Shown here in pieces: positions 1 to 50,413 of a DNA stretch of 50,413 nt. Made by a program: the position numbers and the translations under genes. How positions within the stretch are numbered: position 1 is the first letter of the stretch; each line of letters opens with the position of its first letter. Origin of the DNA: a virus (Duplodnaviria; Caudoviricetes); IMG/VR virus record IMGVR_UViG_3300014501_001247, positions 1 through 50,413 of that record, one strand, 5' to 3'. Below the pieces are notes generated by a model. That model made no database searches, had not been told where the DNA came from, and saw only the letters and a list, made by a program, of their open reading frames with translations.

Positions 1-249
1 ATGCAGATCGGACGCATCACCGGAGCCACGCGCGTCATCGGCAAGACGCAAGGTTATATGGGTCTGCCATTGCGCGATGAGCCCATCAACTGCTCGGTGA
101 ACGGACCCGACACCGCGTCAATGGTGACGGCGTGGCTGCCGACGCCGAAGGAGCTCGAAGACCTCAACGCCGGCGCGCCGGTGCATGTGCGCATCCTCGG
201 CGCCGTGCACCCGCCGATCATGGTGACGACTGGCGAAGTGCCAAAATGA
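1..249 (+). CDS. Phage hypothetical protein (82 aa)
   Basis: ORF with host-like codon usage and a globular-looking sequence (SMVTAWLPTPKELEDLN); first gene of the + strand cluster. Confidence 0.7.
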   Translation: MQIGRITGATRVIGKTQGYMGLPLRDEPINCSVNGPDTASMVTAWLPTPKELEDLNAGAPVHVRILGAVHPPIMVTTGEVPK

Positions 250-268
250 CGATCGAAGGGAGAGGGCG

Positions 269-685
269 ATGCCCTACGCGGAATACACGAAGGTCCCGGT
301 CGAGAAGACCAAGACCGACATCGAACAGATCCTGACCCGCTACGGCGCCGACCGCTTCGCCTATTTCGTCGAGACCGGAAAGGCCATCATCGTCTTTGAG
401 GCGCACGAGCGACGCCTGCGGTTCGATCTGCCGCTGCAGGCCGGCGAGAAGGAAAAGGACCAGCGCCGGCGCCGCGAACAATGGCGGGCGCTCCTGCTCT
501 GCATCAAGGCCAAGCTCGAAAGTGTGGCGAGCAGCATCGAGACGTTCGAAGAAGCGTTCCTGGCCCACGTCGTGCTGCCGGACGGACAGACCGTCCACCA
601 GCATGTGTCTCCGCGCCTCGACCAGATCGCCAAGGGCGGTGAGATGCAGGCGCTGCTGCCGGGGCCAAAGCCTGGCGCTCCTTAA
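269..685 (+). CDS. Phage hypothetical protein (138 aa)
   Basis: GGGAGAGGG RBS; typical codon bias; WRALLLCIKAKLE..FEEAFLAH motif resembles conserved phage early proteins. Confidence 0.8.
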   Translation: MPYAEYTKVPVEKTKTDIEQILTRYGADRFAYFVETGKAIIVFEAHERRLRFDLPLQAGEKEKDQRRRREQWRALLLCIKAKLESVASSIETFEEAFLAHVVLPDGQTVHQHVSPRLDQIAKGGEMQALLPGPKPGAP

Positions 686-750
686 CCCGCCGCGGACCCC
701 GGTCAGGAACCATTAACCAGCCCCTGCGATTGTCGCCGCGGGAGACCGCG

Positions 751-1086
751 ATGGCGAAAAAACCTGACAACGAGGCGCTTTGCCGGGAGTTGCTCACGCT
801 GCGCAGGAAGCACGCGGAGGCGTTCGCCCGCGAGACCGAGATCAAGGCGGCGCTCAAGACCGGCGCCGCGGAGAACTTCCAGATCTCCATTCCCGGCCTC
901 GGCGTGGTCAAGGTCTCGGCACCGAAGCCCAAAAGCTGCACCGGCGTCTCGCCGGAGATCGTGGTCGACGCCTTCCTGCGGCTCGACGACCGCGAGCGCA
1001 AGAAACTGATCAAGCTCGGCCTCGTCATCGAGGCCGAGCAGTGGAAGGGCGCCTACTACGGTTCGGTCACCGCCGAGCTGTTCTAA
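751..1086 (+). CDS. Phage hypothetical protein (111 aa)
   Basis: GGGAG RBS before ATG 751; strong GC3 codon bias. Confidence 0.75.
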   Translation: MAKKPDNEALCRELLTLRRKHAEAFARETEIKAALKTGAAENFQISIPGLGVVKVSAPKPKSCTGVSPEIVVDAFLRLDDRERKKLIKLGLVIEAEQWKGAYYGSVTAELF

Positions 1087-1095
1087 GGAGAGAAC

Positions 1096-1386
1096 ATGAT
1101 CAAGCCCACCCCTGGCCGCGTCGTCTGGTTCACGCCGCATCCGGGCGATCCGTGCTTCTCAAGTGAGTTCAAGCCGCCCTTCGCCGCCCACGTCGCCTAC
1201 GTTCACGACGACCGCCACGTCAACCTGATGGTGATCAGCCCGGAGGGCCACGCGCTGCAGAAGCGCTGGGTCCCACTCATCCAGGAGGGCGAGGCGCTCC
1301 CGACAAGCGAGTATTGCGAGTGGATGCCCTACCAGAAGGGCCAGGCGGCCAAGACCGAGGCGCTGGAGAAGAAGGTCGGCGCATGA
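1096..1386 (+). CDS. Conserved small phage protein (MIKPTPGRVVWF type)
   Basis: TAAGGAG RBS; PTPGRVVWF...AAHVAYVH...VNLMV...WMPYQ pattern seen in phage small proteins. Confidence 0.8.
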   Translation: MIKPTPGRVVWFTPHPGDPCFSSEFKPPFAAHVAYVHDDRHVNLMVISPEGHALQKRWVPLIQEGEALPTSEYCEWMPYQKGQAAKTEALEKKVGA

Positions 1387-1727
1387 GCAGCCTGCAGGTC
1401 ACCGATCGCGACGCGGCGGCCGTCGCCAAGGCACCCCGCGTGTCGCTCGGCGACATTGAAGCCGCGATCGGCGGCATCTACTACACCAGCGCGCTGCAAG
1501 CGGTGATCGACGTGGGCGTGTCGCATGAGCACACCGGCCCGCTCGGCCTGCTGACGATCTGCATCGTCGTCATGCGCAATGGCTTCACCGTCATCGGCAA
1601 GTCGGCGCCGGCCTCGCCGGAGAATTTCGACGCCGCGCTCGGGCGCAAGTTCGCCTACGAGGACGCCGTGCGCCAGCTCTGGCCGCTGATGGGCTTCGCG
1701 CTGCGCGATCGCCTGGCGGCGGCTTAG
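1383..1727 (+). CDS. Phage Gp49/Gp66 family protein (N4 gp49/Sf6 gp66), candidate nucleotide-signal sponge
   Basis: ATGA overlap with the upstream gene; signature APRVS..DIE...LTICIVVMRNGFTVIGKSAPASPENFDAALGRKFAYEDAVRQLWPLMG. Confidence 0.85.
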   Translation: MSSLQVTDRDAAAVAKAPRVSLGDIEAAIGGIYYTSALQAVIDVGVSHEHTGPLGLLTICIVVMRNGFTVIGKSAPASPENFDAALGRKFAYEDAVRQLWPLMGFALRDRLAAA

Positions 1728-2731
1728 AGCTCGGCGCTGGCAACGAAGCTCACGCCGCCGGGATACCTGCCGCCCCACGGGTCCACGATAAACGGGTTTG
1801 CCTTCTTGAGCGCGGCCCGCTCGTCGGTTTCGAGCGCGATCTTCTGCGCCAGCATGACGTCGCCGGCGGCGAGGTAGCCCTCCGGCGCGAAGCACCAGCC
1901 CTGGACGGCTCGACCTTTGCCATCGAGCTCGTCGACGTTCATCGCCTCGCCGTGGCGGATGCGATAGCGCTTGCCGCTCGCCGAGCCGATCACCTCGAAA
2001 GATCGGTCATGCCGATACTGATCGCGCTGCGCCGGCGTGAGCCACTCATTGAGCAGCGTCATCGCCTTGGTCTCGGCGCCGGCTCGCTGGCCGCCGTACA
2101 TAGCGCCCAACAGGTCGGCGTCGAGCCAGGCGCGGAACTCACGAATGTAATCTCCCGGGATCACGTCGAGACCGCCCGGCGGTTGGAGCAACTCAACCGT
2201 GGTGCGCGGCGCCTGGGCGGCCCAGTCGGTGCTGTAGAAACGCCCAGGCGCCTCGACGAAAGTGACGCCACCTGGCAGCAGCGAAAACGCCGCCTCGTCG
2301 AAGGCGCCGTGATCCACCACGAGCATCGGAGCTTCGTGGTAGCGGCGTCGCATCTGCTCCTCGATCAGATCCAGTTCGCGCGCGGCCTGCACGATGACGG
2401 CGCAGTCAGTGGACGTCTGCGCCAGGCGCTGCACGCGCTCGCGCAGCGGGCGCAAGCGCTCCTCGATCTGGTGTTCTTCGTAGAGCCGCCAGAAGATCCG
2501 CTCGCACTCTCGGCAGAAGTAATCAGCGCCGCGGCGGTCCAGGTTGTAGAACGGGCCAAGCGGAAGCGCCCATCGCCAATCCCGGCCATCGGCGAATGTC
2601 GCGACCGCGCGCGGGCTGTCGCAGTACGGCCCGGTCTCCAGGCGAAACTCGACCAGCGGCACAAGTCGCTCGCCCTGCCGCTGCAGCACCGCCTGAAGAT
2701 ACTCGCGCGCCTGCGCGAGCAGCTCCTCCAT
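1724..2731 (-). CDS. Hypothetical protein (335 aa), partner of the GG-ending protein; C-terminal domain with a WCFAP cysteine
   Basis: Start (MEELLAQ) is coupled to the upstream stop by TGATG at 2731; C-terminal ...GWCFAPEGYLAAGDVMLAQKIALETDERAALKKAN. Confidence 0.8.
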   Translation of the reverse strand: MEELLAQAREYLQAVLQRQGERLVPLVEFRLETGPYCDSPRAVATFADGRDWRWALPLGPFYNLDRRGADYFCRECERIFWRLYEEHQIEERLRPLRERVQRLAQTSTDCAVIVQAARELDLIEEQMRRRYHEAPMLVVDHGAFDEAAFSLLPGGVTFVEAPGRFYSTDWAAQAPRTTVELLQPPGGLDVIPGDYIREFRAWLDADLLGAMYGGQRAGAETKAMTLLNEWLTPAQRDQYRHDRSFEVIGSASGKRYRIRHGEAMNVDELDGKGRAVQGWCFAPEGYLAAGDVMLAQKIALETDERAALKKANPFIVDPWGGRYPGGVSFVASAEL

Positions 2732-2952
2732 CAGCCGCCCACGAGCCGCGGGAAGAACAGCGTCTCCTGCGCTGTGGCGTCGAACTTGCGCGCGAGCTTG
2801 GAGCTGCCATCGGGCTGCCGCGTCGCCGCGGTGAAGCCTAAGCCGGTGAGCTCGCGGAAACGGTCTTCGGCGGCCTTGAGCGCCACCTGGTCGCCGGCGT
2901 CGAAGGCATGCCGGGTGTCGCCGGACGTGTCCATCACGATCTGGGTCGCCAT
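2731..2952 (-). CDS. Small protein (73 aa) with C-terminal di-glycine (-FFPRLVGG), candidate ubiquitin-like modifier
   Basis: GGAGGA RBS 4 nt before ATG 2952; ORF ends LVGG-stop; translationally coupled to the next gene. Confidence 0.8.
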   Translation of the reverse strand: MATQIVMDTSGDTRHAFDAGDQVALKAAEDRFRELTGLGFTAATRQPDGSSKLARKFDATAQETLFFPRLVGG

Positions 2953-2978
2953 TCTTTCCTCCTCCACGAAGCATGCCG

Positions 2979-2987
2979 ATCATACCA
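2979..2987 (-). promoter_or_regulatory. Putative extended -10 promoter (TGGTATGAT) for the 2952/2731 gene pair
   Basis: The minus strand reads TG-G-TATGAT about 27 nt upstream of ATG 2952, just downstream of the late terminator; no clear -35. Confidence 0.5.
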
Positions 2988-2994
2988 CAAACGC

Positions 2995-3042
2995 AAAAAG
3001 CCCGCGCCGCCGGCACCCCGTTTCCGGGGGCCGACGGCGCGG
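2995..3042 (-). terminator. Rho-independent terminator at the end of the late/lysis operon
   Basis: Imperfect GC stem 3002-3019/3026-3042 followed by TTTTT on the minus strand. Confidence 0.75.
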
Positions 3043-3088
3043 CAGTCGTCTGACGTCGCTCAGAGCGCAGGCGTGGACCTGCGGTAGA

Positions 3089-3235
3089 TCAGCTAGGCGG
3101 CTCGGCCTTGTCCGGCGGCGCGCCGTCCACCGGCTCGCGCTCCTCGAACAGCTCCTCGTCCTCGGCCGCCTCGGCGTTGCGCACGCGCGGCCGCGCCCGC
3201 CGGCGCGTTCGCGGCGGCGCCGGGCGCTTTCGCAT
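3089..3235 (-). CDS. Possible small basic/acidic hypothetical protein (48 aa)
   Basis: MRKRPAPP...EDEELFEERE fills the gap between the last lysis gene and the terminator; no clear RBS. Confidence 0.35.
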   Translation of the reverse strand: MRKRPAPPRTRRRARPRVRNAEAAEDEELFEEREPVDGAPPDKAEPPS

Positions 3236-3243
3236 GGGCGGCT

Positions 3244-3489
3244 TTAGCCGTGAAACAGCTTGACGCCGAGGGCGCCGAAAAGGGCCCCGAGGGTAGCGCC
3301 GGCCCCGGAATACCAGTGCTGGCGGTTCTCGACCTTGCCGACGCGGGTGTCGAGCGCGGTGGTGCGCTCGTCCTGCTTGGCCATCTGCTTGATGAAGGTG
3401 TCGATCGAGCCCTCGAGGCGGCCGAGCGCGCGGCTGATGTCCTGCAGCTGCTGCTGCATCTGGTTGATGGTGTTGGTCGGCGCGGTCAT
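3244..3489 (-). CDS. Coiled-coil protein with C-terminal membrane anchor (XhlA/holin-like)
   Basis: Heptad N-terminal part, hydrophobic C-terminus (GAGATLGALFGALGV), located in the lysis cassette. Confidence 0.7.
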   Translation of the reverse strand: MTAPTNTINQMQQQLQDISRALGRLEGSIDTFIKQMAKQDERTTALDTRVGKVENRQHWYSGAGATLGALFGALGVKLFHG

Positions 3490-3815
3490 GGCGCACCCGC
3501 TTTCTTCGGCGCGGCGTAGGCCGCCTTGACGTTGCCGATGCAGGCGCGGCCGATGTCGATCTCGCCGGCGGCCTTGATCAGCGCGACGTCGTCGCGCGCG
3601 AACGCGATGCGCGCGTCGGTCTTGGCCGTCACCGGCGGCAGCGTCACCGGAGCGAGCGCGCGCGCGCAGGTGTCGAGCGCGCCGAGATCGACCGCCAGCG
3701 GCGGCGCCCCCGGCTTAGTGGCCGGTGCGAGCGCGCAGCTGCAGAACAGCGGCGCCGACAGTGCAAGAAGGAGCGCCCGACTTGGAGCCCTTCGCGGCCG
3801 CGAGTTGTTTCTCAT
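3486..3815 (-). CDS. Outer-membrane spanin lipoprotein (Rz1-like)
   Basis: Basic N-terminus, hydrophobic stretch and lipobox-like LFCSC; Pro-rich; overlaps the 3' end of the i-spanin gene in another frame. Confidence 0.7.
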   Translation of the reverse strand: MRNNSRPRRAPSRALLLALSAPLFCSCALAPATKPGAPPLAVDLGALDTCARALAPVTLPPVTAKTDARIAFARDDVALIKAAGEIDIGRACIGNVKAAYAAPKKAGAP

Positions 3816-4182
3816 AGGCTGCCACCTGCTGCTTGAGGTCGTCGGATTGTTTCGACAGCGACGCGATCTGCGGGTTGTATTCGGCCCGCACCGATGCCCG
3901 GACGGCTTGGTTGTGCGCGTCGGCGATCACCTGCGCGGCCTTGTCGGCCTTGTCCCATTGGGCCTGTACATCGGCCCGCCCGGTATGGTCGCCGTAGACG
4001 ACGCCGCCGAAGGCGGCCAGGACCGTGATGACGCCGGCGATCGCGATCGGGCGCGCTACGGCCACGAACCAGCCCAGCGCAACGAGCACCGCGATAGCGC
4101 CGAGCGAAAAGCTGCCCCACTCGGTCACGCGGGCAATCTGGTGCAGCGCGTCGAAGAAGCTGCCGCCGAGCGGATCAAACAT
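3715..4182 (-). CDS. Inner-membrane spanin (Rz-like)
   Basis: N-terminal transmembrane helices followed by a coiled coil (VQAQWDKA...LKQQV); directly downstream of the endolysin. Confidence 0.7.
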   Translation of the reverse strand: MFDPLGGSFFDALHQIARVTEWGSFSLGAIAVLVALGWFVAVARPIAIAGVITVLAAFGGVVYGDHTGRADVQAQWDKADKAAQVIADAHNQAVRASVRAEYNPQIASLSKQSDDLKQQVAAYEKQLAAAKGSKSGAPSCTVGAAVLQLRARTGH

Positions 4183-5038
4183 GGTCGTTCTCGAGCTTGG
4201 CGCGGCGGTCGAGGAAGACGAAGACGCCGAGCACCGCGATCGCCGCCGCGATCGCGATGCCGATCGCCGGCGCGTGGGCGATGACCGCGAGATGGTCGAG
4301 CACGCCGAGCTCGAGCAGGTTCTGCTTCGCGGCCTTGAGCGGCTCGGCGGCGTCGTTGATCTGCTGCAGCGTCGTGAACACGCCGCCGGCGCCGGTGGTG
4401 AGACCGGCGATCGCCTGCTTGGAGGCGAGGATGCCCTTCGGCGGCGCGTTGCGCTCGGCCTTGGGCGAGAAGATCGCGTCGGGCTGCGCCGGCGGCGGCC
4501 CTTCGGCCTCGTCCGGCGTATTGAACCAGGCGATCTCGGCGGCGCGCCGGTGCACCAGTCCCTCCATGTGCTCGCCGCGCGAGGAGGTGTATTGGAGCAG
4601 CTTCGCTGGCACGGCGCGGCTGTTGCCGGCGTTGATCAGTCGGATGGCGGCGAGCGAGGCGGCCGGGCAGTTGAACCAGGTGTCGACCAGCGCGTCGAAC
4701 TGATGCTGGGTGACCGCGACCTTGAGCGCGCGATCGACGGCGCGTTCGCACGGCGCGATGTCGTCGTCGAAGATCTGATCGGCCTGCTCGCGCGTGATGC
4801 GCAGGCCCTTCACGATATGTGGGTAAACGCCCGACACCTTCATCGATCCGGCGGCGTCGGTGTGCCCAAAACCGATGGTGAGCGTGCCGCGCACGGCGCC
4901 GCCGTCCCATTCGGGATATTGCAGCTTGCCGTCGATGTGCCGCTTGCCGACCTTGTCGTCGTAGACGTAGAGGACGCACTCCTCCCACGGCTCGGTCAGT
5001 TTGGCGCGCGCTTGCGCGCTCATGCGCATGTCGCTCAT
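4175..5038 (-). CDS. Endolysin, GH24 phage-lysozyme-like, with C-terminal membrane helices
   Basis: PWEECVLYVYDD...TIGFGHT, ITREQA, TQHQFDALV..FN and GLVHRRAAE lysozyme motifs; hydrophobic C-terminal tail. Confidence 0.9.
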   Translation of the reverse strand: MSDMRMSAQARAKLTEPWEECVLYVYDDKVGKRHIDGKLQYPEWDGGAVRGTLTIGFGHTDAAGSMKVSGVYPHIVKGLRITREQADQIFDDDIAPCERAVDRALKVAVTQHQFDALVDTWFNCPAASLAAIRLINAGNSRAVPAKLLQYTSSRGEHMEGLVHRRAAEIAWFNTPDEAEGPPPAQPDAIFSPKAERNAPPKGILASKQAIAGLTTGAGGVFTTLQQINDAAEPLKAAKQNLLELGVLDHLAVIAHAPAIGIAIAAAIAVLGVFVFLDRRAKLENDHV

Positions 5039-5223
5039 TTGAGCTTCTCCTCGGCCTCGGCGACGCTCTCGCGCACCGCCTGGATCACGCCGGACTCGAG
5101 CACGATCAGCGCGCGAGCGTTGCCGTAGCCCTGGTCGGCGTGGGCCGGCCGGATCGCCACCACGTCGTCGGGCTTGATCGGCACGGTCTCGCCGTTCGGC
5201 TCGGTGAAGTGGACGAACCTCAC
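5035..5223 (-). CDS. Small FlbD-like protein (62 aa)
   Basis: GTGA/ATGA overlaps at both ends; FTEPNG.....PDDVVAI....IVLESG...AVRESVAE pattern resembles the FlbD family. Confidence 0.6.
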   Translation of the reverse strand: MRFVHFTEPNGETVPIKPDDVVAIRPAHADQGYGNARALIVLESGVIQAVRESVAEAEEKLK

Positions 5224-5495
5224 GCTGCGCCCGGCGCCGCGGCGCTGGCGGCGACAGTGGTGGCGGCGCTGGGCGCAGGCGCAGCGACGGTCGTGCTGCC
5301 ACCCTTCAGGTGCTTGACGTCGGCCTCGACCGCCTTGAGCCGGGTGTCGAGCGCGGCGAGGTCGGCCTTGCCGGCGTTCCACCAGGCTTTCAGCTTGGCG
5401 ACGCCCCAGCTCCAGCCCTTCTTCGCCCACAGCACGCCGAACCAGACGACGCCAACAAAAATGGCGCCCTCGGCGCCATAGAGCAGATGATCCAT
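5220..5495 (-). CDS. Small membrane protein (holin/antiholin candidate)
   Basis: AAAGG RBS; N-terminal TM (AIFVGVVWFGVLW) followed by a coiled coil; upstream of the endolysin. Confidence 0.65.
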   Translation of the reverse strand: MDHLLYGAEGAIFVGVVWFGVLWAKKGWSWGVAKLKAWWNAGKADLAALDTRLKAVEADVKHLKGGSTTVAAPAPSAATTVAASAAAPGAA

Positions 5496-5512
5496 GATGT
5501 TACCTTTCTCTC

Positions 5513-5914
5513 TCAGTTGCCGCTCTCTCCCGGCCAGAAGCACGTCGGGGTGCCGGCCGGACTGCCGTTGAAGTCTTCCGAAAGCAGGAACAGCGTCGGC
5601 TGCTTGTCGGGCGCGCTCTCACCCCAATGGATGATGTCGGGAGGGATGCGCTTCCACTCGGCACCGTCGAGCCACCACCACTGGTCCTCGCCGTTCTTTT
5701 GGTCGACGCGGAATTGGGTGTGCACCACGTCGCTGGTTTTGCAGCAGCCGAGGAAGCCAAGCCGGTCCGCGGCGGCGGGTGTCAGCTCGGCCCGGTCGAA
5801 CCAAAGCCGCGTTTCGGGCGACTGGTTGCTCCATCGGTCATCGGCGCCGGTCGCGTGTGCCGGCGAGACAAGCAAAAAAAGGCCGAGCGCGGCCGTGGCG
5901 GCTGCGATCCGCAT
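5513..5914 (-). CDS. Secreted/periplasmic Cys-containing hypothetical protein (133 aa)
   Basis: GGAGG RBS; signal peptide MRIAAATAALGLFLLVSPAHA; GCC..SD and TCFWP motifs. Confidence 0.75.
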   Translation of the reverse strand: MRIAAATAALGLFLLVSPAHATGADDRWSNQSPETRLWFDRAELTPAAADRLGFLGCCKTSDVVHTQFRVDQKNGEDQWWWLDGAEWKRIPPDIIHWGESAPDKQPTLFLLSEDFNGSPAGTPTCFWPGESGN

Positions 5915-5946
5915 GCGAACCTCCGGGAGCTGGTGAAACGGGGCGG

Positions 5947-6339
5947 CTAGCTGAGGTCGGTTATGACCGGGGCGAGCTGGGCGATCATGCCGCCGGTGAT
6001 CTTCGGGTTGGCCTCGAGCGACAGGTTGCTGGTGGTGAGCATCCGCAGCTCGAACTCGCCGGCCTCGAGCTTGCGGGCCTCGGCGTCGGCGTCCATCGCG
6101 TCGGCCTGGATCTCGGCGTCGGTGCGCTGCGCGCGGCCCTTGTCGTCGCGATTGTCCTTGTAGAGCTGCGCGACGGAGCGAGTGCGGGCGCGCTCGTAGG
6201 CCTCGGCGTGCGGGCGCAGCAGGTTGACGTTGATGGCAATCGCCAGCCGCACCGTGCCGGCAAGCTTCACGTCCGGCACGTTCTCGACGGCGTTGAGCCC
6301 GAGCACCAGGTTGTGCAGGGCGCCGATGGTCAGCTTCAT
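5947..6339 (-). CDS. Hypothetical protein downstream of the tail fibre (possible chaperone)
   Basis: GAGGGGAG RBS; good codon bias; helical. Confidence 0.7.
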   Translation of the reverse strand: MKLTIGALHNLVLGLNAVENVPDVKLAGTVRLAIAINVNLLRPHAEAYERARTRSVAQLYKDNRDDKGRAQRTDAEIQADAMDADAEARKLEAGEFELRMLTTSNLSLEANPKITGGMIAQLAPVITDLS

Positions 6340-6411
6340 GGCCGAAAACTCCCCTCGAAGTGGCTAGGCGGCGATTGTCGCCGCCCGCGGCAACCGAACG
6401 GTTAACGGGCC

Positions 6412-9099
6412 TCACCAGACCGGGAAAGAGCGGGTGGTGCCGTTATCGTTGATCGGGATCCATTTGGTGGGCGTCGTCGCGCCGGCAGGGCCGGCGGTGC
6501 CCAATGTCGGCGATGAACTGGCTCCGGTGCTGGTGATCGCCGCGGTCGAGGTGAAGATCGCGGTCGCACCGCCGGGCACGCCGAGCGTGCCACCGAAGTA
6601 GCCGGCGCCGGCAACGCCGAGGCCGCCGGCGATGGTGAGCGCGCCAGTCGTTTTGGACGAGGAGGCGGTGGTGCCGTTGAACGTGGCAACGGTCGTCGTC
6701 TGCCCTACATTGAGGCCGCCGCCGCTGCTGGTCTGCAAGTTCAGCTGAGATGCGTCGATCGAGAGCTGATTGCTATTGCCATAGGTCTGCAGGGTCGCCG
6801 ACGCGCTCGCCGCCGTGGCGTTGTAGAGCCACGAGAACAGGATGCCATGCGAGGAGTCCTGGCCGCAGAACAGATAGCTGTTGCCGGAGGCATTGTTGGC
6901 GAGCACCCCGACGACGCTTGCCAGCGCGCCGCCGACGTTGGGTCCGACATTGAGCTGCGTCGAATTGACCGTGAGCGACGTGGAGTTCCAAGTGCCGAAC
7001 GTGGTGGCGCCGTTGTTGCCGCCGACGAACTTGAAGCCGTCCGTCGTGCCAATTCCGGTCGTGGTCTGGAAGGTGAGCTGGGTGCTGGTCGTGCCCGTGC
7101 CGCCAATGATGAGCGGCGCGGTGATCGAAGTGGTGAAGATCGGCGAGGCGAGCGGGGCGACGCCGGTCAGCGTATTCGACGAAAAGGCAATCGTCTTGTT
7201 GGTCAGCGTCTGCGTCGCTGCATTGGCGGTGAGCGTATCGGTGACATCAGGCAGCGTCAGCACCGCCGAGCCGAGTGCGCCGGTCGGCGGCTCAAGCGTG
7301 ATCGTGCCGCTGGTCGTATTGGCGAAGGCGAGTTCGCCGGCATAGGTGCCGGCAAGACCCAGCGTGAGCACGCCGGGCGTGGTGCTCGAAAGCGCCGCGA
7401 TAGTTAAACCGCCGAGCTGAAAATAAATATTGCCCGCGCTCTGATTGATGCCGCCGTTAAAGCCGTCGAGGATGCCGACGGTCGCGGTTCGCGTATTGGT
7501 CGAATTGGTCAGCGCCCAGGTCGCTGCGGTGCCGCCCCCGGTGACGCTTATTGTGCCTGGAACGACAAGAGTGACACCAGTGGCGCTGACCGTGCCGACA
7601 GCAGCGTTATCGACCAACAACTGCCACGAATTGTTGCCGATCGTTCCAATAGCGCCGAGCGCCGAAGACGAATTGGCCTGCATCCGCATGTCCACGGTGC
7701 CGGACAGCGTCTGCGTGTACACAGGGCCGGAAGCAACTTGCGCAGCGATGCTGGCGCTGGATACGATGGTCGAATTTTCGAGGACCAGCGAATTGTTGCC
7801 GCTGGTCGCGTTCGACGAAATGTACCAAGCGCGATTGGTCCCGCTGCTCCACCAGGAGATCGCGTAATTGTCCGAACCGCCCGAAAGACTGATCGCCTCC
7901 GGCGGACTGTAGATAGTGCTGTCCAGCGCGCCCGTCCGAACAACAATCCCAGACCCGAACCCTCCGAGATTTGTTTGCCCACTGCCGCCATTTTTGGTGA
8001 TGCTGATCGCCGCGCTGACGGAGTATTGCAGGTAATCGGTGCTCGGCTCGCTGTTGCCGGCGTCGATTTGGATGCCAAAATTGTAAGGGCCTCCGGGCAC
8101 TGTCCGAGCATTGAGCGCGTTGACGCCGCTGTATCTGTTGACGGTCGCCAGCTCGATCCCGTAAGCGCCGCTCTCCGCAGTGAGGCTGTGAGCCTCGATA
8201 TATTGCCCCCAAGCGATGTTGCCGACGGCGGTACTGTCGGCAAAGGCGTAGTGCGCTGAGGCTAATGCGGCGTTCCCTGCGGCGTTCAGAGTGCGCGCGA
8301 CACTTTGTATTCCAGCCGCTTCGCCAAAGACACTGACGGCGAAGACCCCGAAGCCGGAGCCTCCGGGAGGGCTGTATGTGCTGGTCCCAGACCAATTTGC
8401 TCCAACTGACAGCCCGGAGCCTCCGGCTGCCATGACCCCGGAATTTCCTGCAATCGTAACGAAGCCGCCAGCCGGATTGAGAGCCAGCTCTGCTGTTGCA
8501 TTACCGAGCCAATTCCGAGCCTGTATCCAAGCGGGATAGGGATTCGTGAGCCCAACCCCGATGACGAGGGAGGTGGCGTTCGTGGTGCCATTGAAGGCGG
8601 CCAGGACGGCGCCGTTGTAGGTGAGGCTGGGATCGCTGTCGGTCCCGGCAACCGCAAGCCTTGCGTAGGTGAGCGTTGGCCCGCCAATGGCGAGGCGCAG
8701 CAAGGAGCTGCTGAAGGTGAGATCCGAGGTGCCGAGGTTGATCGGGTCGGGCGTCGTCAGCGCCCAGATGCCAGAGCCGTTGATGGTGCCAAGGTTGACG
8801 TGGACCTGGACGCCCGAGGCGATCAGCGTGTTGTTCTGAAAATCCGACGACGCCGCCCAGGCGCCGGTCGAGGCGTTATAGATGCCGTTGGTGGTCTGGT
8901 CGGTCTGGTCCTTGACCAGCACGCGATCGCCGGCATTGAGCGCGATGCCGTCGATCGTCTGCAGGCCGATGAGGACGATGTTGGAGCCGGTGGTCGCCGC
9001 CCGCACCGCGGTCTTCCAGGCAAGCCCGGCGTTCGGCGTCGACGACGACGGCGCTTCCGTGGCGTCCACGGTGGCGCCCAGCCGATCAGTGATCGCCAT
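6412..9099 (-). CDS. Tail fibre / receptor-binding protein (895 aa)
   Basis: N-terminal WK.AVRAATT.NI.L.GLQTIDG....GDRVLVKDQT....NGIY anchor domain; G/S/T/A-rich beta repeats; position after the ejection proteins. Confidence 0.88.
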   Translation of the reverse strand: MAITDRLGATVDATEAPSSSTPNAGLAWKTAVRAATTGSNIVLIGLQTIDGIALNAGDRVLVKDQTDQTTNGIYNASTGAWAASSDFQNNTLIASGVQVHVNLGTINGSGIWALTTPDPINLGTSDLTFSSSLLRLAIGGPTLTYARLAVAGTDSDPSLTYNGAVLAAFNGTTNATSLVIGVGLTNPYPAWIQARNWLGNATAELALNPAGGFVTIAGNSGVMAAGGSGLSVGANWSGTSTYSPPGGSGFGVFAVSVFGEAAGIQSVARTLNAAGNAALASAHYAFADSTAVGNIAWGQYIEAHSLTAESGAYGIELATVNRYSGVNALNARTVPGGPYNFGIQIDAGNSEPSTDYLQYSVSAAISITKNGGSGQTNLGGFGSGIVVRTGALDSTIYSPPEAISLSGGSDNYAISWWSSGTNRAWYISSNATSGNNSLVLENSTIVSSASIAAQVASGPVYTQTLSGTVDMRMQANSSSALGAIGTIGNNSWQLLVDNAAVGTVSATGVTLVVPGTISVTGGGTAATWALTNSTNTRTATVGILDGFNGGINQSAGNIYFQLGGLTIAALSSTTPGVLTLGLAGTYAGELAFANTTSGTITLEPPTGALGSAVLTLPDVTDTLTANAATQTLTNKTIAFSSNTLTGVAPLASPIFTTSITAPLIIGGTGTTSTQLTFQTTTGIGTTDGFKFVGGNNGATTFGTWNSTSLTVNSTQLNVGPNVGGALASVVGVLANNASGNSYLFCGQDSSHGILFSWLYNATAASASATLQTYGNSNQLSIDASQLNLQTSSGGGLNVGQTTTVATFNGTTASSSKTTGALTIAGGLGVAGAGYFGGTLGVPGGATAIFTSTAAITSTGASSSPTLGTAGPAGATTPTKWIPINDNGTTRSFPVW

Positions 9100-9146
9100 G
9101 AGCGCCTCCAGCAGTTATTAGATATTTGAGAAGTACGGGCCGGCGG

Positions 9147-11909
9147 CTACGAGCCGCCGAGGTTCCAGCCGAGCGGTGCGCGCGAGTTCGGCGAGGTGGC
9201 GGGCCGCTTGCCGCGGATCCAATCGTCGGTCTTCGACGGCGACACCCAGTATTGCGTGCCGGCCTGCTGCGCCTGGCGCTGCTCGGCGCGCTTGAGGTAG
9301 CCCGGCGAAATCCACTCCTGCAGGCGGTGCCAGACGAGAGTGTCCATCGCGAGCCCCGTCGCCCACAGGTTCATGAACGGGATGTTGTCGTGGGCGAGCC
9401 GCAGCACGTCGGCGCCGCGCTCGCGCATCGCAGAGCCTGACAGCATGCCGTCCTTGGTGCGGCCGCCGGCGTGCAGGAGATCCATCAGGATGTCGATCTG
9501 CGAAAACGTAGGTCCGGCGAGCGAGCCCACCGCCGAAAAACCGTGACGGTCGAACTCGCCGAGCAGGAAGTCTCCGATCAGCGAGCCGAAGCCGGAGCGC
9601 TGGCCGCCCTTGAGCATGGCGCCGATCGGCGAGTGCTCGAGCTCGGCGATCGGGTTCTTGCCCTGGATCGCCTCGCGCACCGTCTCGGAGGCAACACCGA
9701 ACACGATGGCACCGACCGCGGCCTCGACCAAACCCGCGACGCGGTCCATGCGGCCGTCGCCGATGGTGCCGTACATCTCGCGGCCCCAGGCGCGCACGAT
9801 CATGTCGGCCGGCCAGATCTTGAACTGGTAGACCAGCCGCAGCGCCGTGTTGATCGCCGTGCCGGGCTCGAAATTCTTGCCGAACAGGATGGCGCGGATC
9901 CGCGCGCTCGGCATCGGGATGGCAAAGCCGGCGCGGTCGGAATAGGCCGCCGCCAGCGTGGCGGCGAGATCGTCGCGGCCCTTGCTGATGTCGTCGCCGG
10001 TCGGCTCGCCGCGGCCGAGCGAGGCGAACTCGCTCTCCTTGAGATAGGCCTTGACCTGGTCGTCGCTGAGTTTCAGCGCGTCCGACGGCGTGAGATAGGT
10101 GCGCTCGCCGAACTTCGACCACTCGACGCCGTGCAGCGCCTTCCATTCCGCCTGGCCGATGCCGAAGCCCTGCAGCACGCGCTGCTCCTTGGGCCCGATC
10201 GCGTTCCAGTCGAGCCCGCGCTTTGAGCCGAGATGCGAGGCGAACATCGCCTCGGCGTCGCCGCGCTGGTTGTCGACCACCGAGGACACGCCGGTGAGCT
10301 TGAAGAAGGTCGACTCCCACTGCGCCATGCGCCCGCCCGGCGCGTCGGCGACGTCGTACATCGCCATCATGTGGCCGAGCCGGTTCTCGAACGCGACCAG
10401 CGTGGCGTCGAGCGCCTCGCGCTTGGCCGAGCCCTCGGCGCCCTGCGTCATGCCGGAGAACAGCGAGCCGTAGCGGCGCGCGAACGGGATGCCCCAGTAG
10501 CGCGCCTCGATCGCCTTCGAAGGGAGCGAGGCGAAGTGGGTGAGCGCGACGCGGCCGAGTTTTGCCATGCGCTGGATCGCCATCCAGTTGGAGGCGATGT
10601 TGGCGACCGTGCGGTTGACCGGCCGCTGCGCCGAGCCGTCGATCTGGGCGAAGCGGTTGCGCAGCGCCTGGTCCCAGCTCGAGAAGTCCTCGAAGGCACC
10701 TTTGCCGGCCTCGATCGAGGCCTCGAGCGCGGCGATCTGTTTTGCGCGCTCCGGCGTCGGCGTGCCTTCCTGCAGATCCTTGAGCTTGCCGAGCTTGGTG
10801 ACGTTGCGCTCGCTCTCCTTCTGCAGCTGCGACTTGCGCACGTCCATGTCGCGGTCGAACGCCTCGGCCGGCTTGGTGCCAAACTCCTTCATCAGCGCCG
10901 TTCTTCGCGCGCCGATGACGAGCGCCTCGATGACGGTGCGGGTGGCGTTGTGCACGCCGTATTGCTCGTTATAGGCGCGCCAGTCGGCGCCGCTCTTGAA
11001 GTGCAGCTCGCGCGCGGCGCCGGCTTGCTTGGCCGTGTTCGGATACATCGGCTCGTCGAGCGGGCGGCCGTAGTCGAAGTGATCGCCGTCCTTGAGCGGC
11101 GTCCACATCACGCGCAGCGCGTCGAGCGCGCGCTGGCGGTCCGTGGTGCCGAAGGTGCGCTTGAGGTCGAGCTTGCCGATGGTGTCGCCAACCCATTTCT
11201 CGGGCCCGGCGTTCCGGATTGCGTCGGTGTCGTGCGAGGACCGCGTGATATAGCCCGAATAGGAGCGCACCCAGGCGCCCTCGCGGTTGAGCGACGCCAT
11301 CGCCTGGCGCTGCCACTTCTGCACCGTCTTGGCGATTTGCAGCGCCTGGGCGTCGCCGGTGCGGCCGCCCGTGCCGCCGCGATTGAGATCGAACAGCTCG
11401 TCGGTCCACTTGTCCTCGATCGAGCGCGTGGCGAAGACCTTGAGCAGCCCGGCCTTCTCGAGGTCGCCCGCCATGCCGCCGACCCAGAGCCGGCGCAGCG
11501 CCACGTACTGCGCGTCGACCGACAGGCGATTTTTCAGGAACGGCAGATTGACGCCAACGAGCTTCGCCTCGATGACGATGCGCGCCGCCTGGCGGATGAG
11601 CCGCTTGGCGAGCTTCGAGCGCACCGGCAGTTTTGCGATCTGCTCCTCGACCTTGGCGTAATAGCGCGCCCGCGAGAAATCCTTGCGGGTGTCCATGATC
11701 TGGGCGCGGCGGGCGAGCGCGGCGCGCTCCGAGATCTCGTTGAGCATCTCGTCGCGCGCGCGCGCGTAGGCCTCGTCGGGCCCGAGCCCGCCGGTCTCCT
11801 GATAGTCCTGCGCCCGCGCATCGATGGCGTCGAGCAGCTCGTCGACGTCCTCGCGCTTGCGCCCGGTGCGCTTGGCGATGTCGTCAAGACAGTCCTTGCG
11901 CGACGGCAT
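9147..11909 (-). CDS. Large internal virion (DNA ejection) protein (920 aa)
   Basis: Long helical ORF with hydrophobic C-terminal segments; syntenic with T7 gp16-like genes. Confidence 0.75.
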   Translation of the reverse strand: MPSRKDCLDDIAKRTGRKREDVDELLDAIDARAQDYQETGGLGPDEAYARARDEMLNEISERAALARRAQIMDTRKDFSRARYYAKVEEQIAKLPVRSKLAKRLIRQAARIVIEAKLVGVNLPFLKNRLSVDAQYVALRRLWVGGMAGDLEKAGLLKVFATRSIEDKWTDELFDLNRGGTGGRTGDAQALQIAKTVQKWQRQAMASLNREGAWVRSYSGYITRSSHDTDAIRNAGPEKWVGDTIGKLDLKRTFGTTDRQRALDALRVMWTPLKDGDHFDYGRPLDEPMYPNTAKQAGAARELHFKSGADWRAYNEQYGVHNATRTVIEALVIGARRTALMKEFGTKPAEAFDRDMDVRKSQLQKESERNVTKLGKLKDLQEGTPTPERAKQIAALEASIEAGKGAFEDFSSWDQALRNRFAQIDGSAQRPVNRTVANIASNWMAIQRMAKLGRVALTHFASLPSKAIEARYWGIPFARRYGSLFSGMTQGAEGSAKREALDATLVAFENRLGHMMAMYDVADAPGGRMAQWESTFFKLTGVSSVVDNQRGDAEAMFASHLGSKRGLDWNAIGPKEQRVLQGFGIGQAEWKALHGVEWSKFGERTYLTPSDALKLSDDQVKAYLKESEFASLGRGEPTGDDISKGRDDLAATLAAAYSDRAGFAIPMPSARIRAILFGKNFEPGTAINTALRLVYQFKIWPADMIVRAWGREMYGTIGDGRMDRVAGLVEAAVGAIVFGVASETVREAIQGKNPIAELEHSPIGAMLKGGQRSGFGSLIGDFLLGEFDRHGFSAVGSLAGPTFSQIDILMDLLHAGGRTKDGMLSGSAMRERGADVLRLAHDNIPFMNLWATGLAMDTLVWHRLQEWISPGYLKRAEQRQAQQAGTQYWVSPSKTDDWIRGKRPATSPNSRAPLGWNLGGS

Positions 11910-11912
11910 CGC

Positions 11913-12116
11913 CTAGCCCTCGGCCTCGCCGGGGCGCAGCGGCGCCACGGTCGGCGGCGCGCTGCGATCGCCGGCGCTCGCCGGGCCGGCGGTGACGGAA
12001 TAGACCGTCATCGCCGCGCCGCAGCCCGCGCACGACGGGTTATGCCCGGTGAGGACGTCCTCGCGCGTCATGTCGAAGCCGTCGCGGCAGGCCGGGCATT
12101 GCGCGCTGTAGGTCAC
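11913..12116 (-). CDS. Small zinc-ribbon protein (CPAC...CAGC)
   Basis: GAGGGGGG RBS before GTG 12116 (alternative ATG 12134); two CxxC pairs. Confidence 0.55.
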   Translation of the reverse strand: MTYSAQCPACRDGFDMTREDVLTGHNPSCAGCGAAMTVYSVTAGPASAGDRSAPPTVAPLRPGEAEG

Positions 12117-12227
12117 GCTGCGCGCCCCCCTCATGCCGTGGCCTCCCGGTCAATATTCAAACGGGTGTTCATTTTTGCAGAGACAGGGCGCCGCGGCGCT
12201 GGCATCGTGCGCGCCGCGAAAGGGTGG

Positions 12228-12464
12228 ATGGTCATGGGCCCTGAGGAGTACCGCGCCAACGCGCGCCAGTGCCGGCGCTGGGCCGCCGAGGCCGTGTGCC
12301 GAGACAACCGCGAGGCCTTCGAGGACCTCGCCAGGAGCTGGGAGGCCGCGGCGCTGCGCCTCGAGCAATCCCCGCTCCCCGAAACCGCCGTCAGCCAATC
12401 GCCGCCGCAAGGCACGCCGCACCGTCCCGCACAATCGTCTCGCGCGCCTCGGCGTCGTGCTTGA
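12228..12464 (+). CDS. Small Rhizobiales-type helical hypothetical protein, antisense to the late operon
   Basis: AGGGTGG RBS; EEYRANARQCRRWA....REAFEDLARSWEAAA pattern resembles small Hyphomicrobiales proteins; 3' end overlaps the stop of the 16104 gene. Confidence 0.55.
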   Translation: MVMGPEEYRANARQCRRWAAEAVCRDNREAFEDLARSWEAAALRLEQSPLPETAVSQSPPQGTPHRPAQSSRAPRRRA

Positions 12465-15400
12465 GATCGGCGAGCGCGTCCTCGAAGGTCTTGCGCTCGC
12501 TTTCCGTCAGTCGCGGCATGATGTCGGCGAGGAGCTTGTCGGCGTCGGCCGCCGCAGCCTGCGCCGCGCTCACCGCCTTCTCGGGCGTCTCCGGCGGCGC
12601 CGGCGCCCGCTCAGCCTCGCGTGAGGCGTCGGTCAGCTCCTCGTCTGGTTCGCTGCGCCTGGCGAGCGCTTGCCAGTCGGCGCGGCCGGCGGCAGCCCGT
12701 TGCGGCGATCGATCAGCCGCGCCAGCTGCTCGTGACCCGCCGCGATCGCCTTCGCCTCGGGCGTCCCCTTCTGGTGCAGCCGGCTCGCTTCCACCCGATG
12801 CTGCGCGGCCGTCATCAGCGTCGTCCCAGCCGGGGATGTGATCGGCGAAGCGTTCGACCGTACCAGTTTCGGCTTCACGGTAGTGCTCCTCCATCACCGC
12901 GCGCTCGAGCGCCGACAGCGGGTCGGACTCGCCTTCGCGCCTCATGATTTCTACCACACGGGCGCGCCGCGCGGCAGGCATCTTGTCGATGTCGTCCCCA
13001 ACCTCCGCGAGCGCGGCCGCGAGCTCGCCGTCCGCCTTCTCGGCGTGGTGCTGCTCCGCGTCCTCGAGGCGCTCGCGCTCGGCGGCCTCGACGTGTTCTG
13101 GAACGCGGTCGTGGGGATAGACGCGCTTGCCGCGCAGTTCGCTGTCCATCGCCTCGAGGAGGTCGTTGAGGGTGCTGCCGGTGACGCCGCCCTTGGCCTC
13201 GCCGGCGTCGTGCAGATAGCCGGCCTCGACCGCCGCCTCGCGGGCGTGGTCGAGACGCATGCCGCCCTTGCGCACCAGGTCGCCGAAGCCGGGAATAAAC
13301 TTGCGCTTGCCGCCGGTGACCGCGTGCACGTCGCCGATCATCGGATCGGCCGGATCGATGCCGCCGCGTGAGGCGAGGAATTCCAGCAGCGACCAGGTCT
13401 GTGGATCCCGCGCGCGCGGGCCGCGACCGCCAGGACGCCGCGCCGCGCCTGGCAACGCCGGGCCGGCGTCGGCCGCGGTCGGCCATTCCGCCGCCGCGCC
13501 CTTCTCCTCGTGCTTGACGCCCTCGACCTGGTTGTGCGGATAGGGCTTCTTGTAGAGGTTCGCCGGCGGGTCTTTCGGGTTTTCGTGCTCGGTGATCTTG
13601 TCCTGCTTCGCCCACCACTTGTTGACCTCGTCGACGTCGATGCCGTTCGCCCGATACCAGGCGTCTTCGGCGGGCTCGGCGTATTCGTGGTGCGCCGTCT
13701 CGTAGATCGCGTCGAGCTCCTTGGCGTTCGGCTCACGCCCCTCGCGGGCGCGGAATTTCGCGATGAGCCGCTGCATGACGAGCTTTTCGACCTGCTCGTG
13801 GATGTTGGCCGGGATCGCGGGGTCGAAGGTCTTGCCGCTGATGGTGACCTGGCGCGGCAGGCGCTTGTCGACGTTGGTCGTGAGATCGGCGCCTTCGCTG
13901 GCGCCGGCCTCGTAGGGCACGTCGTTCCCTCGGTTGATGCGCGGGTTCTCCAGCGCCTGGCGGATCTCCGGCAGCTGCAGCACCGCGTCGACCGCCGGGC
14001 GCCCGGTGCGCAGCGGCGGATTGTTGACGACGGGCTGCGCCGCCTTCATCTCGTCGAGCCCGACCTCCTCGCCGTTCTTGTGGGTGATGCGGATGAGTTT
14101 GTCGTCGAAGACGACGTGGTTGCGGGTGCGACCTACGCTCTCGTTCTGAGCGATCTGGGCTTCGATGGCCGCAACGCGCTGTTCTTCGGCCTTGATCCTC
14201 TCCGGATCGCCGCTGGCGCGAGCCTTCGCAAGATCCTTCCTGTTCTCGGCCAGGGCGTATTGCAACTCCTTGTCAGGCAGCCGTGAGCCCTGGTCGAGAT
14301 ATTTGATGCCGGGAATGCCGGCCTCTCTAAGTGTTGCGCTCGCCTCATGCGGTTCGCGGCTCGGCACCGGGAAAGGTGCACCGGTATCCAGATCAACGCC
14401 GATGCTGCTTGGTCGCTCCGACAGCCTCTGCGCCAACCGATTGTAGAAGTCCCGCCCGCTATGGTGCCACTTGGCGGCTGTGCCGCTCACCACGGGATTT
14501 GGATGCTTCTCAATGGCGTTGCGCACATGTTCGCTCTGCTCGCTCAGCGGCTTGTCCCAGTCGAGGAAGTGTTCCGGGTTAGCGTTGATGCGGACCCTGT
14601 AGAGTGTGCCCGGGGTCTTCGGGGTCGCGCCGGACTCCAGCAAATCGGCGGCCCGCAGCAGCACGTCAGGCTGCACCTTGTCGCCAGGAGCGAAGTTTTT
14701 CGCGTTGTCTCGAAGCGCCTCAATTGCAGCTTCGCGGTCGCTGAGACCGCGCAAGTAAGCGGAGGCGACGTCGTTTGCGTTGGAGAGGTCGCCGACGCTG
14801 AGCTTGTTGCGGTAGCCGGCAGCGACTTCCTCGTTCTCCGCCAAATAGAAGCCGTGGCCGTAGCTCTGTGAGCCCTCGCCGGTGCCGATCTTGCTGCTGT
14901 CGAACGCCTCAAAATCGTGCGGCGAGCCGTGCCAGGCGTCGATCGACTCGGCGATGCGCGGATCTTCCTTGCCAGCTTCCTGCAGCATCTCGCCGGCGCG
15001 CACCGGCTCGCCGTTGATCACGTCGGCGATCGCGGCCTGCACCACATCCTGCTGCGCCGCCGGCGGCAGGTCGGCCAAGACGTCGGCCGGATGCGGCGGA
15101 ATAGTCCGCGGTGCCGGCTCGCCAAAGGCCTGTTCCGCGGGCGCTTCTGCAGGCAGTGGACGAGCAGGGGCGGAGATGCCCGGCACCTCGTCCACGTCGA
15201 CGCCCTCGCCCGAGAGCGCCGCCTCGGGCAGATGCGTGCCGGCGGCGCCGAGCTTTTCGACGATGTCGGCGGCGTGGGTGTCGCCGGCGAGCGCCCGGGC
15301 GCGCAGATCCTCGATCGAGCCGCGGAGCGGCTTGCCGCGGGCGCGGGCGAAACGGTCGCTGAGCGCGCCGCCGCCGCCATGGAACACCGCACCCATGCCG

Positions 15401-16104
15401 GCGGAGAGCACCACCGACTTGAGCGCGTCTGCGTAGGTGTAATCCTCGCCGTCCTGGCTGTGCAGCCACCAGTCGGCCGGCGCAAGCGCGGCGCCGCCGA
15501 CCGCGCCCTGCGCGGCGCCGACGCCGATGCGCAAGAGCGCGCGAGACGTGATGCTGTCGCCGGCCTTCGCCAGCATCATCCCGTAGCGCGCCTCGCCGAG
15601 CACCGGGATCGAGAACGCCGCGGCGTTGACCGGGTCGATCATGCCGGCGCCGATCGCCGTGACGGCGCCGAGCACGCCCGGCAGAAAACCCTGCGGCCCG
15701 CGGTTGACCGCGGCGGCGTACTGCGCCCGCTCGCGCGCGTCCTCGAGCATCATGTCGAGCACCGGGCCGCGGATCGTGTCCTGGTCCGGCAGTTTGATTT
15801 GGCTCTCGAGCCCGGCGTTCTTGACCCGCGCACGCGCCTCGGCGATCGGCACGTCGGGCGTGGGCGCCACCGTGGTCAGCGCCGGATCCACAAAGCCTGC
15901 GCCCTCGCCCATGCCGGCGCCGACGGTGTTGAGCTGCGGCGCGTTGCTCTCGGCGCCGAGATACTGCGCGCCGCGCACCAGCGTGCGCGTGCCGCCCATG
16001 AAGGCTTCGCCCGCTTGCGCGGAAAGGCTTTCGCCGAGCGAGGAGTGCAGCTCGGAAGCGTGCAGCTCGCCAAAATCGTCCGGCGTCGCGAAGGTCTCGC
16101 TCAC
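12391..16104 (-). CDS. Internal virion/ejection protein with an ADP-ribosyltransferase-like (ART-PolyVal) domain (1237 aa)
   Basis: GTGA-coupled start; N-terminal ejection-protein-like region; central AWHGSPHDF..FD..KIGTGEG.QSYGHGFYLAEN..VA.GY ... GIPGIKYLD ... NHVVFD motif set. Confidence 0.8.
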   Translation of the reverse strand: MSETFATPDDFGELHASELHSSLGESLSAQAGEAFMGGTRTLVRGAQYLGAESNAPQLNTVGAGMGEGAGFVDPALTTVAPTPDVPIAEARARVKNAGLESQIKLPDQDTIRGPVLDMMLEDARERAQYAAAVNRGPQGFLPGVLGAVTAIGAGMIDPVNAAAFSIPVLGEARYGMMLAKAGDSITSRALLRIGVGAAQGAVGGAALAPADWWLHSQDGEDYTYADALKSVVLSAGMGAVFHGGGGALSDRFARARGKPLRGSIEDLRARALAGDTHAADIVEKLGAAGTHLPEAALSGEGVDVDEVPGISAPARPLPAEAPAEQAFGEPAPRTIPPHPADVLADLPPAAQQDVVQAAIADVINGEPVRAGEMLQEAGKEDPRIAESIDAWHGSPHDFEAFDSSKIGTGEGSQSYGHGFYLAENEEVAAGYRNKLSVGDLSNANDVASAYLRGLSDREAAIEALRDNAKNFAPGDKVQPDVLLRAADLLESGATPKTPGTLYRVRINANPEHFLDWDKPLSEQSEHVRNAIEKHPNPVVSGTAAKWHHSGRDFYNRLAQRLSERPSSIGVDLDTGAPFPVPSREPHEASATLREAGIPGIKYLDQGSRLPDKELQYALAENRKDLAKARASGDPERIKAEEQRVAAIEAQIAQNESVGRTRNHVVFDDKLIRITHKNGEEVGLDEMKAAQPVVNNPPLRTGRPAVDAVLQLPEIRQALENPRINRGNDVPYEAGASEGADLTTNVDKRLPRQVTISGKTFDPAIPANIHEQVEKLVMQRLIAKFRAREGREPNAKELDAIYETAHHEYAEPAEDAWYRANGIDVDEVNKWWAKQDKITEHENPKDPPANLYKKPYPHNQVEGVKHEEKGAAAEWPTAADAGPALPGAARRPGGRGPRARDPQTWSLLEFLASRGGIDPADPMIGDVHAVTGGKRKFIPGFGDLVRKGGMRLDHAREAAVEAGYLHDAGEAKGGVTGSTLNDLLEAMDSELRGKRVYPHDRVPEHVEAAERERLEDAEQHHAEKADGELAAALAEVGDDIDKMPAARRARVVEIMRREGESDPLSALERAVMEEHYREAETGTVERFADHIPGWDDADDGRAASGGSEPAAPEGDARGEGDRGGSRAAGAADRSPQRAAAGRADWQALARRSEPDEELTDASREAERAPAPPETPEKAVSAAQAAAADADKLLADIMPRLTESERKTFEDALADLKHDAEARETIVRDGAACLAAAIG

Positions 16105-18686
16105 GGCCCGGGAACCACGCTCGCATCGGCGGCGTTGGCGGCCGCGCGCTGGTGTCCGATCTGCGCGAGCTCGGCCCAGGTCAGCTTGAGCGGCGTGCCG
16201 TTGGCGACGCGCACCGACTTGTCGCCGTAGACGAGATTGAGCCCGTCGTTGCCGGGCGCCGTCACCCACTTGCCGTCGCGGCCGAATTTTGTGAGCGAGT
16301 CGGTGCGGTTGTTCTCGCCCAGCCCGATGTCGTCGACCGCCGGCGCCACGTTGAAGTCGCCGAGTTTTCCCCGCGCCGCCTGCGCGCCGGCCTGCACGTC
16401 ATCGGCCGACACGCCGGACGTCTTCGGGATCCGATAAGTGTCGCGGAAATCGTAGCGGTTGCCGACCAGGTCGTTGAAGGCTTTGCTCGCTGCGTCGGTC
16501 GCGCTCATGCCGTCGCGCACGTAGAGCGCGCCGAGCGTGGTGGCGAGATTGTAATAGCCGGTGAAGTCGCGATCGCGCTGGCGGCCCACCATGGTGGCCA
16601 GGAACGGCGCCATCGCGGTGTCGACCGCCTTGGTGAGATCGCCGGCCTTGGTCTCGCTCTGCTGCTTGAGCAGCTCCGCCGGCTTCTCGTCCTTGCCGAG
16701 CGAGAGAAGCCGCGTCATCGCTTGCGGATCGGCGCCGGCGGCGATCGCGCGGACGAGCGGCTGCGCGCCGGGCGCGATCTGGCGCATCACCTGCGGCCAG
16801 GCGTCGCCCCACAGCGCCGCTTCCTGCTGCACCTTGGCAATGAGCCCGACGCGGGCCTGCGGTTCCTCGGAATTTGCGGCCGTGCTGAGCTGCCCGTTGA
16901 TGCCGTCGGCGTAGGACTTCGGCACCACGCTCTGCGCCTCGGGAGAAACGCCGACGCGCTGCTGCTCCATGATGGTCTTGTTGGCGAAGTCGCGCGCCGC
17001 TGAGCGCCTGTCGTCGTCGCCGACCTGCGGATCACTAAGCGCCGCGGTGAGCTTGCCCCAGGCGTCGCGCGCCGCCGGCAGGTAGTGCACCGCGAAGGCA
17101 CCGGGATCCCGATCGCGCTCGTCGTTCGAGGCCTTGATTGCCGTTCCGAGCACCGCCTGGCGCTTGACCGCCTTGGCATAGTCTGGCGTCCCCGGCTGCG
17201 GCTCGTAGCTGCCGTAGAGCTGCTGCTGTTCCTCGGGCTTCATGTTGGCGACGCGCTGGACGTCGGCGCCGAGCTGCAGCTCGCCCTGGTAATCCTGATA
17301 GGCCCGCGCGCCGCGCTCGGCCCCATAGGTGCGGATAAAGTCCTCTTGCGCCAGCGGCGTCGTCGCGCTGCCGGTGTTACGGGCCTCCGCGATCGTGTCC
17401 TCGTAGCGCTGCTTGAAGTCGGAAAGGTCGGAGGCGACCTTCTGGTGCAGCATGCCGCCGAGCTTCGCCTCGAGCGCGGCGCGCTGCTGCGGCTGGATGT
17501 AGGAGTAGATCGAGCCGTCGCCTGGCGCGTAGCCGCCCATCTTGTCGGCCGACCATTGCGCCACCGTGCCCGCGGTCTTGCCGGCAAGGGTCAACTGGTT
17601 TGCCGCGATGACCTTGGGATCGAGCAGATCGGCGACCGGCGTGCCCGGCGGCGCCTTGAGCACCTTGGCGGCATCGCCCGGGCCGAGAAAATGCGCGAGG
17701 TAGAGGTTGCCGGCGCTGGGCGCGATGCCCTGCGCGTTGAACGAAGCGCGGTTCTGCGCGATGCCGCTGCCGATCGCCTCGCGGGTGAGCCCCGGATCGG
17801 CGCGCAGCGCCAGGATGTCGTCGTCGCTGCGCCCCTGCGCCAGCTCGGGATGCTTGTCGTGGATGAAGGAAAGCCAGGTCGCCTTGGTGTAGCCGCCGAG
17901 GCCGGCCGATGACGACGTGCTGCTCGCCGCATTCGGATCGCCGCCGGACTCGACCTGGATGTAGCGCTCGGTCAGCTCCGCGTCGGAGCCAGGCTTGGCG
18001 CGGATGTGGTTGATCGCGCCGAGCGGATCGGTCTGCGCCTGCTGGATCAGGAGCCCGCTGGCGACGTTGGCGCCGAAGGCGCGCTTCTTCGCCACCGCCT
18101 GGTCCTGGGTGATGAAACCGCGATTGGCGAGCGCGTCGACCGAGGCGCCATAGGCGTCCATGGTATCGGCGTGCACGGTCGGGTCGGCACTCGAGACCGC
18201 CTTGTTGCCGAGATCCTCGCCGAGCGTGTCGGTCGCGGCCATCTGGTGGTCGCCGTAGAGCTTGAAGGCGTGGGTGTCGGCGGCGCTCTGGCCGCGCGCG
18301 ATCGCTTCGTCGGCGCGCTGCGAGAAGATCTGCTGCATCGGCCCGGGACCGATCCGCGCTGCCCACTTGGTGCTCAGCGCCCCGGCCTGCGTCGCGTAGC
18401 GCTGCGTGAGATCCTGGCCGTTCTCGTCCCGGCCGTAGTTGAGGTCGCGCGCCGTGGTCTCGTTGAGCCCGATCAGGTCGGAGAGGAAGCCGGCATGGCC
18501 CATCGCATAGTCGTATGTCGCCTTGTGCTGGGCGATCTCGTCGAGGCCCTGCCCGGCCTGCGCGATGCCGGCGCCGAGCCGCTCCGCGCCGCGCGCGATC
18601 GGCTGCGCGTCGATCTCGCCGATCGGCCGCTCGCCGGAGCCGGGATTGACCTGGCCGAGATCCTCGGGCCCCGGAAGCTTCGACAT
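16101..18686 (-). CDS. Internal virion protein with a lytic transglycosylase/lysozyme-like domain (861 aa)
   Basis: YIQVESGGDPNA..S.SSAGLG...ATW ... NLYLAHFLG.G motifs at about 17.55-17.99 kb. Confidence 0.82.
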   Translation of the reverse strand: MSKLPGPEDLGQVNPGSGERPIGEIDAQPIARGAERLGAGIAQAGQGLDEIAQHKATYDYAMGHAGFLSDLIGLNETTARDLNYGRDENGQDLTQRYATQAGALSTKWAARIGPGPMQQIFSQRADEAIARGQSAADTHAFKLYGDHQMAATDTLGEDLGNKAVSSADPTVHADTMDAYGASVDALANRGFITQDQAVAKKRAFGANVASGLLIQQAQTDPLGAINHIRAKPGSDAELTERYIQVESGGDPNAASSTSSSAGLGGYTKATWLSFIHDKHPELAQGRSDDDILALRADPGLTREAIGSGIAQNRASFNAQGIAPSAGNLYLAHFLGPGDAAKVLKAPPGTPVADLLDPKVIAANQLTLAGKTAGTVAQWSADKMGGYAPGDGSIYSYIQPQQRAALEAKLGGMLHQKVASDLSDFKQRYEDTIAEARNTGSATTPLAQEDFIRTYGAERGARAYQDYQGELQLGADVQRVANMKPEEQQQLYGSYEPQPGTPDYAKAVKRQAVLGTAIKASNDERDRDPGAFAVHYLPAARDAWGKLTAALSDPQVGDDDRRSAARDFANKTIMEQQRVGVSPEAQSVVPKSYADGINGQLSTAANSEEPQARVGLIAKVQQEAALWGDAWPQVMRQIAPGAQPLVRAIAAGADPQAMTRLLSLGKDEKPAELLKQQSETKAGDLTKAVDTAMAPFLATMVGRQRDRDFTGYYNLATTLGALYVRDGMSATDAASKAFNDLVGNRYDFRDTYRIPKTSGVSADDVQAGAQAARGKLGDFNVAPAVDDIGLGENNRTDSLTKFGRDGKWVTAPGNDGLNLVYGDKSVRVANGTPLKLTWAELAQIGHQRAAANAADASVVPGP

Positions 18687-18689
18687 CGC

Positions 18690-19187
18690 CTAGCCGGACC
18701 TGGGCGGCTGCGGGTAGGCGTAACGGCCGTACATCTGCGCCATCGAGCCGGCGCCGCCGGCGATGGTGCCCGCGGCGGAAAGGTCGGCGCCCTCCTCGGC
18801 TGCGTTGCCGCTGTAGCGGATGCCGGCGGCCTCGTTCTCAAGCCCGGTCGCCGTATTCTCGCCGCGCCAGAGATCCGTCGCCGCGAGATAAGAACCGCGC
18901 TTGGCGATCTGACCTACGTCGGCCACCGCGCTGCCGGTGCCGGCGTTGACGCCGGAAGCACCGGCGCGCGCCGTCGCGGTCGAACCCGCCAGGCGTGCCT
19001 TCGTCTGGGTGTCGAACATGGTGCGCTGGCCCGACGCGATCGCGCCGGCGGCGTTCTGGTCGAGCTGTGCGGCCTTGAAGTTCGCGGAAGTCTGGGCCGC
19101 CTGGCCGCCCGCGATGGTGCCCGAGGCGGACATCACCGTGCCGAGCGCGGTGGCGCCCATCGCGGTCATGGTCATCAGATCAGCCAT
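18690..19187 (-). CDS. Small internal virion protein (T7 gp14-like)
   Basis: Ala/Gly-rich with hydrophobic N-terminus; ARAGASGV..GS motif; synteny. Confidence 0.75.
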   Translation of the reverse strand: MADLMTMTAMGATALGTVMSASGTIAGGQAAQTSANFKAAQLDQNAAGAIASGQRTMFDTQTKARLAGSTATARAGASGVNAGTGSAVADVGQIAKRGSYLAATDLWRGENTATGLENEAAGIRYSGNAAEEGADLSAAGTIAGGAGSMAQMYGRYAYPQPPRSG

Positions 19188-19208
19188 GCGGCGTCACCTC
19201 CAGAAAGG

Positions 19209-19577
19209 TCAGGCGCGCCAGCGAAACACGATCACGCCGGCGAAGACGCCGTGCCGCGTAAAACCGAGCCGCTCGAGGAAGCGCTCGGCGGCGGGCTCGT
19301 TGGCATCGGGACTGGCGAACACCTCGCGCAGTCCGATGCGGCGCGCGAGCCGCATGGCAGCGACCCCGGCGCGAAGGAGCGCGGCCGGGAATTTTCGCCC
19401 GGCGGGAGTAACCAGCATCGAGGCCCAGACCGTGCCGTCCGGCATGTAGAGAAAGCCGCCGAGCCCGATCACCTCGTCGCCAAGCTTCGCCGCGAGCGCG
19501 CGGGCGCGCGTCACGGGCCGTCCGCCGGTCAGCCGCTCGAAGTCAGCTGCCGTCGCCGGCTCGATCGCGACCCGCAC
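19209..19577 (-). CDS. GNAT-fold protein (T7 gp13-like virion assembly acetyltransferase)
   Basis: VIGLGG...VW...AERFLERLGF GNAT motifs; lies between tail tube B and the ejection proteins. Confidence 0.75.
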   Translation of the reverse strand: MRVAIEPATAADFERLTGGRPVTRARALAAKLGDEVIGLGGFLYMPDGTVWASMLVTPAGRKFPAALLRAGVAAMRLARRIGLREVFASPDANEPAAERFLERLGFTRHGVFAGVIVFRWRA

Positions 19578-19595
19578 TAGGTCTTTGACGAGTAA

Positions 19596-22500
19596 TCAGC
19601 GCTCGTTGGTGGCCATCGCCACCACGGCGCCGCCGATGGTGGCGGGGTTCGGCGCCTGCGCCAGGAGGCACAGCCGGGCGTCGGCGTTCCAGGTGCCGGG
19701 CAGCGGGATGAAGGGGCCGTCGTATTCCGACCACACCGTGCCGGCGGGCGTCGCCTGCTCGGCGTCGACCTGCGGCATCGAGTCGAGCAGGTCGAAGCGC
19801 TGGCCGAACTGCACCGCGGTCGAGCCGGTGTCGTAGAGGACGAGGCCGACGTGGTCGATCTTCTTCTTCTGAGCGAGCGCCGTCGCACCCTGCACCGCGT
19901 AGGCGAGCTTGGCCGACTGGAAGGTCGCGACGTAGCCGAGGCAGGCGAACGATGGTCGAGGCCACCTGGTTGTTGGGGAGAGTGACGACGCCGTTCGCCA
20001 CCACCAGCGAGCCCATGTGCTGCGGCGGCCGCCCGGTGGCCCCGATGTCGGCCCACACCTCGCAGGGAAAGCCGTTGTACTGCGTGCCGACCGTGAGCGT
20101 GCCCTGCGCCGCGGAAAAAACCTGCGCCGGCGCCACGTTGTTCGGGAGGAGAGTGTTGGTCGAGCCGACGATCACCACGCCGCCGAGCCCGGCGACCACG
20201 TTGGAATGGCTCTTGCCGTCCGGCATGGTGAAGTTGCCGGAGCCGTCGGTGGTGGTGGTGCCGATCGCGGCGCCGTCGGCCCATACCGTGATCGTGGTCA
20301 AAGGGAGCCACGACGCCTGCAGGGTCGAGACCGCGGCGCCGGAATAGACCAGCGCGCAGTCGAGCTGCTCGTTGAGCGAGCCGCCGACGCAGTTGTCGCG
20401 GACCGCGAGCTTTTCCAGGAAACGCTTAGTCACGCCGTTGATGATGCGGCGAACGACGAAGTAGACCTGGTCCTCGATGCCGGTCGCGCTCGGCAGCACG
20501 CGCACCTTCTCGATGACGCCGAGCGTCATCATGCGCCAGAAGGCGGTCACCTCCTCGTCGATCTCGCGCAGCATCACCGCGCACTGGCCGTCGGTGCGCG
20601 GCAAAAACACCTGCTTGTCGGGCTGCTGCGCGACCGCGATGTCGACGAACTGCGGCTTGCCGATGTCGATGTTGAGCTTGGTCAGGTCGTCGGTCGAATA
20701 GTCGAACTCGCGACCGTCCCAATAGAGCTCGTAGATGCGCCGCCCGGACTGCTGCACGAACACGCCGCGGCTCTTGAGCGCGACGATCGGCAGCTGGTAG
20801 GCGCCCTCGCTGTCGCGGGGGTGCACGCCGAAGTCGCTGGGCGTCAGCGGCGCGCCGAAGCTCGAGGAGCGGGCGGACGAGATCTCCATCTCGCGGCCCA
20901 TCACCAGGTTGAGGCCGGAGAACGCCCAGCTCACGAAGTCGACCGGGCCAGAGCCGAAATCTTCGAGGATGGCAGCGCTGTCGCCGAAGCTCGCGCCGGT
21001 ATTGTCCTCCTCGGCGTAGCCCGTGTAATCGTTCGACTGCGACTGCGCGATCGGGATCGGCCCGGGGCCGTACCAGCCGAGCCGCCCTTCGTGGAATTTC
21101 ACCGTGGTGGGCCAGCCGTTGACGCCGGACCAGGCCGACTCCTGCCAGATCGTGTTCGGGGTGAGCACGCTGAACGGATCGAGCACCTCGATCGAGACGA
21201 CCGTGGGCGAGGTGTAGCCGGTCACCCGGCAGGTCGCCCACTTGCCGCCAGCCGCGGCGGCGCCGCCGGTGCTTGGGCCGAATTCTTCGCCGCCGGAGCT
21301 GGCCGCGAAATGCACCGCCGCCGCACCGCTCACATAGTCGCCGGCGCTGACGAAGCCAACCCGGTACCAGGCGATGACGTTGTCGAGCGAGGAGGAGTCG
21401 TCGTTTTCGGTCGTGGTGTTGGTGGTGATGTTGGCGATCGGCGCGAAACCCTCGTTCGGACCGACCAGCGATCGCTGGAGCGTGAGCGTGCCGCTCCAGG
21501 TCCCCGAGGTGATGACGCCGAACACGCGGTCGTTGCCGACGCCGGCGATGCGCATCGGCTCGGTGAAAGCGCCGAGCGCGCCAAGGAGCGTCGAGTAGAC
21601 CTGGCCGGGCGAGAACACCCGGAACAGCGCGCCGACATGGCCGGACTGGAAGTAAGGCTGGTCCGAGGTCAGCGTGCCGTTGCCGGTATAGACCGACGGC
21701 GTGAAGTTTGCCGTGATCGCCGGGCTCTCCTGGAACGGCCCATTATCGGAGCGGTAGAGCACGAACGACCAGCCGCGCGCGCCAGGCCGCACGCCGCGAC
21801 GCTCGATCTTGCGCTGCTGCTGGCCCTGGCAGGCGACGTAGATAACGTCGCCGGATTGCTCCGGGCGCAGGTTGGGCAGGTCGCCCACCGCCCAGGTGGT
21901 CGGGATCTCGAGCACGCCGGCGCTTTCGATGGTGCAGCCGGTGAGCGTCACCGCCTGCTGGCCGACATTCGAGGCGCCGGTGCCGTTGGTCGAGGAGCCC
22001 GAGTTGGTGCAGATCTGCAGGTAGGCCGAACCCGCGGTCGGCGTGAAGGCGAGCGAATGGGTGCCGGTGTCGATGACGCTCTGCGCCAGGTAATCGGAGA
22101 GCCCGGCGGCCGAGCCGATGCGGATGGTCACCGGGCCGTTTGAGACGACGACGCGCAGGCCGTGCTCGTTGTTCTGGTCGCCGGAGGCAATGCTCAGCGT
22201 CTGCCCGATCTGTGCGACGCCGCCGACCGCCGCCGGCGTCAGCGTGGCGACGCCGCCGGTCACAGTCGCCGAGCAGCCCGCCGTGGTGCCGGTGGTCGCC
22301 CAGTGGCTGCCGGTGCCGGTGAAGGTCGGGTCGAGCACGACGGTCGCGACCGAGCCGCGCGAGATCAGCACGTCGTTGATGCGCACCCGCATGATGCCGT
22401 CGATGAGCTCGAGCTGCGCGGTGTCGAACTTCGAATAGACGAAGTTGATCAGCGTGCAGGGTGCGTCGTTGAGGATCTCGCCGACCTGGTTGAGGCCCGG

Positions 22501-22650
22501 CCGCAGCATCATCGGGCCGATCGCCCACGGCATGAAGTTGACCTGCGCCTGCGCGGCGAGGCGGAGCTTTGCCACATCGACGCGGCCGAGCGCGATCTTG
22601 GAGACCTCGCCGGCGTTGAGCGCGTAGAGCGGGAAGTTGCCGCGGGCCAT
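19596..22650 (-). CDS. Tail tubular protein B / nozzle (T7 gp12-like), apparently frameshifted near 19949
   Basis: LNAGEVS, GPMMLRPG, QSGDVIY and GWP.TV.FHEGRL motifs. The main frame degenerates after STIV; the shifted frame gives ACLGYVATFQSAKLAY...NPATIGGAVVAMATNER, a typical C-terminus. Confidence 0.85.
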
Positions 22651-22949
22651 CAGATACCCGCCGGCGCTCGCGGCCCGAAGCGGCCGGAATAGTTGTCGTC
22701 ATCGCGCCGCACGGTCTTGGCGAGATCCTGGTCCTTCAGCTCGAAGCGATAACCGTTGTGCCAGCGCTCAACCGCATCGTCATCGAAGCGGGTCTCGCGG
22801 ATCGCCTGGCGGCTTTCGGGACCGAGCTGGTCGAAGAAGCGCATCTGCTGCTCGGCGTCGGCCTTGCTGCGCACCTGGTCGGGCACGGCGGCGCGCGAGC
22901 GGGTCTCGCGCGCCTCGCGGCGGCGCTGCCAGAACGTCTTGCGGCGCAT
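22650..22949 (-). CDS. Hypothetical protein (99 aa) between tail tube A and B
   Basis: Fills the gap; TGATG coupling to tail tube B. Confidence 0.55.
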   Translation of the reverse strand: MRRKTFWQRRREARETRSRAAVPDQVRSKADAEQQMRFFDQLGPESRQAIRETRFDDDAVERWHNGYRFELKDQDLAKTVRRDDDNYSGRFGPRAPAGI

Positions 22950-22956
22950 CGGCGGA

Positions 22957-23616
22957 TCAGAAGCCGCCGGCCGGCAGCGGGCCGTCGTCGCCCGACATCG
23001 GCATCGTGGTCATGAAGCCGCGGCGCGCGCGCACCCAGCTCGACATCGGCATGAAGCCGGGCGGCAGGTTCATGGCGTCCTTGGAGCGCGCGTCAATGCG
23101 GGCGCGCTTCTCGCGCTGCACCAGGCCGTCGTCGCCCTTGAGGAGCTCGGTCGAGCCGGTGACGCGCTTGCACGCCATGCGGGCGAGCGCGATGGCGACG
23201 AACTCGGTGAACACCGCCGGCCAGGCGCCGAGGTTGAGTCCGTATTGCGGGTCGTTGGAGACGTAGGAGTGATAGAGCGGGGTGAAGTTGGCGTAGAGGT
23301 ACTGCGCCTCGCGGGTGTACTGCGTGAGCGGCGGCTCGAAGGTCGGCGAGGTCGAGACCATCACCACGCGCACGAAGTCGCCCAGCAGCGGGAAGGCGTA
23401 TTCGAAGCCGAAGGCAGGGACGACATCGAGCGAGGCGTCCTGCTGGATGGAGCGGACCATGAAGGCCCACAGCCCCTGCTCCAGGCAATATTCGACGCAA
23501 TGATTGTAATAGGCGTCGAGCGCGCGCTTGGCCTCGTTGTTCTCGGTCGCCGAGGCGAGCGGGCGCTCCTCGAGGTGGCCGAGCGCGAGGTTGTAGACGA
23601 TGAATTGGCTCGTCAT
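22957..23616 (-). CDS. Tail tubular protein A / head-tail adaptor (T7 gp11-like)
   Basis: IVYNLALGHL...W.F.......FEYAF.LP-like...WP..F...A..LA motifs; GAGG RBS. Confidence 0.85.
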   Translation of the reverse strand: MTSQFIVYNLALGHLEERPLASATENNEAKRALDAYYNHCVEYCLEQGLWAFMVRSIQQDASLDVVPAFGFEYAFPLLGDFVRVVMVSTSPTFEPPLTQYTREAQYLYANFTPLYHSYVSNDPQYGLNLGAWPAVFTEFVAIALARMACKRVTGSTELLKGDDGLVQREKRARIDARSKDAMNLPPGFMPMSSWVRARRGFMTTMPMSGDDGPLPAGGF

Positions 23617-23648
23617 CGGCTACCTCGCGGAATGTCAGGTCGGAACGA

Positions 23649-23837
23649 TCAGCCGTGCGCGATGGTGCGGCGGCTCTCGCGCTGCTTGCGGTAGGCGATG
23701 GCGGCGGCCTGGGCGACCGCCTCCTTCATCGAGCCCGGCTTGGAATTGCCGATGCGGCCGGTCTTCTTGAAGGAATGCAGCACCTCGCGGATGTTGCCCG
23801 AGCGCGTAGCGTTGCTCGTGCCTTCCGCGATCGGCAT
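23649..23837 (-). CDS. Small basic phage protein (62 aa)
   Basis: MP...G.S....S.NI.E......QA.AIAY pattern of small basic phage proteins; AGGA RBS. Confidence 0.7.
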   Translation of the reverse strand: MPIAEGTSNATRSGNIREVLHSFKKTGRIGNSKPGSMKEAVAQAAAIAYRKQRESRRTIAHG

Positions 23838-23838
23838 G

Positions 23839-24093
23839 TCAGTGTCCTGCAGCGCGCACCAGCGGCGTCACCGCCTGCTGCTCGACGCCAGAGATCTGGC
23901 GGATGAGGTGCTGCTTGAGCATGTCGAGACCGAGATTGAGAGAGGGAAGAAGCTCGGTCTCGCCGGCGAACGATACGAGCGGCTGGCCGCCCGGCGTCAC
24001 CGACACGATCGCCACGGTCTCGATGCTGCCGGCGCGCGCGTCGGCGATGACCTTCGCCAGCGCGCGGATGACGTTCTCGTTGGCGGTTTTCAC
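23839..24093 (-). CDS. Hypothetical protein (84 aa)
   Basis: GGAG RBS, GTG start; DARAGSIETVAIV motif; tight packing with neighbours. Confidence 0.65.
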   Translation of the reverse strand: MKTANENVIRALAKVIADARAGSIETVAIVSVTPGGQPLVSFAGETELLPSLNLGLDMLKQHLIRQISGVEQQAVTPLVRAAGH

Positions 24094-24095
24094 GG

Positions 24096-24692
24096 TCAGG
24101 CTCCGAGCTGGCGCTCGTAGCCGGTCAGGAAGGTCTGCGCCGCGGCCTCGCTGTCGAAGCCCGTTTTGATCACCGCGTTGTCGCTCTCGCGGATGACGCG
24201 GAACTTATCGACCGGGCCGCCCCAGCCGATGACGTGCTTCGGGCGGCTCTTGAGCGGCGGGCGCGCCTTGACCATGTCGTCGCGCGACTTGAAGTAGAAT
24301 TCGCCCATCACCGCCCAGTTGCGGCCGCAGTCGAGCACCTTGAGCACCGCGAACACGCTCTGCTCGTCGTTGGTGACGTCGACGGTCTGGCCCGGCTGCA
24401 GCTTGGCGCGCATGACGATGTTGGCCCAGAACGACGGTTCGAACACCGCCTCATAGGGCGTGCCGCGCTCGAGGCAGATCCAGTGGCCCGGATCCTTGTG
24501 CTCGAGCAGCGACCAGCGGTTTTCCGGGAGCGGCTTGGCGTTGACGCCGGGATCCATTGACGCCTTGTCCGGCCACGGCCGGCCGGCATCGGCTGCGGGC
24601 TTTGCCGGCGCCGCCGGCGCGGCGGTCTTCGGCTTCGGCGGCGTCAAGGTGCCGGCGGTGTCGGTGTCAAGCGGCTTGGCTGCTTCGGCCAT
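24096..24692 (-). CDS. Hypothetical protein of the head-tail region (198 aa)
   Basis: GGAGGA RBS; good codon bias. Confidence 0.75.
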   Translation of the reverse strand: MAEAAKPLDTDTAGTLTPPKPKTAAPAAPAKPAADAGRPWPDKASMDPGVNAKPLPENRWSLLEHKDPGHWICLERGTPYEAVFEPSFWANIVMRAKLQPGQTVDVTNDEQSVFAVLKVLDCGRNWAVMGEFYFKSRDDMVKARPPLKSRPKHVIGWGGPVDKFRVIRESDNAVIKTGFDSEAAAQTFLTGYERQLGA

Positions 24693-25707
24693 GTATATCC
24701 TCCAGAGCGTGTTTCAGTTCGGCCGCGGTGTGCGACCAGGTGAGGTTGTGAACGAGGGAAACCTTCGCCGGCTCCCAGGGCAGGCGATGCGCGAGCTCGA
24801 GCGTCTCGACGATCTCCTCGACGTCGGAGGAGCCCCAGCCGTTGGCGTCAAAGGTCTGCCGCTCGAGCATGTAGGCGCGGGTCGCCAGGTCGAGGTGCCC
24901 GGTGTTGGCCGACAGGATCGTCGGCACGCCGCAGGCGAGGCATTCCATCGCCACCAGGTTGGTGCCGCCCTCGGCGCGGTTCGGGAACAGCGCGACGTCA
25001 CACTCGCGCAACACCGGCGCCAGCAAGGCGTTCGGCACCGCGCCGACATCGATCACGCGATCAGCGAACTCGGTGAGATCGAGATCCATGCCGTCGCGCA
25101 GCGCCGGCCAGGGCGAGTGCCACGCCGTCACCAGCATGGCGTCGTCGTGGCGCGCCGCGAAGATGCGAAACGCCTTGACCACCAGGTCCTGGCCTTTGCG
25201 CGGCTCGGCCTTGCCGCCTGAGAAGATGACAAACCTGCCGGGGAAGAGGTCGCGCTTGCGCGCCGGATGAAACAGCGTCGGATCGACGCCCTGCAGGATG
25301 ACGCGGACGTTCGAGAGACCGCGATCGCGCAGCAGCCGCCCGTTCCAGGTCGAGCCGGCGATGATCAGGTCGTAGCGCTTGAGCCGCTCGATCGCGGCAT
25401 CGGACAGCGGCTGCTCGAAGAAGATCGCGGCGACGCGGGCACCGGCGATCTGCTCGGGCACGCCATCGCCGTCATTGCCGAGCGCGGCGATCGCGATGGC
25501 GTCGCGCGGCCGCGGCCCGAAGCTGCGGGTCACGAAGGGCCGCAGCGCGCGCCGGCGCAGCGGATCGACCGCGATCTGCTTGAGGTCGAGCGGCCAGGAG
25601 GTTGAGGCCTCGACCGTCGGATCGCTCGCCCACTCCAGCGCCAGGTTGAGACCGTAGACGCCCCAGCCGAAGAACGAGGAGATCTGCCAGCCGAGCGAGA
25701 CCTTCAC
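24667..25707 (-). CDS. Glycosyltransferase family 4 (GT-B)
   Basis: GTGA-coupled start; GVDPTLFHP, GKAEPRKGQD and DVALFPNRAEGGTNLVAMECLACGVPTI (EX7E-type) motifs. Confidence 0.9.
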   Translation of the reverse strand: MKVSLGWQISSFFGWGVYGLNLALEWASDPTVEASTSWPLDLKQIAVDPLRRRALRPFVTRSFGPRPRDAIAIAALGNDGDGVPEQIAGARVAAIFFEQPLSDAAIERLKRYDLIIAGSTWNGRLLRDRGLSNVRVILQGVDPTLFHPARKRDLFPGRFVIFSGGKAEPRKGQDLVVKAFRIFAARHDDAMLVTAWHSPWPALRDGMDLDLTEFADRVIDVGAVPNALLAPVLRECDVALFPNRAEGGTNLVAMECLACGVPTILSANTGHLDLATRAYMLERQTFDANGWGSSDVEEIVETLELAHRLPWEPAKVSLVHNLTWSHTAAELKHALEDIHGRSSQAA

Positions 25708-27821
25708 GCGGCCGCCTTCGGGTGGGCAGCCTTCGGATGTGTGTAGCCGAGCACGCGCGGCGCTTCGCTCGCGATCTCGCCCGGCCAGGCGGCGTCGACC
25801 TCGGCCTGTGTGCTGAAGAGGAGATTGACGATCCAGCGGCCGGAGAGCTGATGTTCCGGCAGCACTTTCGTCGGCTTCGAGCCGTCGATCGGCAGCAGGA
25901 ACGTCTCGTAGCCCGCGCGCGCCATCAGCTCGCGCAGCGAAGCCTGCGAGCCGCCGAGTTTTTGCAGGCCGAACTCGTGCAGCTCGGCGACGATGAAGGG
26001 CGGCGGCGCCTCGAATAGCGAGGCCATCGCGCCTACGAGCACGCGCTGCTCGGCGCCTTCGGTGTCGATCTTGATCAGCCGCGGTTTGAGCCCGCGGACC
26101 GCGAGCTCGTGATCGAGCGTGGTCGCCTGCATCACCGAGCTCTGCGGCTTGTCCCGTGAGGCCTGGTTCGTTGGAAATTCGCCCGGATCCCACAGCGCAT
26201 TGCCGCCGCCACCGTCGGCGCACAGATGGAAAGTCACCGGCAAGTCGGTATCCGCTACAGGCTTCGCCACGATCTCGACATTGCCGAGCGCGCCGACCGC
26301 GGCGCTCAAGGCATCGAGGTTGTTCGAGCCGGGCTCGAAGGCCAGCACCTTGCCGGCCGAACCGACCAGCTCGGCGGCGAGCACGGCGTGCTCCCCGACA
26401 TTGGCGCCGACGTCGACGAAGCAATCGCCCGGCCGCAGCACGCGCTGCATCAAACTCTTGACGTCGGGCTCGTAGACACCGCCGATGGTGCCGCCCGAGG
26501 CCGCTGCTTTTTCGGCCTTCTCGGCCGAGTTCACGCCGGTATTGATGGCGCGCACGAAGGCGCGCTCCTGGTGCAGCTGCGCCACCGCAACGAGAACGCG
26601 CGCCATGACGCCGCGCCAGTCGCGCGGCCGCTGCTGCCGGAACAGCCGCATGCTCGGATACCACGGCGTGTCGTCGCGGCCGGAGAGCCAGCGCCAGTCG
26701 TTGAACAGCGGGATGAGCAGGAATGTCTTGACGCCGAGCGCGCCGGCGATGTGCGCGATCGCGGTGTCGACCGTCACCACCAGGTCGAGGTTCTGCAGCA
26801 CGGCGGCGGTGTGCGACCACTCGCCCTCGATCATGCCGGAGAGATCGCCGACGATCCTTTGCGCCCGCGCTTGCGCGAGTTCGGCGGCGGGCTTGCCGCA
26901 TTGGAGCGAGAACACGTCGTTGCGCGGGTCGGCGGCGAGGCCAACCATGTCGGTGAACGCCATCGAGCGGATGGCGTCATTGGGATGATCCTTGTTGCCG
27001 GCCCAGGCGATGCCGATCTTGAGGCCGGCCGCGCCGAGCCGGTCGTTCGAGGCCGCGGGCGTCAGCAGCCCCGGATCCGGCGGAATGGTGTCGGGCGTGA
27101 GCCCGTAGAGGAGTGGCAGGCTCGACAGGCAGATCTGCGCGTCGAAGACGGTGCCGGCCGGATAGAAGCAGCCGACGTCGGCGATCGAGCGGTAGCCGTG
27201 AAACAGCGGCACGGTGTGGGCGTCGGTCAGGAAAGTGACCTTGTCGGCGCGCTCGCGGGCCCACGGCAGGAAGCGCGCGAACATGACGCGATCGCCGTAG
27301 CCCTGGTCGCCCCACACGCAGAGGTGCCCGGTCTTCTTGCCGGTCCAGCGCGGCGCCGGCGGCGGCGGTGCGGTGCGCGGCAGGATCTCGGCGCGGAATT
27401 CGTAGAGCGGCAGGCCGCGCGCAAAATCGCCGGCGCGCAGATACGCCGCGGCAAGGTCGAACTTGGCCTGGCCGTGATCGGGCGCGAGCGTGAGCACGCG
27501 CTGGAAACAGTCGATGGCTTGCGCGAGCAGGCCGCGGTGGGTCTTGATGGTGCCCAGCATCTGCCAGGCGGAGACGATGCTGTCGCGCTGCGCGATCGCG
27601 GCGGTCAGCAGCGCCTCGGCCTCGTCATCCTCGCCGGCGCCGATCAATAGCGAAGCGAGATTGACGCGGCGCGCGAGCGCATTCGGATCGAGCGCCACGG
27701 CGCGGCGCGCGATCGCGATCGCGGTCTCGCTGGCGCCGTCCTTGGCGACGGCGAGCGCGACGTTGTTGAGGAGCCCGGAAAGAAGCTGTTGCTCCCCCGG
27801 CACCTGCGGCTGTTCTGGCAT
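25704..27821 (-). CDS. TPR repeat - GT9-like glycosyltransferase - FkbM methyltransferase fusion
   Basis: N-terminal TPR helices; WGDQGYGD..MF.RF, IGIAWAGN and LDLVVTVDTAIAHIAGALG...WRW...TPWYPSMRLFRQ; C-terminal FVDVGANVG..FEP and IKIDTEGAE (FkbM). Confidence 0.9.
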   Translation of the reverse strand: MPEQPQVPGEQQLLSGLLNNVALAVAKDGASETAIAIARRAVALDPNALARRVNLASLLIGAGEDDEAEALLTAAIAQRDSIVSAWQMLGTIKTHRGLLAQAIDCFQRVLTLAPDHGQAKFDLAAAYLRAGDFARGLPLYEFRAEILPRTAPPPPAPRWTGKKTGHLCVWGDQGYGDRVMFARFLPWARERADKVTFLTDAHTVPLFHGYRSIADVGCFYPAGTVFDAQICLSSLPLLYGLTPDTIPPDPGLLTPAASNDRLGAAGLKIGIAWAGNKDHPNDAIRSMAFTDMVGLAADPRNDVFSLQCGKPAAELAQARAQRIVGDLSGMIEGEWSHTAAVLQNLDLVVTVDTAIAHIAGALGVKTFLLIPLFNDWRWLSGRDDTPWYPSMRLFRQQRPRDWRGVMARVLVAVAQLHQERAFVRAINTGVNSAEKAEKAAASGGTIGGVYEPDVKSLMQRVLRPGDCFVDVGANVGEHAVLAAELVGSAGKVLAFEPGSNNLDALSAAVGALGNVEIVAKPVADTDLPVTFHLCADGGGGNALWDPGEFPTNQASRDKPQSSVMQATTLDHELAVRGLKPRLIKIDTEGAEQRVLVGAMASLFEAPPPFIVAELHEFGLQKLGGSQASLRELMARAGYETFLLPIDGSKPTKVLPEHQLSGRWIVNLLFSTQAEVDAAWPGEIASEAPRVLGYTHPKAAHPKAAA

Positions 27822-27831
27822 CCACTCCCCC

Positions 27832-27873
27832 AAAAAAGAAAAGCCCCCGGGCCGTTTTTTCGGTCCGGGGGCT
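27832..27873 (-). terminator. Rho-independent terminator after the capsid/head-fibre genes
   Basis: GCCCCCGG..CCGGGGGC stem followed by TTTTCTTTTTT on the minus strand. Confidence 0.85.
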
Positions 27874-27896
27874 CGGTCGTGCGGCTGAGAGGGCCG

Positions 27897-29267
27897 TTAG
27901 GCGTAGTCGGCGTCGAGGATCAGAACCCCGCTGCCGGTGGTGCGACCCTGGATGAACGAGACGAGACCGGCCGTGAGAGTGGCCGCGCACGTCACGTCGA
28001 GGGTGATCGCCTGGCTATTGCCCTGGAGCAAGCCACCAGACGAGATGGTGTGCGCACCCAGCGCCGAGTCGGTGATGGCGAAGCCGCCCGGCGTGAACGT
28101 CACGGTCGGGGCCTTGCGCATCACCGCCGGGAGCGGGATGTGCACCTGCGCGATCGATGCGGCCGAGTAGACCGCCGGGCCGACCGCCATGCCGACGGTG
28201 GGCTCGTTGAGGACCTGCAGGTAACGCGTGCACAGGTTCCACACCTCGGCTTCGTCCAGGTGCTCGTATGGCGACATGCCGCCGATCTCGACCTGGATGC
28301 CGCTGTGGAACAGCTGCTCGCTGGTGCCCGCCGTGGTTCCGGCGGCCGGCGTGTAGTACACGAGCCACGCGAGCTGCGTGGCGTTGGTCGGCACGACGCC
28401 GGCGAACGGCCCGACGCGGGTGGCCGTGGTCGAGGGCGTGATGGCGGCGGTCGCCACCGTCGAAGCCCCGGTCCAGGATCCCGAGCACAGGTCGGCGAAG
28501 GTGTCGTCGGTGCCGGTGCCGGCGATGAGCTGCATCACATAGACGCCGCCCGAGGCGCCCGCAGCCCAGCTCGTTCCCGCACGCACCCACTCGCTCATCG
28601 AGAGCGGCAGGCCTTGCAGGCGGATCGAGTCGTTGGTTTCGAACACCTGGCCGAAGGTCAGGCCGACCGTGTGCGTGTCGGTCGAGGAGCGACCCCACGC
28701 GAACGACTGGCCGAAACCGGCGACATTGGTGTCGGCGGTCTTCTGCACGGTCCACGAGGACGAAGTGCCGCCGATCGCGCAGAAGCGATCCGCGGTGAGC
28801 TTCGCCGTCGAGCCGCCGGAGAGCACGCCGGTGCCGAGCTGCCACGGATTGGTGGTGGCGTCGCCGGCGTCGATCAGGTTGCGCGGGTTGACGCCGAGCG
28901 AGGCGATCGGGAGATCGACCTCGGTAAGCGTCGCGACCCCCGAAGTGGTCGTGCCCGCGGCGGTGACCGCGGAGACCTGCATGCGCACCCAGGTCGGAGC
29001 GGAAGAGAACCGCGCCGTGATGCCCACGGTCGGAGGGAAGGTCACCGCGCCGAGCGCCGTGCCGCCGGTGGTGCTGGCGAAGTTCGTCAGCGTACCGGAG
29101 AACACGTCGACGATGTCGCCGAGCTTCACCCGTTTGTTGGTCGCGTCCGAGATGTAGCCCGAGGCCTGCACCGCGCCGACGGAGTCGGAGGTGTAGTAGA
29201 GCCAATAGGCGATCCCGGTCTCGAGGTCGTCGAGCACCTTGGAGAGGTTGCCGGTCAAATACGACAT
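27897..29267 (-). CDS. Capsid decoration / head-fibre protein with C-terminal carbohydrate-binding-like domain (456 aa)
   Basis: Immediately after the MCP; N-terminal W.Y.TSD....V.ASGY.SDA......GD.V; fibre-type NLID.GD....WQ.G..ADRF...CTRY...MRKAPTVT domain. Confidence 0.7.
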   Translation of the reverse strand: MSYLTGNLSKVLDDLETGIAYWLYYTSDSVGAVQASGYISDATNKRVKLGDIVDVFSGTLTNFASTTGGTALGAVTFPPTVGITARFSSAPTWVRMQVSAVTAAGTTTSGVATLTEVDLPIASLGVNPRNLIDAGDATTNPWQLGTGVLSGGSTAKLTADRFCAIGGTSSSWTVQKTADTNVAGFGQSFAWGRSSTDTHTVGLTFGQVFETNDSIRLQGLPLSMSEWVRAGTSWAAGASGGVYVMQLIAGTGTDDTFADLCSGSWTGASTVATAAITPSTTATRVGPFAGVVPTNATQLAWLVYYTPAAGTTAGTSEQLFHSGIQVEIGGMSPYEHLDEAEVWNLCTRYLQVLNEPTVGMAVGPAVYSAASIAQVHIPLPAVMRKAPTVTFTPGGFAITDSALGAHTISSGGLLQGNSQAITLDVTCAATLTAGLVSFIQGRTTGSGVLILDADYA

Positions 29268-29278
29268 GCGCGCCTCCC

Positions 29279-30124
29279 TTAAGACGTCGCCACATAGGCC
29301 GAGCCGTCATGCCGAACGAGGACCACGCCTCGGTTCTGCAAGAGGGTCGAACCCATGTATGCGGTGGTGCGGGCCCAGCTGTAGTCCTGCTCTTCGTGAT
29401 AGCCGGCGAGGGCCTGCATTTCGCCGGTGTTCACCGCGTGGCCGACGGCGTAGCGGTGATAGAAGAACAGCGTCTCGGCATTGGTGCCGACGCCCGGAAC
29501 GAGCGGGTGCTCGATGACGTTGAAGCCGTTCCAGCGGCGGAAGCGTCGAGCGGGCCCGTTGAGGGGCTTCACTTCGGCAATTTCCGAGCTGTTGAACTCC
29601 TTCAACTGGAGCAGATAGCCCATGGCCGCGGGCGAGACGACCGCGTACATGTTGTCGATCTCTTGGATCGGCACCTGGTTGAGCCCGAGCACAACGCGCG
29701 CGCGGACAAACATCGCCAGCGTCATCGTCGCCGCCGACGTGCCGATGTAGTTGGTCCCGGTCGCCAAGGCCGACATGATGTCGAGGTCGGTCTTGCGGTT
29801 CAGCACGTAGCGCGTGGTGCGCTGCATGATGGAGCGGCCGTCGCCCTGCGAGGCGAAGATGTTGAAGCTGGTCCGGCGGACCAGGTCGTGCCATTCCACG
29901 AGCGTCGTCGTGTATTGGTTTAGATCGTCCATGCGTGCGGGGATGAACCCGTTCACGCCGCGGTTGGAGGCCGAAGCGCCGCCCGAATCGGCGACCAGGA
30001 ACACCGCCTGGTTGCCCTTGATCGTGACTTCGGTGCAGACGGAGGTTCTCAGATCGGACTGGCCGAACTCGAACCCGTCGACGGTCTCCTTCCGATATTG
30101 GACAATGAAGGCCGTATCGGACAT
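29279..30124 (-). CDS. Major capsid protein (281 aa)
   Basis: Position after the scaffold; TAFIVQY..E....FE.GQS.LR, NRK.D..I and W.GF..I.HP motifs of podovirus MCPs. Confidence 0.88.
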   Translation of the reverse strand: MSDTAFIVQYRKETVDGFEFGQSDLRTSVCTEVTIKGNQAVFLVADSGGASASNRGVNGFIPARMDDLNQYTTTLVEWHDLVRRTSFNIFASQGDGRSIMQRTTRYVLNRKTDLDIMSALATGTNYIGTSAATMTLAMFVRARVVLGLNQVPIQEIDNMYAVVSPAAMGYLLQLKEFNSSEIAEVKPLNGPARRFRRWNGFNVIEHPLVPGVGTNAETLFFYHRYAVGHAVNTGEMQALAGYHEEQDYSWARTTAYMGSTLLQNRGVVLVRHDGSAYVATS

Positions 30125-30159
30125 GACAGATTGCTCATCGTCATGAGTGCGATGCCTCC

Positions 30160-30297
30160 GTTCCGGTTGTCCGAGCGCGCAGCGCCGCGGGTTGTCGGCG
30201 ATCTAAAATCGCCGGGCCGCTTTGATGCCGCTCGGGGCTTTACGTGGGCGGGTGGTTTTCACCGCCTCGGGCCGCGGGTGCGGGTTGTCGAGGCGCG
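30160..30297 (-). ncRNA. Putative structured cis-regulatory RNA in the capsid-gene leader
   Basis: Three helices each carry the same asymmetric internal loop (CC opposite ACAAC); GGTTGTC at 30165, 30190 and 30283 on the + strand. Confidence 0.55.
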
Positions 30298-30497
30298 GGA
30301 AACTTGGTCTCGGTGTGCGCGCGGGGCGCAGCTCAATCCGGCGTGGGAAGGCTCACGCCACGAAAATCCCATGAAGTGATAGACGCGGCCCGGCTCGAGC
30401 ACGCACGTGCCGCGGTAGCTGTCGGCGTGCGTCGGGCTGGCGAGCGTCAGTACCGCGACGGCGAGCGCGGCGCGTTTCATGCGACGGGCTCGAGCGG

Positions 30498-31715
30498 CTA
30501 AGCCGCGCGCGCCTTCATCTTGGCCTGCGTGTCGATCAGCTCGCGCTGGCGGGCATCGAGCCCGGGCTTGCCGTCGTGGCCGTAATAGGCGCGGTGTGCC
30601 TCGCGGTCGCCGCCGATCGCCTTGAGGTAGGTCTCGCGGATCGAGGCGATCTCGCTGTCGATGAACTGGCCGGCGTTCGGCGTGCCGGGCGGCACGATGG
30701 TCGACTGCGGAAACATCTCGCGCGAGAGCTGCGTCAGAAACCGGCAGGCGTTCGGATCGTCGCCGAGAATGCGCCCGTTAGGGAGCCGCGCCATAAGGAT
30801 CGCGGTGCCAAGGCCGTCGGGCGTGAGACCACCCGGCGCCATCTCCATCAGGTTGCCGATGGCGCGCTGGTTCTGCTTGGTCTCGGTGCCCCATTCCTGC
30901 GCCAGCTCGGCGAGCGTGGTGTCGTGGAAGGTCTGATCGGCTTCCGCGCGCGCGGCCGCCTGCTGATCCTGTACGCCGTAGTACCAGTCGACCATGCTGT
31001 TGAAGGCATCCTGCGGGACGTTCGCCGCCGCGGCCGCCTTGGAAAAACTCTCGACCAGCGGCTTGTCGGCGTCGGAGATCACAAGCCCGTCGCCGAGCTT
31101 CATGTCCTTGACGTAGGCCTCCGCCGTCTCCGGGAGGCCCTGCTCCTTGCGCCAGGCGGCGATCTGCTCGGGCTTGGCGTCGGCCGCGAGCGGCTTCGGC
31201 GCCGCCTTGAGCTCGCCGGCCGCCACCTTCAGCCGCAGCTGCTCGTAGCTGTCGAACATCGCGCGCGGCGAGGCGAAGCGCTCGAGCGTCTTGAGCAAGG
31301 CCTTGTCGTCGCCGGCAATCGACTGGCGCCAGTCCGACGTGCCGCCGGTACCGGCGGCCGCAGCGGCGCGCGCGGCCGCGGCTGCCGCGTCGGCGCCGCC
31401 CGCTACAGTATCTCGACCAGATCCAGCGCCGGCACCCTCGGCTTTTCCCCCCTTGCTATCCGCTCCACCCGCGCCTGCATCAGCGCCAGCTGCACCGCCG
31501 CCTTGACCAGATCCCGCACCTGCGTCTTGTGCGCCGCCAGCTGCGGCTGCGGTCCCGCCGCCAGCTCCGGCGCCAGCTCCAGTGTCACGCACACCAGCAG
31601 CTGTCCCGCCTCCACCGCCACTACCGGCATTGTCACCTCCCTTGCCCTCTCCGGCTTCCGGATAAGGAGCAAACAAAGCAAGCGGGCTCGCCCCGCCGAA
31701 CAGACGCAGAGACAT
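30498..31715 (-). CDS. Capsid scaffolding protein with Gly/Ala-rich N-terminus (405 aa)
   Basis: GAGGTG RBS; DWRQ...LERFASP, WRK.QGLPE...Y and L.QEWG motifs; located between portal and MCP. Confidence 0.8.
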   Translation of the reverse strand: MSLRLFGGASPLALFAPYPEAGEGKGGDNAGSGGGGGTAAGVRDTGAGAGAGGGTAAAAGGAQDAGAGSGQGGGAAGADAGAGGADSKGGKAEGAGAGSGRDTVAGGADAAAAAARAAAAAGTGGTSDWRQSIAGDDKALLKTLERFASPRAMFDSYEQLRLKVAAGELKAAPKPLAADAKPEQIAAWRKEQGLPETAEAYVKDMKLGDGLVISDADKPLVESFSKAAAAANVPQDAFNSMVDWYYGVQDQQAAARAEADQTFHDTTLAELAQEWGTETKQNQRAIGNLMEMAPGGLTPDGLGTAILMARLPNGRILGDDPNACRFLTQLSREMFPQSTIVPPGTPNAGQFIDSEIASIRETYLKAIGGDREAHRAYYGHDGKPGLDARQRELIDTQAKMKARAA

Positions 31716-31810
31716 CGGTCACCTCAGATTAAAGCGAAACAAAAAAACGCTGCCGCGGCCAACCGGGGGAGCCGGCGGCTATTGGGATTTGCCCGGCGAG
31801 ACGTGCTGGA

Positions 31811-32176
31811 CTAGTCCGCCGGCGCGGCGCCTCGTGCGGACGGCTCGGGGCCGACCGGATAGGCATTGGGGCCTTCGCCGCGCACCTGCGGCGTCACGGC
31901 ATGAAGCTGCGAGGTCTTGACGAGCTGCAGGCCGACGAACCGTTTGCCCTCGGCGAACACCGTGCCGCGCTCGCCGCCGAGCCCATCGGGCCGGAACGAC
32001 AGGTCGCGGATGCCGCAGAACTCGAACAGGATCGTCTCGACGGCGAGCAGCTGCTGGCCTTGATTGGCGGTGCCGGTGAACAGCGCCTTTATGGCGCCGA
32101 CGCGCGGATCGCCGAGCTCGAGCATCACCGGCGCCCATGGCGGCGGCGATTTGCGCTGCGCCGTGCGTTCGGTCAC
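31811..32176 (-). CDS. Bbp19-like phage protein (121 aa)
   Basis: GTGA-coupled to the portal; SFRP.....T.FAEGKRFVGLQL motif. Confidence 0.7.
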   Translation of the reverse strand: MTERTAQRKSPPPWAPVMLELGDPRVGAIKALFTGTANQGQQLLAVETILFEFCGIRDLSFRPDGLGGERGTVFAEGKRFVGLQLVKTSQLHAVTPQVRGEGPNAYPVGPEPSARGAAPAD

Positions 32177-33849
32177 GTCATGCCCGCCTGCTGCAGCGCC
32201 TTGGCGGCGTTGCCGGCGCTTTGCGCGGCCTTGCCGACGCGGGTCGCCATGTCGGTGCCTTGCGCCACCTGCGCGGCCGCCTGCTGGCGCGCCTGCGCAT
32301 CGGCGTTCTGCTGCTTGATCTTCGCCACCTGGTCGAGCGGCAGGATCCAGTCGGCCGGCGAGCCGCCGCCGTAGAGCGCGTCGCGGTAGGCCTTGTCGAT
32401 GTCGAGGTTGACGCTGACGTCGGGCTTGACCTGCGCGGCCTCGACCGTGATCTGGATGGCGTCGCGGAAGGCCTGCGCCTTGGCGCGCTCGGCCGCGGCC
32501 TGCAGCGGGGTGTCGAACTGGAAGCGGATCTCCTGGCCGCGCAACGCCTGCGGCATGTCGTAGACCGAGCCGAACGCGCCCATGTCGAGCAGCGTGTCGA
32601 ACGCCATCTCGCAGACCTGGCCGTTGTTCTCCTCGGCCATCGGCTCGATCAGCGGGATCGCCTTGCGAATGAATTCCTCGTAGAGCCGCTGCGACTCGGT
32701 CGCGGTCATCTCCTTGGAGATGGTCGGAAACTGCAGTGCCGAATTGAAGAAGGTCTCCTGGAGGATCTTCTCCAGCCGCTCCTCGCGCGCGGCGCCGAAC
32801 TGCAGACCGCGGAACTCGAGCTGCATCGGGCGCAGCACCTCGCCCATGCGCTCGTCGTAGTCGGCGTCGGTCCAGGTGATGCCGCCGGCGAACAGGTTGG
32901 TGCCGCCGTTGATGGCCTCGCCGACCGCGATCATCGGCGGGTCGACCGACTTCTGGCCGGCCTCGAGCAGCGTCAGTGTCATCTGCTGAAACATCCGGGC
33001 GTCCGGCAGCCCGTACACTGTCGCCGGCGAATAGGCGTAGGGCGAGCCCATCAGCGAATTCGAGCAGCGCTCCCAGCGCGAGATGATGTACTGCCGGCGC
33101 TTGACCGGACGCTCCTCGAGCAGCGTCTCGTTCTCGATGTCGACATAGATCGACACCCACGGCCGGCCGCGCGTCACCTTGAGCGGCAGGTCGTAATCCT
33201 CGGCCCGCATCATGATGTGGCGGCAGTTGATCTCCTTGAGCAGCTCCTCGTCCTTGAGGCTCGCGACCTCGGTGCCGATGGTCTTGGGAAACAGCTTCTG
33301 CATCTCGAAGCCCTTCGGCTTCCAGTTGCGGTCGATCTCGTTGATCTCGCAGTAGCTGTCCTCGGACCAGGCGGTATCGCGCAGGTGCCAGGAGCGGAAG
33401 ATCAGCCCGTCGAGCTCGCGGCGCGGCTCGCAGGTCATGATGCCGTTTCCGAACGCGGTCCAGTCGCCGTCGAGCTCCTTCGCCGCGGCGGTGAAGTTGG
33501 CGCGGCGGTCGTACATGAAACGGCGCTGCTGCGCCGAGAGCCAGTCGAGAAAGCGCTTGTTGGTGAGGTCGTCGTTGACCTTGTCGTCGAGGGTACGCGC
33601 ATGCAGCCACTGCTGGTCGCGCGGCCGCAGCATGGCGCCGACGGCGTTCTTGAGGTCGCGGTGCGCCATCGCCGGCCGCCCGCTCATCAGGAACGAGGCA
33701 AACTCCTCGCTCGGATAGCGCGCCCGGGTGAAGTCGGCGCGCATGACATGAAAATTCTCGGCTATGGCCTGGCACAGCGACATCATCGGCATGCGCTGCG
33801 AGAACATCGCGTCGCCCTTGCGAAGAAGGTCGAGCACGCGCTGGCGCAA
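32173..33849 (-). CDS. Portal (head-to-tail connector) protein
   Basis: WLH, D..AFGNG, RW......YAYSP....LPD and MTATE..R.EE motifs of T7/BPP-1-type portals; TTG start is uncertain. Confidence 0.92.
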   Translation of the reverse strand: MRQRVLDLLRKGDAMFSQRMPMMSLCQAIAENFHVMRADFTRARYPSEEFASFLMSGRPAMAHRDLKNAVGAMLRPRDQQWLHARTLDDKVNDDLTNKRFLDWLSAQQRRFMYDRRANFTAAAKELDGDWTAFGNGIMTCEPRRELDGLIFRSWHLRDTAWSEDSYCEINEIDRNWKPKGFEMQKLFPKTIGTEVASLKDEELLKEINCRHIMMRAEDYDLPLKVTRGRPWVSIYVDIENETLLEERPVKRRQYIISRWERCSNSLMGSPYAYSPATVYGLPDARMFQQMTLTLLEAGQKSVDPPMIAVGEAINGGTNLFAGGITWTDADYDERMGEVLRPMQLEFRGLQFGAAREERLEKILQETFFNSALQFPTISKEMTATESQRLYEEFIRKAIPLIEPMAEENNGQVCEMAFDTLLDMGAFGSVYDMPQALRGQEIRFQFDTPLQAAAERAKAQAFRDAIQITVEAAQVKPDVSVNLDIDKAYRDALYGGGSPADWILPLDQVAKIKQQNADAQARQQAAAQVAQGTDMATRVGKAAQSAGNAAKALQQAGMT

Positions 33850-33853
33850 GGGA

Positions 33854-34399
33854 TTAGCCCCGCATCACGATCAGCGGTGGCAGCGCCTGCTCGTCAAAGC
33901 GGCCGCTCGCCCAAATCACGGCGCCAAGACCTGGTTCAATCGGCGCGCCGGCCTTGCCGACAGACCGGAAGTCCCAGATCATCTCGCCCGCGGGAATGTG
34001 GTCCGGATCGACCTGCCCGAGCGGGCCGAACGCCACGCCATCGAGATCGATCAGATACTTCTGGTCCGGCGCGCGCGCCTTGCCGAGCTTCGCCGCGGCG
34101 TAGACGCCATCGGATCGCGTGGCCTGGCGCATGCTATCGAGCGACACAACCCGGCCACCGACGGGCTCCTCGGCTGCAATCGCTCGCACATCAACCTCGC
34201 TAAACCCGATCACGCGCGGCACGCCGGCGAGCGCGATCTCGATCGGCGCGTCGACGCCATAGGCAAGATCGAACGCCATCGCCGCCATGCGCAGCCAGGC
34301 GAGGCGGCGCTCGAGCGGGAAGGCGCCCTGACCGGGCGGCCCGAGCTCGGCGAACAGCGCAGCGATCATCGCGTGCGGCTTCGGCGCCGGCTTGCTCAT
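33854..34399 (-). CDS. Hypothetical protein (181 aa)
   Basis: HAMIAALFAEL.PPG..FP...R.AWL.MA..AFDL.YG; packs between neighbouring genes. Confidence 0.65.
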   Translation of the reverse strand: MSKPAPKPHAMIAALFAELGPPGQGAFPLERRLAWLRMAAMAFDLAYGVDAPIEIALAGVPRVIGFSEVDVRAIAAEEPVGGRVVSLDSMRQATRSDGVYAAAKLGKARAPDQKYLIDLDGVAFGPLGQVDPDHIPAGEMIWDFRSVGKAGAPIEPGLGAVIWASGRFDEQALPPLIVMRG

Positions 34400-34403
34400 G
34401 CGT

Positions 34404-34646
34404 TCACCCCGAGAGCTTGCTGGCGCTGTAGGCGCCGCCACCGCCGGCAATGGTCTGGCCGGCGCCGCGGCTCGCGCCGCCCATGCCGCCCGCGGTAGTC
34501 AGCGTGGTCGAGGAGCGCCCGGCCTTGTTGGCCTTGGCCATCGCCGCCTGCTGCGTCGCGACAAACGACGGATCGTTCGGGTCGGGCATCGCCACGGGCG
34601 GCGTCAACGCCGGAGGCGCCGGCGTCTTCGCGAACATACTCGTCAT
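34404..34646 (-). CDS. Small virion-associated protein upstream of the portal (80 aa)
   Basis: Pro-rich MPDP...GR.ST.LT...LSG C-terminus typical of the small pre-portal gene of podoviruses. Confidence 0.7.
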   Translation of the reverse strand: MTSMFAKTPAPPALTPPVAMPDPNDPSFVATQQAAMAKANKAGRSSTTLTTAGGMGGASRGAGQTIAGGGGAYSASKLSG

Positions 34647-34648
34647 GA

Positions 34649-34864
34649 TCAGCCTTTGCGCTTGAGCCCGGCAAAGCCGAGATTGACCTCGCGCTGCCAA
34701 TGCGGCCGCGGCGACGCTGGCGGCATCGCCGGATCGCGGCCGCACTCGCGCGGCTCGTCCTCGCCCGGGCACAGAAACTTCGCCCCGCGCGGCGGCTCGC
34801 AGCGCTCGGGCTTCTGGTCCGAGTAGGCGATTGCCTCTTCGCCAGCAGTGCGGAAGCGTCCCAT
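34649..34864 (-). CDS. Hypothetical protein (71 aa) ending in a copy of the terminase C-terminal motif
   Basis: TGATG coupling to terL, GGAGG RBS; ends VNLGFAGLKRKG. Confidence 0.5.
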   Translation of the reverse strand: MGRFRTAGEEAIAYSDQKPERCEPPRGAKFLCPGEDEPRECGRDPAMPPASPRPHWQREVNLGFAGLKRKG

Positions 34865-36441
34865 CAGTTGCCTCCGTACCCAGGCCCGCGCTTGAGCGCG
34901 CCGTAGCCGAGATTGACGCGAAGCCCGCGGTTGCCGCGGCTGCGCTCGCGGCGGCCCTTCTCGACCGCGCGCTGGCCTTCCACGAGGCACATGCAGGCGG
35001 CATCGCCCTTGTCCGGCGAGCGGCCGATGCGTTCCTTCTGTTTCTCTTTGTCCTCGAGCAGAATGCCGCCCGCGGTATCGTCCCAGCGATAGGACGCCAG
35101 ATCGGCCTTGAGCTCCGGGTCGTTCGGCAGCGCGATCGCCGAGCCGCCCTCCTGCGAAGGGTCGAGCTCCTCGCGCATGCGCCACACCACCTCGGCGCGG
35201 CGGTTGCGGAATTTCTTCTTGCCGTCGCGGGTGCGCGCCATCGAAGCGGCAACGCCGTTGAAGGCGACCACCTCGATGCCGTTGTCCTTCATGGCGATGA
35301 CGGCGTCGCCACCCCAGCCGCCGCCGAGATCGACCACGACCGGGCAGCGATCACGACGGTGCTTGACGACGTCGCCGGCAGTGGACCGGCCAGTGCGGTC
35401 GACCTCACGCTTGGCGTCGAACGGCGCGAACCAGGCGTCGTAGCGCCAGCAGATCACGCGCTGGTCGCCGCCGCCCGGCGCCACGTCGACCGCCATCGCG
35501 GTCATCGGTGAGCCCTTGGGGATGCCGGGCGTCCAGCGCTGCATCGCCGCCTCGATCCAGGCGGTCGGGATCACCTGCCAGGCGTCGTCCTCGATGACGG
35601 AGGCGAAGTCGCCATCGCGATAGGCTTTACGCAGCGGCCCCTGCAGCGAGTCGAGCATCGCCGCATAGTCGGTCGAGGCGAGATCCGGATTATCGGCAAG
35701 CCCGGAGCGGATGAAGGTGCGCGACTTGGCGAGCACCGGCTTTCGTTCCCAGTCGACCGTGTGCGGGCCGCGGCCCTCGACCTCGACGTCCTCGTCGTCG
35801 GCGCCGCGGATGTACCAGCGCAGCTCGCCGGGCTTTGCCGGCCGCGGATGCAACGGATCGAGCCAGGCGGCCCAGTATTGGATCAGCCAAAGCCCTTCGG
35901 GCTTGGTCGGAGGATTGCCGGTCGCCACGACGCGGCAGCGCTGCCGGGGCCGCGTCGAGCGGTTCCAGGCGGTGATGAACTTGTACTGGCCGAAGGTGAA
36001 GTCGGCGATCTCGTCAAAGCCGTAGAGATCGCGCGGGCGGCCTTTGTAGCGTTCCTTGTCGGCCTCGAACTGGCAGCCGCCGAACTTGATGGCGCGTTCG
36101 CCGAGCCGCAGGATGCGGTCCTGGCCGTTGTAGCCGTGGCCCGAGCCGGCGAGCTCGCGCGCGCGCAGTGCCAGATCCTTGACGTCGTCGTTGACGCGGC
36201 GCAGGACCAGCGAATTCGAATGCGCGGTGAGCCCGAGCCCGATGATCAGGTCGGTCTTGCCGCCGCCGGCTTCACCGCCATAGAACAGCTCGTCGGCCTC
36301 GCAGTAATAGGCCTCGCGCTGCGGCCCGAGGTTCGGCACCCACGGCAGATGTGCGGTCGCCTCGAGCGCCATCTTGGCGAGCGCCGCCTGCTTGGCCGCC
36401 GGCAGCGCGCCATAGCGCTCGAGCACCTCGTCGAGCGTCAT
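34864..36441 (-). CDS. terL: Terminase large subunit
   Basis: Walker A YGGEAGGGKT, Walker B YGFDE, ATGNP; nuclease AVDVAPGGGD and SPDKGDA. Confidence 0.96.
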   Translation of the reverse strand: MTLDEVLERYGALPAAKQAALAKMALEATAHLPWVPNLGPQREAYYCEADELFYGGEAGGGKTDLIIGLGLTAHSNSLVLRRVNDDVKDLALRARELAGSGHGYNGQDRILRLGERAIKFGGCQFEADKERYKGRPRDLYGFDEIADFTFGQYKFITAWNRSTRPRQRCRVVATGNPPTKPEGLWLIQYWAAWLDPLHPRPAKPGELRWYIRGADDEDVEVEGRGPHTVDWERKPVLAKSRTFIRSGLADNPDLASTDYAAMLDSLQGPLRKAYRDGDFASVIEDDAWQVIPTAWIEAAMQRWTPGIPKGSPMTAMAVDVAPGGGDQRVICWRYDAWFAPFDAKREVDRTGRSTAGDVVKHRRDRCPVVVDLGGGWGGDAVIAMKDNGIEVVAFNGVAASMARTRDGKKKFRNRRAEVVWRMREELDPSQEGGSAIALPNDPELKADLASYRWDDTAGGILLEDKEKQKERIGRSPDKGDAACMCLVEGQRAVEKGRRERSRGNRGLRVNLGYGALKRGPGYGGN

Positions 36442-36460
36442 GCGTCAGGCGAAAGGCCGC

Positions 36461-36841
36461 CTAGCTCTGCGGCTGCACGAAGAACAGATAGGTGTTGCCC
36501 GACAGGTTCGAGGCCGAGGTCTGCTGCACCTGGCCGGCGACGCTCACCGTCGCCTCGAACGAGCTCGTAGCGTCGACGAAGGTCGACAGCAGCACGAGCT
36601 CGACATTGTCACCGACCACCGCGCCGGCAACCGTGATGGCGCCCTTGCCGTTCGAGCCGGCGGCAACCGCCTTGATGCCGTTCGGGCCCGAGCGGGTCGA
36701 GCCGATCGACACGCCATCGAGCGCGAACAGACTGCTGATGCTGGCGAACGGACCGCCGCCGTCGCCCTTGACGCCGGTGCGGCGCCCATGGGCCCAGACC
36801 AAAACCTTGTCGCGTAGATCCGTGAAGGTGTAGTTCGCCAT
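36461..36841 (-). CDS. Hypothetical beta-rich structural protein (126 aa)
   Basis: CAGGAG RBS; G/S/T/V-rich composition. Confidence 0.7.
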   Translation of the reverse strand: MANYTFTDLRDKVLVWAHGRRTGVKGDGGGPFASISSLFALDGVSIGSTRSGPNGIKAVAAGSNGKGAITVAGAVVGDNVELVLLSTFVDATSSFEATVSVAGQVQQTSASNLSGNTYLFFVQPQS

Positions 36842-36854
36842 GGTGGTCTCCTGG

Positions 36855-38435
36855 TTAGGGGGCTGACACGGGACAATGCGCCCCGACGCTCAGCGTCGAT
36901 GCTGCGATCGCGTTGCCGAAGAAATCCTGAGTACCCGGGTTGATCCCAAAATCGCTGGAGAGATTGAGCCCGGTGTCGAACATCGGCGAGGTGTGGGCGA
37001 GCTCGTAGTAAGCCGCCAACGCAGCAGCCAGCGAGGCTTGAGTGACGGCGCCGCCAGTGCTGACGGTGCCGGCATTGCCCGGGTTTGCGAGCGTCGGGTT
37101 TGACGTCAGCCCGACGTTGACGCCGCTGACCTTTTCTTGCGCGCTCGCCGTCTGCCAAGCCGCGAAGGAGCTGTAGGTCGTGCCGCCCCACGTCAGGCTG
37201 AAGGCTCCGGTCGAATAGTAATCGTTGCCCTGCATGGTGACAGTGCCGGTGGGCAGCGCCGTGTTGATGATCTTCGCGGCAGCGGAATAGAAGATGTTGT
37301 TCGAGACCTGGCACGAGGAGATCGAGCCGCTGCCGGAATTGAAGCCGAAGCACGACTTGCCGGCGGCGTTGTAGATCGTGTTGCCGTAGAATTGGATGGT
37401 ATGGCCGGTCTGGCCGCCGGTCGCCAAGCCGATGCAGAATTGAGCCGTGCCGTTGGTGTTTGTTCCGTTGTTCTGGCTGATGTTGAAGCGGCAGACCAGG
37501 CCGGTGCCGGTGCCGAGGTTCAGATAGAAATAGATGCCGGGGCCGGCGTTGCCGTGCACGTAGCAAAACTGGACCGTGACGTTCTGGCAATTCGCGTCGA
37601 TGTCGATGCCGCCGCCGCCGTCCGCGGCCGCGGTCGAGACGCCGCCATAGGCCTCGCAGAACTGGACCGTGCCGTTCTTGCTGCTATAGACCTCGATATT
37701 GGTGCCGCCCTGGGCGCCGCAGCCGGACGCCACGCAACCCGAGACCAGAAACCCGGTGACATTGTCCGGGGCGATCCCCGACGTCTGAATGTTGGTGACG
37801 ACGCAATTAAGGATAGCGACGTTGAGTAGGTTCTGGTCAGCGCCGGAACCGGAGGCGGTGACAATGCCGCCGCTGTAACCGGTGGCAACCGTGCATCCCG
37901 TGACGGTGATGCCATTGACGATGGCGCCGGTCGCCGAGGAGTCTTCCAGAAGGATACCGCTATCCCATCCCGAGACCGTGCAGTTCGAGACGGTCCAGTT
38001 CTTCTGGGTCGTATTGTTGACCGTGACTTGGCCGATGATGGCGGTATCGCCAGAGGCCGACCCGGTCGAGGGTCCGACGAAATTAAGATTTTGGATGGTG
38101 ATGTTCGAGACATCAAAAAACCAGATGCCGTAGTCCGCCGAGATCGTCGAAATGATAGGCTTGGCGCCGCTGCCATAAGACGAGATCGTGACGTTCGACT
38201 GGTAGAGCTGCCCGACGGCGCCGTTGGCGTTGACCGTGGAGAAGGTGTCGCCGGCCTTGAGCAGGATGAGGACCGGGACGCCGCTCGTGAGCGTCGTGAG
38301 GTTGGCCAGCGTCTGCCACGGCTTCGCCGGGGATTTTCCGCTGTTGGCGTCGCTGCCGCCGGACGCCGAGACGTAATAGGTCAGCATGCCGCCCCGGAGA
38401 GCGATCTCCGGGATGCGCAGGCCGAGCCCGAGCAC
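36855..38435 (-). CDS. Head-spike fibre with right-handed parallel beta-helix (pectate-lyase-like) domain (526 aa)
   Basis: N-terminal MLGLGL anchor peptide; YYVSASGGSDANSG.SP.KPWQTL; Asn/Cys-ladder PbH1-type repeats; follows the spike base gene. Confidence 0.75.
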   Translation of the reverse strand: MLGLGLRIPEIALRGGMLTYYVSASGGSDANSGKSPAKPWQTLANLTTLTSGVPVLILLKAGDTFSTVNANGAVGQLYQSNVTISSYGSGAKPIISTISADYGIWFFDVSNITIQNLNFVGPSTGSASGDTAIIGQVTVNNTTQKNWTVSNCTVSGWDSGILLEDSSATGAIVNGITVTGCTVATGYSGGIVTASGSGADQNLLNVAILNCVVTNIQTSGIAPDNVTGFLVSGCVASGCGAQGGTNIEVYSSKNGTVQFCEAYGGVSTAAADGGGGIDIDANCQNVTVQFCYVHGNAGPGIYFYLNLGTGTGLVCRFNISQNNGTNTNGTAQFCIGLATGGQTGHTIQFYGNTIYNAAGKSCFGFNSGSGSISSCQVSNNIFYSAAAKIINTALPTGTVTMQGNDYYSTGAFSLTWGGTTYSSFAAWQTASAQEKVSGVNVGLTSNPTLANPGNAGTVSTGGAVTQASLAAALAAYYELAHTSPMFDTGLNLSSDFGINPGTQDFFGNAIAASTLSVGAHCPVSAP

Positions 38436-38439
38436 CGCG

Positions 38440-38769
38440 TCAGTCCATCAGCGCGACAATGGCGCTCGCCGTCGTGTTGGTGTTCATGACCCGGCGCACC
38501 ATCACCGGGAACCAGCCGACCGGCACATTCTGGAAGGTCACCGCGGTGCCGGCGCCGGAATTGCTGTCGTCGCCGGCGGTGATCACCACCACATTGCCGG
38601 TCACCCCGATATAGAGCGCCTTGGCGTAGCTCGGATCGGCGTCGCCGGTTGAGTTGACCAGATCCTTGGTGTCGCTCGGCGTCACCGCGAAGGCGAGCCG
38701 CGCCTGGTCGGACGGCAGATGGCAGACCGGCCAGCGGTCGTACATGCTGTTCTTGGTGTCGGCGGCCAT
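38440..38769 (-). CDS. Head-spike base protein, RcGTA Rcc01079 family
   Basis: AFAVTPSD..DL...KALYIGVTGNV.V...VTF.NVPVG..PV.VRRV..T.TTA..IVAL signature. Confidence 0.85.
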   Translation of the reverse strand: MAADTKNSMYDRWPVCHLPSDQARLAFAVTPSDTKDLVNSTGDADPSYAKALYIGVTGNVVVITAGDDSNSGAGTAVTFQNVPVGWFPVMVRRVMNTNTTASAIVALMD

Positions 38770-39384
38770 CTATTTGGTCTCCTTCGCGGCTTCGCCCGCG
38801 GCGCCCTCGAGCAGCGCAAACGCGATGCGCCGCGCGATCTCGTTCGGCGTGCAGTCGCTGACGTCCTTGGTCTCGATCGGGCCGCCGTTCGGGCCGGCGT
38901 GCTCGTGGCGCTGCTTTTCCAGGCCGAGGTAATTGCGCAGCGCGTTCAGCGCACCGAGCTTGTCGTGCAGCGTGAACTTCTTGATGCGCGGGGCGAGCCG
39001 CTTCTTGCGGCCCTTGCCGACGACCGTCTGCTCGAAGGTGAAGCTGGAGATCGCCGCGGACTGCCCGCGGCTCAACTTCGACAGACAGATCTTCGGATCG
39101 GCGATGCCCAGCGCGATGTAATCGCCCATATTCGAGAAAGCGATCTTGGCGAGCTCGGCGATCACGTCCTCGGCCTTGACCGTCGAGGCCTCGGCGGCCG
39201 CGGCTTTGAGCCCGGAAACGCGCGCGGCGACCTTAACATCACGCAACAGGCGAGAGGCCGCAGCATCGGCTACCGCATCGCTGTTCGGCTTGTAGCCGGC
39301 GCCGCGATAGGCATCGCGGCCGCTCGAGCCCTCGACGATCGCGCGTGCGAAGGCCTCGTGTTTGGCGTTCTCTAGTGCCGGCAT
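38770..39384 (-). CDS. terS: Terminase small subunit
   Basis: L.NAKHEAF......G.....AY..AGY......AASRLL...V..R; ELAKIAFSN; DKLGAL..L..YLG; EHAGPNGGPI. Confidence 0.9.
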   Translation of the reverse strand: MPALENAKHEAFARAIVEGSSGRDAYRGAGYKPNSDAVADAAASRLLRDVKVAARVSGLKAAAAEASTVKAEDVIAELAKIAFSNMGDYIALGIADPKICLSKLSRGQSAAISSFTFEQTVVGKGRKKRLAPRIKKFTLHDKLGALNALRNYLGLEKQRHEHAGPNGGPIETKDVSDCTPNEIARRIAFALLEGAAGEAAKETK

Positions 39385-39386
39385 GT

Positions 39387-39686
39387 TCACCGCTGCGCGT
39401 CGAGCGCCGAATATCCGGGCAACGGGTCGCCGCACAACGACGCGGTGAGGTCGCGCGGCGCGAGCCCGCGGCGGTGCTCGCGATCGGCGAGCACGCTGTC
39501 GGGCACGCGCTCCTCGATCGTCGCGCCTTGCGCCCGACGACCGAGCAGCTCGGGATGGCTGCGCAGATACTTATAGGCCGTGACCTCCGCCATGCCGGCG
39601 GCATTGGCCGCGGCCGCGACGCTGGCGCCGCCGCGGCGCACGCGCAGCAAGGTCGCGATCTGATACTCGGTGAGCGGCCGCGTCAT
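39387..39686 (-). CDS. HTH protein with C-terminal RDLTA..CGDPLPGYSAL motif
   Basis: G.SVAAAANAAGMAEVTAYKYL helix-turn-helix; the motif is shared with ORF 44634-44888. Confidence 0.65.
   Translation of the reverse strand: MTRPLTEYQIATLLRVRRGGASVAAAANAAGMAEVTAYKYLRSHPELLGRRAQGATIEERVPDSVLADREHRRGLAPRDLTASLCGDPLPGYSALDAQR
39400..39458. repeat. 59-bp imperfect direct repeat, copy 1 (copy 2 at 44650-44708)
   Basis: 53/59 identical by manual alignment. Confidence 0.85.
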
Positions 39687-39694
39687 GAATTGAC

Positions 39695-40642
39695 CTACAG
39701 AAACTTCTTGCCCGCATGCCCGCGGAAGGCATCCGCGACCTGGACGTAGCCGAGCGTGGTGTCGATCTTGGCGTGCCCGGCGTGTTTGGCGATCGCGGCG
39801 AGCTCGGCGCCAGCGTCGGAGGCCGAGGTGATGAAACCGGAGCGCAGCGAGTGGCCGGCGAACTGCGCCGGATCGAGCCCGATCTTTGTTGATCGCGACT
39901 TTACAATCCGCGCAACCTGCTTGTCGGAAAGCCGAATTTGCTTGACGCTGGTGCCGCGCACGCCGCGAAACAGCGCGCCCTCAGCGATGCCGGAAGCCGC
40001 CAGCCAGGCGTCGAGCGCGGCGACCGCCTTGAGTTTTGCGCCGTACGGCACCGCCTTGACGGCGCCGGCGCCGACCTGGTCGGTCTTCGAGCGGCGCACC
40101 GTGATGACGATGCCCTTGGCGTGGCGCGCGATGTCGGCGACGTCGAGCGCGACCAACTCGGAGCGGCGCAGCGCCGCGGCAAAGCCGATCAGGATCAGCG
40201 CGCGATCGCGCAGTCCCGCGAGATCCTGCGGGATCTTCCGGACCAAGCGAGCGACCAGGTCCGCGGTGAGCGCGGCTTTCTTGCGCGGCGCCGTGCCGAG
40301 CGAACGGCGAATGCCCTGCAGCGTCGCCTTGACGCCGGGATGCGCCGCCGGATTGTCATGGCCGAGCGAGCAATGGACGTGGCGGATGGCGGCGGCGCGG
40401 CGCGCGATGGTGGTGGCCCGAGCGCCGCCGGCGGCGAGCGCGCCGAGATAGGCGGCGACCTGGCCGGGATGCGCCGGCAGCGGCTTCGAGTGCACGCTCT
40501 CGCACCAGATCACGAAGTGGCGCCAGTCGGCGCCGTACGCCCGCAAGGTCGCCTTGGCCTTCGCGGCGCTGGCGTAGTCTTTGGCCGCGTCAACCGCGGC
40601 CTCGAGCGCTGTCGAGGCGGCCGGGACGAGCTCATTGCCCAT
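39695..40642 (-). CDS. Cre-like tyrosine recombinase (315 aa)
   Basis: N-terminal SAM-like domain (ATLRAY.ADW..F..WC); catalytic RDRAL...LRRSE, SKTDQ, HSLRSG, GH and Y (LGYV); no arm-binding domain. Confidence 0.92.
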   Translation of the reverse strand: MGNELVPAASTALEAAVDAAKDYASAAKAKATLRAYGADWRHFVIWCESVHSKPLPAHPGQVAAYLGALAAGGARATTIARRAAAIRHVHCSLGHDNPAAHPGVKATLQGIRRSLGTAPRKKAALTADLVARLVRKIPQDLAGLRDRALILIGFAAALRRSELVALDVADIARHAKGIVITVRRSKTDQVGAGAVKAVPYGAKLKAVAALDAWLAASGIAEGALFRGVRGTSVKQIRLSDKQVARIVKSRSTKIGLDPAQFAGHSLRSGFITSASDAGAELAAIAKHAGHAKIDTTLGYVQVADAFRGHAGKKFL

Positions 40643-40659
40643 CGCCAGGCGCCTCCCCG

Positions 40660-40716
40660 GAAGGTCCGATAACGAGGTGCGGCCGAGCGTCCGATAAGGG
40701 CAGCTATCGGACCTTC
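40660..40716. promoter_or_regulatory. Putative recombinase binding/crossover site (lox/dif-like)
   Basis: GTCCGATA(40689-96)-8 bp spacer-TATCGGAC(40705-12), plus a third half-site GAAGGTCCGATA (40660-71) that is a perfect 12-bp inverted repeat of 40705-16. Confidence 0.7.
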
Positions 40717-40761
40717 AGACGCGATTAGGTGAGGGACGTCGAGGCGGCCTGCAGGTGCGCG

Positions 40762-40950
40762 TTACCCACCGCCTCGACACGTCCGCGCTTCCCCGTTGCC
40801 CCGCAGCCGTTCGGCGATCGTGCGCGCCTCGTGGGCGAGCTCCGATCGTTCCTCGTAAAAGGCATGCGGATTGCGGTGCGAGATTGGTCTGAGCCGCGCG
40901 ATGCGCACAGCCAGCGCGTCGAGCTCGATGGCGACAGCGCGTTCGTTCAC
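40762..40950 (-). CDS. Hypothetical protein (62 aa)
   Basis: GTG start; helical RIARLRP...P.AF.EERSELA pattern; lies between the terminator and the recombinase site. Confidence 0.5.
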   Translation of the reverse strand: MNERAVAIELDALAVRIARLRPISHRNPHAFYEERSELAHEARTIAERLRGNGEARTCRGGG

Positions 40951-40979
40951 ATGACCCAGCCCTGGAGTTCAGCGCCGAT

Positions 40980-41006
40980 AAAAAAAGCCCGGGCGAAAAC
41001 CCGGGC
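40980..41006 (-). terminator. Rho-independent terminator after the early operon
   Basis: GCCCGGG-6 nt loop-CCCGGGC followed by T7 on the minus strand. Confidence 0.8.
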
Positions 41007-41014
41007 GAAATTTC

Positions 41015-41674
41015 TCAGCCTGCATTGTCATAGTCGCGCCGCCCGCCTCGCCCGGTCAAGCCGAAATGCCGGGCGAGCGCGCCCAACCCGCGGGTAAGGT
41101 AAACGAAGTCTTCCGCCGCGATCGCCTCGCCGTGTACGGCGACGCGCGCCACCGCTTTCGCCGCGCGCTGGCCGGCGCCGATCACCGCGGCGAAGGCGCC
41201 GTCGTAGCGCGCCTTCTTTTTTGCGCACGGACATTCCTGCGCGTCGCCGCCGCACGGCCACCGCCGCACCGTCACAGGCACGCCCCCGATCTTAACAATG
41301 CGCTCGCTCGCCTCGGCGAATGCGGCGGGACAAGTAGGCGCGCCCGCCACCGGCTCGTCGGCATCGAGCACGCGCTCGGGCTCGACCACGGCGCGCAGCG
41401 AGGTTGCGCGCGGCGCTTCGATGACCGAGCGATAGGCGCCGACCACCGCGGCGTAGAGCGCGCCGGCGTCGTGCTCGGCATCGCTGATGATGTGCCTCAG
41501 GTTGAACCGACCCAGCATCGACTCGGCCTTCTCGGAGAAGCGATCGTCTTCGGAGAGCCCGCGGCGGTGCGGCTGGCGCGAGGATCTCACGCGATCGTCC
41601 GGCGCGCGCTCGCGCACCAGCTGGCCGGACGGATGGCGACTGCCGGCCTTCCGCTTGCGACCGCGACGCGCCAC
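41015..41674 (-). CDS. Putative late-gene regulator (DUF6456-like)
   Basis: GGGGGAG RBS, GTG start; RGRKRK.G.R.PSG.L, LGR......IS..E..AG..Y and L.RGL.ALARHFGL; last gene before the terminator and packaging genes. Confidence 0.6.
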   Translation of the reverse strand: MARRGRKRKAGSRHPSGQLVRERAPDDRVRSSRQPHRRGLSEDDRFSEKAESMLGRFNLRHIISDAEHDAGALYAAVVGAYRSVIEAPRATSLRAVVEPERVLDADEPVAGAPTCPAAFAEASERIVKIGGVPVTVRRWPCGGDAQECPCAKKKARYDGAFAAVIGAGQRAAKAVARVAVHGEAIAAEDFVYLTRGLGALARHFGLTGRGGRRDYDNAG

Positions 41675-41742
41675 GCCAACTCCCCCAACGCCCTCGACGC
41701 CCCATCCTCTCCCGCGAGCGGAAGAGGCAAAACGAAAACCTC

Positions 41743-42096
41743 TCACGCCACCAGCGGCGCTTCGCTCGCCCGCGAGATCGAGACCTTGGCGCCGAGCGCG
41801 ATCGCGTAGCACTGCTCGCGCTCGCCGTTGCCGAGCGTCGCCGGCAGCACCGTCGGCGGCACGTCGCTGTCGATGGCGCGCAAAAAACTCGCGGCGAGAC
41901 GCAGCACCTGCTCGCGCGCGAAACTCTCGTGACTGTCGTAGGAGGTCACCGTGACCGCGCCGCCGGCGCCGACCTCCAGGCGCGCCCCCCGCGGCGCGCG
42001 CGGCCACTCCCCGACCGGCGCGCGCAACAGCAGCGCGTCAGGCAGCCGGAACCGGAAGTTCACGTAAGACCGCGCGGGCGGGCGGAATTCCCTCAT
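41743..42096 (-). CDS. Hypothetical protein (117 aa)
   Basis: ORF in operon orientation; no motif recognised. Confidence 0.45.
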   Translation of the reverse strand: MREFRPPARSYVNFRFRLPDALLLRAPVGEWPRAPRGARLEVGAGGAVTVTSYDSHESFAREQVLRLAASFLRAIDSDVPPTVLPATLGNGEREQCYAIALGAKVSISRASEAPLVA

Positions 42097-42133
42097 GGCG
42101 CGTGCACCATCGCCGCGAAGGTTGACGTTTTGC

Positions 42134-42316
42134 TTAAAGCGCCGCCCGGCGTCCCAGCGCGAGCTCGACCTGCTCGAGCTTGACCAGCACGGCCGACCAG
42201 CGCGGCCACCACGGCGCGAAGGTCACCTCGACCAAACCCTCGGCGGCAAAAACCTTCATCACCCGGCCGCGGACCAGGATCTCGGCGTCTTCGACCAGCT
42301 CGTCGGCGCGGGCCAT
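42134..42316 (-). CDS. Hypothetical protein (60 aa)
   Basis: GAGGT RBS; SH3/KOW-like alternating beta pattern. Confidence 0.55.
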   Translation of the reverse strand: MARADELVEDAEILVRGRVMKVFAAEGLVEVTFAPWWPRWSAVLVKLEQVELALGRRAAL

Positions 42317-42398
42317 GTGCTACCTCACAGCGCCCCCCTTACATATAGGACGCCCAAGGCAGAAAAGCGCGCTGTTCCAATCTGATGGACGGCGGTCC

Positions 42399-42989
42399 TC
42401 ACCCGCCGTCTGAGGAACCCCGATTATCCTCGCCCTCATCCTCGGCCAGCTTGCCCGCCTCCGCGAGCTTGGCGCGCACCGCCAGCGCCAGCCGCTGCGC
42501 CTCGCCGAGCACCCGCTCGATGGCGTCGAGCTGCCGGTCGCGGGCGGGCGATGCCAGGAAGGCGTCGATGTGCTGCAGGTCGGCGCGCAGCTGGCGGGCG
42601 ATCTCCATCAGTCGCTCCTCGCGCTGCTCGCGGCTCTCGCGCCGCGCGGCGCCCGTCAGCTCGCGGCCGACCGCCTCCGCCGCCTGGCCGACCCGATCCT
42701 GGTTCGCTGCTGCTGCCGCTTGAGCCATCGCCGCCTCCGTTCCACGTGAAGTTTTACACCGATCCGCCAGCGCCGGCAGCACCTTGCCGGGCCCTGGCGC
42801 GGCCTCCCGGCGCCGGTAATCCTCGCGCATATAGGCCGCGCGACACTTCGAGCACCAGGATCCCGAGCCATCGCGAGGCTCGCCGCAGCGCGAGCACACC
42901 GCCACCGTGCCGAGCGCCTCGGCGAGCCGTTTTTTCGTCCGCGCCGCCCGCTGCGACGCCGCGCTGTGCGCCTCGAGGGGAGTGCTCAT
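42399..42989 (-). CDS. Zinc-finger-containing hypothetical protein (196 aa)
   Basis: CSRC...WCSKC followed by a coiled coil. Confidence 0.55.
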   Translation of the reverse strand: MSTPLEAHSAASQRAARTKKRLAEALGTVAVCSRCGEPRDGSGSWCSKCRAAYMREDYRRREAAPGPGKVLPALADRCKTSRGTEAAMAQAAAAANQDRVGQAAEAVGRELTGAARRESREQREERLMEIARQLRADLQHIDAFLASPARDRQLDAIERVLGEAQRLALAVRAKLAEAGKLAEDEGEDNRGSSDGG

Positions 42990-43001
42990 CGTCGAGCCCC
43001 A

Positions 43002-43973
43002 TCACCCGGTCCCCTGGTCGCGTCGCCCCGGCCGCGGCGGCAGGAGCGACAGCTCCGGCTGCTCCTTGAGCGGCAGCCGGCGCAGCCCGTCGACCACGAG
43101 ATTGTGGAAGCGCTCGCCGACGTAGTGGGTCTCGGCGGCCCGCTCGATCACCTCGCGCAGGCCGCGGGCGTCGCCACGGGCGCGGCGCAGCCAGCCGGCG
43201 ATGCGCCGCTCCGCCGGCTCACCCCCCTCCGCCATGCGCGCGGCGACGAGATCGCGACCCGTTGCCGCCAGCCACAGCTGCGAGAGTGCAGCCACCGGGT
43301 TGTCCCCATTGTCCGCGCTTTGCATGGGGACAGCGTCGAGGCCGATCGTCGCCTCGCTCGGCCGATCGAGCCGGTCTGTTCCCTGGTCAGCCCTTTGGGC
43401 CGCGACACCCTCTCCGCGCGCGCGCGCGTCCTCCAGGTGGAGAGGATCTTTAATTTGCTCTTCTCTTGCGTGACTGGTCACGATGTCACGGCGTGACGTC
43501 ACGTGACTGTGGACAGGCGGCGGGCGGGCGGCCGCAATGCCATGTGCCTCGCGCTCCGCTTTGAGCTTGGCCCGGTGACGGCGCTGCCGTTCTGCCGCGG
43601 TGTGATCGTCGGATTCCGGATTGCGCGCCTGGAAGCCCGTGATGAAATCCTGGTCGATCCAGAAAATGTCCGGGTCTTCTAAGGCGGCACGGATCCGCGC
43701 CACCGCGTCGGGGCGAAGCTGAAGGGAGGCGGCGAACTCGGGGACGGACATGTCCGCGACCGAGCCGCGCGGCTCGCTGGCATTGGCCAAACACTCGAGA
43801 CGCAACGCGACAGAAACCACCTGGTGCACGGGGGCGCGCGCGATCAGCGCGGCCGCCCGCAGCACCGGGTAGTCGGGAAAGCCGTTGGGGACCTTGCACC
43901 ACTCAAAGCGCGGCGCCCGCGTGCGCTTCGGCGGCTGCGGCGTCGGCGGCGCGCCGCGCTCGCGCCAAGTCAT
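43002..43973 (-). CDS. Putative replication initiator / replisome organiser (323 aa)
   Basis: N-terminal winged-helix-like region, then TAAERQRRHR..K and VTSRRD.VT repeats typical of lambdoid initiators; position downstream of cro. Confidence 0.65.
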   Translation of the reverse strand: MTWRERGAPPTPQPPKRTRAPRFEWCKVPNGFPDYPVLRAAALIARAPVHQVVSVALRLECLANASEPRGSVADMSVPEFAASLQLRPDAVARIRAALEDPDIFWIDQDFITGFQARNPESDDHTAAERQRRHRAKLKAEREAHGIAAARPPPVHSHVTSRRDIVTSHAREEQIKDPLHLEDARARGEGVAAQRADQGTDRLDRPSEATIGLDAVPMQSADNGDNPVAALSQLWLAATGRDLVAARMAEGGEPAERRIAGWLRRARGDARGLREVIERAAETHYVGERFHNLVVDGLRRLPLKEQPELSLLPPRPGRRDQGTG

Positions 43974-44199
43974 GCGCAGCCCCCGGCTTGCACCCTCGCC
44001 CGCGCAGCTGGAGAGGACCGATCGCGCCGCGCGCGATCAGGTGAGGGCTCGTCCGCTCGTGCGGCGACGCGGACCACCCTCACCCGATCGCTGCGCGATC
44101 GCCATCTCCCGCAAGCGGGAGAGGAAACTCGCCGGCGCACACCGGAAGGCATGTCGATTTTTTCGCCCTCAAATGAGGACGCAAAAAGTGACGACGCGC

Positions 44200-44637
44200 T
44201 CATGCGGCGTCTCCACCGCGGCCCCGGGAGAGGTCGGCAGGCACCGCCGGCGTGATGCGGCTTTGCGCCAGGCCCATGCAGCCCTCCGGCGCCGCCGGCG
44301 GCGCGCCGGCCTCTCCCGGCGCCGCGGCGCCTCCGCGTGTCGCCCGCGCTTCATCGAGCGCAGCGGCGAGCAGGTCGGCGTCGCCGTAGATGATGCGGGT
44401 GATGCGCTTGGCGCTCCAGACCCCGCTGTAGCGATCGCGGATGGCGCGATCGATGAGATCGAGTGCGCAGCTCGCGCGAACCACATGGCTGCGATGAAAG
44501 CAGTAGGGCCGCGGCCCGCTGCGTTGGGCGCCCTGCTGCTGCGACCGCAGCCTGAGATCGGCCTCCGCGGCCGCGATCAGCGCGCTCGGCTTGAGCGCAA
44601 AGGCCTTGATGCCGTGGCGCTCGAGGAGCAAACTCAT
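44200..44637 (-). CDS. Hypothetical protein (145 aa)
   Basis: ATGA coupling with the upstream ORF; start MSLLLERHG. Confidence 0.55.
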   Translation of the reverse strand: MSLLLERHGIKAFALKPSALIAAAEADLRLRSQQQGAQRSGPRPYCFHRSHVVRASCALDLIDRAIRDRYSGVWSAKRITRIIYGDADLLAAALDEARATRGGAAAPGEAGAPPAAPEGCMGLAQSRITPAVPADLSRGRGGDAA

Positions 44638-44888
44638 CGCCGCCCCCGCTCGAGCGCCGAATAGCCCGGCAGCGGATCGCCGCAGAACGCCGCGGTGAGG
44701 TCGCGCGGGTCGAGCGCCAGGCGCGCGTCGCGCTCGGCCAGGACCGCCTCCGGGATGCTGTGCACCGAGGCGGCATAGACCGAGCGGTGCTCGGCGGGCG
44801 AGACATGAAGCCCCTCGTCCGACTTGCGCGGCGCCCGGCGCTTGGAGCGGCGCATCCGCTCGATGGTGTGGGGGATCGGAACCGTCAC
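44634..44888 (-). CDS. Hypothetical protein with RDLTA..CGDPLPGYSAL motif (84 aa)
   Basis: GTGA/ATGA coupled at both ends; C-terminus paralogous to 39387-39686. Confidence 0.65.
   Translation of the reverse strand: MTVPIPHTIERMRRSKRRAPRKSDEGLHVSPAEHRSVYAASVHSIPEAVLAERDARLALDPRDLTAAFCGDPLPGYSALERGRR
44650..44708. repeat. 59-bp imperfect direct repeat, copy 2
   Basis: 53/59 identical to 39400-39458. Confidence 0.85.
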
Positions 44889-45187
44889 GACGCGGCCTGC
44901 AAGTGTTCCTGCGCGTCGCGTCGGCGCCGATCGTGCTGTCGTCCCGGAAGCTTGAAGCGGTCAAACACGCCGGCGTCGTAGAGCGCGAGCCAGTGCCCGA
45001 GCTCCTCGCCCGAGAGGTCGTGCGCGGCGACCGCCTGTGCCGGCGTGACGATGCCGCGGCGGATCGCGAGCGCGAGCGAAAATTTTCGCAGCGGCGTCCA
45101 GCGCCCGACCGGCTCCAACGCCTCGCGGCGCTGTCGCGCCCGGAAATGACGTTGCAGCTGGGTGAGTTTGCCGCGACGGCGCTTCAT
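44885..45187 (-). CDS. SciP/DUF1153-like HTH protein (CtrA-inhibitor family)
   Basis: RWTPLRK......IRRGIVT.AQA.AAHDLS.EELGHW...Y..G matches the SciP pattern RW...RK..V..V..G..S..EA...Y.LS.EEF..W; AAGGA RBS. Confidence 0.7.
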   Translation of the reverse strand: MKRRRGKLTQLQRHFRARQRREALEPVGRWTPLRKFSLALAIRRGIVTPAQAVAAHDLSGEELGHWLALYDAGVFDRFKLPGRQHDRRRRDAQEHLQAAS

Positions 45188-45189
45188 CG

Positions 45190-45378
45190 TCAGTCCTTCC
45201 GCGCCACGTAGTCGATCTCGCGCGGGCACGGCAGCACCGCGTCGGCGAGGTGGCAGGCCTCGTAGATGCTCGCCGCCTTGCGCCAGCGCGCCCCCTTCAC
45301 CGCCTGCGGCTTGAACGACACCGCGCCGCTCTCGGCGTCGTCGAGGTGAACCAGCAGCACGGGAAGCGCCTCGCTCAT
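45190..45378 (-). CDS. Hypothetical protein (62 aa)
   Basis: ATGA coupling; operon orientation. Confidence 0.55.
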   Translation of the reverse strand: MSEALPVLLVHLDDAESGAVSFKPQAVKGARWRKAASIYEACHLADAVLPCPREIDYVARKD

Positions 45379-45680
45379 CGCTGCGCCCGCTCGCGAAAGA
45401 ACCGCACGCGCGCGCTCTGCAGATCGAGGATGCGCTTGTCGCCGGCGATCGCCAGAGCCTCAGCGTCGGTCAGCTCGCGCAGCGACAGGCCGTCGGCATA
45501 CGCCATGAGGTGCCCGCAGCCGATGCAGATGGTGATGTTGCCGGGCTCGGGCGCATCGTCCTCATTCACCCCGCTCGCGCGATCGAGGATCTTGTCGCAG
45601 CTAAGGCACTGCACCGAGGGCACGACGTAGTCGGTGTCGCCGATGAACTTCGCCCCCTCGCGCTTGAGGCAGTCGCTCAT
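45375..45680 (-). CDS. Zinc-binding hypothetical protein (101 aa)
   Basis: CLSC...PEPGNITICIGCG...LRELT; ATGA coupling. Confidence 0.7.
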   Translation of the reverse strand: MSDCLKREGAKFIGDTDYVVPSVQCLSCDKILDRASGVNEDDAPEPGNITICIGCGHLMAYADGLSLRELTDAEALAIAGDKRILDLQSARVRFFRERAQR

Positions 45681-45856
45681 CGCAGCGACACTCCGAGGGC
45701 GTGCAGGATGCCGGCGATCGCGGTCGCGAGCGCGAGCGCCAGGCCGGAGGAAAGGAGCGACAGCGCGAGCGCCCCCGCGGCCGCCTTCGCCGTGAGGCGA
45801 TCATCGTTGGCCTCGCGCGCGCGCGCGAGGCCGGACAAACTCAGGAGCGCCCTCAC
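45677..45856 (-). CDS. Small membrane protein (59 aa)
   Basis: GTGA/ATGA coupled; hydrophobic C-terminal half. Confidence 0.5.
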   Translation of the reverse strand: MRALLSLSGLARAREANDDRLTAKAAAGALALSLLSSGLALALATAIAGILHALGVSLR

Positions 45857-46278
45857 GACACCGCCCCCGCAGCCGCCGGCAGCAGGAATTCCGCAGCGAC
45901 ATCGCCCTCGATGCCGTCGGCGACGCTCGCGAACTGCCAGCGCGGATGCTTCCACTGGAACCAGCACGCGAGCGAACAGCCGAGCGCGCCGGGCTCGACC
46001 ATCACGGTGATGCGGGCGAGATAGTCGGCGGCGTGCGCGCCGACGAAGGTGCCCGGCCGCCACCAGTCGCAGATAACCTTGACCGGCCGCGTCTCGCTGC
46101 GCGCGAGCGAGAGCGCGATCTCGTCGAGCATCGACGTGATCACCCGGTGCGGCGGCTCGAACGGCCGCCAGTTCTGATGCGGCCGGATCCAGGCCTGCGC
46201 CGCGAGGCTCGTCGGCGGCCGCAGCGGGCCGGGCAGATGAAGCGGTGGCGTCGATTGCGCGGTGTGCTGCGCGGGCAT
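45853..46278 (-). CDS. Hypothetical protein (141 aa)
   Basis: GGAGGA RBS before ATG 46278. Confidence 0.6.
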   Translation of the reverse strand: MPAQHTAQSTPPLHLPGPLRPPTSLAAQAWIRPHQNWRPFEPPHRVITSMLDEIALSLARSETRPVKVICDWWRPGTFVGAHAADYLARITVMVEPGALGCSLACWFQWKHPRWQFASVADGIEGDVAAEFLLPAAAGAVS

Positions 46279-46417
46279 GGCAAAAATCCTCCGGTTGCCG
46301 TTTCGTTGATCGGGTTTTTGAACACAACCGGCGAGGCCCCGTGACAGAGGGGGGATGAGGCTCCGGGGTTTCGGAGCGCGGGGCCTCGCCGCACGCAACG
46401 CACGCGAAAAGCGGGAC

Positions 46418-46466
46418 TTACCCACAGCAATCCACAGGGCGGCTCTTATCCACAGCCTGTGGACGA
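46418..46466. promoter_or_regulatory. Cluster of four DnaA-box-like 9-mers
   Basis: TTACCCACA 46418, CAATCCACA 46428, perfect TTATCCACA 46446 and inverted TGTGGACGA 46458, all in the intergenic gap after cro. Confidence 0.65.
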
Positions 46467-46522
46467 CTCGACTCTCAGGGCCGCGCCCCGCACCATCGGC
46501 GCGGGAGGGCAAAGCAAAACCG

Positions 46523-46789
46523 TTACGCCGCGCGGGATTTCCTGGTGGCGGCGCGCGTGCGGCCGCGACGCCGGGCGAAGAGCTCGGCGAGGTCAGGCCG
46601 CAGCAGACCCGGCGCGATGCCGGTCTTTCTCGTGATCTCCGGCAGCTGTTCGACCTCGGGCTTCCGTTCCCCCGTCTCCCAACGTGAAATGGACGCCTTC
46701 GACGTGCCGAGCTGCTGCGCCAGCTGCTCCTGAGTGAGCGGCGGCGACTGACGTTCCCGATAGGCCCTCAGCGGGTGGAGTGATTCCAT
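46523..46789 (-). CDS. Cro-like XRE HTH regulator
   Basis: LTQEQLAQQLGTSKASISRWETGERKP HTH; divergent from the repressor. Confidence 0.9.
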   Translation of the reverse strand: MESLHPLRAYRERQSPPLTQEQLAQQLGTSKASISRWETGERKPEVEQLPEITRKTGIAPGLLRPDLAELFARRRGRTRAATRKSRAA

Positions 46790-46798
46790 ACCCCGCTT

Positions 46799-46892
46799 GT
46801 TACCGCATTGGTAGCAGGCCTGTCAAGCACGGCGCTACCGGATCGGTAGACGACGGCGCGGTCCCGGAGGGCTAAGTTGCCAACATGGTAAC
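46799..46892. promoter_or_regulatory. Immunity operators (3 copies of G[T/C]TACC-N5-GGTA[A/G]C) and leftward promoter
   Basis: GTTACCgcattGGTAGC 46799, GCTACCggatcGGTAGA 46834, GTTGCCaacatGGTAAC 46876; minus-strand TTGACA at 46821-46826. Confidence 0.85.
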
Positions 46893-47202
46893 GGGAATCA
46901 TGCTGCAGGCACGCGGACATCTGTACATCGAAGAGTGGATGAAAGAGCTCGGCCTCACCGACGAGAAGCTCGGGCTGCGCATGGACAAAAGCCGCACCAC
47001 GATTTGGCGCTGGCGGACCGAACAGCACCGGCTAAACCCCGAAAAGATCGCCGATATCGCAACGGCAATGGGGCTCGAACCGGACCAACTGTGGCGAACC
47101 CCGAGCCGGCCGAGCCTCGACGCGCTGGTCAAGAATGCGTCGGACGACATGGTCAAGAAGGCCGCCGACGTCGTCAACATCCTGCTGAAGACCGGGACCT
47201 AG
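46885..47202 (+). CDS. CI-like XRE HTH repressor (no S24 peptidase domain)
   Basis: YIEEWM...GLTDEKLG.RM.KSRTTIWRW HTH; divergent from cro; start could be 46885 or 46900. Confidence 0.85.
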   Translation: MVTGIMLQARGHLYIEEWMKELGLTDEKLGLRMDKSRTTIWRWRTEQHRLNPEKIADIATAMGLEPDQLWRTPSRPSLDALVKNASDDMVKKAADVVNILLKTGT

Positions 47203-47213
47203 CGAGTGATTCG

Positions 47214-47498
47214 GTGGGCGAACGCACCGACAAATTCCTGGCACGCAGGGCCGCCGACCGGACAACTTGCGTCTGGGCAAACCTCATCGCCGTGGCCGTT
47301 TGCCTGTTCGACTACACCGTCGCCGGGCACGAATGGGCGCTCGAAACCCTCGCGGCGTTGGTGATTCTCATCAATGGCGGCTATCTCCTGATGGAACGCG
47401 CCGAGCTCAAGCGCGCCCAGGAAGACGACGCAATGACCGAGCGGGAAAACGCGCGCGCCCGAGCAGTCCGTGACCAGCGCTGGGGGAGTGGGCGGTGA
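47214..47498 (+). CDS. Two-TM membrane protein downstream of the repressor (94 aa)
   Basis: GTG start; two hydrophobic segments; GTGA coupling to the next ORF. Confidence 0.55.
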   Translation: MGERTDKFLARRAADRTTCVWANLIAVAVCLFDYTVAGHEWALETLAALVILINGGYLLMERAELKRAQEDDAMTERENARARAVRDQRWGSGR

Positions 47499-47833
47499 TT
47501 CGCCGCGGCGCCCTGGGGCTCGTGTGTGCTCTCCTGGCCGTGGGGCCGGGCGCGCGAGCCAATCCGCTTTGCGCCATGTCGCGCGAGCAGGCCAACCACT
47601 CCCCGGCCTGCGTCCGCTATTATTTCACCTGCCAGGGCCAAATGGTTCCGCTCAAGGGCGAGGGCATCTACGCCAACCTCTCGCAGCTGGAGCGGCAGCG
47701 CCTGATGCTTGGGCTCGTCTTCACCGCGGCCGAGAAGGACTGCGACACCTTCAGCTATCAGGAGGCCCTGGCGGCGATGCGGGCAAAAATCTTCATGCTC
47801 GAAGGCCGCCCGGGGCTGTTACCGGATCGGTAA
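47495..47833 (+). CDS. Secreted Cys-containing protein (112 aa)
   Basis: GGGGAG RBS; signal peptide ending ARA; four Cys in the mature part. Confidence 0.65.
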   Translation: MIRRGALGLVCALLAVGPGARANPLCAMSREQANHSPACVRYYFTCQGQMVPLKGEGIYANLSQLERQRLMLGLVFTAAEKDCDTFSYQEALAAMRAKIFMLEGRPGLLPDR

Positions 47834-47870
47834 ATTTCGGTTGACAGTGGCGTTACCGATCCGGTAGCGT
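47818..47870 (+). promoter_or_regulatory. Rightward early promoter flanked by two operators
   Basis: GTTACCggatcGGTAAA 47818 and GTTACCgatccGGTAGC 47852 bracket a perfect TTGACA (47841-46). Confidence 0.85.
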
Positions 47871-47909
47871 CATCCCAGCCCCCGACTCAGCGGGGCATGG
47901 GAGTGCGTC

Positions 47910-48104
47910 ATGCCCACCGGCATCGTCCTTGTCTGCCCGCATTGCGACGGCCTGCTCGAGATCCTCGGGGAGGCACCGCGTCCGCACGAGCTCGAGGCGT
48001 GGCTGTGCGACTGCGGCGGCGTGTTGATGTGCGCCGAGGAGGAGCCCGAGGGCGCCAGCGCCCGTCGCGGCGCCGCACCGCCGACCGCGCCGCGGGAGGG
48101 CTGA
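47910..48104 (+). CDS. Small zinc-ribbon protein (64 aa)
   Basis: GGGAG RBS; CPHC...CDC motifs; first gene after the promoter. Confidence 0.55.
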   Translation: MPTGIVLVCPHCDGLLEILGEAPRPHELEAWLCDCGGVLMCAEEEPEGASARRGAAPPTAPREG

Positions 48105-48107
48105 GCC

Positions 48108-48410
48108 GTGGGCTTCCTCACCGCGATCGGCCTTTCCACCGGCTTTCTGCGTTCCGAGCCGCCGGCCGGCAAGGTGCGCCAGAGCCATATCGCGCCGCGG
48201 CGCCCCGGCGTAACCGCCGGCGGCTTCGTCGATCCGCGTCAGCGCGCCGGGACCAAGCGCATTGCGGTCACCATCGACGACGCCACGTTCGCCCGCGTCG
48301 CCGCCTTCGCCGCGGCCGAAGAGGTGAGCTTTGCCGCCGCGGCGCGCCTCCTCATCGAGCGCGGCTGCGCCGCGCTGCCTAATGCGAAGGAGGCCCCGCC
48401 ATGCCGCTGA
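48108..48410 (+). CDS. Ribbon-helix-helix (CopG-like) DNA-binding protein
   Basis: KRIAVTIDDATFARVAAFA..EEVSFAAAARLLIERG. Confidence 0.65.
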   Translation: MGFLTAIGLSTGFLRSEPPAGKVRQSHIAPRRPGVTAGGFVDPRQRAGTKRIAVTIDDATFARVAAFAAAEEVSFAAAARLLIERGCAALPNAKEAPPCR

Positions 48411-48901
48411 CGCGCCTGTTCGGCTCGAAGCGCCGCGAGACGCTGTGGCTGCGCGAGAAGCACGCCGCCTATGTGGCCGGCCGCGGCCGCCTCCCGATCT
48501 GCAACCTGTGCGGCCTCCCCGTCGCGCAAACCGACGCCTGGGACGAGAGCCACCATCGCGAAAAACCGCGCGCCTTCGGCGGCGGCCGCGGCCTCGAGCA
48601 CGTCGGCATCGCCCACCACCGCTGCAACCACGAGCACGGCGCCAAGGTCGTCACCCCGGCCAAGGCCAAGGCCGACCGCGTGCGCCGCTTCCACATCGGC
48701 GCCGGCGGCCCCGGGCTCGGCAAGGCGCGCATGCGCGGCGGCCGCCGCTCGGGCGAGCGCAAGACCTTCGGCCACGGCGTCGTGCGCCGGCAAAGCGCCG
48801 CCGAGCGCCACGCCGCCATGCGCGAGCGCCTGGCGCTCACCGCCGCCGACGGCTCGCCGGTCGGGCTGTGGGCGCCCGACCCGCCGGCGGCGGAGGCGTG
48901 A
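48401..48901 (+). CDS. HNH endonuclease-like protein
   Basis: CNLCG....WDESH....FGG....VGIAH.RCN..H...V.P..AKADRVR..HIG. Confidence 0.75.
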   Translation: MPLTRLFGSKRRETLWLREKHAAYVAGRGRLPICNLCGLPVAQTDAWDESHHREKPRAFGGGRGLEHVGIAHHRCNHEHGAKVVTPAKAKADRVRRFHIGAGGPGLGKARMRGGRRSGERKTFGHGVVRRQSAAERHAAMRERLALTAADGSPVGLWAPDPPAAEA

Positions 48902-48906
48902 AGCCG

Positions 48907-48996
48907 ATGAGCGAGGTCGCCACCATGCTCGTCGTCGCCGTCTTCATCCTGCTCGCGATCTCGGCCGTGTGCTGGCTGTTCAATCCCGGGAGGTAA
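48907..48996 (+). CDS. Single-TM micropeptide (29 aa)
   Basis: MSEVATMLVVAVFILLAISAVCWLFNPGR fills the gap exactly. Confidence 0.5.
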   Translation: MSEVATMLVVAVFILLAISAVCWLFNPGR

Positions 48997-48998
48997 GC

Positions 48999-49214
48999 AT
49001 GGCTCGCATAGGCGCGCTGCGACAACCGATCTTGAGCTGCAACGGCTGCGGCTGCGACGACCGCCATCCCTGCATCACGGAGGGCGGGCCGTGCGCTTGG
49101 TTCATGCTCTCGATCGACGGACCAAGCGGGCTCTGCACCGCCTGCGCCGAGGAGCTCGGCTACGAGGCCTTCATGTACCGCCCGGACAGCCTCGACGAGG
49201 ACGAGGCGGCGTGA
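48999..49214 (+). CDS. Cys-rich zinc-binding protein (71 aa)
   Basis: GGAGGT RBS; C..CGC.D...C......C.W.........LC.AC. Confidence 0.75.
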   Translation: MARIGALRQPILSCNGCGCDDRHPCITEGGPCAWFMLSIDGPSGLCTACAEELGYEAFMYRPDSLDEDEAA

Positions 49215-49291
49215 GCGCTGCCGGCGATTGCCGCCTTCTGTCAGTTGCGTCCCGCGTCCGACACCGACCGAAACCTCCCGGAGCGGAGACC

Positions 49292-49666
49292 ATGCGCGCC
49301 CACGCGCTCAAGAGCTGGCCCAAAATGTTCGCCGCCATCGCAGCTGGCGCGCGCGGCGACCTGCGCCGCGCCGACCGCGACTTCCGCGCCGGCGACCTGG
49401 TGCGTTTCAACGAGTTCGTGCCGGACTATCAGAAGCCGCGCACCGGGCTGACCGGCCATCGCCGCGACCGCATCATCGTCGCGGTCGAGCGCGCCTGGGC
49501 CGGCGGCCCCGACTACATGGGCCGCCACGTCACGCTGACACTGCGCCCGCTCAAGTGGACCGAGCACCTCGGCATCCTCGCCGGCCTCGGCCGCTACCGC
49601 GTCGACTGGCTCGAGCCGCTGCCGCCGGCGCGCAGCGCACCGGCGAAGGCCGGAGACGCTGCATGA
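49292..49666 (+). CDS. ASCH/DUF3850-like protein
   Basis: GGAG RBS; H.LKSWP..F.AI..G....LR..DRDF..GD.V...E....TG. Confidence 0.75.
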   Translation: MRAHALKSWPKMFAAIAAGARGDLRRADRDFRAGDLVRFNEFVPDYQKPRTGLTGHRRDRIIVAVERAWAGGPDYMGRHVTLTLRPLKWTEHLGILAGLGRYRVDWLEPLPPARSAPAKAGDAA

Positions 49667-49941
49667 GCGAGCGGCTGAGCAATTCGCAAATCGTCGTCAT
49701 GCGCTCGCTCCTCACGCGCAGTGGCGGCCGCCCGGTCGCGCTCGATCATGGCTGGCAGCGCGGCATGGTGCTGCCGCTGTCGCGCCGCGGCTTGATCGAG
49801 GTTTGGTATCGCCAGTCACCCGGCGAGGATCCTTCGCTGCGGGGACCCTACTTCAGCTTGAGCATAGCAGGCGCCCGGCTCGCCGCATGCTTCACCAATC
49901 CGGCGCCTCGCGGATTTTCAGGGGCGGAGCACTGCAGATGA
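49663..49941 (+). CDS. Hypothetical winged-helix-like protein (92 aa)
   Basis: ATGA coupled; L.RRGLIEV...YFSLS.AG. Confidence 0.6.
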   Translation: MSERLSNSQIVVMRSLLTRSGGRPVALDHGWQRGMVLPLSRRGLIEVWYRQSPGEDPSLRGPYFSLSIAGARLAACFTNPAPRGFSGAEHCR

Positions 49942-50243
49942 CGAACCATCCGAACCGCGCCAAGGCGAAAGCCGAGCGCGCGGTACTTGTGACGACAGCG
50001 CATCGTGGCGTTTTCTTCGGGTACGCATCAGACACCGACGGCCAGACGATCAAGCTGCGTGGCGCGCGCAACTGTCTCTATTGGGACAGCAAGGTAAAGG
50101 GCTTCATCGGTCTCGCCAGCACCGGGCCGATCGGCGGCTGCCGCGTCGGTCCGGCCGCCGACATCGAGCTGCGCGACATTACGTGCGTGGCGGAGTGCTC
50201 GCCCGAGGCGGTGAAGGCCTGGGAGGCTGCGCCATGGAAATAG
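49938..50243 (+). CDS. DUF6948-like (Sm-like fold) phage protein (101 aa)
   Basis: VLVTT.HRGVFFG......IKL..AR....W......LA..GP...C.V........I.....C..EA. Confidence 0.75.
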   Translation: MTNHPNRAKAKAERAVLVTTAHRGVFFGYASDTDGQTIKLRGARNCLYWDSKVKGFIGLASTGPIGGCRVGPAADIELRDITCVAECSPEAVKAWEAAPWK

Positions 50244-50413
50244 TGTCGCCGACAAAAATTGTCCGGGGCGCAGCCCCGGACCCATTATTGTTTGATCGCT
50301 CCGGCTCCGGCGACGGCTCCGGCTACGGCTCCGGCTCCGGCTCCGGCTACGGCTACGGCTCCGGCTACGGCTACGGCTCCGGCTACGGCTACGGCGACGG
50401 CGACGGCTCCGGC
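50243..50413 (+). CDS. Gly-X repeat protein, truncated by the window end
   Basis: TAGTG coupling; open frame VSPTKIV...SGSGDGSGYGSG... runs to the end. Confidence 0.6.
   Translation, partial: MSPTKIVRGAAPDPLLFDRSGSGDGSGYGSGSGSGYGYGSGYGYGSGYGYGDGDGSG
50300..50413 (+). repeat. Hexamer tandem repeat (TCC/TAC/GAC)GGC x19
   Basis: Directly visible; encodes (S/Y/D)-G dipeptides. Confidence 0.95.

Follow-up and report, generated by a model that had tools for sequence, protein, structure and literature searches.

The window analysed here is a stretch of 50,413 nucleotides from a virus of the Caudoviricetes, and on its minus strand, just past the terminator that closes the late lysis operon, lies a two-gene unit. 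The features of the unit and of its upstream border are as follows.

2995..3043, minus strand: intrinsic terminator (hairpin 3043-3000 plus U-run 2999-2995), which ends the upstream lysis operon
2979..2987, minus strand: extended -10-like motif TGGTATGAT, possibly the unit's own promoter, read from the sequence
2958..2965, minus strand: Shine-Dalgarno GGAGGAGG, 5 nt ahead of the small-gene ATG, read from the sequence
2731..2952, minus strand: small gene (P0001), encoding by translation a predicted beta-grasp protein of 73 aa with the end ...ETLFFPRLVGG-stop
1724..2731, minus strand: partner gene (P0002), encoding by translation 335 aa
2333..2731, minus strand: partner N-terminal domain, residues 1-133, typical of prophage long forms and of no known family
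1784..2098, minus strand: partner C-terminal domain, residues 212-316, with helices, a four-strand meander, Cys280 and then the helix GDVMLAQKIALE
1892..1894, minus strand: Cys280 codon, in GWCFAP, followed by GDVMLAQKIALE

Translation confirmed the coupling of the two ORFs that had been proposed from the letters alone: the small gene opens with an ATG at 2952 and stops at 2733-2731, and in the TGATG overlap its TGA and the partner ATG (2731) have one base in common. The strands before the Cys codon and the helix after it were found as described in the sequence-only reading, and so was the overlap of the partner stop (1726-1724) with the TAG (1725-1727) of a converging plus-strand ORF (1314-1727). 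The position of the unit just beyond a late-operon terminator held as well, since the hairpin with its U-run folded at -47.8 kcal/mol with a z-score of -6.6, equalled by 0 of 200 shuffles, and a terminator scan gave second support with a match at 3016-3004. Upstream of this terminator is the lysis cassette, which comprises an endolysin, an Rz-like spanin and a holin-like gene, and the converging plus-strand genes match PHROGs of unknown function. As to the extended -10 and strong ribosome-binding site that the unit was thought to have of its own, both motifs are present, but a sigma-70 consensus scan called no promoter at the unit because a -35 match is absent, and we therefore treat TGGTATGAT as a motif and not as a finding.

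GC3 was 0.92 for the small gene and 0.84 for the partner, values similar to those of neighbouring phage genes, and both ORFs have many homologues. The reading of these ORFs as chance frames was therefore dropped, and both are considered genuine.

Conservation and distribution of the gene pair

Homologues of the small protein number at least 1198; among the 120 matches listed, 119 end in GG-stop. The terminal GG was found in all 11 viral small proteins, down to about 40% identity, and in 91 of 92 unique small gene-partner pairs, while the remaining tail residues vary. Across 25 small-protein sequences (alignment A1), Arg69 and Leu70 are invariant; by count they are 4 and 3 residues ahead of the last Gly, which is presumably the same spacing as that of ubiquitin Arg72 and Leu73. 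Among 47 longer gene calls of the small protein, no fusion with a known domain was seen: 29 have an extended N-terminus with the GG end still present, and the other 18 have the appearance of read-through or frameshift products, represented by one sequence each except for P0338, P0342, P0353 and P0360.

For the partner, a word search yielded 79 homologues, and a profile of its C-terminal domain (C-domain) retrieved 7189 representatives of 50%-identity clusters at E ≤ 1e-3. Residues L231, Q235, G249, N265, C280, D291, Q296, K297, L300 and E301 are invariant in 93 sequences. Cys280 was present in 93 of 93 aligned sequences and in all 109 long forms, and Asn265 in 92 of 92 unique pairs. Cys280 was also conserved in 91 of 92 unique pairs, the sole exception being a gap, so that invariance across homologues, on which the sequence-only reading had staked its case, is almost complete for the GG and the Cys alike. 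A reading of the partner as a Cys-His-Asp peptidase (DUB) was dropped because the partner has no invariant His, H260 alternating with Tyr.

Linkage of the two genes in other genomes was tight, as the sequence-only reading supposed. In 78 of 80 genome loci the C-domain gene follows the small gene directly, and a GG-ending small gene lies directly upstream of a C-domain gene in 11 of 11 viral loci; at 2 of the 80 genome loci an intact small gene stands alone. Among 151 genomes sampled at family level, both genes were found in the same 4, adjacent and in equal copy numbers, and the pair is joined in relatives by translational coupling or separated by short gaps. Of 151 Bradyrhizobium genomes sampled, 104 contain the module, with 1-7 copies each, and phylum-wide it was found in 5 of 401 genomes. 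Copies are located on Bradyrhizobium chromosomes, plasmids and prophages, some of the chromosomal ones at syntenic sites, and the conserved neighbourhoods hold flagellar genes, an AMP-ligase with a monooxygenase, malonate decarboxylase or phage lysis genes, with no cofactor or thio-metabolite genes among them.

Both proteins are annotated as 'hypothetical protein' only. In the literature searched, no description of the pair was found, and for Bradyrhizobium with ubiquitin-like or beta-grasp proteins the search returned T3SS SUMO-protease effectors and general surveys only; the pertinent parts of a survey from 2006 (PMC1779556) name Bradyrhizobium in species lists only. Judged by its linkage, occurrence and conservation, the pair is a real, conserved module despite the lack of a family match. 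It is self-contained and native to Bradyrhizobium chromosomes, plasmids and prophages, and it is mainly chromosomal and plasmid-borne in this genus, not the phage-specific moron for which it had been taken.

No E1/ThiF-like or JAB gene was found within 5-6 kb of any of the 91 loci, nor in the 50-kb window, where the sequence-only reading had also seen none, and no dedicated E1 co-occurred with the module in the 151 Bradyrhizobium genomes. Prok-E2_C+ThiF was detected in 11 of these genomes and a second ThiF type in 3, versus 104 for the module. The one Bradyrhizobium genome examined (G001) possesses ThiF-family adenylases elsewhere, including a housekeeping MoeB-like gene, as well as the E2-E1 fusion genes Prok-E2_B+ThiF and Prok-E2_C+ThiF. 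These fusions, and the moron-like place of the prophage copy after the lysis cassette in a terminator-bounded unit, would suit a decoy against host defence, as first suggested, with the GG protein soaking up a host E1/E2 of the Bil, Bub or CBASS Cap2 type or the partner trapping a host ubiquitin-like protein (Ubl). Such a role is very improbable, as it fits poorly with the distribution of a module that is chiefly chromosomal and far commoner than Prok-E2_C+ThiF; moreover, phage and host versions have the same Ubl and C-domain, and a PADLOC match is absent.

Predicted folds of the two proteins

AF2 modelled the small protein at a pLDDT of 82.6 with the beta-grasp topology bb-a-bbb, comprising strands at residues 2-8 and 11-17, a helix at 22-37 and strands at 40-45, 51-54 and 63-68; the last residues have a mean pLDDT of 40, which is low confidence. 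The predicted fold of the small protein is a beta-grasp with an exposed, flexible tail, in agreement with the ubiquitin-like nature assigned to it beforehand. When the model was compared with the PDB by Foldseek, the matches with classifiable descriptions were PB1, FERM, RA/RBD, ubiquitin, NEDD8 and UBL domains, that is, the ubiquitin superfold, at modest scores (E 6.6e-3 to 0.1, TM 0.36-0.54, none at E ≤ 1e-3). No credible family was identified in Pfam, PHROGs, PADLOC or NCBIfam, curated Ubl families (ubiquitin, ThiS, MoaD and Prok_Ub) included. A comparison of 25 members with Pfam at E up to 10 yielded no Ubl family, any family being matched by at most 3 members, and a PDB profile search with the small protein returned nothing. 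Loss of the GG or Cys among homologues, separation of the genes and a buried C-terminus had been named beforehand as observations that would count against a tagging role, and none of them was encountered.

In the ESM Atlas, both proteins matched unnamed clusters only; the nearest named one, to the small protein, was ThiS, whose score of 0.76 makes it no more than a lead. This lead would fit a sulfur-carrier pair of the MoaD-MoaE, ThiS-ThiG or CysO-CysM kind, in which Gly73 would be thiocarboxylated by a housekeeping MoeB/ThiF-type enzyme and the sulfur delivered at the Cys280 site. A beta-grasp with a free GG, encoded next to a partner whose conserved site the tail is predicted to enter, is in keeping with such a function, and so is the lack of a linked E1, since the E1 of sulfur-carrier systems is typically unlinked and shared (MoeB/MoeZ/TtuC). 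Yet the partner has no family match to MoaE, ThiG, CysM or rhodanese, and the conserved neighbourhoods are devoid of the cofactor and thio-metabolite genes mentioned above. Multiple copies, variable N-termini including a membrane anchor, and prophage carriage near lysis genes sit oddly with biosynthesis, and we regard a sulfur carrier as improbable.

The partner consists of two parts. Its N-terminal domain was modelled with block means of 82-98 across residues 1-130; N-terminal regions vary between copies, some containing a membrane anchor, and one group of related prophages encodes a partner with a long N-terminal extension. By eye, the sequences of L083, L084, L086 and L088 seemed to show the helix-then-strands pattern of the N-terminal domain modelled here. 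The secondary structure of the C-domain (~100 aa) was modelled at pLDDT 93-98, and the strand register suggests that Cys280 and Asn265 are neighbours on adjacent strands.

The partner gave no credible match in Pfam, PHROGs, PADLOC or NCBIfam. With 41 C-domains searched against Pfam at E up to 10, no named family emerged and any family was matched by at most 3 members; the 109 long forms had 0 Pfam matches at E ≤ 1e-3, and ten of the long forms produced weak sub-threshold rows only in the family search. The few library rows obtained for either protein were weak and at chance level (E 0.04-0.19). Foldseek placed 0 PDB structures at E ≤ 1e-3 with the partner model, and the PDB profile search with the C-domain gave three chance-level matches (E 0.64-1.2), part of one of which we take to be an expression tag. 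In BFVD, Foldseek detected two unnamed viral proteins (E 8.4e-6 and 3.9e-4) without attached function, and neither protein was matched in GenBank phages. The C-domain belongs to no described family.

The sequence-only reading likened the partner to an E2, and this was not supported. UBC/E2 structures were absent from the Foldseek PDB top 50 with the full-length partner model as the query, Pfam UQ_con and Prok-E2 gave no match even at E up to 10, and no E2/UBC likeness appeared in the PDB profile search. Alignment of the partner with Prok-E2_C by hhalign (7 domains, the one prokaryotic E2 family compared) gave a probability of 0.3%. The partner has no HPN motif, and the 15-residue spacing of Asn265 and Cys280 presumably differs from that of canonical E2s. 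Thus, the partner is not detectably an E2.

The predicted complex of the small protein and its partner

Modelling of the small protein with its partner gave an ipSAE of 0.83, compared with 0.02 for the best of 3 controls; the ipSAE mark is reached by 58 of 80 solved complexes versus 2 of 110 mismatched pairs. At least 92% of the contacts agreed among three runs, with a partner pLDDT of at least 89. The predicted interface involves residues 263-264, 280-288 and 291-312 of the partner and residues 65 and 67-73 of the small protein, and the tail residues 67-73 contact partner residues 280-288 on the strand that bears Cys280. In the model, the helix GDVMLAQKIALE clamps the face of the beta-grasp sheet, and the tail runs antiparallel along partner residues 281-284. 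The terminal Gly-Gly is predicted to lie beside Cys280 and Asn265, the closeness of Gly73 to Cys280 being extrapolated from the contact register. The proximity of GG and Cys, which the sequence-only reading had put forward as a point to check, found a counterpart in a controlled, though predicted, complex.

Inter-protein mutual information (92 pairs, Neff 38) lent the interface no support, placing 1 of the top 30 residue pairs in it versus 3.1 expected, and conservation of the interface columns was not significantly higher than that of the rest (p 0.08 and 0.19). Paralogues retain the same interface helix and tail, a pattern which, going by these sequences, would fit a common chemistry better than insulated cognate pairs.

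A confident complex model requires no chemistry, and the strict 1:1 adjacency of Ubl and partner equally fits a stoichiometric non-covalent complex. The two proteins could form an obligate cognate pair, with the GG tail as a slim docking peptide for a narrow groove and a structural role for Cys280; the pair would then serve as a regulator, adaptor or toxin-antitoxin-like module with no conjugation. Equal copy numbers and translational coupling or short intergenic gaps agree with this, as does a toxin-antitoxin-like lifestyle of 1-7 copies per genome on chromosomes, plasmids and prophages, with E1, E2 and JAB genes neither linked nor co-occurring. On the other hand, the exact GG end, retained by 91 of 92 pairs and by viral relatives at ~40% identity, goes beyond what docking alone would usually demand, Cys280 and the neighbouring Asn265 are invariant, and paralogue interfaces are not insulated, unlike those of typical toxin-antitoxin pairs. 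Neither a known toxin or antitoxin nor a known defence family was matched, and the small gene is intact without a partner at the 2 loci noted above. We hold this non-covalent pair to be quite possible, about as likely as the Ubl-acceptor reading set out below.

A candidate tagging module and its relation to known systems

The explanation that we place first, tentatively, is a Ubl with a new Cys-bearing "acceptor" domain, activated by a housekeeping adenylase. The gene 1 product would be a ubiquitin-fold protein with a free C-terminal R-L-x-G-G, for which processing is not needed, and the gene 2 product its cognate partner. The C-domain of the latter would act as a Ubl-receiving thiol domain, E2-like by function and not by ancestry. 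We infer that an unlinked housekeeping E1-type enzyme of the MoeB/ThiF class adenylates the tail, whereupon the Ubl would be held as a thioester on Cys280 and handed to targets. The place of action or the target may be set by the variable N-terminal part of the partner, which in chromosomal copies consists of a transmembrane helix or of a short segment rich in Arg, and in prophage copies of a domain of 130-350 aa. The analysis itself established the genes, their conservation and linkage, the modelled fold and a controlled prediction of the complex; the covalent chemistry, the origin of the E1, the targets and the benefit to the prophage belong to the inferred part of this reading.

A broader form of the Ubl-acceptor reading, which we deem rather unlikely, holds that a minimal form of Ubl tagging operates in Bradyrhizobium and its temperate phages, with an undescribed thiol domain (an E2 analogue of different fold) and no dedicated E1, a housekeeping adenylase or other activation chemistry being borrowed in its place. 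The N-terminal regions would then be built-in targeting modules, with a membrane anchor directing the chromosomal copy beside flagellar genes and large novel domains doing so in prophages. The gain to a prophage would lie in redirecting the host-type tag to targets chosen by the phage.

We consider a new and minimal means of tagging proteins a possible role for the pair. It joins a protein of ubiquitin shape, whose Gly-Gly end is invariant and ready for use, to a new domain bearing a Cys and to nothing else. The module, whose family is large, is present in about two thirds of the sampled species of Bradyrhizobium, a very abundant soil genus of agricultural importance. Should Cys280 bear the tag, the E2 role would have been invented a second time, independently, and the tagging system would be a very small one, easily tested. 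If it carries none, the pair is still widespread and unnamed with a well-defined predicted interface, and the invariant Gly-Gly would need a new explanation. Under either reading, two protein families can now be defined.

Among known systems, the module resembles type II toxin-antitoxin pairs in its coupling of a small upstream gene with one of ~140 aa and in its several copies per genome on chromosomes, plasmids and prophages. Unlike these pairs, it has no toxin or antitoxin homology in Pfam, PADLOC or NCBIfam, its upstream protein is a predicted beta-grasp instead of a DNA-binding fold, and the paralogue interfaces are not diversified.

In MoaD-MoaE and ThiS pairs, a small GG-ending beta-grasp subunit inserts its tail into the conserved site of a partner, and the E1 is encoded elsewhere. 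The present module likewise comprises two adjacent genes, one for a GG-ending beta-grasp protein whose tail is predicted to reach the partner's conserved site, but the partner is not MoaE, ThiG or CysM and a biosynthetic neighbourhood is absent. In contrast to sulfur-carrier pairs, the partner N-termini are variable and prophages carry the module.

As in E2 (UBC) enzymes, an invariant Cys follows a four-strand meander and precedes a helix, which in the model packs on the Ubl sheet with the tail pointing to the Cys, a geometry that we take to be reminiscent of the closed E2~Ub state. Unlike E2 and Prok-E2_A to E, the partner has no UBC fold, Prok-E2 match or HPN motif, and Cys280 is situated at the end of strand 4 and not in a long loop.

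The tail of ubiquitin is R-L-R-G-G. Like ubiquitin, NEDD8, ISG15 and the Ubls of the Bil, Bub and CBASS operons (PMC11601596, PMC11601603, 10.1101/2023.09.26.559546 and PMC10097602), the small protein combines a predicted beta-grasp and a flexible tail with a free Gly-Gly after R-L-x. Bil, Bub and CBASS Cap2 are the bacterial Ubl conjugation systems described so far, and each has its own E1 and E2, according to the pertinent sections of PMC11601596 and PMC11601603; the 80 loci here are unlike these operons in containing no E1, E2, JAB or serine-peptidase gene. The small protein also differs from known Ubls in matching no curated Ubl family and no PADLOC entry, and the module differs from known Ubl systems in being genus-restricted and multi-copy.

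A two-gene unit downstream of the lysis cassette

The window, a 50,413-bp provirus record, carries ordinary phage genes (e.g., portal), and no tRNA or tmRNA genes were found in it (1-50413). The features around the unit, all on the minus strand, are as follows:

4178-5302, minus: endolysin, lysis cassette
3718-4182, minus: Rz-like spanin, lysis cassette
3247-3489, minus: holin-like gene, lysis cassette
3043-2995, minus: hairpin with U-run, downstream of the lysis cassette
2987-2979, minus: motif TGGTATGAT, read from the sequence
2965-2958, minus: motif GGAGGAGG, read from the sequence
2952-2734 (stop 2733-2731), minus: 73-aa ORF, C-terminus ETLFFPRLVGG, by translation
One-base overlap with the small ORF (TGATG), ending at 1724, minus: 335-aa partner ORF, by translation

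Translation and inspection confirmed the arrangement described in the sequence-only reading, i.e., a small GG-ended ORF coupled through TGATG to a 335-aa ORF, the stop codon of which overlaps that of the converging plus-strand ORF 1314-1727. GC3 is 0.92 for the small ORF and 0.84 for the partner ORF, values similar to those of neighboring genes. The hairpin folds at -47.8 kcal/mol (z -6.6), a value equalled by 0 of 200 shuffles. The unit had also been credited with its own promoter; the -10-like motif at 2987-2979 stands, while a consensus scan called no promoter for the unit, and the promoter is therefore a motif only.

For the four converging genes at 269-1727 (plus strand), the matches are to PHROGs without an assigned function (phrog_17260, 2293, and 322), or there are none. 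The 375-aa endolysin ORF is long, with its lysozyme match limited to residues ~89-279; its first start codon may lie too far upstream, or the protein may have an extra N-terminal region.

Conservation, linkage, and genomic contexts of the pair

Conservation was examined in 92 unique small/partner pairs. The GG-stop was present in 91, Cys280 in 91 (the exception being a gap), Asn265 in 92, and Asp291 in 91 (partner numbering), as had been anticipated for GG and Cys, and Cys280 was invariant in further sets of 93/93 and 109/109 sequences. Viral small proteins at ~40% identity still ended in GG, with tails such as QLIGG, PFVGG, and QMKGG. Among 47 longer small-protein gene calls, 29 were N-extended with the GG end retained, and none was fused to a known domain; the remaining 18 probably arose by read-through or frameshift, most of them each being seen in just one sequence. 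Covariation and interface-conservation tests between the two proteins were uninformative.

Relatives of the small protein number at least 1198, at ~65-73% identity; among the 120 listed, 119 have a GG C-terminus. For the partner, a word search gave 79 relatives, most of which align over residues ~215-316 only (55-65% identity), and when clusters at 50% identity were searched with a profile of its conserved C-terminal part (C-domain), 7189 of their representatives matched at E<=1e-3 and 3961 at E<=1e-10. In species-representative genomes, 478 loci encoding a small-protein relative were detected; 80 were kept, nearly all from Bradyrhizobium or alphaproteobacterial MAGs as judged by record title, and the C-domain lay directly downstream on the same strand in 78 of these 80 fetched loci. 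The C-domain occurred at 11 IMG/VR loci, with a GG-ended small gene immediately upstream in 11/11 (ten located by tblastn and one by frame reading). The two genes are thus linked in other genomes, as predicted. The module was present in 5/401 genomes of a phylum sample and in 104/151 of a genus sample, with 1 to 7 copies each; in a family sample, either gene was found in 4/151 genomes, which were the same genomes, with the genes adjacent and in equal copies (1, 1, 1, and 3). The small gene is also on thirteen Bradyrhizobium plasmids. By these sequence comparisons, the small gene and the partner gene are a real, conserved module.

At two of the 80 loci (L043:5968-6222 and L073:6001-6219), an intact GG-ended small gene has no partner domain downstream; the gene that follows at L043 (186 aa) is, judged by eye, possibly DJ-1/PfpI-like.

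Some chromosomal copies occupy syntenic sites, one by flagellar genes and another by an AMP-ligase and a monooxygenase. At the former, fliM/fliL/flgF/flgG-like neighbors were read from sequences and lengths at loci L003, L013, L015, L019, and others (~6228-6668), and the partner opens with a hydrophobic, transmembrane-like segment (MTQQIALAICSFILALLG...), suggesting that it may be a membrane-anchored form. Chromosomal partners are mostly ~140 aa; partner open frames in 9 of the 11 viral loci span 283-482 aa, an upper bound on protein length, with varying N-terminal regions. The window's converging neighbors recur in the viral loci (orf1314 in 5, orf1096 in 6, and orf730 in 5 of 11), their homologues holding the same place as in the window in 5-6/11, and the upstream endolysin and spanin are common to the window and one viral locus. 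Since neighbors are shared in several viral loci, the unit is a standing feature of a related prophage group at the same position.

Predicted structures of the two proteins and their complex

Neither protein had a credible match in Pfam, PHROGs, PADLOC, or NCBIfam (a few chance-level rows, E 0.04-0.19), nor did 41 C-domains and 25 small proteins with the E cut-off raised to 10; 0/109 long-form partners (with a long N-terminal extension) matched Pfam at E<=1e-3. PDB profile searches with both proteins gave nothing credible, ESM Atlas matches were unnamed clusters only, and RefSeq labels both genes on a Bradyrhizobium plasmid 'hypothetical protein'.

In its model (pLDDT 82.6), the small protein has the order strand-strand-helix-strand-strand-strand, and its tail is of low confidence. 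All classifiable descriptions among its Foldseek PDB matches were ubiquitin-superfold (PB1, FERM, RA/RBD, ubiquitin, NEDD8, and UBL), at modest scores (E 6.6e-3 to 0.1; none at E<=1e-3). Predicted topology and descriptions thus agree with the beta-grasp fold proposed earlier.

The partner model comprises a confident N-domain (1-133), a disordered linker (136-191), and a confident C-domain with helices, strands 244-248, 255-259, 266-269, and 275-280, and then helices 289-302 and 304-310, such that Cys280 ends the fourth strand. The likeness to E2 enzymes suggested from sequence was not supported: Foldseek against PDB gave no match at E<=1e-3 and no E2 in the top 50, and hhalign against seven Bradyrhizobium Prok-E2_C domains gave 0.3%; the partner is therefore not filed as an E2. 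Its sole structural matches were BFVD A0A1P8DIP4 (E 8.4e-6) and A0A1P8DIR1 (E 3.9e-4), both viral and unnamed, with neighboring accession numbers. These may be relatives in an isolated phage, yet GenBank phages gave no match to the small protein or, by tblastn, to the partner.

The complex was predicted with ESMFold2 from the C-domain (205-325) and the small protein, an alignment being supplied for each. The ipSAE values were 0.83, 0.83, and 0.80, whereas the highest-scoring of three controls had 0.02. The ipSAE mark was attained by 58/80 solved complexes and 2/110 mismatched pairs; contact agreement among runs was >=92% and partner pLDDT >=89. These predictions support a putative binding of the small protein to the C-domain. 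The predicted interface involves partner residues 215-232, 263-264, 280-288, and 291-312 and small-protein residues 5, 7-12, 41-53, 65, and 67-73, the best-defined contacts being antiparallel (partner 281-282 with 70-71, 283 with 67-71, and 284 with 68). Extrapolating this register would place Gly72-Gly73 at partner Trp279-Cys280, and the hairpin register would put Asn265 on the strand neighboring Cys280. In the model, the helix after Cys280 packs on the beta-grasp sheet face, an arrangement we take to resemble the closed E2~ubiquitin state. We hold with high confidence that the two proteins are cognate and bind each other directly, one having the ubiquitin fold and a free Gly-Gly end under functional constraint, the other a new domain that bears the Cys and Asn.

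Activation and comparison with known systems

The flanks of 91 loci and the window were searched by tblastn, with four ThiF-family ORFs from a single Bradyrhizobium host genome (G001) as queries, and yielded no E1/ThiF-like gene. G001 itself has, besides a MoeB-like gene, a second gene of ThiF type and a pair of E2-E1 fusions:

L096:574-2253: Prok-E2_B+ThiF fusion, 560 aa, in G001 (also holder of L063)
L097:889-2433: Prok-E2_C+ThiF fusion, 515 aa, in G001

Among 151 sampled Bradyrhizobium genomes, Prok-E2_C occurred in just 11, 10 of them with the module, and the second ThiF type in 3. With no linked E1 and with these genes so rare, only a housekeeping adenylase could serve generally, and the E1 distribution counts against a canonical cascade. 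The same distribution of E1 and E2-E1 fusion genes (Prok-E2_C in 11/151 versus the module in 104/151) argues against the earlier suggestion of a decoy against host Ubl defence, which we consider very improbable; a sulfur-carrier pair is somewhat less so, though still unlikely, and both fit less well than the two readings that follow.

We tentatively favor a Ubl acting with a new thiol acceptor domain, because GG, Cys280, and Asn265 are nearly invariant, the small protein's tail (Arg-Leu-x-Gly-Gly) is like ubiquitin's, and paralogue interfaces are mutually uninsulated. The Ubl would be activated by a housekeeping MoeB/ThiF-type enzyme and passed to the C-domain, a functional E2 analogue, while the partner's variable N-terminus would set place or target. 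A purely non-covalent cognate pair is a nearly as likely possibility, since the genes are adjacent 1:1, the lifestyle is TA-like, and no dedicated E1 was found; it too is held with doubt.

No description of this pair was found in the literature searched, which included passages of a 2006 survey (PMC1779556). The known bacterial Bil, Bub, and Cap2 systems (PMC11601596 and PMC11601603 among the sources) are all reported to include E1 and E2 genes. The small protein shares with these systems a GG-tailed Ubl and with ubiquitin a similar Arg-Leu-x-Gly-Gly tail, whereas the partner domain differs and a dedicated E1 is absent. Thus, the Ubl with a GG tail is of an already known kind, and what is new here is the lack of a dedicated E1 and the partner domain.
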